64,000 bases of DNA, taken from the NCBI RefSeq assembly GCF_009914755.1, contig NC_060944.1; one strand, written 5' to 3'. The stretch is from the human T2T-CHM13v2.0 reference genome, Homo sapiens. The notes below the pieces were generated by a model. It worked only from the letters and a program-made list of their open reading frames with translations. It was not told the origin of the DNA and searched no databases. Every line of letters starts with the position of its first letter. Position 1 is the first letter of the stretch. Positions 1 through 64,000 of this stretch are shown in pieces. The position numbers were made by a program, and so were the translations under genes.

Positions 1-138
1 CATCTTGCAGATGAGAATACTGAGGCATAGAGAAGAAAATTATGTCATTTAAGACCACAGATCTCATAAATGGCAGAGCTTGGATTTAAAACCAGAAGGT
101 TTGGCTCCAGGGTCCATATTCTCAATCACTATCTACCA
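1..138 (-). mobile_element. MIR SINE fragment
   Basis: cagatgagaatactgaggcatagagaag core. Confidence 0.8.
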
Positions 139-179
139 TTGCTGTTCATTTATGAGACTTCCAGGGTGTGAGGACTTGC

Positions 180-271
180 CTCTAGCCTTGTACCTCTTTG
201 AGCCCACCCTCATCTCCATTCCAGAAGTAGTCGGGCTCCTTGGAAAGAGAACCATGTTAGCAGGGAATTGT
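180..271 (-). pseudogene. Relic exon candidate (92 bp), QFPANMVLFPRSPTTSGMEMRVGSKRYKAR
   Basis: Minus strand: ccccagtttctacAG| acceptor, AG|GCAAGT (GC-type) donor, open frame. Confidence 0.45.
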
Positions 272-1534
272 CTGTAGAAACTGGGGAAGACCATGTGGGC
301 TAAACTGGAAATGTACTTTTTCATACAAATGCTTTTTAATAATCAAGCATAATTAAGATTAATTAAAATTAAATTATGGCTCCTTTTCCATCACAAAAGC
401 TGTATTTCTAGTTGTTCAATGGAAAGATCATACATAAAGAATGCAAAAAAAAAAAAAACCAGGTAGTATTTGGCAACACTGGTCATAAAAAAGAACAATG
501 AAAACTTGTTTATTTCTTAACTAAAATAAAAGTGGAAAGAAGTTGGAAGATGGTGTTTTAGGAAGTTTTAAAAATCTTCTTTATAATCTTTGTTTTTTAA
601 CTCCATAATAATAAATATTCACAATATTTTAATGAGAGAATGTGTTTTTATAAAGAATCCTCCCATCATGGTGATAATAGAGAAACCTTGGTTATTGACT
701 CTCAATGACAGCTTGTAAATGACGTATAGAAAAATCTGAAAAACCTGGAAGCTTCTTTTTTTTTCTTTGAGGTGAATCCCTCCATCTGGCTCTAGATCCA
801 GTCTATCCTACCTTTCAGAGATATCAATGTATAAATCATCTCCTCCTCATCTCATTCCCCTTTATCAATTTCCTCTCATCAGCATTTTAACTTGAACAAA
901 ATCTCTGCCATCTTAAAAATGCTTCTTTTGGTCCTATGTTTGCCCATATTGCCCTGTTTCTTACTCATACTGAATATTATTTTGTACTATTAAAATGTTT
1001 ATCATTTAATAATTATCTACCATTTTATAACTAAATTTAACTCATTTATATTTATTAATTGAACATCTATATACCATTGCATTGATATCTTTCCTTTACT
1101 AGGTATATATTTTTTAACTTGACTGTTATTAGTGGATTGGATTTACTTATTTTTGTGTTTATATAGTAGTTTCATATAGTAGTTTCACAGTTTTATATTT
1201 TATGTCTATGTTTTGACGCTTATATGTACACTTTAAATCACATACACAGAAAAGTATCTATCCAGTGTATCCTGAGTCAGTCAGTATCCTCTGAGCAGGA
1301 AAGAAACCTTAGTATGTTTCACTCTTCTCCAGTCTCGCTTCCTTATCTATGATACAGTGACCTTTCAAAATTTCAATTCCAGAATCACATTAAAACTATT
1401 CACACTTTAGAAGCATTTGGCTTGGCTATGCTTCTATCCAGCCTATCAAAGTGTGAATGAAGAGGTTGTATTAATTCTGCCATCTTTTAAAGTTCTATTT
1501 CTTTTTTTTCCTTTGTAAAGTTTTTATACATTTT

Positions 1535-2440
1535 CACTTATTTATTTTTGTTGTATATATTTGAGGAGTACAACATGATGTTTTGATATACATTACACAG
1601 TGAAATGATTACTATGGGTAAGTAGATTAACGTATCCATCCCCTTCCTTATTTGCCTCGTTTTTGTGGTCAGAGCACCTAAAATCTACTCTCTTAGACAA
1701 TTTTTAGTATACAATATTATTAACTATAGTCCTCATGCTGTACATTAGATATCTAGACTTATTGCTCCCACCTACTTGCAAGTTTGTACACTTTGACTTA
1801 TCAGGTCTCATTTCCTTCTCCTCCCTGCTCCCGTAAACACTGTTCTACTCTCTGTTTCTATGTATTCAACCTATTTTTTTTTTGATTGCACAATTTGACC
1901 TTATGTTTTACTGGTTTCTTGTTTTCTACCCTTTCTTGTATGTCATTTTCTTCTACCATAGATTCTTTGGTAATTTTCCTGTGGCATATCTTCAAGGAAC
2001 TCAAAGAGACTCTGTGGATGGTAAGGTTTCTGATTTCTTACGTGTTAGCAAATAGTCAAGCGCCTGTTTGATCAGATCCATTATCTTCTATCTTACAATG
2101 TTGTCTAGCCCACAATGATAGCTAATGACAATCAGAACTTTAGCCTTTAAAGGGAAATGACTTTAGCTTTTATATTTTCAGGTTTTTATCTTTAGTTTTT
2201 GTTCCAACATTTTATCATAATGTTTATAGGGATGGGTCTTTTATTGCCATCAGTTTTTCTGTTGCTGAATGTTCAAAGGCCCCATTCAATTTAAAGATAC
2301 TTTTTATTCTTCAGCTCTAGAAAATGTTCTTTTATTATGATTATTTGTTATATAATTTTCTTCTTTCCTTCTAGAACTCGTTCTTGAGAAATAGTGGAAA
2401 TTTTGGGTCTATATTCTATGCCTTTAAAATTATTTTTTTG
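1535..2440 (-). mobile_element. L1MA 3' UTR fragment (to about 1890) followed by older L1M sequence
   Basis: tacaacatgatgttttgatatac...tacattagatatctagacttatt matches the L1MA 3' end in antisense. Confidence 0.65.
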
Positions 2441-2689
2441 CATCACCGTGAGCCAAGATCATCTCCTCATCCCAAGATCCTTAACTAAATCATATCTGCA
2501 AAGACCTTTTTTTCCACCTGAGGTAATATTTACAGGTTCCAGACCTAGTATCTTTGAGGGTCTTTATTCAGTTTCATAAGGGCCCTTTTTGCTCCTTCTG
2601 ATTGTAGACCCTGAGGCTGGAATGTTATTATGCGCCAAAAGTCATGACGTTGTCCTCATCCATCTGATCCAGCTTTGCTCGGCTTTCTC

Positions 2690-2985
2690 ACGTTCTCCAC
2701 CCTTTCTCCTTTTTCCCCGCCATTTTGCTTCCTTTTCCCACCCATTCAATCTTTCCAAGCACTTACCTCTTTTCCTTTTTCTTTTCCACTCCCCCTTTCT
2801 CTCCTCCTTCCTTCACCACCTTCTTCTTTCCCCTCACTTTTACCTTCTTTCCCTTCCTTCTTTCCTTTCTGCATTCTTTTCCCCTCTACTCCTCCTCATC
2901 TCCTTGGTGCCTCCCCTCCACCTTCTCATTCCCCCTTTCCCATCCTTCTTCCACTTCCCTTACATCATATTCTCCTTCTCACAGG
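2690..2985. repeat. CT-rich low-complexity tract
   Basis: About 300 bp of almost pure pyrimidine; explains the overlapping ORFs at 2589-3099. Confidence 0.9.
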
Positions 2986-3148
2986 TTTTCTCTGCCTAAT
3001 ATCTCTACAGCTCCAATCAAATATTCTCACCTTGAACCACATCAGGAATTCTTCATCATTTCTGGTTTGCTGAATTTATTTTTTGTTCTTGCTTTCTAGG
3101 ATCTTGATTCATTTAATTGTAAAAAAGAAAAATCAATTTCTGAAGTTA

Positions 3149-3487
<339 letters not shown>

Positions 3488-4554
3488 TTACAATTTTAAT
3501 ACCTGGAAATGCCTTTTTATTTACGATATTTCTTTAGACTGTGAACCTCTCATAGGAAAGACTCTTCCATATTTGTTTTTATTTACTTAATGCCCAGCAC
3601 ATGGTGTTACTCTTACATGTTTCTGAAATGCATGTCATTGTGGATTTTGTGTAATGAAATGCATATGGTTATTTTAACTGATCACTCAAGTTGATTAGAC
3701 TGCCACATCCCACGCAAAAAGAGGGTGCTCAGAAAGCCAGTGATTGGATAATAATTTGAGAATACTCAAGTTTCTAGTAGTCCTAATCGGTTGAACCTAA
3801 AAATGCCATTAACCCTTTCTCAAAGAAGCAGATTGGAGGTGAGTAGCAGTTGTGTGGCTTTTTGGTATGCAGCTGTTCACTTTCAAAACTTAATTTAAAA
3901 CAATAAAAAATAGACCTCGAAATCATTTTGTTTCCCTATTTATTTAATGTGATTTATTCTAAATGTGTTTCATATCACCATAATGTATCGGAGCTCAACC
4001 ACCACCTGTTATTTTGTAGGGGAAATAAACAAGACCTCTCTCATCAGATGAGTTAATTACACTGACATATTCACTCCTCCCCAGAGATACCATAAACTAA
4101 AATGCTGCAAAGCTTTAATTCAAACAAGCAGGCTGGAAACAAGAGCTATTGCAGTGGTATAATTTTCTTTGGGAGAATCAAAAGCTCAACACAGACTTGA
4201 ACTTCAGGGGCAAAATAGCTGGAGTTGATCAAATGGAGGCTTGTCTAGGGTCGCATAATAAATCTGTAGGTGAGTTGAGCTTGAACCCATTTCTCAATAT
4301 TATGGCACTATTTTCCAACCTTTGTGCTTCTGAGCATCATGTGGTCATTTTTAAAACTTGTTTCATCCCGTCATTTCTCCCTCCTCTCAGGTATTTGTCT
4401 GGGGCTGGCTGTGCACCCAGAAGGCCATTCGTTCCATGAAGAACATGACAGAGGTACCTGGTCCTACCTGGATTCTTGGGCATGCGGGCAGCAGCAGCAG
4501 CAGCAGCCACAGTGAACTTCATCCTAAGGAAATTAAGCACACGTTGCGTGAGGC

Positions 4555-5095
4555 TGCTGTGGGGGTGCCAGGTCAGATTCTCCAGTGGTAGAACCTGAGA
4601 TGAGAATTCATGGGCAAGGATTTACTGAGAATGTTCCCCCAGAAGAATTGTGTAGGGTGATGGGAGAAGCAGCCCAGGGAAGGGAAAGGAGCCAGCCAGG
4701 CAAGATGTGACTTCAGGCAAATCTCAGCCTCAGCCTGATCCTATGGGGAGCTCAGGAGTGTAAATCTCCCCCCAGATTTTTTTCTCAACTGGCAGAAAAA
4801 GAAGTGGGGTTTCATACTCCCCCTACAATTGGTCCTTGCCTAAGAGCCACTGGGAGAGGCATAAACTCCCAGGCACTTCTGGTTATCTTCCCTGTAAGCA
4901 GAGCAGCCCTCATAGCCTGCGGCAGCTCCTTAAAAAGAATCACAAGTATAGGAAAGTGCCCAAAGAAGGGGGGGAAGTGGGGATAGGACCCACAGGAGAC
5001 TGTAAGAAGGATTCAAGGTGGTGTGAGAGGAGAACAGCCGAGTCTGCTGTCCCCAATAAGGAGTATTGAGTACTCTGTGCCTACAAGGTGGGAGC
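4555..5095. mobile_element. Old ERVL/MaLR-class solo LTR
   Basis: ggtcagattctcc...ctgagatgagaatt...gcctcagcctgatcctatggggagctc motifs; subfamily uncertain. Confidence 0.5.
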
Positions 5096-5409
5096 TGGGG
5101 GAGGAGCCCCACCCCAAGGCAGAGTACCTACAGTCTATATAGATTTTAAGGACCTCTAAAATATTTGAGATCTAAAAACTAAAAAAATAATAATAATAAT
5201 AATTTTAACATATAAAAAATTCACTTGAAATTAATGCATTTATTAATTCAACCAATATTTGCTAGATATCTACTAGGTTCCATTCTGTTCTAGGTGCTGA
5301 GGTTTCTGTAGTGGATAAAACACAAAAATACCAGCCCTCATGGTGAAAATGGAATGACAATAAACAAGATAAATTAGATCTATGGTAAGATAAATTAGAT
5401 CTATGGTAT

Positions 5410-5911
5410 TGAGGAGGGAGGTGGGACTTGACTCTGGAGGCTGGGCTCCGATGACACCAGACCAAATTGAAGACTAGCTAAAACAGGGACCTGACGGAAG
5501 CAGCTTTCCATAAGACACCTCACCCGTCTGCCATGTCAGGTTTACCACTGCCATGGCAACACCCGGAGTTACCACCCCTTTCCATGGCAACGACCCAAGG
5601 ATCCCAAAGTTACCACCCTTCCTCTGGAAATTTCTGCATCAACTGGCCCTTAATCTCCAAGTCATTAAAAGTAAGTGTAAATATGGCTGCAAAACTGCCC
5701 TGAGCTGCTACTCTCAGCACACTGCCCATGGGGTAGCCCAACTCTGTAGGAGCAGTCACAGAGATGTAATACTGCCTGAGCTATAACACTGCCACTTCAA
5801 TAAAGCTGTTTTCTTCTACCCTACCACTGGCTCACCCTTGAATTGTTTCCTGGGTGAAGCCAAGAACCCTCATGGGCTAATCTCCAATCCGGGGTTGCCT
5901 GTCCTGCATCA
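5410..5911 (+). mobile_element. MER41-family (ERV1) solo LTR
   Basis: TG...CA ends, gtat/gcat 4-bp TSD, tgccatggcaacacccggagttacc repeats, AATAAA, gccaagaaccct 3' motif. Confidence 0.7.
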
Positions 5912-6507
5912 GCATCCTATGTTCACAAGTTCCATAAAGAAAATAAGGCAGGGGAGGAGAAGTAAGTAGGGTCCATGGTGGTGTGGGCAGGTGTGAGTTG
6001 TACTTTTAAATAGGGTGGTCAGGGCAGCATTCTCCGCTATACGTAATGATTGCTGGGAACTTTTGGGCAAATGAGTAACTCGTAACTAAATAAGTAGCTT
6101 AATAAACAGTCTTTCCACTTGTTTTTCACAAAATACATTTCAGTTAATATGCAATGGAAGCGGGGTCACATATTGTACAATTCCAGGGAGCTCCACTCAA
6201 AAGTGGGCTTGTCAACATGGCAGCCCAGGGAGTGAGTGCATTTTAATATTCTTGACATAATACAAGGTGGTACCTCCTATGACAAGAATGGCCAGGATTA
6301 TGAAAGTCTTAAAAGAGCCCTTCTCACTTTGGTCACCTAGCATTGCAGGTCTGCAAGTCAAATGACAGGGCACCCTAGGAAAAGTGGTGTTTGCAAACTG
6401 AACTCTTGGAGGTAGATTGATAAATCCACAAACCAATTTATTCATTTACAGCAGGTGATGTAGCTGGCACAGTAACTCTGTCAGTCTCTTTCCTGGTATT
6501 GACTTAC

Positions 6508-6543
6508 CTGAGGAACCAAATTAATTATCAGAAGGTTGCTCTG
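6508..6543 (-). pseudogene. Relic micro-exon candidate (36 or 33 bp, NAGNAG acceptor), QSNLLIINLVPQ
   Basis: Minus strand: tttcctttctttctaattccatactTAG/CAG acceptor and perfect CAG|GTAAGT donor; open in phase 0. Confidence 0.5.
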
Positions 6544-7171
6544 CTAAGTATGGAATTAGAAAGAAAGGAAATTGGATGGTCTTAAGGGATTGTTCTTACA
6601 GGCTTGGATAAATCCTGATAAATTGCCTTTAAAGAGAAAGGAATGTACTGCTCTTTGAGAACCTGGCTCAGTCGTCACCACCTTCTCCTTGAACTCTGAT
6701 GCTGACCCAAGTTTGTCATCCAAGGCTTTTAGTTTATACTTGTTCTTATATTACCTGGTTTCAAAAAAAAAATCTAAATTGCATTGTAAATCAATGAGAT
6801 TTTAAGTGTGCTGTGTTCTGACTGTGTCCAGGGAGGTATTTTAATCTCATGGATAAATGGTAATCTTTCATCAGAGATAATTTCCTCTTTTTGATCTTTC
6901 TCTTTATTCCTTTGTCTGTCTTGCTTTTAGGTCCTTTTTCTTTTTTCTCATCACCATAGCAAATGTCTCAAAAAACTGTGGTTGTAAAATATGCAGATAA
7001 CAACCACGCCTTTATTTCATCATAATGGTTAGGAGCACACGCTCCAGGTAAATCCTGGTCCTTCTTGGTGGCTGTATGATCTTAAGTAAGCCCATTTTGC
7101 TTCAATTTTCTTATCTAGAAAATGGGGATAATAACACCCATGTTATAGAGTTATTCTGATGATTTCTAAGA

Positions 7172-8518
7172 GTCTCAGAGACCTAGGATCCACAAAATCA
7201 AAAGTATGTTCATAAAAATATTAATAAGTAATTTGCCTTTTCATGAGTTGACTTTTGGAATAATGGTGCAAGATCAATGCTGGGTAGACTGTGGTGCCTT
7301 AGTACCACAAGTGGTACTAAGTGGTGGCACCAACTATGCTAGAAGTCTTGGTATTCTGCACCACAGCATACTTGCGGGGGAAAAAAATGAAACTTAAGAG
7401 CAGACTTGATGAAGTAGTAACATTTCTTAAGTTTATTAAATCTTGATATTTTTAATGTTCTGTGTGATAAAAAGGGAAGTGTATATAAAGCACTTCTGCT
7501 ATATAAGGCATGATGGTTGTTTCTAGGAAAACACTTGTATGATTGAGTTGGGAGCTGAAGTAGACATGGTTTTCATAAAACATCTTTATTTGGAAGAATG
7601 ACTGACAAATTATGGTAATTCAGACCTCAGAATCTGGCAGATTTTTTTTTTTTTTGAAAATGAGCAAAATAAGTATCACTGCAAGGAAAACAGCAAGTGG
7701 TATTTGTTGCCAATTATAAAATTCTTCTTTTCAAGCAAAAATGAGAATTTTGTAAAAGTTAAACTCACCACTGTGAGCTTGACAGCTTCCCCATGCTTAA
7801 ATTCCTTTCTGATAAGAATGGTGGTGATATGAAATATGTCAGTATCTGGAATATCTTCATAACTTGCTAAGTCAATATTTTCCAAATGACCAATGTGTGA
7901 TGTTACAAAATCATGCATGCATTAAAGGTCTATTCAAATTGCAAGATAGACCAAATGGATTTTAATGTAGCAGAGTATGAAAAGTCTATTGAATATGATT
8001 TCACATTCCACATTGTAGTAACCTTTAAAAAATTATTACTTGTTGAGTTTTGGTGTAGTATCAAAGAAGAAAATCCCTACTTATCTGAAAAGCTTTTTAT
8101 AGTACTATTCTAAGTACACACATGTGCGGGACTGGATTTTCCTCATACGCTTGCCTTAACCAGAACAACATATTATTACAGACAACACAGGGAAAGATAT
8201 GAGAATGTAGCTCTTTTCTACAACTAGGCATTAAAAATATACTTCTTACTAAATATTTTTTGTTTTGGAAACTATAGTTATCCTTTTATAAGCATATGTT
8301 GTTTATATTAACATGTAATGGATTCAGTCATTTATTATTAATTTATTATTTTTTAGCATGAATTTATAAATAACTATATTAAAACTTTCACAGTTTTAAT
8401 TTCTACCATGGCAAATATTGATTGCGATAAGCCATATAAACAAAAACTCTCTGGGAAGCTCAATGATTTCTAAGAGTGTGAAGGCATCTTAAGCCCTAAA
8501 AGTCTTGAGTGTCACTGA
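7172..8518. mobile_element. Charlie1-type hAT DNA transposon relic
   Basis: Charlie1-like terminal and internal motifs (atgactgacaaattatggt, ctgtgagcttgacagcttccc). Confidence 0.75.
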
Positions 8519-8629
8519 TTTAGAACATTGCTTAGCTCATAGTAAAAGGCATATAATCCTTAACACTTTTATTGGCTAATTATTCACACACCTAGAATTA
8601 CTTGTTCCCAAAGTATGTATAATTTTAAT

Positions 8630-8870
8630 AACAGTTAACTTTTATTAAAGATTTACTTTGTGTGTGCCAGACACTGTGCTCTTTGCTTTGCATGTATTAT
8701 CTAACATAATTTTTAATAAAATGTGATGAGATAGGTACAAATGTTAGTTTTATTTTATAGATGAGGGAAATGAAGTATGGAGAAGTTAGGTAATTTGACC
8801 AAGGTCGCACAGTTATGAAATAGCAGAAATGAGACCCCAGGCAGTCTTGATTCCAGACTGCCCCTAATGA
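8630..8870 (-). mobile_element. MIR
   Basis: ttttatagatgagggaaatgaag...aaggtcgcacag. Confidence 0.8.
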
Positions 8871-11469
8871 CTTTTTTTCTGTATATTTGAGTTGTGTTTA
8901 TATTATTTCCCCATTTAAATGCTCTGAGTCCCCCACCAACTTGATTGTAGGATCAGAGTCCATTCCCCCGACTCAACCCAAGCAAGTCTCCCTGGTACTT
9001 TCTAGGAACTTCCAAAAAATAACTCTCTCATGGAGCCACAGTCAAGTCCATCAGCCGCCATCCTCCACGTTCTACTCTATTCCAACCACTCTCTGGTTTC
9101 CACTGGCTACAAAACCAGTTGAAGGAGTTTTGCCATCACCTTCCTAATGATGCTCTTCATATATAAACTATTACCTCACAACCTCTGGGACACCAACAAG
9201 TGCTGGTTCTATCAAGACTGGCTACATAATTTGTAGGATCCAGTGCAAAATAAAAATGTGGGGCCTTTTCTTTAAAATTTATTTAAATAACTTTAAATGT
9301 TATTTAAAGTCTGCAACAGCAAAGCATTGATCAAGTGTGGGGTTCCATGTGAAGTGCTCTTTCAGTTGCATGCCTGGGGAATTGGCTATGGGTTCTCTGC
9401 AGAGATGGGAAATACCACAGCCTGTCTGAATCTGTCACAGCTTATGCCCCTTGGGCATGAAGGCAGGAGCCTGCAGCTCATGGCCTCACATACTTTCTTG
9501 TGAAAATGAGTCCTGCAGCTTCTAGTCGTTAGTCCTCTAGCCAGAGATCATCGAATCTAGTCTATAGGGATGGAGGCGCTGATGCCTTGACACTCCTTCT
9601 GCTATCTTGTCTTTCCTCTCCTTCCAGCAACAAAACCAAGCCTTTGTGCACATCTGTGGTTGTGACCAGTTGGAGAGACATTAGGAGATGAGATACTATG
9701 TTCACTCCTCACAGCTGTACCAGGGACCTGAGATATTCCGTCACTATTCTATGAGTGAGTAAATTTAATATGTGGAAAGAACTGAGAACTTTTTCTTAAA
9801 AGCATGAAGAGCAGGACTTTGTCAGGTTATAGAGAAATCAAACTATTTTTTTCTGAAGCCAAAGAGGGACACTAACTGCCTTATTTAACCAAGCCATGGG
9901 AAGGATAGAGCAGGCTGGTTTCATACATAAATGGATCTAGGGCCTTAGCCCAGTCTGACAGTCACTGTGAGAGTCTTACCCTGTTTGACTGGCCTTGACT
10001 TCAGACCCAGAGCTATCCCTGGACCCATCACTGTGGCCAGGGGAAATGGTAGGACCATTGGCCCAGATTGTGCCCACTCATGTGGTCAGGAAGCGGGCAG
10101 GAGTGCTATGACCATCTCTCACCATGGTGAGATGGGATAGTGGAGTAGGAGCCATTTGCCCCAGAAAGTAGTAACTATTCTGGATAGAACCTTTGTGGCA
10201 AAGCCATGGTTCTTCTAAAATAGCCCTTGCAGAAATGTAAACCTGAATGTGGGCAGGCAGAACAATGAGATCCAGGAAACAGGATTCAGTTTGAGAAAAT
10301 CTGGTTTATTAGCAACTGACATCAGGTGAGTGCTGATGCTTATATCTCCAAAGCAAAATTTGGGAAACCAGAGAAAGTAAGGTCAAATCAGTAGAACCTC
10401 GTTATCCTGAGAGACACAGGGACTAATCCAGTGAATAATGTTCATGTGTTAGGATTTTGGAGATCCCACCAGTGGTTTTCCGGTGCCAGGGTATGAGAAG
10501 ATAGTCTCCATGTCCAAACTCACAATTTCAGAACAAATTTCATCAAGATAAAGGTAAAAACAAGCCATGACCTGGGAATTTTGTCAGTCAGATCATATTG
10601 CAGAATTTATTTATTGCATACCCATGTCTTACAGCAAAAGGCAAATATGCAAAGGACACTCAGGTATGAAAATCACCCCTCCTCCACGAACCGGTGGCCT
10701 ATGAAAGAGGAACCCAATGAGGAATTGGCATACGTCTGTTTTTATATTTCCTTTGTTTTGCACCAAAGGTCATATTTTTGCAATACTTCGCAATATTTTT
10801 GCAATATTTTGCAATATTTTGTCTATATTTGTTCCCCCAACACCCAAAATGAAGGGAGCTGATGAAATAGAGGCAATCAGGAAGTGGGGAGGGTCACTTT
10901 CTTAGGAGTGGGTGGAACCAATGAGAAGCTGTCTGATTTGCAGTGGTTCAGTGATTTCTTAAAATTCTTTGCAGGGCTGACCTATTTCTAATTCCTTGAG
11001 CCTATAGTCTGAAAGGTCATTAATCTGGGCTCGGCTCATGGTGCTGAAGCTTAAGACTTCTATTTCTTAAATGCCAAAGGTGTGTCAGGTTGCCTTTTGA
11101 AATGCTGGTATCTCTATTCAGGCATGCAGTGGTTAGTAGAGAGGTACATCAGCACTTTCCTTTGTCAGGGAAACATTCACCCAACCAAAGGAACCACCTG
11201 TGTTTTTAGTTTTTACTTTTCTTTCTTTTTTTTTTTTTTTTTTTTGCCATTTGGATCTTTGCCATGGATTCAAAAGACAAACCAATCTCCCCCACACACT
11301 TTCTTTTTTCTTTTTTTTTTTTTTGGTCAAGTACAGGGACAAACTGGTATGTGTTTGCTAATGGGTAACAGCATCAAATGTACTTTCTGAGAGTCAAGTT
11401 GGAGGAAAACATGAAAAGTATCAGTTTATTCTTGTCACTTTATGTCTCCTCATTTTCTATAGAATGAAA

Positions 11470-11830
11470 TCTGAGCTCTTTGTTGTCACATATGAGGTTC
11501 TTTCTGGTCCTCTTTCTGCTTCCTTCGCTGATCTTCCTTCTTGCCTCTCCCCAAACTTACCTTTGACCTCTAAGAACCAGTCATGTCTCGGTTCACATCA
11601 GGGCCTTTGTAAATGTCATTCCTGGCCCTCTCACCTGGCGGATTCCTGCTGGCCTTTCGGGTTTCAACTCAGATGGTTGCTTCTTCTTCAGGAAGCCTCA
11701 CCTGACTCCCCAACCCTGAAGGAGGGACTTCTCTTTGGCGTTCCCATAGCAACCAGTGCTTGCTGCAGGAACGCACTTCCTCTGCATGTAATTGCTTGTT
11801 TATCTGTCTTTCTTCCCTATTATGCCTTTT
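11470..11830 (+). mobile_element. L2 3' region fragment
   Basis: ttcaggaagcctcacctgactcccc motif. Confidence 0.55.
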
Positions 11831-11949
11831 CTGGCTTCTTTCTTTTCCTCTTTCTCTTTCTCCTTCTTCTCCTTCATTTTAATGCATTTTCCTTGCATGA
11901 AATCCAAACATCACAGATAAAGAATGCCATCCTCCTGGGCCACGCGTCA

Positions 11950-12420
11950 GATCTCTTTCATGTCTCTCTAGATACACTTACCAGTCACTTACTCCCACAG
12001 TGCGCTGGGAGCCTGACCGTGGGGTCTGCCTTGACAGACATTTTGCCCTCCAGCTTCCTATTGGGCTTGGCCACTAGGGACACAAAAGAAGGTCAGAGGG
12101 TGGGAGGGAAAGGGTTTGATGTATGCGTCTCCTACTTCCCTCCCCGCCACATTCCCACGGCTGATTGTGTCCCTCTAACTAAGGCTCTAGGTCTCCTCAG
12201 GTGTCCCTCTTCCTGCAGTCACCTCTTGGGCTCTGGTGGCACTTTTTCTTCTTGTCCTTCAGGCCTGGGCTGGTGAATGGTTCCTGCTTTCACTATTCCA
12301 GATGTCCAGCTCTGTACCTTGCTGCTCTCCTTAAAGCCTGCCTCCCTCTAGGTAAGGTGTCCCTGTATTAAATGTTCCTTCCACTACCCAGTGTACATGT
12401 GCATTCCATCATGCTGAGAG
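11950..12420. mobile_element. LTR33-like ERVL solo LTR
   Basis: tgccctccagcttcctattgggcttggccactaggga...ccctgtattaaat. Confidence 0.6.
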
Positions 12421-12837
12421 CCTCACTGATTCTGACAATCACTTCCAACTCTAGTCCTTGCCCCTTCCTCGAGTTCACCCAGTTATAACTATGTCTTCTA
12501 GAATATCACAACCCTAGATGCTGGCACAGTATCATACACATAGAAGGAGTCCAATAAATGTTGACTAAATGCTGTTGTTGAATCTTGGGCTCCCAGGAGA
12601 AGATGGGATAAAAGTTGCTAATTTCAGCCAAACACTCATTTCCTCTGCACATCATAAAGATAAAACAGGATCACAGTTGTTAGAGTGGAAAATTCCCTCA
12701 CTGTTATGGCAGCAGATAGCTAGTATGTATTCCAATGAAAGACTCAGGAATGGGTATAAAAATAATCCACTGTATACCATCAAAAATTGAAAGCACATTC
12801 TTTTCCTTTGAAATAAGATCGGCTTCTAGAAGCTTTC

Positions 12838-13842
12838 ACTCCAACACCCATCCATCTAAAACTCCTCTCCAAGGGCACGAGTAAAATGCAACTTGTTTCA
12901 TAATAAGTCCCAGGAGTTTACTTTAAAGACATGATTACCCAGAAGGCAATGAGAGCTGTCTACAATTTCTTTTGTTTTAAGAATATTTCTATCCTAAAGA
13001 AAGACAGGGCAGCACCAAAGTTTCACTGGAAATTTTGGCTTGTGAATTATACAGGAAATAGAAATTTTGCATATCTGTGATTGATCGTGGATTGGACCTC
13101 ATTCCCCCAATTAGAGTTGCTCAACTATGGAGCATAAGGCTCCATCAAAAGCCCAACTATCTGTCACATCAGCATTAGGCCAAGCTGTAAGCTGACAGCC
13201 TTTATTCTACAGTGGTTTCATTGCTGGGATCAATGACTGTTTCAAAACCAAGCTGGGGCATTGCATACTCGAGCCATTATTATAGCTACTATTAGCAGTG
13301 TCCTTACCAGGTACTTTGCACGTCTTATCTGACCCAGGCCTCCCATCAGCACCATGAGGGGGATGCTTTTAGCATCTCCATCTTACAGATGAAGACACTG
13401 AGGCTTAGCCAGATGAAGGGGCTTCTCCAGCTGAGTGGTGCCGGCAGTACTTGCTTTGCAGCCTAGGTTCCTTATCATGTTTCCATTCACCTGGATGGAG
13501 TTGAGTCAAACTGCCTCTGGCCGCCTCCAGCTTCCTGCTGGGCTTTGCTATTAGGGGCACCAAAGAAGATCAGAGGGTCGGAGAGAAAGGGTTTGCAAAT
13601 TTGCAAATATGCAAAATTTCTATATTTTGTATAAATCACAGGCTGAAATTTACAGTGAAACTTCAGAGCTATCCTGTCTTTCTTTAGGTTAGAAATATTC
13701 TTGAAACAGAAGAAACTGTAGACAGCTCTCATTGCCTCTGGGTAATCATGTCTTTAATGTAAACTCCTGGGGCTTATTATGAAACAAATTGCATTTTATC
13801 TGTGACCTTGGAGACAAATTTTAGATGGATGGGTGTTGGAGT
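12838..13842. repeat. Inverted duplication: arms 12838-13074 and 13607-13842, about 88% identical
   Basis: Hand alignment of the reverse complement: about 28 differences in 237 bp. Confidence 0.95.
13270..13470 (-). mobile_element. MIR inside the inverted-repeat spacer
   Basis: atcttacagatgaagacactgaggctt. Confidence 0.75.
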
Positions 13843-14404
13843 AAAATTGAGTCTGGGCTGCCTGTCTACCTTGGTACCAACTTCTACTCTTGTACTTTTC
13901 TCATTGTGTTGCATTGGCTCATACTCAAAGGTTAAAAAGAAAAATTGGCACAAGCCACATTTGGTCCACAAACTCCTTGCCCTCCAAGGTTCTTAAAGGG
14001 CATGAAATTTTGCTGGATCACGCTTCAGAGTTGCTCATAACATTTCTGATTTTATTGAATTCCCCCCTCCTCCCTTTTTAGGTCCTTAGGTAAAACTCCA
14101 CTAAAACAAACAAACAAACAAACAAAAAAACAATGACCCATTGCCAGCAATCCTCTGGCTGCACCTTTTTCTGTTGTCTTTAGATTCATGGAGTAGACAT
14201 TCAACTAAGCAGAAATCCTCCTCCAACCCTTACTTCTTCCCTCTCACCAAACATTCCCATGCCTGACTCTTCTTTACCTTAGAAATGTCCTCGTTATCCC
14301 CATTAGTATCAGCTGGTTCCATTAGGACACAGATATCCCGACCTGGACATTCTAGAGATTTATTTCCTCACCAGGCACTGGTTTGGTAAAGTTCTCCTTA
14401 TTCC

Positions 14405-14605
14405 ACAACATGAGCACTGTTAGCATTTTGGACCTGACAATTCTCCATGGTGGGGGCCATCCTGGGCATTGTAAGTTGTTGAACAGCATCCCTGGTCTCT
14501 ACACATGAGATGCCAGTAGCGTCTCCAGTTGTGACAAACAAAACTGTCTTCAGATATTGTCAAATATCCCCTGAGGCCAAAATAACCCCTAGTTGAGAAC
14601 TACTG
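14405..14605 (-). mobile_element. MER20 (hAT-Charlie)
   Basis: agcatccctggtctctac...ttgtgacaaacaaaactgtcttcagatattg...gttgagaactactg. Confidence 0.85.
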
Positions 14606-16619
14606 GTTTAGTGAATGACAAGTGGGGCCTGGCAGCAATACAGGTAGCTCCACACATTCCTACACATCAAGGCTCCTTGGAACATGCTCAGTGGTGACTG
14701 TGAGTCTCCCTCAGGAACAGGGGAGTTAGAAGCCCCCAAAGTGAGGATCCCAGTGCTTTTTTTTTCTGAAGCCCTTTCATATTTTATGCCTATAGAAGCT
14801 TAGGGTCTTAATACATTCATTTCTGCATGGGTGGGGTTTCAGTCTGCAACAAGATCTTGTAGGGATGCTATCGCTGGCTATTAGGTGATCACAGTTCTGT
14901 GCATTGTCTCACCCAGTCCTCACAGTAACTCCAAAGACAGGTTGTATTATGATCCTATTCTATAGATGAAGGAACTTAGGAAAGTCACACATCCAGGCCA
15001 TACAGGTAGAGAGTGATGAAGCCAAGACTTGAGGCGAGGTCTTTTTGATTCCAGGTATGGATTGGCTGATTATAACTGCTTCTTTTGTGATAAGAGAGGG
15101 TACTGGGACTCCTCTACTTGAGAAAGAAATGCAGTAAGTGAAAGAAATGGTGGAAACTCAGATGCTGGACAACACATCCAGGAGGCTGGCTCCTCTCCAT
15201 CAATAAACCAAGAACAGTTGCTTAGTGCTGTCACTTCAGAAAACTGACTGAGAGAGGCCAGATAATGATCCTTCCTTCTCCATATCTATCTGCCAGTCTA
15301 ACTTCTCAGTTCCATGTTCTACTTAAGGGGCAGGAAGGCTTTATTCAGTTGTGCTATTGCTATTCAACGAGTGTTGCCACCTAGTTTAGCTACAATCACA
15401 ACATGATTTCATTTGATAAGCTATGTGAGGGCAGAACAATGTCTGTATTGTTTGCCATTTTATTCTCAGCACTTGGGGCTCTCAATGAGCATTTCTGAAA
15501 TGAATGAATCAATGAATTAATGGATAAATCTATCTTGAGAAAGAGTAGGTAAATTTTTACTTTTATTGCTTTTCTTAGATTTTTAATCCATGAGCAGGAA
15601 TTAGTGATGGGTTTCAAGATGATCAAACTTAATGTGGTATGTACATTATTGATGTGGAATCTTAAAAATCTCTACTGTCCATTATATGTACTGAAACATC
15701 ACTATGTACCCTATAAATATGTACAATTATTATGTGTCAATTAAACTAAAAGGAAAGAAAATATATACAAACGGGTAAATCTGTGTTTCCAATACACATC
15801 TTTTGAATGACAGCAGAGCATAATACGGTATTTCATAAAAGCAAGACAAAACACAACAAAATGATTTGGGGGTACATTGACTCATGATTAAATAACAGTG
15901 ACACTCCTAGTAGGAAAGATTTGCCCATTGGATTTTCTTTAAGTCCTTCTGTCTGGTTGGGGAGAAAGTCTCAGCTGGTGCTAACGTAGTCTTTAACACC
16001 ACACTATCACTTGTTAATCTCCCTTTTTGACAAAGGAAGAGGAGACTTCAGGCTCAGACCCTTCAACAGGCAACAAGTCCAGATAGAATTTTATAGCATT
16101 TTAATGTTTATATTGTGACATATTCAAGTTGGTCATCTATGTAAGGCAAATGACACTTGTGCTTTACATTTATGGTTTTTGTAAAATATTTCCCTTTTAA
16201 ATAAATCTAGGAAACCAAAAAGGAAGGGAAAGCTATTGAAAGTAAAGCATTTCATGTCTTTATAACAGTTATTGCATAGATATGGCAAACATTTTTGATG
16301 CAGTACACAAATGGATGGAATTTAAGAAATACTGTCACACCTGCTAAGAACGAAGATGGAACTGGTTTTTAATCCTAAATTTACACCTTGCTAGAAAGGT
16401 GGACTTCAGGAAATTCTTTTGCTTTTCCAGGCCTTGATTGTCCTCAGATGGAAATGGGGATGGTATGTACATCATAGTTTTTTAAATAATATTTTAATGA
16501 GATAGAATACTTTATTACCTGGCATTTAGGAAGAACTCAAAAAAAGGTTGCCATTTGTTGTTTAGATCTTGTTTACCCATAAGCTGATGCCATTAAAGAA
16601 GGACAATAATACCAGGGAA

Positions 16620-16990
16620 TGAAAAATATGCCTTCTTTTATTTTCAGATGGTCTGGCTTGATGATATCCAACCTGACGTGGCCTGAAGAGACAGACAGTG
16701 GCTCTTGCTAGCTAATTATTGTCAGATGGATCGGCAGCCGACCAACGCTTCTGAAACTATTGTTTTTGGCAAATGTTCCTCAACATTTTCCTGGTATATA
16801 AATAATGATCCCTTGCAGAAAGTCACTTCCTTTAGTTTCCTTGGTGTACGTTTCACAAATGGTTTGTTTTGGCAGGTTCTCCAGGAAGTCACTTTATCAT
16901 AGCTACAGGTGGTTTATGAAGAATTCATTTTGGTTAAGGAGGACACCTGATTAGGCCTGCCTTAAACATTTTCAGGCCATAGCTATTTGG
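16620..16990 (+). mobile_element. Ancient LINE reverse-transcriptase fossil (L4/RTE-X-like)
   Basis: LLFSDGLA**YPT*RGLKRQ (decayed YADD region) then LANYCQ...WYINNDPLQKVTSFSFLGVRF...W, a non-LTR RT thumb motif. Confidence 0.75.
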
Positions 16991-18097
16991 GAAATGTTAC
17001 ATTCTCTTGGGTCTTGACCGTCTATTCTGTGTCTTGGGGCAGATTCAGAACAAGATTCTGTGTAAAATCTGGAAATTTTGGCTTTGGCTTTGGAACTGGG
17101 TTATCTGACTCCCATCCAAGCTTTTTTGTTGTTGTTGTTGTTGCTGTCTCCCTCTCTGATCATCTAATACTCCAAGAACAAAGTCCAGTAACCAGTGTTT
17201 TTGAGATGGAACCAAATGGTGAAAGAAAGAGAGAGGGAATTTTAAAGGGCTGTTGATCAGGAAAGACATATCAGAGAGTGAGGTAGCTTGGAGAAAGGGA
17301 AGGGAGTGGTGCTTGGGGGAGGGTACCTGGATCCTGGGGGCCCACTCACCACCTTTATAGGGGCAGTAGATAGGAGGGTAATGTCAGAGGATTGCTTAGT
17401 GGTCGAGTACATCTTCTTAGGGGCAACTAATTCCCTCTACTCCCAGCAGGGTTCTACCAACAGACCGTATTCATTAGCACAGAGGTTGACTGCTGTCATA
17501 GGGACCCAGGATGAGTTTGGCTTAACCAAAAGAGAAGCCCTTTCTCTCTCTAAGCCTAGGGCTGCTATAGTATGGCAGTACCATAGTATCAGTCATCCAG
17601 CACCTTCTTACTTGTTGCTTCTCCATTTTTTGACAACTTCCTTGTTTGTCTGACTCAGAATGGTTTACTACCATCCCCACATTTCAGCTAGGGGGAAGAA
17701 GTAAGTGCAGACGAGTGGGCAAGGTGCTTGAGAAGCCATGACCCAGAGTTTGCACATATCACCTCACTTAACAACCCTTACAAATATTTACCAAGCACTT
17801 CAGACTCAAGCACTGTGAATAAAGCATATTAGATTTCTACCTTCAGTTTAAAAGGCCAATTAGCATTCTTCAGGGGCTACAGTCTCATTTCCTTGCCCAT
17901 AAATAGTTATCAAATTTTCAGAAAAACATATTCATTGTTTCCTATATTCATTGTTGTGCATGAAGAACATTGTTGAGTTCTGCCTGAGTGCTGGGGTAAC
18001 AGCAAAGACAGTAGGCAGATCCTCCCTGCAGGGAACATACAGTCTGCTGAAAAATAGTAATGAACAAATATGTGAGCAAACTGAAAAAGCAGTTGCA

Positions 18098-18536
<439 letters not shown>

Positions 18537-18589
18537 TCATTAGAAAGCTTATCCTTGAGAAGAAGGGAGCTGAGAAGGAGGGAGCCAGG

Positions 18590-19030
18590 TGAAATTCTGG
18601 GATGTTGGAATATTATACAGCAGTGAAGATGAAAGAGCCACAGCTATATGCAACCATGTGGCTACATCTCAGAAGCATACAGTTGAGTGAAAAAAAAAAT
18701 CACCTAAGACTACATACACTATGATACCATTTTTATCAACCTCAAACAAACAAAACCAAGTAGCATATTATTTCAGGATGCATACATATGGAATAAAACT
18801 AAATACAAAAAAAGACATGAGAATGATAAACACAAAATTCAGAATAACGTATACCTGAGTGGGAGAGAAGGAGAAAATAACAGGATATTCAAGATAAAGT
18901 GACAGTTTTAAAGTTAGATGGTAGGTTCCTGGATGCTAGTTTTGTTAGTGTGCTTTCCAACTTACACATGTGTTAAATGTATTTTTGAATGTGTCTAACA
19001 TTGCTTAATACAACACATTTTAAAAACATA
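18590..19030 (+). mobile_element. Old L1M (L1ME-like) 3' end
   Basis: ggaatattatacagcagtgaagatgaaa...atgataccatttt. Confidence 0.7.
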
Positions 19031-19034
19031 GAGG

Positions 19035-19400
19035 AGGGGCATTCAACTCAAGTATCTAGGGAGTCCAGGCAGGCAGTGTAAACTGGTGAAGTGGCTGAGT
19101 GGGTCCCTGGGGAACACCAGAGCACCTGCCTCATCTACAGGGGTGCCACCGCCCAGTCCCTGCCTGGGGTTGCCGTGTGAGCTTGCAGGCCAATTACCCA
19201 ATAACATCCATCCAGAACTTCCGATTTTTCTTAAGGAGCCTCACATCTGACATCTGCATTTTTACAAAGCACTATTCCAATGCTGGCAACGATTCCAAAT
19301 TTCAAAAACTCTGTGGGGGCAAACAATACCCTTTGGGAGGCATACCAAGTCTCAGAAATAGAGGAAGTACTTGGAGGCCAACATTAATTCCGTGCCTATT
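19035..19400. mobile_element. MER102-like hAT relic
   Basis: caactcaagtatctagggagtccaggcaggc...gagcacctgcctcatctacaggggtgcc. Confidence 0.55.
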
Positions 19401-19552
19401 TGCAACAAGAATGCCTAAATGTATTTCTATCATACTGCGCTGCTCGAATGCAGGCAGGAAGGAAACCCATCCCCTCTGCGTTCCCAGAGTGTGCTATTTC
19501 CAACCTGTGGCTCTGCTGGGTTCCTGCGCCTCTCTCACTTGTGAGCTCTCAC

Positions 19553-19715
19553 CTCTAAGTTTGGAACGTGTGAAGGTGGTGCCAGTGCAGCTGAGAGCAG
19601 GCGGGCAGGAGCTCAGGCTGCGTCTCCATCCGAAAGCCTGCTTTCTGCATAGCACCCTCGCCCCCGGCCTTCCAGGCCCGGCTGTGCATGGTATTTGCAA
19701 CACTCTCATTTTCCC
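19553..19715 (-). pseudogene. Relic exon candidate (163 bp, probable 1-bp frameshift), GENESVANTMHSRAW.../...ALSCTGTTFTRSKLR
   Basis: Minus strand: cctccccccacggcccttTAG| acceptor, AG|GTGAGA donor; overlapping ORFs 19555..19848 and 19494..19709. Confidence 0.5.
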
Positions 19716-19789
19716 CTAAAGGGCCGTGGGGGAGGAATGGGCAACCTGCAGCTAGGACCATGCTGCTGAGATCTAATTTACGTTGTCCA

Positions 19790-20048
19790 CTGTTGGGACC
19801 GAACACTTTCCATGCAAGAGTATGCAGACCCCAAGGGACATTTGGCAATATGTGGAGATATTTTTATTGTCACAACTGGAATGGGGGCACTGCCCAGATT
19901 TGTGGGTGGTGGATTGTGGGTGGAGGTCAGGGATGCTGCCAACCATCCTGCAATGCACAAGACAGCCCCCCTTCCTCACCCCAACACTCCAACAAAGAAT
20001 TATTCCACTGAAGAGGTCAGTAGTGAACAGTGCTGAGGCTGAGAAACT
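19790..20048 (+). mobile_element. MER20
   Basis: gggacatttggcaatatgtggagata...gggatgctgccaaccatcctgcaatgcacaagacagcccc. Confidence 0.85.
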
Positions 20049-21581
20049 CTTTTCCCTCTGTCTGCTCCCACCAAAAGACAAAGGTAAATAAAGCCCACTC
20101 CCTGTGAGTGATGAAAGGTGTGTGTTGGGGGTGGGGTACGGTGAGGGGTGTAACATGAATTTAGAAGAAATGCCCTTTAGCTAGAGCTGGGATTTGTGGC
20201 CACTATTTTTGTTTTTATTAAAGCGTAATGCTCACAAGCAGAAGAGGAGATTTGTTATTCTAAAGACAGTTGCACACCAAAGCATGCTATTGTATAATCT
20301 GGCATTTTCCCCACTAGGGAGCTATGGTGCATTACTCACGAGTGACAGAACCAACGAGCTTCATCTCCCAAGAGGCTGGTGCATCTGTTTAAAGGAGCAG
20401 GCACTAGGCAGAGCAGCCCCCACCCCACCCTCCATGGCAGAGTGCAGTGGGGGAAGGTAAGCTTCATTTCAGTCACAGTGAGGATGAACCATGCATTGAT
20501 TCTATGCCCGCCCCACTCCCACTCCCCAAAAGGAGAGGGTCGAGTCCAGTTGTGTTCTAGTAGCGGGACCACAGGAGAGGAGGCGATTATTCTAGGCTTC
20601 AGTTCAATAAATGTGATTAGGGAAGTTCTAGCTCTTTCTGCACCTCAGTTTCTCAGAAGACCTGTGCATACTGGGGCCAAGAGCTTGGGGTTTGGGAGTC
20701 AGTTGGGTGTCATCAGTTTGAATGCAGGTTCAGCGCTTACGGTGTGTGCCCTTGGGCCTTGACTTCTCCCTGAGTCTTGGTTTTCTCATCTGAAAAGTAG
20801 GGATAATAATGCTTGTCTCATAGGGTCACAAGAGACAAGGATTATAAAGCACTCAGCACTTGCCAGGCATGTAGCAAGGATCATTCCAGTATTCAGAGAT
20901 AAAAGGAAGTCAACACATCTTCCCTTTGCACCTCGCAGAACAGTTGGGAATTGAAATGAAACTATGGATGGGAAAATACTTGGAAAACTTAAAAGTGCAA
21001 TATCAGTGAAATGTAATGAAATCAATGTAAACATCAATGCAAATAGCGATAGTGTTTATTGTGCTGATCCAAATAAAATGGAAACATTATTACACACTAT
21101 AATTATAGCCAGTTAGAAGTGGAAGAAAATTAGGTCTGCGTTAGTTTAAACCTTCTGTTTTATAAGGGGAGAAATTGACTTTAGTGGCAAAACTTTCATG
21201 AACCCCAGCCTGGTGCCCTTTTTCCACTCCCCACAAAGTTAACTTGTTTAATTTGGCAGCCAGTTAGAGCATTACGGCATCAGATGGAAGGTCTGTAACA
21301 TACAGACATAACCCTCAGTTTCTTCATCTCTAAAATGGACATGATAATGAAACCCAACTCACAAGGTAGTGATGAAGAATGAGATCATGCAGGTCAAATG
21401 TTTAGCAGGCATGCCTAGCCCATGGAAAGTCCTCCAGAAACAGTAATTATCATTATCCTTATTAATGGTAGTAATTGAGATGACATCTGTACATGTATCT
21501 CTCCCAGAATCTGACATAAACTGGAGGCGGGGGGCAGGGTGGTCAATATATATTCATTTGTGCCATTGCAGATAACAGTAC

Positions 21582-21774
21582 CTCAATGTTCTGAGAAACA
21601 TTGGTGGGGACTCTAAGTCTTCCTGAACAATTCACCATCACATTGTCTGGTTCCTGGACATCCCAGGGGAGGACCTGGACAAGCCAATGACATCCTTTTG
21701 TAGCTTCAGAAATGATAAAAGCTGTCTGACAGTCTAGAATTCGGACAGGGGTAGAATTCTACAAGCCAAAGGCC
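21582..21774 (-). pseudogene. Relic exon candidate (193 bp), AFGL*NSTPVRILDCQTAFIISEATKGCHWLVQVLPWDVQEPDNVMVNCSGRLRVPTNVSQNIE
   Basis: One stop in 64 codons; GAG|GTACTG donor; weak acceptor, with THE1 inserted about 25 bp upstream. Confidence 0.4.
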
Positions 21775-21799
21775 CTGATACTAATTTTGTTCTAGTCTT

Positions 21800-22158
21800 T
21801 GTATTAGTCCTTTTTTACACTGCTGATAAAGACATACCCAAGACAAGGTAAATTATAATGAAAAGGAAGTTTAATGGACCCACAGTTCCACGTGGCTGGG
21901 GAGGCCTCGCAATCATGGTGGAAGGCAAAAGGCACATCTTACATGGCAGCAGGCAAGAGAATGAAAGCCAAGCAAAAGGGGTTTCCCCTTATAAAACCAT
22001 CAGATCTCATGAGACTTATTCACTACCATGAGAACAGTATGGGGGAACCTCCCCAATGATTCAATTATCTCCCACCATGTCCCTCCCACAACACGTGGGA
22101 ATTATGGGAGCTACAATTCAAGATGAGATTTGGGTGGGGACACAGCCAAACCATATCA
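21800..22158 (-). mobile_element. THE1 (MaLR) solo LTR, THE1B-like
   Basis: tgtattagtcc...cacagccaaaccatatca; 5-bp TSD gtctt/gcctt. Confidence 0.92.
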
Positions 22159-22227
22159 GCCTTAGAGGATTTGTGAACATTTAGGGTGGGCAGCAGAGAT
22201 CAGTCACATGTTCCGATGGCCCTAGAC

Positions 22228-22715
<488 letters not shown>

Positions 22716-22721
22716 CTGGAG

Positions 22722-22918
22722 CAGCATTGCTCTGCTACAGTACTGCTGATGTTTAGGGCTGGCTAATTCCTCGTTGTGGAGGGTACTGTAGGGTGTTTAG
22801 CAGCATCTCTGGCCTCTATTCACTAGATACTGGTAGCAGTTTCAACAACCAAAAATGTCTCCAGACATTGCCTAATGCCCTCTGTGGGGCAAAATCTCCT
22901 GGTTGAGAACTGCTACTG
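22722..22918 (-). mobile_element. MER20
   Basis: tttagcagcatctctggcctcta...aaaaatgtctccagacattgcc...ggttgagaac. Confidence 0.85.
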
Positions 22919-24208
22919 TAGACCGAGATGATTAGAATCAAACCCTAGTCACTTCTTGTCATAGCAGTATGACTTCAGTCATATTGCTGTACCTCTCTAG
23001 GCTTCTTCATCCATGTAATGGGTACAGGGATGCCAACCTCATAAGATCCAAGTAGAGTCTAAGAGATAATACAGGGAAAGCACTAAGCACAGTTTCTGTA
23101 CACATTGAGCAGCTTAATTCATGTTAGTTATTGCTTTTGAGCCCTCCGTAGCAGATCAACTTAGTGCAATGTTTTTTTTCCTCCCATCAAGAAGTTTTCA
23201 TAGAAATGCTTTCTATAAAGCATTTTCATAGAGAAAGCAGGTTCATATAGAAAGCACTGGCTGCTGGTTGGAGTGGAGAGATTGAAGACCCTCATCTAGG
23301 ATCAAGCAACCCCCAGAAAACAATTTTAAACATGTCCATTCAGACAAAAGGAGTCCAAAACCATAAGATCCTCTCAGCATCCTGAACTAATGTCCAGCTG
23401 TTATCTCGGTGAGTAGCTCCCAATCCTTAGCTCAGAAGTGACTGACTACAAAAGCATATTCCAGCTTTTTGAGCATACCTCCTGCTTGCTAGCCAGGGTT
23501 GATACTACAGAGATGTCTTTCCAGTTTTTAGAATTTAAAACAATGATCTGGTCACTCACATTTTCTTTCCCAACTTTGCTCTAGAAGTGAGCTTTCAAAT
23601 CTGGAGCACTTCTGCGTTCTGAATTCCCAAACAACTCCTGTTCAAGGGTGATCTATATCTATGCTGCCACACACAAGGGATCATGGATTTTTCTTTGGCT
23701 GTCAGCTCTCAAAATTACCCAGCAATCCCAAAATGAATTTCCACTAATCTGACAGTTTTGCCTCTCCTGACATGATGTACTGTATATTCAGTGGTCAGCA
23801 GGGACTATTTAATTGCAGTTAAGCCTGTGCTGTTCACTGTGGCATTCAAAATAGAGCAATGTGTAACGTGGCTACCCTTACTGACTCTCCAGGCCCAGAT
23901 GGGTGGGTGGAACTCAATTTTGGGGGGAAACTTCTACTTGGGAACATTTAGTAATTAAGTTTTACTGACTAGCAGCTTTAATTCTTTCACTCTGAAGATT
24001 TATAAATGTTAGAATCAAAACTAACATCAAATCTCTCTACAAGGTAGAAGGAACTAAAATATCAGATGAAACTGATGATGAGTTACAAATGGATTAGAAA
24101 CTCAAGAAAGGAGAGATTAACATTTTCAGAGTACGTACTATGTGCTTGGCAGTTTGCAGGTGTTATCTCACTTTTCTCTTAAAGCATTTCAAAGAGGCAG
24201 GGACATTT

Positions 24209-24229
24209 CCCCCCCCCCCCCCCCCCCCC
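24209..24229. repeat. C21 homopolymer inside a MIR (about 24110-24370)
   Basis: 21 consecutive C. Confidence 0.95.
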
Positions 24230-25239
24230 GTTTTACAGATGCAGAAACTGAGGACTTAAAGAGATTAAGTTACTGCCCAAGACCTGTGGGTTGTGTGAGC
24301 AGAGCCAAGATTTGAGCCCAGGTTTTTCTGATAACAGTCTAGATTCTTATGCCCCCACACTAAACTTCCCAAAAGATGCTAGATGTCATTGGTTTTTCAA
24401 CTGTTTATTTGACGGGTGGAGAAACTGAGGTGTAGACAGTTCAAAGTGACTTTCTCAGAATTAAGTTATCTCAGGCTCAGGAAATTAGCCTGTGGGTATT
24501 CATAAGTCTGATTATTAAGAATAATGCGGTGCTTTGCTGCTTATAAAGTGCTGTAACATCCATTATCTCATACTAAATTTTGGTTTTCAAGCAATTCTGT
24601 TATATGAACTGATAACTCAAAAAGAAAAGCATTTTGAAAAGTGCTCTTTTTCCCACTGTTGAATCTAATGATAAATATCTGCAGTATAACCACAAAAATG
24701 CTACTGTAAGGTGCCATGAACACATGAAGAGCAAAGACTTAAGTGGATTCACGTATTCAGCAAATATTATTAAGCTTGTAATATGTGCTAAGCATTATTC
24801 CAGGTGCTGGGAATACTGCAGTGAGTAAAATATTTAAAAATTCCCTACCCTAAGAGGGCTTACATTTTGGAGGGCGCAAGCAGATAACTAAGTAAATGAG
24901 CGAGATATATAGCATGTCAGGTCATAAGTGTGAGCCAGCAAAATCAAGATGGGAAGGAGAGAAGGGGGCACTGGAAGCAGGGATTAAGTGGAGAGGGTGA
25001 TGTTTGAATGCAGACGTACAAATATGAAGAACAAGCTTTTTTAGTATATCGGGAAGAGCATTCCGGGTAGAAGGAACAGCTAATGCTAAGTCCTTGAGGC
25101 AGTAAATATACACTTTGTTATGTTTAAGAAACCCTAATGGTTAGCGATGTGGCAATTTTTCATGGACTTATTTGCCATTCATATGTCTTCTGTGGTAAAA
25201 TATCTGTTCAAGTCTTTTGCCCTTTTTGGGTAACTGTTT

Positions 25240-25615
25240 TTCTTCTTCTCCTTTTCCTCCTCCTCCTCCTCCTCCTCCTCCTCCCCTTCTTCTTCTTCTT
25301 CTTCTTCTTCGTCTTCTTCTCTTCTTTACTTCTTCTCCTCCTCCCCTTCTTCTTCTTCTTCTTCATCTTCTTCTCTTCTTTACTTCTTCTCTTCTTCTTC
25401 TTCTCCTTCTTCTTCTCTTCCTCTTCCTCTTCTTCTTCTTCTTCTTCTTCTTCTTCTTCTTCTTCTTCTTCTTTTTTCCTCTTCCTTCCTCTTCTTCTTC
25501 CTCTTCCTCTCCTCTCCTTCTCCTTCCCTTTCCCCTTCTCCTTCCCCTTCCCCTTCTCCTTTTTCTTCTCCTTCTCCTTCTCCTTCTCCTCCTCCTTCTC
25601 CCTCTCCTTCTCCTT
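25240..25615. repeat. Compound (CTC)n/(CTT)n/(CTTCTC)n tract at an Alu tail, with pure (CTT)15 at 25429-25473
   Basis: Read directly; explains ORFs at 25137-25790. Confidence 0.95.
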
Positions 25616-25616
25616 A

Positions 25617-25909
<293 letters not shown>

Positions 25910-26121
25910 TAAGTTTTGAATATCTTATCCCTATCAATGACTTGTCTTTTCATTCCTCTAACGTTCTTAATTTTGATCAAGTCCAATTTATCTTTTCTCT
26001 CCTTTATAGATTGTGCTTTTGGTGTTACATCTAAGAAATCTTTGCTTTTGATTATTTTAAAAATTGATTTTCTCATCAAGTAAAAGAAAATGTACTTTCA
26101 AGTTCCTTTAAGTATATCCAC

Positions 26122-26135
26122 GTTGCCTAGGCAAC
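26122..26135. promoter_or_regulatory. Perfect palindromic RFX X-box GTTGCCTAGGCAAC
   Basis: Matches GTNRCC(N0-3)RGYAAC; 14-bp palindrome in non-repeat DNA. Confidence 0.6.
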
Positions 26136-26575
26136 CAAGTTATTTATCAATAGGTGATCATTTGTAATGATTTGTTAATAAAGGAATTAGAAAATCTTGC
26201 CTTCCATGATCCTTAATCTACTTGCAAGACCTCATCCCCTTTAGTATAAACTTATCCAAGACCTACGGTCAAGTTGGAAGAGAGGCAGGTGTGATTTTGT
26301 GGGGAAAGCTTCCTGGGCCCCAGCAATAGGAGACTGAATTTTCTTCTTTGTTCTGCTACTAATCAGAAGCTCAACTCTGGGCCAGTTGTACTCTCTTTTT
26401 TGTTTACATTTCCAATTGCAAAAGTAAGGAGTTGTACTAGATTTTTCTGTGCTCCTGTCTAGTCCTAATACTATATAAATGGGACATTGACAGTAAATTG
26501 AACATCTTCAGTAGGACCAGGACTAGAGTCAGGCAAGAGCTGCATCTAGGGTACAGCATTTAAGAAGCTGTGCGC

Positions 26576-26887
<312 letters not shown>

Positions 26888-27316
26888 TCAGGATTGTCCA
26901 AATTTTCATTCTGTATTTCCACAACCCTAACAAGGAGCCACTTGGAAGACACTGGGAATGAGGGCCTCCATGAATTTTATGCCCTCCATAATTCTCTTGC
27001 CATATCCTAGTTCTGGTCCTGACCCTCAATGAGATAAGTCGGCATGACCCATGTGGGGGCTGTGATGAACTGGCACAGGGCGTCTTGCATTTGAGTATGC
27101 ATTCGAATCCCCTGGGAATATTGTTCATTCTCATTCAGAGGTTCTGGTATGGGGCTTGGGATTCTGCCTTTCTAACAAGCTCCCAGATGATGCTTGTGCT
27201 GGTGCATGGGCCACATTTTTCATGTCAAGGAACTAGAATGTAGCAGCTTTGTCCAAAAAAGCAACTCACCTTCATACATTGCCATGTGGGAATTCAGTCC
27301 CCAGAGTGCTCAATGT

Positions 27317-27613
27317 CTTTTTTTGTTTTTTTTTTTGTTTTTGTTTTTGGGACATAGTCTTGCTCTGTCACCCAGGCTTGATAGTGGCTTACTGCAACAT
27401 TTGCGTCCCAGGCTCAAGCAATTCTTGTGCCTCAGCCTCCTGAGTAGCTGGGAATACAGGTACACACCACCACGCCCAGCTAAGTTTTGTATTTTTAGTA
27501 GACATGGGGTTTCACCAAGTTGGCCAGGCTGGTCTTGAACTCCTGACTTCAAGCAATCTGCCCACCTCAACTTCCGAAGTGCTGGCATTACAGGTGTGAG
27601 CCACCATGCCTTG
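27317..27613 (-). mobile_element. Alu (J or old S)
   Basis: Antisense dimer; TSD caatgtctt. Confidence 0.92.
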
Positions 27614-27959
27614 CCCCAATGTCTTGATTAGTCAGAAGAGACACTAGAAATCTGTGGTGTAATATGAAGTCTCTGAAAATGGGCAAAGAAATAGCAAGAT
27701 CTCAGAATCAATTTAACAACAAAGTCAACATCCCTGTCCCCACACCAGAAATGTTAGCCTAAAAAAGGATGACAGAGTTAGACTCAATTTCATTTCTCAG
27801 GGTGTCCTTGCTTGAGTTGACATGCAGTGATGGATCAGTGGCTCCCCTATTCTCTTCCATCCTTTTTGCCCACTGTGTCTCTACTAGTAATTTTCATCTT
27901 TGTTTTTTAGCATATCTCCCCTTCTCTCTTTCCACTCCCCAGCTCCTTACATGCCTCAA

Positions 27960-28830
27960 AGCTTCTCTGGAATAGACAGCTGTCTCCTTTGTCAGCCCAA
28001 CATCCATTTGTTCTCCTTCTGGCATCAGCCTGTTTTGTTTTGAAGATTTATTCTCTCCCCACATTCAGCTCATGGGATTCAAACCAGACTGCACCTTCCT
28101 GTACCCATGGCTCCAGTAGGAACCAGGCCCAAGTTGGCCGATCAGGGTATTCTATCACCCCAGCTCCAGTGATTGGCTGAGGAATGAGCACATTACCCAG
28201 GCAGGATGGATTACCTTTCTTGCCCAGCCTGAGTTATTGGAAAAAGCGAGCCCTTTCCCTTGGAATTGGAAAACTGGCAATAATGATATCTAACACTTAC
28301 TGAGTGTTTACTCTCTACCAGGCACTGCTTTAAGAACATGCTTTTACATGAATTATCTCTTTAATCCTTACAACAATCCTGTTTTGTATGTACTTTTATT
28401 GTCATCATTTCACAGATGGGGAAACTGAGGCACAGAGAGGTTAGAGATATGCCTGAAGCCACACAGCTTGCAAGTGGTGGATCTGGGATTTGAACTTGTC
28501 GATCTGGCTGCAGAGCTGAGCTCTTGGAGACTAGGTTTTACTGCCTAGTAGCATGTAAGCCTGGAACTGCCGGCAGTCATTTTGTAAGTTTGCCGAGTGA
28601 ACCTCAATGAGCATGAAGCAGAGAGGAAAGCAGTACTAAGAGATGCAAAAGAGTCTGTGTTCCAGCAATGGGATCTGAAGTCCTGGATCAAACCTTACCT
28701 GGAGACAAGATTTACCCATCAGACATGCCAGTTATAAGACCCAAATTTACCCTTTTTGGGGGATTGAGTTTGAATGAGTATTTTTGTTTGTTTGTTTTGG
28801 CATCAGAAAGACTCCTGATTAATACACAGT
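27960..28830. mobile_element. MLT1 LTR fragments flanking a MIR (about 28280-28545)
   Basis: cagtgattggctgagg...acccaggc and tcctggatcaaaccttacctgg; MIR core cagatggggaaactgaggcacagagagg. Confidence 0.6.
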
Positions 28831-28922
28831 GTGACGCTGACCAAGATGCTTCCTTTCTCTAGGACTCAATTTTCTTATCTGTAAAGTAAAGGGTTCATCA
28901 ACATTCTTTGGTTGAATCTTAC

Positions 28923-28984
28923 CTGAAACATTTTGTGAGCCTTCACCAATCTCATCTAAGCCTTTGTTTCCATAGAACAAAGCC
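28923..28984 (-). pseudogene. Relic exon candidate (62 bp), ALFYGNKGLDEIGEGSQNVS
   Basis: Minus strand: ctttcccctcctttcttaAAG| acceptor, CAG|GTAAGA donor, open frame. Confidence 0.55.
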
Positions 28985-29781
28985 CTTTAAGAAAGGAGGG
29001 GAAAGTGTCATGGAGTCTTACTGTCCTGAGTGCAAATATGGTCTCTGTATTGTCCTTATCTGTTCATTTTCTGCCTCTCAGTACTAGAATGAAAACTCTG
29101 GAAGAAGAAGGAATTTTGTCTGATTTTCTTACTGCTGTATCCTCAGTATTTTGAACTGTTTCTAACTCAGAGTACAATCTCAAAATTTTTTTTGATTTTC
29201 ATATATCTGTATATATATTTGTTAAATGAGTGAAGAAATCCTTATATGTCTTTATGGATAACAAGCTGGCTTGGGCATGGTTTTCAGTTTTGGGTCCTTC
29301 CTTTTGTGCGGGAGTGGTTATGGATGGTATTTGTTCCTCTCTGCTTCATAATTCTCTCATCCATTTTTGACTTAATGGACAGAAACAATAGATGAATAAA
29401 ATGGAATCATCTCTGAACAAAACACAGGGTTTTAATGCTTCTTAAATCCTGTAACATATTATCTCTTCTAAACTCACAGTAAGCAGTTAAGTTCTTATGA
29501 TGGATGAATTTCAGTTTCAAATGATATAAGAGAGGACTGTGTCTTACTTTCCTTCCTATTTTACTTATATTTCAATATCTTAGTAGAGCTATTACGTGAA
29601 ATTGATCCCCCAGCATTAGGAAACAGGATGTTGCTGACACTGTTATATGCTATTATATAATGTACTATTATTTGTCATTTTTGTCATGACATCCAGCCCA
29701 AGCTTCTCTCTTGCAAATAAACCTCATTTTTGTTTTGGGTGGCAATGTGCTCAGATCCAGGTAATAATAAAGACTATAGTA

Positions 29782-30073
<292 letters not shown>

Positions 30074-30504
30074 ATATGATGATAATAAAATAAAATGACC
30101 ATAGTAGCTATCACTTGAGTATTTTTTCCTATGTTTTAGGCACTCTTCTAAGCCAGAAACATGCATTTTATGTATTTGACATATGAAGGCATGGATTGGG
30201 ATTAGGATCAGCCAGTCATGCTGTCACCAACCCTGAATTCCAGGCAGCTAAGTGTGGCCATGATGTTCCCCTGCCCAGTAAGAGGCTATGCAGCAGGTGG
30301 ACTGGAGAAGAAGTGGGCTTTGCTTCCAGCTTTGCAACCTTGGAGAATTTATTTAGTGTCTCAATAGCTAAGGTTTTGTTTTGTTTTGTTTTGTTTTTTC
30401 CTTTTCTTAAATCTCTGAAATGGGGTTAATAATACTTACCTCACAGAGTTGTTGCAAAGGTTAGATGAGCTAACGCATGTGACACACTTAGAAAAATGCT
30501 TGAC

Positions 30505-30726
30505 CAGTGCTTCTCAACTGAGACAAGTCTGCCTCCCAGGAGACATTTGGCAATGTCTGGAGACACTTGTGGTTGTCACAGCTAGGGTGGGAGTGGAGCA
30601 GGTGCTTCTGGCACCTAGTGAGTGGAGGCCAGGGATGGTGCTAAGCATTCTACAATGTACAGGACAGACCCTACAACCAAGAACAATCTGGTCCCGAGTG
30701 TCAATAATACAAAGTGGGAAATCCTG
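30505..30726 (+). mobile_element. MER20 inserted in a MIR
   Basis: cagtgcttctcaac...gacatttggcaatgtctggagac. Confidence 0.88.
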
Positions 30727-31477
30727 GCCTAGACCTTAATAAACACTCAGAGTATGGGAGCTGCTTGAGGGCTGCCTAGAACATAACCTCCAGAAGAGCA
30801 GAGAGATGTTGCTTTTTTCCCTGCCCTATCCCTGGAGCTTAGATTAGTGCTTGGCACATAGTAGTTTCTCAATAAATATGTGTTAAATGAATGAATGATA
30901 GATACAATGACCCTTGGAAAATTTTTGCTGTCATGACTATTCCATCCTCCTCTGGTTTCATCCTACTTTGGTCTCAGTCATTATAAGTTGTTACAGGAGC
31001 CATTTACCATCATGGTACCCAACATGCTGATGGAAGAGGCAAAGGCTAGAAGGAATCTGGGCCTCTGATGACCTTGTCAGCCACTGCACTGGCCTGGACT
31101 ACCGGATGCCAAGGTTTTCAGCCTATAAAAAAATGGCCACTATTACACAGGTTTCTGTGACATGCAGACAAAAACATTCATAACTAATAACCAGAAAGGA
31201 CAGCATCTTCTCTTGGGTTTATGACATGAATTTACTGTCTCAAACCCACTGAAGAAAACAACCCCATTGGTTAGTTCATTTCCAAAGGCTCTGCTTATCA
31301 TCAGATAAGCTGAAATTAAATTTTTTGTATTTGGCAACTGTGCTCCAATATTTAAATGCCAACACTAAATGTTCTAACAAAAGTGGAAATATTGTGCCAC
31401 TTTTTGGAAGTGCTTGGCAGCTAACAAACTTATCCTGGCATAAACTCTAGGAAGTTGTCTTAATTTTCAAAATTACT

Positions 31478-32272
31478 CATATGAAGAAGACATACATGTG
31501 GCCAACAAGCATATGAAAAAAAGCTCAATATCAGTGATCATTGGAGAAATGCAAGTCAAAACCACAATGACAGTCAGAGTGGCTATGATTAAAAAGTCAA
31601 AAAATATCAGATGCTGGCAAGACTGTGGAGAAAAGGGAATGCTTATGCACTGTTGGTGGGAGTGCAAATTAGTTCAACTACTGTGGAAAGCAGTGTGGCT
31701 ATTCCTTAAAGAGCTAAAAACAGAACTACCATTGGGCTGAGCCATCTCATTACTGGATATATACCCAAAGGAATATAAATCCTCCTACTATAAAGACACA
31801 TGCACACATATGTTCATTATAGTTCTATTCACAATAGCAAAGACATGGAATCAACCTAAATGCCCATCAGTGATAGACTGGATAAAGAAAATGTGGTACA
31901 CACACACCGTGGAATACGATACAGCCATAAAAAGAATGCAATCACATCCTTTGCAGGAACATGGATGGAGCTGGAGGCCATTATCCTTAGCAAACTAATG
32001 CAGAAACAGAAAACCAAATATTGCATATTCTCATTTGTAAGTGGGAGTTAAATGATGAGAATGCACGGACACAAAGAGGGGAACAACTCACACTGGGGCT
32101 TACTTGAGGATGGAGGATGGGAGGAGAGAGAAGAGCAGAAAAAGTAATGATTGGGTACTAGGTTTAGTACCTGGATGACAAAAGAATCTTCACAACAAAC
32201 CACCATGACACAAATTTACCTATATAACAAACCTGCACGTGTACCCATGAACCTAAAATAAAAGTTTTAAAA
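31478..32272 (+). mobile_element. 5'-truncated L1PA/PB (ORF2 C-terminus and 3' UTR)
   Basis: RCWQDCGEKGMLMHCWWECKLVQ is the L1 ORF2p Cys-rich end; TSD aaaattactcat/aaagttacccat. Confidence 0.92.
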
Positions 32273-32599
32273 AGTTACCCATGTATTTAATGCATGTTTG
32301 TTGAAGGCTTAAGATAAGTCCAAGATGGGACAGGGAGTAGGGTATAACAAGAAGAAAACGGAGCTAAGTTCGGTTCTCTGTCCTTGTAAAACTGACAGGC
32401 TGAAAGGAAATGTGGATATGAAATTACCAGTGCAGTGAGTGTCATGAAGAAGCACAAAGGTCTAAACAACACTTACTGGGAGTCTCTAAGCTACTCAAGA
32501 GATCAGGAAGGGACTTTCCTGAGAAGCTGAGATCTGCATTACGATGTCAAGAGGCAGTATGAGACAGTGGCTATTAAGGTTCTGGGGTAAGATTATGAA

Positions 32600-32888
<289 letters not shown>

Positions 32889-33097
32889 TAATGAGCTTTT
32901 GAGTTCCCCTATTACCTATTCCTAGATGGATGATCTTGAATAATTAATTGCCAAAAGGCTTGATACCTTATTTATTAAAATAATACTTCATAGGGTTAGT
33001 GTGAAAATTAAATTGGATAATAGTGTAAACTTGCTGTAAGCCTCAAATATTATAAGCCTTCAAGAAGTGTTAGATTTGTAATTATTAAAAATTCACA

Positions 33098-34705
<1,608 letters not shown>

Positions 34706-35047
34706 CATTAAATAAACTTGATCCTTAGATCCATATGATCTTCAGGCGAAAATCTCTTCGTGGCCATGAAAGTTTTACTTTTGGTGTATTTGTACATTTT
34801 CTCCTATGATACAGGGAGAGACGTAGTTCAATAGGTTTTCCTTTTTGTCTCGACAACTAGGAAAGGCAAAGTTACATTCAATGGTCAGTGTTGCTGTAGC
34901 TCTGATGTATAATAATGTCTTATTTGCTGTTCTTTCTCTCTCTGTCATGATTCTATATATAATTGTCTCATTTGTATTATGCTTAATTTAGTGAACTACC
35001 TCACATTTTAGGCAGTGAGTGGGTTGCAAATAAAAATAATGAATGCA

Positions 35048-35410
<363 letters not shown>

Positions 35411-35875
35411 TTAACCAACATGGGCAACACCATTGGTGGTGGTTGTCATATACACACATACGTATGCAAGCGTGTATGTGTTTTGATATATTAGATATGC
35501 AGATATAGGTGTCAACATGAATTCTCAGCTGAAAAATAGGAGTAGCTAGTGAAAATTTGTGGCTAGATTTAAATCTCTAGAAACTGTTCTTTAGAAAGGA
35601 CACATTAATGCAAAGTAAATTTTACTAGGAAGAACTAATAATTCTCCTGTTATAAACCATACAACATTATTAGGGAGTTAAGTTTAGATTACTTTAAAAT
35701 ACTTGTGGTTGGGGTTCTATGATTTAGACACAATTGTTTCTTTCAAAATTATTTCTCATGACCTCACTATAACTTCAAGGATATCTAATGCCTAAGGAAT
35801 CAGATCAAAGATGCCACTTGAAATTTCAAAATAGGATACTAAGATATTCCACTGTAGCCTTCTGGCAGCAGTTAC

Positions 35876-36234
35876 ATGAGTTCCCTTTCTATCTTTGAAA
35901 ACTGGTCTTGCCATCTCATAAAGAAGAGTGTGAAATTGAACTTGCAATTAAAAAATAAGCTTCGTTTTTCCCCTCCTCTCCACAAACCTCTCGACACAAC
36001 CAAATTGAGGGTCATCAGGAAACAGAAGGAAGAGAATGCTGTAAGATTTCAAAGATGCCTGGTAGGAATATTTCTTAATTGAGCCGTGCTTTCGAGCTGC
36101 GTGGAATTGTTCTTATTAAAAATTAAGAACAGCAGAGAAGAACATGGGAAGCTCTTCGAGATTAGAGCTTCGTGAGATTTACTTAAAAGGCTTTCATTAG
36201 GCACTGGGGTTTCTGAAGCGTATTAAAACCCTAC
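35876..36234 (-). pseudogene. Relic exon candidate, CpG-retaining, contains LQHSLPS
   Basis: atattttgtaTAG| acceptor, |GTAACT donor; frames broken by stops and frameshifts. Confidence 0.35.
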
Positions 36235-36534
36235 CTATACAAAATATATGGTGCTCTAGCTTTTAGCCCCTTTTCCTAAGAAATATAAAACATGGGCGCT
36301 TAAAACAGGAATAGGAAAAGAATATTTTCACAGCGTTCTTTGAAATAAGGTCTACGTGTTCCGATGAGGAAATAATTAGCCCTTTTGTTCTTCTCTCTTT
36401 CCCTTCCTTCGTTTTTCGCTGCCTTTGTCAACGCAGGTTAGCACAGGTCCTAGCTGGGGTTTGGTTCTTTATTTTGTTATTATTATATTTTAAAAATCAA
36501 TTTTCTATCTTGGGTGAATGGAGGAAAGGTTTTC

Positions 36535-36700
36535 AGCAGGGCTTCTCAAACTTTAATGCGCACATGAATCACCTGGGATCCTGTTAAAATGCAGATTCTG
36601 ATTTAGTGGGTCTGGGGATGGGGCCTGGGGTTCCGCATTTCTAACAAGCTTCCAGGTGGATGTCAATGCTGCTGATCTGTGGACTGTTCTAGAATAGCAA
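36535..36700. mobile_element. MER5A
   Basis: ttctcaaactttaatgcgcacatgaatcacctggg...gcatttctaacaagct. Confidence 0.85.
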
Positions 36701-38421
36701 AGAGATCCAGTAGCCCCTAAATTAAATCGTATGTATCCAATTCCTTTAAAGAAGGTAGGGATGGACTGACTGGGGGAAGAGTGGGGATAGAAAAAAAGGA
36801 GAAGAATAAATAAAAACAAAACCCACCATACACACAAATATAAACAGCCTAATTATCTACATTGCTTCAGTTTGATGATTTATCATTCCCGAGTAATTGA
36901 TGCCGATAATACAAATTTTGTCATATTTTTGTAATACAACTTGGCTTTTGGTAAAGCAATTGGAGTTCAAATACATGATCCTTTAAAGTGCTGAATATGG
37001 AACACGCATGTGCACGTACACCCACACACCCACACACACAAACACACACACACACACACAATGTTGCCAGTCAGAGCTGCCTGCTCTTCTGTATATGTGA
37101 GGCCTCATAATTTTCCCCGAAGGATACAAATAACCATGTCGTTAAACATAAGAGTTTTGCCATAGGCAGGGCAGGGGATAGAGGACTGATATTCAACAGA
37201 AATTTCAACACTGTGGCCTCGTACCTCACTTGGGGAGCTGGGGTTCAGGAAGAATTCCTTCAACAATAAGATCAAGTGAAAAGATTCATTGGAAAGTATT
37301 GGAAGTATTTTGCAAACTATGGAGTGTTGGATAAGTGCTACTTGCTATTATTTTTTCCTGTTTGCATTTGATTTGCTGTATTTTGTTTCATTTAAAAATA
37401 TCTTTTTGAGTTGTTGCTGGTTCATGCAATTCATGCTGGTTTTATTGTAATTTGCCAATATGCATCAAAACTAAAAATTAAAAGTGTTCGTATACTCCAA
37501 TCTAGCAAATCCATGGACTGAAATGAATTCTACCTAAACCCTTATGTAAATGTGGAGAGAGATATGTATGAGGAAGGTCATTGCATTATTGCTTGGATGG
37601 AAAAAAATCTGAAAACGCCTAAATGTCCTTCAATGGGACTGGCTCTGTGTGTAATGGCACACCCATAGAGTGAAATATTCTGTTGCTACAACCTCCAAAT
37701 GAGGTGCAACTGAAGTATGAGCGTAGAAAGATATCCTGAATATAAATGTAGTTATGTTTAAAAAGAAAAAAGGAAAAAGAAAACACAAAGAAGATGTCCT
37801 GAAATTGGGTTGTCCACTTGTCTGTCAAGCTTTATTTTGCTAGCCTGGTAAAACTCCTGACAAAAATAACACTAAAAGGGTAACAGCAGTGATCACTAGG
37901 AAAGGAATTAGAAGGAGGTACATTCTGTTTCTATTTTCATACTTTTCCTTGCTGTATTTCTGGAAAACGGAACATAAATAGAAAAGAGGACAGAATGGAC
38001 GAGTAACTAGAGGACTTAGATTTGGGTCCCAGTTTGGCTTGGCCGAATAATAGCTTTGGGCAAGTTACTTCACACCTCTGAGCATTTATGTCCTCAAATG
38101 TACAATGTGGATTGGGACAATACCACCCCATGGTTTTATTTCTTTGGAAGACTGAATGAAATGCATTAAGCACTTTGTCCTCCACAGAGAACCGAGAATG
38201 TCCTTGTTTCTTTTTGCTGCTCTAAACATCACTATGTGATTTGAGGACCCTGGCAATCAGTGCTGATACATATCTGGCTCGATGCACCCAAATCCATGAA
38301 GCTTTATACAGCCTTCCCCCACCCCACCTCTCCTCACCCTTTGACCCCTTCACAGACACTTTTCCCATCTCTATGGGTGTCCCCTAACAAAATGTCAGAA
38401 AGACCCATGTCGTTGACTTAC

Positions 38422-38583
38422 GCTTTTGTATTACCGTGAACCAATGTACTTTTTTCCCCAAGGCTATTTGCTCTTATATCTTATTCTGCAACATCTGCCA
38501 AAGAATTCTGTGATGAAAGAAATCTCAGCCCCAAAGCAACAAGCCAGGAGGAATTCAGGTAGGCAAGAGTCTTCTTGGGGTAC
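38422..38583 (-). pseudogene. Relic exon candidate (162 bp), YPKKTLAYLNSSWLVALGLRFLSSQNSLADVAE*DIRANSLGEKSTLVHGNTK
   Basis: tattttatgtccttTCAG| acceptor, |GTAAGT donor, length a multiple of 3, single stop. Confidence 0.55.
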
Positions 38584-39040
38584 CTGAAAGGACATAAAAT
38601 AGTGTTTGCCACTTGAGTCACTTCCAGTAAATATTGCTGGTCCATGAACCACCTATATTATTTTTTGACTAATTATTTTTCACAGACTCTATTTTAAACA
38701 ACTTAAGAATCCATGTTAAAAGAAAATAGTAATTAGTAATGAAAAATCCACATATAAGGTCTGCATTGATAAAAATAAATAAATAATAAAAATTTGAAAG
38801 TATACATCTGTATACCACCTAAAATAGTGTTGTCTCCTAGAGGGATACATTTACCACCCTTTGGACAACAGGTGTATAAAATATCTCCAGCTCATCCCAA
38901 TGATTCTTATTCTTCTTTGCATTCTCCCAGTGGACAAGAGACGCAAACGCATGAAGCACTTCGTGGGCTCTTGCAACAAAGCAATCCCGTTGCTCCAGAG
39001 TGAAACAGTCTCTTCCCAGGAGGGTAGACAATGTGCCTCA

Positions 39041-39430
<390 letters not shown>

Positions 39431-39669
39431 TTATTCAATGCTGTTGACTTTAAAAAACAGATTTCTTATTAGTTTCTGTTGAAAACAAAACAATCTTCTG
39501 TTTTCATATGTCAAACTCCTTTGTCCATTTGGGAAAATCACTTAAAAAAAAAGAGATAAATCCAACTCCTCCATTATCACAAGGTTTGAATTTGTACAAA
39601 GGATGAGAGAATTGAGGCTACAGCTCAGACTATTAGTGGAATTTGTAAAGGGAGAAAATTAACTGTTCA

Positions 39670-39706
39670 TCATATATATATATATATCTACATATATATA
39701 TATCTC

Positions 39707-39741
<35 letters not shown>
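39670..39741. repeat. (TA)n microsatellite
   Basis: Read directly. Confidence 0.95.
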
Positions 39742-39744
<3 letters not shown>

Positions 39745-40562
39745 CAGTAATGTCAGTACTAGAAGCCTTTTGTTCTTATTTAATTGTTGTAGAGTCTGCC
39801 TGACGAAAGTGCTGTGAAGAAGTTGTCAGTTCTATAAAATCAAAGGACTTGGATCCTGGCATTCTAAGAGCTGTCTAATTTAAGACCACCGAAATTCACA
39901 TAATGTTGTTAATTCCTATCATGCCTCCACAGTGGATTTTTTACCATATCTAAGTAGATCACAGGCTAAGACCAGGGAGAAATGAAAAAAAAATGCATAT
40001 ATGTGTATATGTATATCTGTATACACACAGAGACACATAGTAGCATGTATCATTTCAGCATGTTCTAGTTTGCAACAAATATGCAGAATACTAGACTGTG
40101 AGCTACCAAGTCTTCCAAATTCTGAGTATTATAATCCTTTTCTTGGTATAACTGACATAATTATTGTTTTCAATGAAATCAGAGATTTTCTTTAGGCAAT
40201 CTTTTTTCAAGAAAGAGATAGATATGTGCAAGCTTACAGCACACACACACACCTATCATATAATTATATTCTTTCTGAGTCTTTATACTCTGCTGTGATT
40301 TCCTTTATGTCTTATTGGGGGTTTCATCCAGCAATTGAATGACTGGAGGGAAAAAAAATAGAAATTTTTTGTCTGTCATAAACATCAGTGAGTTTGGATT
40401 ACAATTACCTTATGTACAAGTAGGTGTTTTTTCATACTTTAAATTTTGCATTTTTTAGATCTCTACCATCTCTTCATGTCTATTTGTCATAGATATTCAG
40501 TTTGCAGTGTCTATGAATTGTTTTGTTTTGGAAAATGAGATGTTTGGAGAAGAGGTCTATGT

Positions 40563-40564
<2 letters not shown>

Positions 40565-40614
<50 letters not shown>
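40565..40614. repeat. (GT)25 microsatellite
   Basis: Read directly. Confidence 0.95.
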
Positions 40615-40616
<2 letters not shown>

Positions 40617-40798
40617 TTTCCCTGCTCCAAGCATTTCATTCACCTGATTTTGATAAGACAGCCTCAAAATTTCGGTTAATGAATCATAGCTCCCACCACC
40701 CTCTCAGCTAAGGTAATTTGGTTTTAATGGGCCCCAAATAGGGTTGCCACATAAAATATAGAATGCCCAGTTAAATTTGAATATCAGATAAACAATAC

Positions 40799-40986
40799 TT
40801 TTTTTTTTTTTGACAGAGTCTCGCTCTGTCACCCAGGCTGGAGTGCAGTGGCATGATCTAGGCTCACTGGAACTCCACCTCCCTGGTTCAAGCAATTCCC
40901 CTGCCTCAGTCTCCTGAGTAGCTGGGATTACAGGTGCGCACTACCACGCCTGGATAATTTTTTTTGTATTTTTAATAGAGACGGGG
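40799..40986 (-). mobile_element. 5'-truncated AluS (right arm)
   Basis: TSD tactttt on both sides. Confidence 0.9.
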
Positions 40987-41048
40987 TACTTTTATAGTAC
41001 AACTATATCCCAAATATTGCATGGGACATATTACATCAGAAATAATTC

Positions 41049-41345
41049 AGCTGGGTGTGGTGGCTCATGCTTGTAATCTCAGCACTTTGAGAGGCTGAAG
41101 CAGGAGGATTACTTGAGCTCAGAAATTTGAGACCAACCTGGGCAACATAGTGAAACCCTGTCTCTACAGAAAAAAAAATAGCTGGGCATCTTGGTTTGCA
41201 CCTGTGGGCCCAGCTACGGGGCTGAGAGGCTGAGGTGGGAGGAACACTTGAGCCCAGGAGGTCAAAGCTGCAGTGAGTGGTGATCACACCACTGCACTCC
41301 AGCCTATGCAACAGAAAGAGACCCTATCTCAAAAAAACAAAAACC
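41049..41345 (+). mobile_element. AluJ
   Basis: Dimer with A-rich tail. Confidence 0.92.
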
Positions 41346-42130
41346 CCACAATTCATCATTTATCTGAAATTCACATATAAGTGGGCATCTTGTAGTTTTA
41401 TTCGCTGACTTGGGTAACCTGAACCCAGCCTTCAGCACCAAGGCCTAGACTCTCACTGGCCCGTTAGATCAGCAGTTCCACGGCCATTGAGAGCCAAGAC
41501 GAGAAGTTTTATTGGCTGCCTGAGGGAGAAACAGGATTTTCTTCCTCTGGATCTGAGGCTGAGGATCTCATGATTTGGGGTTGGTGTTGCAGCCACGTTG
41601 TGCCGTGGTAGATCAGCATGGAAGGATGGCACACAATGATAATGGTCGATAATGATAATAACAATAGTTACTGAGCACTTTCTATGTCCTGCTCCGAGTA
41701 AAGAATTTTAGCTCATTATTCTGTCTATAATCTTATGCTTGACTCTAAAGGTGAAGGTCAGGGTGAAATTTGCTAGGTTGAACCACAGCAATTTTCTGGC
41801 TCCATTTAGCAGTTTTCTCTCATGACCAGGTGAGATGGCTTAGTGATCACACCCAGGGACTCTGGCTTCTTCGCTTTTGCTCAGTCACAATCCTTAGCAT
41901 GAAGTTCTTGTCTTTAAGGCCACAAGGTAGCTGCTGCTCTTACCATGTCAGAACAAGGGGGAAAAGCTAGGCAGCCTTCTCCGGGAAGCCTGTGTCTTCT
42001 ACTCAGGAAGCCATTCCCAATATATTGGGACATTACCTTTTCATAATTTCTACAATTATTGCCTCACTTTACCAATGAAGCACCTGGAGCACAGAGATAG
42101 CAAGTAACTTGTTCCAAGGTTAACAATTAG

Positions 42131-43195
42131 TGTGTTAGTAGGGTTTTCTGGGGCAACAGAACCAATAGAGTGCAATATATGGAGAGAGAGAGAGAGAATC
42201 TATATATATCATCTATATCCATATCCGTGTGTGTGTGCACGCGCGTGTGTGTGTGTGTTTGTGTGTGTGCGCATATATGGAGAGATAAAGTTCTAGAAAA
42301 ACAGAAGAAATATAATGATAATGTGTAGGGGAGGGAGACAGGAAGAGATGCATTTTAAGGAATTGGGCCATGTAATTGTGGGACTGGCAAGTCCAAACTT
42401 TGCAGGGCAGGCTGACCAGCTGGAGTCCCAGGGAAGAATTTTGATGTTGCCACTGGAGTCTGAGGGGTATCTGAAGGGTCCCTGGGGGCACAGAGTAGGT
42501 AACTTCTTCCAAGGTTATGCAATTAGCATATTAGTAAGGGTTTTCCAGAGAAACAGAACCAATATAATGTTCTATCTATCTATCTATCTATCTATCCATC
42601 TATCTATCTATCTATCCATCCATCCACCTATCTATCTACACACACACATATATAGAGAAAAGAGAATCTATCTATCTGAGAGTATATCTATATCCATATA
42701 TGTGTGTATATACATATATCTCTATATATGTCTATCATCTATCTACCTATATATCTATATATTTATATATAATAGAGAAAGAGAAAGAAAGTTCCAGAGA
42801 AACAGAACCAATATAATGTGTAGTGGAGGGAGAGAGGGAGAGAGATTTATTTTAGGGAATTGGGCCATGCAATTGTGGGGCTGGCAAGTCCAAACTTTGC
42901 AGGGCAGGCTGGCCGGCTGGAGTTCCCAGGGAAGAACTGATGTTGCGACTGGAGTCTGAAGGGCGTCTGGGGGCAGATTTCCCTGTTCCTCAGAGAACCT
43001 CAGTCTTATTTCTCTTAAGGCCTTCAACAGATTGGATGAGGCCCATGTACATTATAGAAGTTCATCTGCTTTACTCAAAGCCCACTGATTCAAATGTTTA
43101 TCTGTTCTAGAAAATGCCTTCATAGTGACATTTAGATTGATTGACCAAATATCTGGATAACTTGGCCCAGTCAAGTCAACACCTAAATGTGCCAT
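42131..43195 (-). mobile_element. MLT2 (ERVL) LTR with internal microsatellites and a tandem duplication, inserted in a MIR
   Basis: ttagtagggtttt...acagaaccaatag; ggctggcaagtccaaa; cccagtcaagtcaacac. Confidence 0.8.
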
Positions 43196-43589
43196 GCAGC
43201 TGGTAATTTAGAGAAGCTGGGAATCAAATCCTTCTGGTGTCTCCACAGCCCAGGCTCTCTCATTTGCCGCCATTTATATAACTCACACAGCTTCTGTGAA
43301 GAAAAAGCATTACATGTAGGGAAGGCAATTTTTATCCTTCATAAGAACACTGAATAGCAGATCTTTATTCTGCCCCTACACAAATCACTTGAATTTACCT
43401 TTTTATTTTAAAATAAAGTACAGATACTGAAAGTCACATGACAGAATTATATAGCTTAATGGACAATATAAGCTGAATATCCAAAACAGCCACCCAGCTC
43501 AAAAAAGAGAGCTTTGCTGGCAAAGAAACACCTTTGTGTATTCCATCCCAACCCCAGTTCAATTCCTTTCCCCAAAGTAACCATGATCT

Positions 43590-43785
43590 TGACTAGGAAT
43601 TGGCTTGACAGCTGTTTTTACAAATAAAGTTTTATTGGCACACAGCGACACCCAGACATTCCTTAACTTGTCTGTGACTGCTTTCACACTGCAATGGCAG
43701 AGTTGAGTGGCTGTAACAGAGACTGCCTGGCCCTCAAAGGCTTAAAAAATATTTACTACAGAAAAAGTTTGCTGACCCCCTGTTG
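43590..43785. mobile_element. MER58-like
   Basis: aaataaagttttattggcacacagc...gaaaaagtttgctgacccc. Confidence 0.8.
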
Positions 43786-44677
43786 TTGACTTTCACAGTG
43801 GTAATTTCCTTGAGTTTTAAAATAGTTTTATTATTCAAGTGTTCATTCCTAAACACTATAGTTTAGTCTTGCCTTTTCTTTGTATGTCTTTTAAATCTCA
43901 TTTAATCTACAGGTTCTCCTTCTAGCCCTTTATTTTCCTTGCAGTTTATTCGTGGAAGGCACAGGCCATTGAACCTACAGTTTCCACTGTCTAGATTTTG
44001 CGGTTGCATCCTCTTGGTGCAGCTTAGCAAGCTCTTCTGTTTGCTGTTATCTCCTGCAAATTGACAACTGAACCCAGAGACTTAATCAGACTTGGGTTCA
44101 GTCCCTCTGGCAAGACTTGACTGTGTGTTCACTCAGTAGTAGGCATAGAATTTCTGTTCATCTTTCTTTCTGAGATGCCACAGTTGCCAAGGGATGATGC
44201 CTAGATGTGATCATTTATTATGATTTTCAGAATGTTGACATTCTGATTGAATCAATTCTTTTTTATATATAACTTGCAATACTTTTAGAAAGAAATACGT
44301 TGCCTCATCTTTCATTTGAGTTCCTCGAAGTTCATATAGGAAAAACAGGTGAAGGCTTCATTATTTTTCTTTATCAGTTTTTGAGATACTGCATTGATTC
44401 TCTATTGTTGTTATTATTATTTGCCTCATATAACATAATAAAGTATGTAAGGAATTTCAGTCCATAGCATTTATTAGCCTAATCAAAGCTCAAGTTATCC
44501 CACTTTTGCTACTGAGAGCCTTTTCAATATGGCTCCTGAGTCTTTCTGAGATGACCCTGAAGTCTGATAGGTCTTTCGCTGTTTGATATGACAAGATGTT
44601 CTAAACTCATCTTCTATATTTTTCTGTCCCAGATCTGGAGGAAGCCTTCCTTTCCCTCTTTTAAGATGGTATTTCAA

Positions 44678-45035
44678 ATAGAATACTACGCAGCCATAAA
44701 GAAGAACAAGATCATGTCCTCTGCAGCAACATGGATGGTGCTGGAGGGTATTATCCTAAGCAGACTGACACAGGAACAGAAAACCAAATACTGCATGTTC
44801 TCACTTATAAGAGGGAGCTAAATATTAAGTACATATGGACACAAAGAAGGAAACAATGGACACTGGGGCCTACTTGAAGGTGGAGAGTGGGAGGAGGGAG
44901 GGGATAGAAAAACTACTCATCAGGTGCTATGCTATTACTGGGTGATGAAAAAATCTGTACACCAAACCCCCACAACATGTAATTTACCTATATAACAAAC
45001 TTGCACATGTACCCCTGAACCTAAAATAAAAGTTA
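44678..45035 (+). mobile_element. L1PA/PB 3' end, followed by (CA)n(TA)n to 45125
   Basis: gaatactacgcagccataaag...cccctgaacctaaaataaaagtt. Confidence 0.9.
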
Positions 45036-45249
45036 CACACACACACACACACACACACACGTATATATATATATATATACACACACATATATATGTGTGT
45101 GTATATATATATGTATATATATTAATATATGAATTTTGTTTGGAGGGACACAAACCTTCAGATTATAGCAATGCAAATATTTTTGCTTTGCATCTTTTGT
45201 ACAGTCTTATCCACCCAGGACCTGTGCCTCTTGTCCCCACCCTCTCACT

Positions 45250-46960
45250 TGAAATTTGAGGTTTATAGGTGTTCTCATTTTTGCCCTGAGTTCTTGCATG
45301 CTGATTGTGCTTTGTGCCCTGTATAATTGGAAGTCAGTTTTGCTAGTTATAAAATCCTCAACTCACAATTTGTTCCCTTGAATAAGTATGGTACTCCATT
45401 TTCTACTGGCATACGGTGTTGCTTTCAGAAAGTTTGATGCCAATATTTTTAAATAAATAATATTTTCTTTTTATCTAAATGTCCATTTAATATTCCTTTT
45501 GCTTTAAAGTCTGATAGATTTCATTAGCTTTAAAGTCCCGTAGATTTTATTTCTTGGAGACTGTCTTTCCAGGTTACTATTCTCAGGTACCTGGTGTGCT
45601 CTTTCCATATGCAGTTTCAAATATATTTTTTCAATTTCAGGAAAGTTTCTTAAATTATGTATCTCAGTATTTGTTCTGTTCCCTTGCATTGTTTTTTATT
45701 TTACCATCTATTTTTGAATCTTCTCTGCCTGTCTTCAATATTTCCACTTTCTCTTGAATTTTTTATTTTCTTGCTTCTTTTTAATTTTTAAATTTTTTAT
45801 TTAAAAAATTTTCATTATGTTCAGGCATTGTATATTGTGTTAATTCTCTCTTGTATTTATCACATTTTTAATCTTGTAGTTTTTCCTAGCTTAGATTTCA
45901 TTTTTTAAATGATTTTTTTATTTCTAAATATTTCTTATGTTCTTTCACCTCATTTCTAAGCAATCGAATTCTGATTTGTGTTGTGTTTTCAGATCTTGTA
46001 TAATTTTATTGTATAATGTAGTATGCTACAGTTTTGATCTGTTTGTGGGCATAGCTTTCTGGCGTGCTTTCATCTCTATAAGCATGTTATTGGTTTTTAC
46101 TTCTCTTTTTTGTCTTGTAATGTTGCGAGGGATCTGACCTCAATACTTTTCTGTTGTCATTTCTATGTGAAATTAGTTGTCCTGAACTTTTAAAGGAAAT
46201 GTGGTTCAGGGCAATTTTTTTTTATTATACTTTAAGTTCTAGGGTGCATGTGCACAACGTGCAGGTTTGTTACATATGTATACATGGGCCATGTCGGTGT
46301 GCTGCACCCATTAACTCATCATTTACATTAGGTATATCTCTTTTTCTAATCACATAGAGCTTCCTCATCTGTTTTCATATAGTATTCACAAATGGTGGCT
46401 TAATTTCTAAGATTTCTCTGGCTGTTATTCCAAACTCCCCCGACTCTATACTTTTATTTACTACCTTTAATTTGGATTCTCTTTCCAGGAGCTTCTTCTC
46501 AGTATGGAGCCTGGTCCTGGCAGGGGGCTTTGGCTGTTGTCACTGAGGGCTCCTGTGGCCTGGACAGCTCCTGCCCCTTTCAGGACTCACACTGGCCTCT
46601 TACACTCACCAGCTTTTAGAGTGGTCATGGCAGCCCCATCTTTGCCTGCCACCTCAGCTGGTCCACTGTTTCCCAGTAAGTTCCTATTGGCTATTTAAGG
46701 TTTCTCCTATTCTCAAATCTGGGCACTCCATTTCTAACCTCTGCTTCCTCTGGGCAGAGTTTGACCCGTGGGGACTTGGGGCTCTCATCCCTACCCTCCG
46801 GCTTGAAATATGAGGTTTGTAGATATGCTTTGTTACCTGCCTTTTTTTTAATTCGATGTTGTCCATGAGTTTTGTTTTTTTCTATTTAGTTGCTATGTTT
46901 GTTTTTAATGTAAGGCAAGATTAAAATATTACACTGTCACCGTTACTACCATCCTCCCCA
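45250..46960 (-). mobile_element. Old L1M fragment with a nested L1PA 3' end (46214-46340)
   Basis: ORF 45504..45689 resembles L1 ORF1 (NFPEIEK...MERAHQVP); ttattatactttaagttctaggg is the L1PA 3' terminus. Confidence 0.7.
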
Positions 46961-46967
46961 AATCCCC

Positions 46968-47363
46968 CTGTATTAGCTACCTAGGCTTGCTGGGTAACAA
47001 ATTGTCACAAATTTATTAGCAAAAGAACACACACTTGCTATATCACTGCTCTGTAAGTCAGAAGTCCAGGTGGGCTCGACTGGGTTCTGCACTTAAGGTC
47101 TCACAAGATTGAAATCAAGACATCAGCTGAGCTGGGCTCTTATCTAGAGATGTTTACATGCTTATCTCTCTGACTTTAAAATTTTTATGTAAAATTGATT
47201 AATACACAAAATTAATCCACATAATCTCCCTGTCTTAAGGTTGACTAATTATTAGCCTTAGTTACATCTTCAAGACCCCTTTTCCATGTAAGGTAACATT
47301 ATTAACAGAGTAACATCAGGAGATGAATGTCATGGGGGCCATGTTAGAATTCTTCCTACCACA
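46968..47363 (-). mobile_element. MLT1 solo LTR
   Basis: tgtattagct...gggggccatgttagaattcttcctaccaca. Confidence 0.75.
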
Positions 47364-47795
47364 TCCTCATTCATTTATTTTGAATCCTAAGAATTTATTG
47401 AGATCCTACTATGTTCTAGGTCCTTGCAGTAAGGGTACAATGGTGAATAAGACAAACACGGTTCTGGTGCTATGAGTAGAAAATTAATGCTGAATGTTTA
47501 ATGAATGGATGACTAAATAGATGTGTAAATGTCTAAATGCACATTCAGAAAAAAGCAACAGAAGACTGAGACTCAATATTATTGAGTATGTTTTAAAGGT
47601 CCATGTATCATCTTGAATGGAAATGTTGCTCAACTTCTGATGAGGAGACTAATTCATCAATATCTCTGTTATCACTGACTGATGACCTCGCATAATAAAA
47701 GATCTTGACTTGCGTGTATGTTAACAATTAATGGAATGGGTAATGTATCACATAGAGTATATGGAAGGTAATAAAAATGTATAAATGAGAATTAC

Positions 47796-48131
47796 ACGGG
47801 TTAGTTGGTGTTGTTAACGGTTCTTTTGTTCTGCGAGAGCAGCAGTATCTTATTCAGGAGACAGGGTTGCAGTTCTGGTTGCCAAAATGACTTAAACATG
47901 CCAATTCAACTATTAGTCCTTCAAAGGTATTTTCCATTGCAAAAACCCCTTGGCCAAGTGTATTGACGATGCTGTCTACTTTTGACCTCCTCATTTTTTT
48001 GACCCTTTCAGGGGCTTTAACGATGTGGAGACCCATTCACTTTGTTAGTGTATGGTTCCATTCATAATTATTTGCATGGTCTTGTCATGCTTCTTTATCT
48101 CCCAGAAGGCTTCTTATCCTGTATCCAGCCC
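47796..48131 (-). pseudogene. Relic exon candidate, AGYRIRSLLGDKEA*QDHANNYEWNHTLTK*MGLHIVKAPERVKK...NCNPVS*IRY...
   Basis: ctatccttttatttcatTAG| acceptor; about 110 codons in one frame with only three stops, all TGA; includes ORF 47854..48036. Confidence 0.5.
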
Positions 48132-49939
48132 CTAATGAAATAAAAGGATAGTGATCAATTTTACAATACACACTACTACACATGGGACTTCATTTCTTTA
48201 TTCAGAAATATATGTCATAAAGATTGAATGAGAAGCTAATATTCAGAGCTGGGAAAAGCAGTGCTCTATATTAGGGAGAATCAGCATTTGTTAGCGTAAG
48301 CAAAACCCTGAGTCTTGATTATAAGTGTCAGTGTGTTAAAAAACATTGACTAAACCCAGTGTGAAATTACAAGTCTGTAATGCAAATATACTTGGTGAAA
48401 TGCAAACACATTTAGCCTTGCATTAATTCATTCATTCGACAGCAATGTATTGAGTGCCTAGCATGTGTCAAGTGCTCTTCTAAGCATTGAGGATACAGTG
48501 GGGAAACATGCAGAAAATGGCATTGCCCTTTGAGAGCTTATATTCTAGTGTTGGGAATTAGAAAATACACAAAATAAATAAAGACACCATTCTATGATCA
48601 TTTATTGATAGGCAGTAATGATTTTAATGTTGACAAAGAAGTTTGACTGAAGTAAATTAGAAGGTGTGTGATAGAAATAAAAAGAGATTTGCACTGTTTG
48701 CATATATACTCCTTCTGTGGACATTTGTAAGAATTGTTTCATCCTGGTTGGATCAAACATTTTTCATGTTCTTTGAAAGATGCAAAGCCAACAGTTGGTT
48801 GAGTACTCAGTAAATACATATCAAATGCATACATTTTACTGAGTTTAATTTTTATGCAAAATAATTATTATTGTAGTTGAATTTTATAAATATGTTTTAA
48901 TGATGTCCTTGTAATTTTATCCTGGATTTAGTAAATAATAATATTAGTATTAGTAATAATCACTGCTACAATTTAACCTTTAAATATTGACTTAATTGTC
49001 ACCTCTTTAGAGAGATTTTCTTGACTATCCTATTTTTAGTTATACTAGTTGTTACCTAATACTGCATTCCTTTAGTTTCCTTGATATTTATCATGATACA
49101 TGTACTTTTATTTTTACATATAATTGCTTATCACCTCTCTTTCTCACTAGGTTGTAAACTTCAGAAGAAAAGGGGATAAATCTGTTTTATCAATGTGTAC
49201 CCTTCATGATGACTGGCACACAATAATCCTTCAATAACATATATTAAATGAATGAAATCCACTCCCTTCTTTTCCTCCTTCTTTGACTGTCTTCCTTCTA
49301 TGTTCTTCTTTTCATTCACTAGTTATTTTATCTCTTCTTCAAGCATTCATATTACTTGCAATAATAATAGCCAATTATTTATTGAGAGTTTATGATGTAC
49401 CAGACACCACCTAAATAGAATCATTATAATACTAAAAAATGAAGAATTCTTACTGAATGCCTCCTCTGTCTGTATTGGTCACTGTGTTGGGCTCTTTTCA
49501 TACATTATTCTTTAATTCTCATAGCAACCTTGCAAAATAAGCATCTTTATCCCTTTCAAAAGAGAAGAAGCTGTGATTCTAAGAGGGTAGATAAAGTGCC
49601 ACAAAGATGGAGATGGGTAAACATTGAACTAAGATGAAGAAAACTCTCTCTGCATCACAGCCTGGGTTTTTCAACTCATCTTTGCTGTCTCAAAATAAAT
49701 GAATAGGGTTTATTAGTTTCCCGGATTGTGAGGATTAACTGATGTGTTTGGATAAACAAGAGAGTTGAAGTATAAATTAATATCACTGTTGTAAATCATA
49801 TTGCACCTTAGAAATAAGAACATTATTTAATCATTGGAACTCCTCACTCCTCAAATTTAGAGAGATAAATGACACTTCTGGGCACTAACTGAATACAACA
49901 GTAGTGACTGCTCCCATTGTATGTCATTAGAGAAAACAT

Positions 49940-50920
49940 CTTTACCTCCCCAGCTCACCTTTGTTTTCCTTCCAGCAACAGGCACGTTTCCTTCTGAAGA
50001 CTCTCTCCTTTCCCGGTCTCAGTCCGTGTATCCTGGATAAGGATTCTCCCTCAGCTCTAGGGACAGAGCATACGATCCAGGCCTAAGCTGACCATGGCAC
50101 TGTTTTCCTTTAGCCACAAAGATGGGCTCGAGTTCAGGGTGAGCTGAGCTGGCCCAATCATAATAAATCCTGGGGTCTTTGTGGGTGCAAACAGAAAATA
50201 GACTCTTAACCCCTCTGGATTTTCTCATGGGAAGATAGGATCTGGGGGTACTACAGCTATTTTGTCACTACCTGGGCAGAGCCTAGGCTTCTGAAGGTCC
50301 CCAGCGCACCCTAAAAGTGCAGCCAACACAAAGCAGAGCCAAGAGATGAAGAGAATGTGATTCCAACTGACATTGTTTAAACTCTGGATCCAGGTCTGCT
50401 TGGATTCTTTTCTTTTTTTTTAAGCCAGTTTGAGTTGGGCTTTCTATCACTTGCATCTGCAACTATTTTAATTGTTATAGCAAGAGTGGGATGATTAGAT
50501 ATGTCAGGGCAAAACTGGCCTATGCTGATGTGACAAATAAACCCTGAAAATACAATGGTGTAACAACAAAAAGGTGTATTCCTCACTCATGTCACAGCTG
50601 ATTGGGGGTTAGCGAGTCTCTTGCATGGCTCAAGATTGACTCAAGATTTGAGCGCTTTTTAGTTTCGCATCTGGAACACATACCCTTTGCGGGTGCTGTG
50701 GCAAAGACAAAACACATTAGACGGTGGAATGGGGGCTGTGGCAAAGACAAAACACATTAGAGGGTGGAATGGTTTATTTTTAAGTGCCAGACATTGGCCC
50801 AGGTTACATCCTTTCCTGGATAATTCTCCAGTCACATGGCCCCAACCTAGCTGCAAAGGAGGCCGGGAAATGTGGGGCTCACATGGGTGTTTGGTGAGCT
50901 ATAACAGCTCCGTCACAGCC
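49940..50920. mobile_element. Two adjacent old MLT1 LTR relics
   Basis: agctggcccaatca...gagttgggctttctatcacttgca; ctatgctgatgtgacaaataacc...gtcacatggccccaacctagctgcaaaggg. Confidence 0.6.
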
Positions 50921-51006
50921 ACTCTCTGGAGAACACTGATAGTCTCGGAGTTTTATTATCTCCAGTCAGAATAAAGGTTGTTATATGTGGAAACTCACAA
51001 ATTCAC

Positions 51007-51162
51007 CCAGAGGTGCTTTTGAGAATCTCCCCTCTTCTCCGATGGTCAGTTGGGCCAGGATGCCACCCAGAGGTTTTCTCTTCAGAGGCAGAAGGCTTCA
51101 GCCCCCGATCATGACTCATGGGCACCATCTTCTACCACAGAAAGAGTTTCTTTCAAGGTCTC
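51007..51162 (-). pseudogene. Relic exon candidate (156 bp, phase 1-1), DLERNSFCGRRWCP*VMIGG*SLLPLKRKPLGGILAQLTIGEEGRFSKAPL
   Basis: tcctcataTAG| acceptor, G|GTGAAT donor, two TGA stops. Confidence 0.4.
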
Positions 51163-52190
51163 CTATATGAGGACTAATTTAGCCTAGCACATAATTACTA
51201 CTTCTTACATGAAAAGTCATCTCTAGTTCCCAGTATTCTTCCATACTAATGGGATAGAATTCTTTATTATATGATTTCATGCGCTGCTTGGCTACTTGTC
51301 CCTTCCTTTCTTCCCTTCTTTGACTAATATTTACTGGGCACCTATAATGTGCCATGCATTGTGCTAGACCTTAGAGACATAGCAGTAAATAAGGAAGATG
51401 TCATTCTCCCCAGCAGATCAAACTGCCTGCTTTCATATTTTCTTCCTTCCTTCCTTGCAAAATTTTAATTTGTAAGCTATTTCAATGTGCACTGTTGATT
51501 CTAAGATTAGAGCATTTTTTTTTCTCATTTTTTGTCTTCCTGCTGTCCGGATCGGTAGAGTTAACCTTTATATAATAGGACTATGAACTACATTCCAAAC
51601 CATGTCCCAGGAAAAATTTCAAATCCCCCTCTGTATTTCCAAGTCCTCTTGCCTGTAATCACCCTCTTGATCTCTTTCTCTCTGACTTTTATTTTGAGAG
51701 GAGTGCATGCTGCAACCCTGTAATTCTCCTTGCCCCTCCCTGCATCGTATTTGGAGATATCTAACAGCAATTGACTGGGTTTTTATTAGTTCTTAGGGTA
51801 CGTTTTCCATTTTTCAAGGATCTCTCATCAGGGGTTCTTTGCCAGTAATTACTACAGCAACGAAGACTTGAAGGAGCTTCCTCTCAGCGTTGAGTGATGG
51901 AATTTCTTAATACTACTGCTTTTTATTTTTGGAGGTGAAAAATTAAATTAAATGTGCGGTTTTATACCAGGCTTATTTAGTCTGCAAAGACATTGGAATA
52001 ATTTTGTTAAAATGAGCATGCTTTGAGATCACTCTGTTGAGTTGTAAGAACACGAAAAGGCCTCTATGTATTTATCATTTTCCTAAGAGTATTTGCCCAG
52101 AAAGGGTCTTAGACACATTGAAAGGACAGACACACATAACAAAGACCAGTGATGTTGAGGATAAGCCTTTTATTGGGGCGTTATCTCAAT

Positions 52191-52392
52191 CAGGGGTCAG
52201 TAAGGTGGGCCTTTGGGTGCTCTTTTTGTAAATACAGTTTTATTGGAACACAGTCATGCTTACTTCTTAACTTACTGTTTTGGCTGCTTTTGTGCTGCAA
52301 CAGCAGAGCTAATTGTTGCAACAGAGACTATACAGCTCACATGCCTAAAATACATATTATCTGGCCCTTTGCAGAAAAAGTTTGCCAACCCT
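52191..52392. mobile_element. MER58A
   Basis: caggggtcag...ttttattggaacacagtcatgc...aaagtttgccaacccc. Confidence 0.85.
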
Positions 52393-52745
52393 TAACCTTG
52401 ATGCATTTTTTGGTGTTCATTTTGGGATTTCCACACATCTAATTGTTTTACATGAAAGTGCTCTTTTCAGCTTCACACATTTACCATTTATTGGCAAGCT
52501 TAGCTGCAGAGTTCACATACAAGAGAAAATGGTTGTTCACAAGTAAGAGACCCATTCATTCTCTTTTATTTATATCTCGTCCTCAATTTAAAAACAAAAC
52601 AAAACAAAATCAACCATGGAAGAATTAAAACATGATTGATTTTTCTTTCCCTACCCTTTTCTGATCTGTCACAAGACTACCGATTCTAACATACAGGTCA
52701 GTGACTACCTTGGGCCAACACTGAAGACATGATTTACTTAACTGA

Positions 52746-53105
<360 letters not shown>

Positions 53106-53139
53106 GAAAAATGCTAATGTAATTTTCAAGGCTAAAACC

Positions 53140-53405
53140 ACTTTATTTTTCAAATTTATGTATTTATTCTTTAATTGACATATAAAATATATGTATTTAT
53201 CATGTAGAGCATAAAGTTTTGAAGTATACATACATTGTGGAATGGCCAAATCTAGCTAATGGCAGATGCATTTCTTCATATAGTTATCATTTTGTGGTGA
53301 GAACACTTAATATCCACTCTGTTAGCATTTTTCAAGAAAACAATAGATCATCATTAACTATAGTCACAATGCTGTACGATAGATCTCTTGAACTCATTCC
53401 TCCTT
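53140..53405 (-). mobile_element. L1MA 3' end
   Basis: tttgtggtgagaacacttaatatccactct...atagatctcttgaactcattcctcct. Confidence 0.85.
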
Positions 53406-54045
53406 TAGCCTCTGGTATCTGGCACTCAGCAATCAGTCTAACAATCATGCTGAAAACTTACCACTTCATGGCTATTTATGTCAAAAACACGGACGCTTTA
53501 AGTGAAGATCAGTTTCACAATTAGATAATTGGTGTAGCTGACATTCGTCTACTGTTTCATTTGAAAAATGACTTAAAGATGAGAAAAAATGATAATTCCC
53601 TCTCTTTTTTAAAAAGGAGGCAAATATCAGAAGATTCCCCTCACATCCAAGTTATTTGTAGTATGAGCTAAAGAGAATTCAGGTGCTTTCTGCTTATCTG
53701 CAACAAATTATACAGTGAGAGATACATTGTTCCTCATTAGCAAGGATAAGAAATAATGTCACATGGAGAAAAATGACTTTCTTTAAATTGTTTAAAGAGT
53801 TAAAACTAATATTCAGAGTGTAGAATGATCTGCCCCGGCCATGGTCAGTAAATAATAATAACAATAATAGTGATGGCTAACATTTATTGAGTTCTTACTT
53901 CATGCCAGGACTGTGCTTATGGTTTACATGCCTTATCTATTAAAGAGTTCCCAAAACTCCTTGAGGTGGCTGATATTTATTTCCATTTTACAGATGAGAA
54001 AATGGAGTATCTGAAAATTAAACTCAGATCCACCTGACTGTAGTC

Positions 54046-54277
54046 CAGTGGTTTTTAACTGGAGGTCATTTTTGACCTCCTCTTCCTACCCCACCCCAGG
54101 GGACCCTTAACAATATCTGAAGACTTTTTAGATTGTAACTGGGTCAGGTAAGTGCTACAGGGATCTATTGGCTACTCAAGGATGCTAGTAAACATCCTAT
54201 GATGTATAGGACAGTGCCCCACAACCAAGAATCACCTGGCCCCAAAATGTCAATGGTTCCAAGGTTGAAGGATCCTG
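54046..54277 (+). mobile_element. MER20
   Basis: cagtggtttttaac...ggatgctagtaaacatcctatgatg...ggccccaaaatgtcaat. Confidence 0.85.
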
Positions 54278-54590
54278 TTCTAGAACTTGCACAAGTAATA
54301 GAGACTTCTAAATATTTAGATTTAGAAGATGTTACAGGGGCCTCTAGCTTCTTTCTAAATCCCAGGGAAGCAATTTGTAAGTCCATCCATCCATCTGTCC
54401 TGAATGGCCTCTTTTTTCCTCTTAGAAAGAGTCTTAGATAATAATGTTATTTTTCCAATAGCCGCCAGTTCCACATTCTATTTGCAAGGGACTAGAGAGC
54501 TCTTGCCCTTCCTCTGTGTGAGTTCCCATGGTCCTTTCATGGACTTTCCCATGATGAACACAGAAAACTGCGCTTAGAGAATAGACATAC

Positions 54591-55016
54591 CTTTGCTGAG
54601 ATTCACTCAATGAAAATCTTAACCTGTCAATAGAATTCCCTGCCCACAAAAATGGAGACACTTGCAAAGAAATGTGAAACCAGAGTCCACTTCTCCCCAA
54701 ACCAAATGTATGGTTGTAACAGGTAGATGGTCTCACATACAGCGCACCAGACTATGTTGTTATCTTTCTCTTTTCACCTGAACTTGCCTCTCTCTGGCCT
54801 CAATTCTATAATCTAGTCTACCTTTAAACCTCACATTGCACGAATGGCGGATGTATCCAGGGCCACTTCGAGCATGCAACCTTGTCCTAAGTAAGCTTCT
54901 CTGCACTGCTCCTTCAGAGGGGTTCAGTTCTAAATCTTCAATCTCAATCCAGATTAGAATTATAGAGCTAATGTTCAACAGTGCATCGAGTTTAATTTTA
55001 CATTTCCTATCCAGTT
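54591..55016 (-). pseudogene. Relic exon candidate, LDRKCKIKLDALLNISSII...QVKRER*/...YNHTFGLGRSGLWFHISLQVSP...SESQQ
   Basis: Adjacent minus-strand ORFs 54760..54978 and 54434..54736; AAG|GTATGT donor; weak acceptor; upstream TAG|GTAAGT donor at 55123. Confidence 0.5.
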
Positions 55017-55940
55017 CTACTCAAAGCATGGAGGTTTTTATAGAAAGAAAGCTTTCAGGAAAGAAACTATTAAAAAAAGAGTACTTCAAAAATCTCTCTC
55101 CAAATTTCAACTGCTTTACTTACCTAGTCATTAGATTACTTGATGGTTATCTCGGTTCTGAGAAGGGGTTTTAGTGCTGCCTCCACAGCAGATCAGCATA
55201 TACCCAGTGCCAGGTTGTGGGTATGGCATGGTACCAGGGACTGCGGGAGATCCACAGAAACATAAGGAAGGTCTTTGCCCTTAGGGGTTTTACATTGTGG
55301 TTGGGAAAATGGGACATATGTATACACATGGAAAATGAAATAACTAAACAAAAGGTAAATGATAATATGAAGCAATCATCCAAGAGGTGGCAGGAGATAT
55401 ATCTGCTTTTTTTTTTTTAAGTGCAACCCATTGTTTAGGAAGAATAAAGTTTGTTATGACTTGGTTTGTTCAGAAGTCTTCACATAACAGATGGAATTTG
55501 AAAGAGGGAATATATTCTCAGGGAAATTGGAAAAAGTGAGAACTCTATATGTTAAAGGCTGGAGGGAAATCATTTACAATGGGCTGAAGATGCTGTGTTG
55601 GCAAGCTGTAGTGGAGAGACCATCATGGAGTATTAGGAGGTAAGCCTAATGGTGTAGCAGGGGCCAGGATTTAGAGAACTTTAAACGTCGTGTGATGGAA
55701 CCTGAACTTGTTTCACAGGCAATGGGTAGTCACTGAAGAAGCACGCATGCAAATTAAAACAGCTTCCTAACTGATCTTGTCCTTCATTCATGGTCCCCAT
55801 CTAATGTACTCTCCCCAAGTCAGGCAGACCAATTCTTCTAAAACAAAAAATCTGATCATGTTGGTCCCTCACTTAAAACCATCAGATGATTTTCTATGGC
55901 ACCTAAATACAACCTGCATCTCACAGTGCAGCTTACATAT

Positions 55941-56510
55941 TGTATTAGTCAGGATTCCCCAAGGAAATAGAACCAATAGTATATTGATATTGGTATAGGT
56001 GTAGGTATAAATATAGGTATTGATATAGATAAATATAGGTATAGGTATAAGTATAGATATAAATGGATTTATTTGTCTTGAGAATTGCTTCACACAATTA
56101 TAGAAGATGAGAAGTCTCACCATCTGCTATCTGCAAGCTGGAGAACCAGGAAAGCTGGTGGTGTAATTCAGTGCAAGTTCAAGGCTTGAGAACCAGAGGA
56201 GCTGATGGTGTAAGTCCCAGAGTCCACAGGCCCAAGAACCAGGAGCTCTGATGTCTGAGGGCAGGAGAAGTCGGATGTCCCAACTCAGGAAGAGAAAAAT
56301 CAGCCCTTTCTTTACCTTTTTGTTATATTCAGGCCCGCAATGTATTGGACGATGCCGGCCCACACTGGGGAGGTTGATTTTTGTTTACTAAGTCTACAGA
56401 TTCAAATGTTAATCTCTTCTGGGAACACCTTCATAGCCATTCTCAGAAATGTTTTACCAGCTATATGGGTATCCCTTAGCCCAGTCAAGTTGACACATAA
56501 ATTAACCTTT
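55941..56510 (-). mobile_element. MLT2A/B solo LTR
   Basis: tgtattagtcagg...gcaagctggagaaccaggaaagctgg...cccagtcaagttgacacataa. Confidence 0.88.
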
Positions 56511-56819
56511 GCAATCCAGTCTCAGCCTCATTTTAGGCATCTTTGCACCCAAATCACAATGTCCCAGCTCCACTGTCTTCTTTCTTGATTACGGGATTCC
56601 TGTTTCTATCAAAGGAGCCCTCTACTTGCTTGGCCTCTGACTTGGATCACTCTTCCTCTGCATTTTTCAATGATCCATTGATGTCTGCATTCATGTCTAA
56701 GCTCATTCCACCTCCTTGGATTGCTGTCATATGATTCTGGTGTATTTTCTTCATAGCTCTTATCACTGTTAAAACTATTTTATTTATATAGTTTTTCATT
56801 TTTTGCTTCCACACTAACA

Positions 56820-57340
56820 TATATATGATATATAGAGAGAAATTATTTACATATCACTTCTCCTTATATATCATATATAGATATATATCTTATAAATATC
56901 TATGTATTGATATATTATATATAGAAATTATGTATGTATTATTTATCTTTATATGGAAATAACATATAACATAATTATATATAATTATATATTTTTATAT
57001 ATAATATTATATATAATTTTATATTATATATATGTTATAATTTATATATGTTATGTTATATATAATTTTTATATATAATTATATATAATATATAATTTTT
57101 GTATATAATTATATATAATATATAATTTTTATATATAATTATATATAATATATAATTTTTATATATAATTATATATAATCATATTATATATAATTATATA
57201 TTTATATAAATATATTTTATATAAAAATATGAAATTATATAGATTAAAATAAAACAGGACAGAATTGCTAGTGTGGAAACAAACACACTATATATATACA
57301 TTTAAAGAAGTGTATATGTGTATATATACACATACATATG
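56820..57340. repeat. AT-rich low-complexity tract with a 30-bp unit x4 (57061-57180)
   Basis: tataatttttatatataattatatataata repeated. Confidence 0.92.
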
Positions 57341-58246
57341 GAAATCAGTTGGGGGATAGTTGCAAGTCTGGGTGAGAAATTACTAAGATAGGGTAGGGAC
57401 AGAAAAAATATTTATACATGGAAGACATTTGCAGGTAGGATTTTTCTTGGTGATTCTTTGGATGCACGTGGTGGGAGAAAGGGAGAAAATGTGTTTTTTT
57501 GCCTTTCTCCCCAGCTTTCTGGTTTTTAGGAAACAGATGGGCAGGTGGTATTATTCACGGAGGGAAGCAGGCTCCCAAAAGGAAGGTTAGTTCAGTTTTG
57601 GATATGTTGACTAAAGATACCTTAAGATACTTGAAAGTCAACATTTATAGACATGTCAAAGTGGAAAGTAATCAAGGAATGTAGTGATGATGGCCGGCTC
57701 AGTGAGGTGTCAACAGAAACGGTGAACACAGACACAGGTTTGCCTTCTTTCCCAAATGCTTTCAAAGAACCCTCTGTTGACACCTCATCCCCCACAAGGC
57801 TTAGCTGCAATCCTAGACATTGAAAATGTAGAGAAAATTTCCAACCTTGAGCATGAAGGAAGGGGGCAATTTTGAAAAGAACCCTATTTAATGTTCAAGC
57901 TTGCAGCAAGTTACCATATTTAAAGGGAGAAAATATGACTTCCCAAATTATGAAAAACATCTTGAGTGTCATTTAAAAACTGTAATACATTCTCTACCCC
58001 CAACAACATTTTAGAACTGCAGAAATTAGTATAAATGTTGCTCTATTTTATAGGGAGGTGAGAAGATAGGGCAATATCAAGACTTTATTAAATTCTGGAC
58101 AAATTGGGGAGGATGTTTTCCGCTATTTGAAAGAAGTCACTGATCTTTTTTTCCCCCTTTTCTTTTGCTTTTTTTATTTGGGAATGTTAAGGGAGAAGGG
58201 AAGCTGCAGAAATACCTTAAAACAGCTCTGTAGGGCCTTTGGCAGG

Positions 58247-58248
<2 letters not shown>

Positions 58249-58282
<34 letters not shown>
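58249..58282. repeat. (GT)n microsatellite
   Basis: Read directly. Confidence 0.95.
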
Positions 58283-58284
<2 letters not shown>

Positions 58285-59045
58285 ACGTGTTACATGGAGA
58301 AATTAAGGAAAAGGGTGACTTTTATTGCTGAAATTAATTTTATTGCTATACTAACTAGCCCTCTTCCTCCTCACTCCCTGGTATCACACAGAGATAAAAA
58401 GGCAAGAAGAAATGCCTTTTCAGATTCCGTAGCTTCCTGTAGTAGTTGCAGATTCTGGCAGCCCGGTGTTAGGTTTATAAATGTATCCCAGAAAACTGCA
58501 AAACCACAAACAGATACATAAAGAATGAGGAATCTCATTAAGAAATGAGCATTTATATTTTTACTGGGTTTTACTTTTAACATAAAACATCTTGAAAAAA
58601 GTTTTATGATTTAGCATTTATGAATGACTAGATTTTAAGAGAATTGTAATATTTTTTTAGGGTATTTCAGCTCCATGAGTTATTTCTTATAGATTCAGAT
58701 AATGACATTATAAATCTTTCTGTGGAGGCAATTACTAAGGCAGAAATGGCCTATTCCCCATTGGCTTTTAGGTTCAGCTTACTGACATATTACAAGCAGG
58801 CTTACCGTGGTCATTAAAAACTGATCTGGGATTTATTGTACCTCTTTAAACTCTCAGTACTCTGAAAAGTATTGAACAGAAAGGAATACAAAGTGAAGTT
58901 ACAAAGAGGGCCAGCAAGGCAATCAGGAGAGAAGTAGATTTAATTTATCCATTAAGACCACCACAAGTATGGTGAAAATATCTGAAATTGGAGCATGAGG
59001 TTTTTCATAGAGGCAAAGACATGCTTGCTAAGTGTGGCTTTCCAC

Positions 59046-59398
59046 CTGAAATAGTTTCAAATGTGGTTTTAGAATTGAGAGTTAAAGGGCCATTGGTGTG
59101 AGATACTGCACAAAAGGCGAGGTGGGTTTTTTAGCCTTTCCTGATAGGTGCACCAGCTGGAGACATGGAGCATTATAGAAGAAGAACAGCAGTCTCTGGC
59201 CAGTACTGCGTCCACCTTCTCCAGCAACACAGGCCACTTAGGGTGCAAATAAACGGGCAAGAGTCTGGACTTATCTTGTTCATTTGGATTTCCTGGTCTC
59301 GGTTTTTCTGCTTCTCCCCAAATGATATTGGAATACCTTTTCTGGGAAAAGATATCCCCAGCAAGGTTCAAGCAGGTGTGTTATAACAGCACAAAGGC
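59046..59398 (-). pseudogene. Relic exon candidate containing a 100-codon open frame
   Basis: ORF 59069..59371 in unique DNA; upstream CTAAC branch-like site and pyrimidine tract ending in CAT rather than CAG; CAG|GTGGAA downstream. Confidence 0.4.
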
Positions 59399-59948
59399 AT
59401 GAAGATAAGAGAAAGAGTTAGAATTGAAGACGAGAGTGAGTTCATCCCAGGCAAAGCAAGGAGAAAAATTTCCTAAAGAAAGTAGAATTTTGCTCTAACC
59501 CTTGACCATAAAAATTAATGCTGTCCTCTAGGGGTGGGCCGAGGCATCCCTTTTTTGTAGAGTTGCTTATTGAACTATGGGGAACTCCCTCCCTTTTTTC
59601 AATGAGAACACAGAGATGACTAGAAAATGCTTTTATCACCTCACACAGGAAACAAGCTGAAGGTTGAGTGTGTGTTTATTTTACCACTTGAGTCTTGCCT
59701 AATGTATATGACAGCCTGGCAACTTGTTCATCACCTTTAAGGCAATGCTTTACTAGAAACAAACAAACCAAACCACCAAAATCATCATATCATTCTGTTT
59801 GTCCAAAGCACTTGGTTTCCCATGGCTGGCTCCTTATCGCACAGGTCTCAACTCAAATGCCACCCACCGCCTTAGTGAGCTCTTCCCAGACCTTCTACTC
59901 AACTCCCCGCTGCAGTCACTTCAACACGTTGACCTTTTAGTTTCTTTA

Positions 59949-60155
59949 CAGAGGTCAACAAACTTTCTCTGTAAAAGGTTAGATAGCAAATGTTTTAGAT
60001 TTTGTGGGCCACATGGTTTCTGTCGCAATTGCTCAACTGTCCACTGTATCGTAAAAGTAGCCACGGACATTATGTAAACAAGCAAGAGTGGCTGTGAACT
60101 AATAAAACTTTTTGCAAATATACAGGCTGTGGGGACATGGTTTGCCAACCCCTGC
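59949..60155. mobile_element. MER58-like
   Basis: cagaggtcaacaaactttctctgtaaa...tttgccaacccctg. Confidence 0.85.
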
Positions 60156-60399
60156 TTTAAGAGAACGATAGTGTAGTGCCCTAAATTTTTGTGTGCATGT
60201 ATTTACTTTCCAGATTTTTATGCATCTTTCTCCATTAGATTTGGAGATGAATGAGGCCAGCAATGTAATTTATTGAGTAACCTACCACTGCAGATTATGG
60301 ATGTCAACTACCACTATATGCTAAATACATAAAGGCATATTTGGTCTTCCATAAACATGGGCTAAACAGATGAACCAAAAAGTCTCCCTGAAATGGTGG

Positions 60400-61830
60400 T
60401 TGTGCTATTGTATTCTACTGTTTCGAATTGCAAAGCAAATCTATAGTTTCTTTGGAAACTTTGGAGAATAATTTTTTAAACAAAGATCTTTGGTTTATTT
60501 GTAAAGCAAAAATGTTGGAGTCAAAGAACCTGGAGTTAATTGGGGGTTTTCCTTACAGTTTGGCTCAAACCCCTAGTTCAGATTTCACTCAGGCTAGATT
60601 GAATCTGATTTAAAACCTTCACTTCACAATATACCCCTGTTTGATAAATATAACGCAAATATTAGGGGCCCTGGAACTGAGTTTTCTATCATCTGAATCT
60701 CTAATCCACAGTGCAATAAAAGGCTGCTCTGCACTATAGAATGTTATGAATCCCAAAGGAGGTAGTCACTTTATATAGCTTCGTTCATTGTCTTCATAAC
60801 CCGTTAGCCAGTCCACGCTTTCAACTGTGGGGCCTGATGGAGCCAATCTGATGGAGTGGGCCTGTTTCCTGACACTTTGAGGTATTAAAATTCTTCCCAG
60901 AGTTTCAGATATTCTTTTATTCCCAATCATGGTGCATTTGGAACTCTTATCGTGTGCTTTCCCAGTTGGGCTTCCAGTATACGTGTGGTGGTGATGGTGG
61001 GTGACGGTGATTTGAAGGGGGTATCATTCCAACAATTAATTTGTAAAATTTTGTTTTTGAAACTTTTTGGCCGAAAGTCTTCATGGAAAGGCAGCTATTT
61101 GCACTAATGGTATTATTTCCATTTGGAAGCGGATTTAGAAACCAATATTTGGCATGTTTTACAGCACAGCAAGTTTACCGGATTCCTAAACTAGCTGCTC
61201 TCAACAGTTAGTGGTGGGCTCCTGGTCTCGCTGGCTTCAGGAATTAGCTTCTATCAAAAATCACAGAAGATTTACTCAGATACCTCCCTTTTCTTGGACT
61301 CAGTTTACCACCAAGACGACTACATTCACTAGAAGAGAAAAGTTCTATAATACAAAGCCCCAGTGATCTGAAATGCTCTGATTTTTCTGTCCACTAAGAC
61401 TCATTTCTAACTGAGGAAGGCTCTTACAGACCTGAGCTCTCCTTGACAGCCCTCCAGGCCAGTGCCATACACATCGATTTGCACTTGAGCAGTAGTAAGA
61501 TTTCTCTATTGTTGGTAAGTATTGAATCCATCTGGGAGTCACTGGCAGGTCATAGAGAATGAAGAATGAAGATAAGTCTTCAGTGGCACTCAGCCTATGC
61601 ATGATTGTGGTGGTTACACGTTAGCTTTTATCTCCCTGTCACCCCTTTGCAGGGTTGGGAGCCTATGCATGACTTGTGGTGGTTATGTGTTAGCTTTTAT
61701 CTCCCTATCACTCCTTCGCAGAGTTGGGGTGGAAGGAGTTGACCTCTGTTTCCTCATACCAGGTATTCTGGTGAGGATTTTAATCAAGATCTTCCATTTT
61801 ATGAACTGCGACTTCAAATGGGCCTCTCTT
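60400..61830 (-). pseudogene. Repeat-free 1.4-kb block, candidate large decayed exon
   Basis: Long minus-strand frames with sparse stops (PLQITVTHHHHHTYTG...SYIK*LPPLGFITFY...; ORF 61345..61602). Confidence 0.35.
61592..61728 (+). repeat. 68/69-bp tandem duplication (about 88% identical)
   Basis: agcctatgcatga...gcagRgttggg twice. Confidence 0.92.
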
Positions 61831-62595
61831 AATAGGACCCATTATCTTTTTTGTCACCTTGTTAGTCTGGCATGAACTACTAACAGTTCATCTTTCTGGG
61901 GTCTTCCCTAGGATTAACAGACACTGAAGAGAAGAAATCTTTCCACTGGAGTTGGTGAGCTTTAACAGTGGATCCCAGAGGGTGGGGTATGTGGGGTCAT
62001 CTCTCCCATCACATTGAAATATACATCCAAGCAAAGGTAAAAGCTGAGCAGGACTGAAAATAGAGGAAATCAGACAGCCTGGATAATATCGACCTTCCAG
62101 ATGCAGTCTTACCTGAAGGTGATCCTACCCCTAGACTTCTCAACTGTATGAGCCAGTCAATGGTCCCCTTTTAAATTGAAGTATTTTATTTGGGTTTTCT
62201 GTCACTTGCAACCAAATGAATCTTGATTAATATGGCTATGTATTTCTGATAATTCTCAACTTTAATCTGTTACATTACACATATAGCTCTATATACCTCT
62301 GTCCTATAACTCTATGGTATAAATTTTCTTTACTGTAAGAAAGACCTTTTAAGTTGCAGTTCAATGAATTCCCTGTAATCTTATTCTTTTGGGGATCCAA
62401 ATAAAATGTAAGTTGTAGATCAATTGCCAACAGCAACCTAGTATCTCTACAAAACTGCTTTATCATTAGAGAGATACACCAGGACCCCTTTCTCTTGAAA
62501 TGCTGATTAGATTTGTTTGCAGTAGACCAAGTACATTCTTGAAACAAAAAATCCCAGGTATGCTTGCTGGAGAACCACAGCTTTACAGGTTCTAT

Positions 62596-63735
62596 TGGGT
62601 CCGGAATTGGTGGGTTCTTGGTCTCACTGACTTCAAAAATGAAGCCGCGGACACTGGCAGTGAGTGTTACAGTTCTTAAAGATGGTGTGCCTAGAGTTTT
62701 TTTTCTTCAGATGTGTCCGGAGTTTTTTCCTTCTGGTGAGTTCGTAGTTCTTGCTGGCTTCAGGAGTGAAGCTGCAGACCTTCGTGGTGAGTGTTACAGT
62801 TCATAAAGGTGGCGCGTCCAGAGTTGTTCATTCCTCTTGTCTGGAGTTCGTCCCTCCCAGTGAGCTCGTGGTCTCACCGGCTCCAAGAGTGAAGCTGCAG
62901 ACCTTCGTGGAGACTGTTACAGTTCATAAAGGTGGCGCAACCAGAGTTCTTGTTTCCTCCTGTCAGGAGTTTGTCTCTCCCCGTGGGCTCGTGGTATCAC
63001 TGGCCACTGGCTTAAGGAGTGAAACTGCAGACCTTCCCAGCAAGTGTTACAGCTCATAAGAGCCACGCGCACTCAGTCCGCAGCAGCAACATTTATTGCA
63101 AAGACCGAAAGAACACTGCTTCCACAGACCGCAAAGAAATCTTAGCGGGTTACAGATGTTAGTTCGGGTGGCCTACTTTTATTCCCTTATGTGGCCCCAC
63201 CCACATCCTGCTGATTGGCCCATTTTACAGAGAGCTGATTTGTCCATTTTACAGAGAGCTGATTGGTCTGTTTTGACAGAGTGCTGATTGGTGCGTTTAC
63301 AAACCTTAAGCTAGACACAGAGTGCTGATTGGTGCGTTTATAATCCTTTAGCTAGACACAAAAGATCTCCAAGTCCACATCCTCAGAAGCCCAGCCGGTT
63401 TCACCTCTCAGTGGCACTCACAGGGGACTTTGTGGCACCTAGCCCAGGCACTCCAGCAGCCTAGAGAGAGTTCATCCCGGCCCGCTGAGCCTGTGCCTAC
63501 CAGGAACCCATGCTGGCCCGCGAGCGCAGCGCACAGCCCGGTCTCCTGCCAGCGCCTCTTCCTCCACACCTCCCCAGGAGCAGAGGGAGCCGGCTCCAGC
63601 CTTGGCCAGCTCCAGGGAGGGGCCCCCACAGCGCAGTGGCAGACTGAAGGGCTCCTTGAGAACGGCCAGAGCAGATGCCAAGGCTGAGGAGGCGCCGAGA
63701 GCAAGCGAGGGCTGCTAGCACGTTGCCATCTCTCA
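62596..63735 (-). mobile_element. LTR12 (ERV9) solo LTR
   Basis: gtccggaattggtgggttcttggtctcactgacttc, gtgaagctgcagaccttc repeats, tandem ctgattgg (CCAAT) boxes; 4-bp TSD ctat/ctat. Confidence 0.93.
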
Positions 63736-63794
63736 CTATGACATTTATTTTATATTTATAGTATTTTTACTGATTCCTCATCTTGGACCTTTCA

Positions 63795-64000
<206 letters not shown>

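What the first reader, a model, noticed from the sequence alone, without database searches (positions are those of the whole stretch)
12838..13842. 237-bp inverted duplication that appears to have flipped the end of a relic exon
Seen: 12838-13074 is the reverse complement of 13607-13842 (about 88% identical) around a 532-bp spacer, and I do not recognise the arms as a transposon. The right arm reads FHCKFQPVIYTKYRNFAYLQ on the minus strand and then runs into unrelated sequence. The left arm reads FHWKFWLVNYTGNRNFAYL* on the PLUS strand and continues in frame (LIVDWTSFPQLELLNYGA*GSIKSPT...) to a |GTAAGC donor at 13187. Inference: an old inversion with breakpoint duplication. The arms could form a long RNA hairpin (ADAR substrate) or mediate recurrent micro-inversion of the spacer.
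Basis: partly seen in the sequence, partly recalled or inferred. Interest (0 to 1): 0.7.

Follow-up and report, generated by a model that had tools for sequence, protein, structure and literature searches.

The report
Old two-template DNA repair scar
A 323-base patch of human non-coding DNA consists of copies of two nearby stretches, one forward and one reversed; it is likely an ordinary, roughly 35-million-year-old scar of DNA repair by copying, and likely neither an inversion nor a lost exon.

Summary
The inverted repeat is real: 12834-13077 versus 13604-13846, 216 of 242 columns identical, 526-bp spacer, two places found genome-wide. The right arm is joined, through an 8-nt palindromic linker, to a 72-bp direct copy (13524-13595) of 12047-12118, 1477 bp upstream. 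That donor sits inside an intact ~470-bp older repeat, so the right-hand piece is the copy. Both copies are equally diverged, dating to about 36 My (24-51). Short junction similarities, found post hoc, point to departure from and return to the same site, which would leave the spacer unflipped. Best reading (0.75): one germline template-switching insertion from two local templates (MMBIR/TMEJ-like), a class already described. The relic exon has no support: no paralogue, Pfam or PDB match, no codon bias, commonplace donor. The arms have no target-site duplication and no further copy turned up, so they are unlikely transposon ends. The predicted RNA hairpin is strong (-336 kcal/mol) but strand-neutral and no stronger than neighbouring inverted Alu pairs; editing is untested. 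No outgroup genome was available, so spacer orientation is inferred. New member of a known kind; interest 0.25.

The parts
11962..12439 (+). Older dispersed repeat of about 470 bp that contains donor A. It looks like a solo ERVL-type LTR (LTR33-like; name recalled, not from a call).
   Evidence: Colinear with two copies elsewhere across both edges of A: L037 277/424 over 11973-12439, L042 249/393 over 11962-12404; scores 413 and 437 against shuffled maxima of 187 and 130
12047..12118 (+). Template A (donor of the direct copy); CTGCCT lies upstream at 12026-12031
12834..13077 (+). Template B, the left arm, inferred to be the native copy
   Evidence: no junction similarity at its edges (scores 10-12)
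13078..13523 (.). Spacer DNA, inferred not to be inverted; holds an old SINE-like fragment at about 13287-13429 (MIR-like; name recalled)
   Evidence: Aligns to 5 of 5 tested loci (L011-L013, L029, L031) and crosses no junction
13492..13516 (+). Inferred departure and return site. 13492-13510 resembles the last 21 nt of the inverted copy; TTGAGTC...CTGCCT (13501-13516) recurs at 13847-13863.
   Evidence: 89 of 19954 random pairs score as high; anchored 7-mer 435 of 50000, but the unanchored flank match is not significant, 2718 of 20000
13524..13595 (+). A', direct copy of 12047-12118; its left edge may lie up to about 10 bp further left
   Evidence: 62 of 72 identical; E 2.3e-14 genome-wide
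13596..13603 (.). 8-nt linker CAAATTTG, a perfect palindrome inside a 16-nt palindrome (13592-13607)
13604..13846 (-). B', inverted copy of 12834-13077 (right arm)
   Evidence: 216 of 242 identical
13847..13863 (+). Right flank; a degraded repeat of 13501-13516 (13 of 17), a possible short target duplication

Best explanation
13524-13846 is a 323-bp patch made of a forward copy of 12047-12118, an 8-base linker and a reversed copy of 12834-13077, likely written in one germline repair event about 35 million years ago by a polymerase switching templates, with the spacer likely never inverted. Inferred steps: (1) A 3' end near 13516, from a broken or stalled strand, annealed about 1.5 kb upstream at a shared CTGCCT and copied about 70-90 nt forward (A'). 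(2) It detached, made 8 nt by fold-back or abortive priming, then primed on the opposite strand at 13077 and copied 243 nt (B'). (3) Its new end, which resembles 13492-13510, re-annealed just behind the departure point and resumed, repeating about 16 bp. The inverted repeat is a by-product and is probably neutral. If the predicted lncRNA is transcribed through this intron, the arms would pair into a ~240-bp dsRNA.
For: Shown: two local copies abut within 8 bp; about 0.005 by chance in a placement simulation. Direction of copying for A is shown: A is embedded in an older repeat on both sides, while A' matches that family only over 13515-13589, and A-A' (62/72, score 497) is far closer than either is to other copies (63-72% over partial matches, scores 85-182). 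Divergences agree: 10/72 vs 26/242, Fisher p 0.53. Junction signs lie all on the right-hand patch: end of B' vs site of departure 89/19954, TTGAGTC restart 435/50000, CTGCCT common to target, donor-upstream and right flank 56/30000. The left arm's edges are blank. Three new junctions suffice. The class is described in human germline variants, including reverse-then-forward multi-template events (PMC8421209, section 10 part 1 of 2 and passages). The template distances (at most 1.5 kb) fit the ~2-kb resection range in PMC7615360 (section 10).
Against: No outgroup or empty allele was seen. The junction tests were chosen after looking, overlap one another and are individually modest. Two were not significant: the flank duplication alone (2718/20000) and the two-way CTGCCT microhomology (3859/30000). 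Using CTGCCT requires a ~9-bp loss in A'. No exact microhomology survives at the three junctions as drawn. No old repeat spans a junction of B, so B being native is inferred. Mismatches are uneven along the arms (13 in 50 bp; p 0.012 for a 50-bp scan but 0.22 and 0.074 for 30 and 70 bp), so later gene conversion or two events are possible. Which enzyme or pathway acted cannot be read from the sequence.
Confidence: 0.75

Rival explanations
1. Two or more separate old local duplications (A' first, B' later, or the reverse) landed side by side, with the spacer not inverted.
For: The window holds other local duplications of similar age. Divergence is higher over A' plus the inner 69 bp of B' (24/141) than over the rest (12/173; Fisher p 0.007, boundary chosen post hoc).
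Against: Abutment within 8 bp has about 0.005 chance. A/A' and B/B' divergences do not differ (p 0.53). The divergence step falls inside B', not at the linker.
Confidence: 0.08
2. One reading: an inversion of the spacer by staggered breaks duplicated B at both ends.
For: Inverted duplicates flanking a segment are the expected product of such an inversion (own knowledge). The spacer's ancestral orientation could not be observed.
Against: It needs A' to be already inserted exactly at the future breakpoint, giving four new junctions. The sequences that should have been neighbours (reverse of the spacer start, and 13847 onward) share nothing (score 10). The similarity of 13492-13516 to the end of B' and to the right flank is left unexplained.
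Confidence: 0.1
3. The arms are terminal inverted repeats of a rare, non-autonomous DNA transposon that captured the spacer.
For: Long inverted arms around unrelated DNA. The genome DNA search is insensitive to old repeats: it missed the 63-65% relatives of 11962-12439.
Against: No target-site duplication at 15 boundary positions for 3, 4, 8 or 9 bp, and one chance 2-bp match. A 24-mer from the outer end with up to 3 mismatches gave 6 outside hits (control 1), and 0 of 6 extend beyond 34 columns. A family of this age would match at about 0.26-0.68 per copy. The adjacent A' copy is unexplained.
Confidence: 0.03
4. The hairpin is functional and kept by selection, as an edited or regulatory dsRNA in the intron of LOC105372666. 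This is compatible with any origin.
For: Both arms lie in one + strand intron of the predicted lncRNA (hub table). MFE is -502.6 kcal/mol for 1021 nt. Length, energy and loop (about 240 bp, -336, 526 nt) resemble or exceed the medians of edited non-repetitive dsRNAs (144 bp, -185, 509 nt; PMC11838218 passages).
Against: Mismatches give 9 G-U and 9 A-C pairs; the duplex energy is -336.1 on + and -337.2 on -, so there is no strand preference. Arm divergence (non-CpG 0.099) lies within the Alu-pair range (5th-95th percentile 0.075-0.21, median 0.13). Four nearby inverted Alu pairs give -319 to -400. No Rfam match reaches a gathering score. The lncRNA is only predicted.
Confidence: 0.05

Closest known systems
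Complex germline MMB-TI (MMBIR-like multi-template insertions; PMC8421209, passages and section 10 part 1 of 2 read)
   Same: An insertion built from more than one nearby template in mixed orientation, returning to the original template, with microhomology or microhomeology at the junctions. That paper found 33 of 103 and 26 of 99 such germline calls in two people.
   Different: This one is old (about 11-13% diverged) and in the reference; its templates lie 0.45-1.5 kb away against the 100-bp search distance of that tool; the segments are longer; no empty allele was seen.
Polymerase-theta / TMEJ templated insertions at meiotic breaks (PMC7615360, passages and section 10 read)
   Same: Template switching within about 2 kb of a break, an excess of insertions, junction microhomology. 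The palindromic linker fits fold-back priming (own knowledge).
   Different: A 243-nt tract is long for classical TMEJ (PMC8421209 passage says the TMEJ literature concerns shorter, less complex insertions). The break origin and enzyme cannot be tested here.
Local n-jumps in cancer genomes (PMC7025897, passages read)
   Same: A single copy-and-paste event from local templates with mixed inverted and non-inverted junctions.
   Different: Those are somatic and kilobases to megabases long; this is 323 bp and germline.
Inversion with breakpoint duplication, or NAHR inversion between inverted repeats (PMC4576756, passages read)
   Same: Inverted repeats flank a segment.
   Different: There is no sign that the segment flipped; the arms are short and 89% identical with a longest perfect run of 24 bp.

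Membership tests
Complex templated insertion (MMB-TI / TMEJ-like) | Inserted sequence copied from two or more nearby templates | tested here: met
   A' from 12047-12118 and B' from 12834-13077
Complex templated insertion (MMB-TI / TMEJ-like) | Templates remain intact at their own sites (copy, not cut) | tested here: met
   A is colinear with its repeat family across both edges. B is present, with blank edges; this is weaker, as no repeat spans its edges.
Complex templated insertion (MMB-TI / TMEJ-like) | Segments of one age (single event) | tested here: met
   10/72 vs 26/242, p 0.53; low power, and divergence is uneven inside B'
Complex templated insertion (MMB-TI / TMEJ-like) | Microhomology or microhomeology at the junctions | tested here: inconclusive
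   Three post hoc tests at 0.002-0.009, two not significant; the junctions have decayed
Complex templated insertion (MMB-TI / TMEJ-like) | An ancestral allele without the insertion exists | not testable with these tools
   No other mammalian genome is held (no relatives)
Inversion with breakpoint duplication | Spacer reversed relative to the ancestor | not testable with these tools
   No outgroup; the indirect junction evidence is against it
Inversion with breakpoint duplication | Only the breakpoint segment is duplicated | tested here: not met
   A second copy from 1.5 kb away sits at the inner junction
TIR DNA transposon / MITE | Target-site duplication outside the arms | tested here: not met
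TIR DNA transposon / MITE | Dispersed copies elsewhere | tested here: not met
   2 places; 0 of 6 motif hits extend; copies over about 30% diverged would be missed
TIR DNA transposon / MITE | Match to a Dfam/Repbase family | not testable with these tools
   No such library on hand
Relic protein-coding exon | Homology to a gene or protein family | tested here: not met
   Own-genome six-frame search: self, the other arm and 2 hits at E above 4; Pfam, 9 translations, none at cut-off; PDB sequences 0
Relic protein-coding exon | Codon-position bias, or an unusual frame or splice site | tested here: not met
   5/8/5; 4 synonymous vs 10 non-synonymous; 323 stop-free stretches of 57 codons or more; GTAAG 49 times on +
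ADAR-edited intronic dsRNA | Long, well-paired duplex in one transcript | tested here: inconclusive
   The duplex is predicted; the transcript is a predicted model only
ADAR-edited intronic dsRNA | A-to-I sites on both arms | not testable with these tools
   No RNA data; the supplementary tables of PMC11838218 were not seen and may list this locus

The most novel reading that the evidence does not exclude
The patch is a readable fossil of one repair event whose copy order and error rate are still visible: 17% divergence over the first 141 copied bases against 7% over the last 173, as early error-prone synthesis would leave. Such fossils would be a main source of the sparse non-repetitive long dsRNAs of primate introns, and this one would be an A-to-I-edited hairpin in LOC105372666.
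Probability: 0.1. Interest if true: 0.55.

Novelty: new member of a known kind. Interest (0 to 1): 0.25.

Why it matters
It matters modestly. It shows that a unique-sequence inverted repeat need not mark an inversion: a single repair event can create a ~240-bp hairpin-forming pair. It is a clean, datable germline example of a multi-template insertion, a class mostly studied in tumours and present-day polymorphisms, and it is testable at once in primate alignments. There is no evidence of function.

Tried and rejected
Relic exon: rejected. The 88-codon stop-free minus-strand frame 13490-13753 that crosses both junctions is at chance level (79 such stretches in the window; best Pfam hit Triabin at E 0.11, below cut-off). 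Transposon ends: rejected. A recalled likeness of the outer end of B to L1 ORF2 was checked through the six motif hits and six-frame Pfam; none extends. Old repeats spanning a junction of B, which would fix the spacer's orientation: none found. A plain target-site duplication flanking the patch: not significant alone. Left arm as the inserted copy: no junction sign. Selection for an RNA hairpin: no strand bias. Rfam: 1 hit at E 0.41, below gathering score. A 25-mer with 3 mismatches found no relatives of the repeat around A; a degenerate motif found 7 outside loci, 4 of which align and 3 of which (L036, L039, L040) do not. A megabase-scale background rate was not obtained; the background rests on the window plus 36 held loci, 173,469 bases. 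Literature on the locus: one search for LOC105372666 or LINC01524 gave 27 papers, 15 listed, titles and abstract starts only; none of the 15 concerns this structure.

Full report
Observation. The inverted repeat is there. Local alignment gives 12834-13077 against the reverse complement of 13604-13846, with 216 of 242 columns identical, 18 transitions and 8 transversions; the spacer is 526 bp. A search of the whole assembly with the left arm returns these 2 places only, as do searches with the arms plus their flanks.

What was missed. Self-comparison shows a second copy: 13524-13595 (A') repeats 12047-12118 (A) in direct orientation, 1477 bp away, with 62 of 72 identical. It ends 8 bases from the inner end of the right arm (B'). 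The linker CAAATTTG is a palindrome inside a 16-nt palindrome. So 13524-13846 is a 323-bp patch made wholly of local copies. In a simulation that places a 72-bp pair of that spacing at random, an end falls this close to an arm end in 0.005 of trials.

Direction of copying. A degenerate motif search gave 7 outside loci (control 3). 4 of 7 align to the window around A above shuffled scores, and 2 of 7 (L037, L042) run across both edges of A at 63-65% over 11962-12439. A' with its flanks matches L037 only over 13515-13589, and A and A' are much closer to each other (score 497) than to those copies (85-182). A is therefore in its native context and A' is the copy. The repeat looks like a solo ERVL-type LTR and the spacer repeat (about 13287-13429, 5 of 5 loci) like a MIR; both names are recalled and come from no call. 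For B no spanning repeat was found, so its native status is inferred.

One event and its age. Divergences of 10/72 and 26/242 do not differ (p 0.53). Pooled non-CpG K2P is 0.109 (0.072-0.152), or about 36 My (24-51) at 1.5e-9 per site per year (rate from passages of PMC554112 and PMC5402677). Internal calibration: 1081 pairs among 47 near-full Alu-like copies have a median non-CpG divergence of 0.13 (quartiles 0.105-0.17), against 0.099 for B/B' and 0.144 for A/A'.

Junctions. The last 21 nt of B' resemble 13492-13510, just before the patch (89 of 19954 random pairs score as high; the donor's own end scores the same). The right flank restarts with TTGAGTC, found at 13501 (435 of 50000). CTGCCT occurs at 13511, 15 bases upstream of donor A (12026) and at 13858 (three-way 56 of 30000). 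Against this, the flank repeat taken alone (13 of 17) is reached by 2718 of 20000 random pairs, the two-way CTGCCT match by 3859 of 30000, and these tests were chosen after looking and overlap. The same tests at the left arm's edges, and between the neighbours predicted by an inversion, score 10-12, which is background.

Mechanism. Shown: the composition of the patch, the direction for A, and compatible ages. Inferred: a 3' end near 13516 switched to A, copied forward, added 8 nt by fold-back or abortive priming, switched to the opposite strand at 13077, copied 243 nt and re-annealed just behind its departure point. This needs three new junctions and leaves the spacer in place. Confidence 0.75; rivals are inversion 0.10, separate events 0.08 and transposon 0.03.

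Exon claim. The 93-residue reading, with X at its two stops, finds itself, the other arm and 2 hits at E above 4 in the genome. Pfam gives nothing at cut-off for 9 translations, and PDB sequences give 0. Arm differences fall 5/8/5 across codon positions, with 4 synonymous and 10 non-synonymous codons. Stop-free runs of 57 or more codons occur 323 times in the window's six frames, and GTAAG 49 times on +. There is no evidence for an exon.

Transposon claim. There is no target-site duplication at 15 boundary choices. An outer-end 24-mer with up to 3 mismatches gives 6 outside hits (control 1), and 0 of 6 extend beyond 34 columns. Limit: the DNA search missed 63-65% relatives, so B could still be an unrecognised very old repeat; that would not change the model.

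Hairpin and recurrent inversion. Both arms lie in one intron of the predicted lncRNA (hub table). The region folds at -502.6 kcal/mol. The arm duplex is -336.1 on + and -337.2 on -, with 9 G-U and 9 A-C mismatches, so there is no strand preference; four nearby inverted Alu-like pairs give -319 to -400. Non-repetitive dsRNAs are sparse, and 4,597 of about half a million predicted are edited (PMC11838218 passages; supplements not seen). Editing here is plausible but untested. The longest perfect run is 24 bp, too short for efficient homologous recombination (own knowledge).

Unexplained. Mismatches cluster at 13009-13057 (13 in 50 bp; p 0.012, but 0.22 and 0.074 at other scan widths). Divergence is 24/141 early against 12/173 late along the inferred copy order (p 0.007, post hoc). 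Error-prone early synthesis, conversion of the outer part, or chance could each explain it.

Comparison. It works like, and passes the testable features of, complex germline templated insertions (PMC8421209: passages and section 10 part 1 of 2), TMEJ-type insertions within about 2 kb of meiotic breaks (PMC7615360: passages and section 10) and local n-jumps (PMC7025897: passages). Passages of PMC4576756 and 10.1101/2024.12.19.629504 were read for context. The empty allele could not be tested. Local duplications are not rare here: among 10 private pairs in 173,469 bases are three other local duplications in this window, though this is the only long inverted one. One locus search (15 of 27 papers listed, titles and abstract starts) showed no description of this structure.

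Verdict. Real feature, revised interpretation, new member of a known kind, no evidence of function. Interest 0.25.

Noticed in passing
window 33434-33644 and 34504-34713: A second local duplication: 210 bp, direct, 191 of 210 identical, 1070 bp apart with sharp edges; only these 2 places genome-wide. It may be another templated insertion of similar age; the first copy looks like part of an old L1 end (recalled).
   Followed up: partly
window 42086-42969: A mosaic of local direct copies: 42280-42473 / 42781-42969 (84%), 42086-42167 / 42485-42564 (81%), and a perfect 28-mer 42543-42570 / 42792-42819, beside TG/TA repeats.
   Followed up: partly
window 61592-61728: Head-to-tail duplication of 68 bp, 61 of 68 identical.
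   Followed up: partly
window 12263-12351: The annotated exon of predicted lncRNA XR_007089758.1 lies wholly inside the LTR-like repeat 11962-12439, so it would be a repeat-derived exon.
   Followed up: no
window 13490-13753 (-): An 88-codon stop-free frame (81 codons from ATG) runs through B', the linker and A', a chimeric frame created by the insertion; its length is at chance level and it has no homologue.
   Followed up: yes
window 25643-33388: Four closely spaced inverted Alu-like pairs with predicted duplexes of -319 to -400 kcal/mol.
   Followed up: partly
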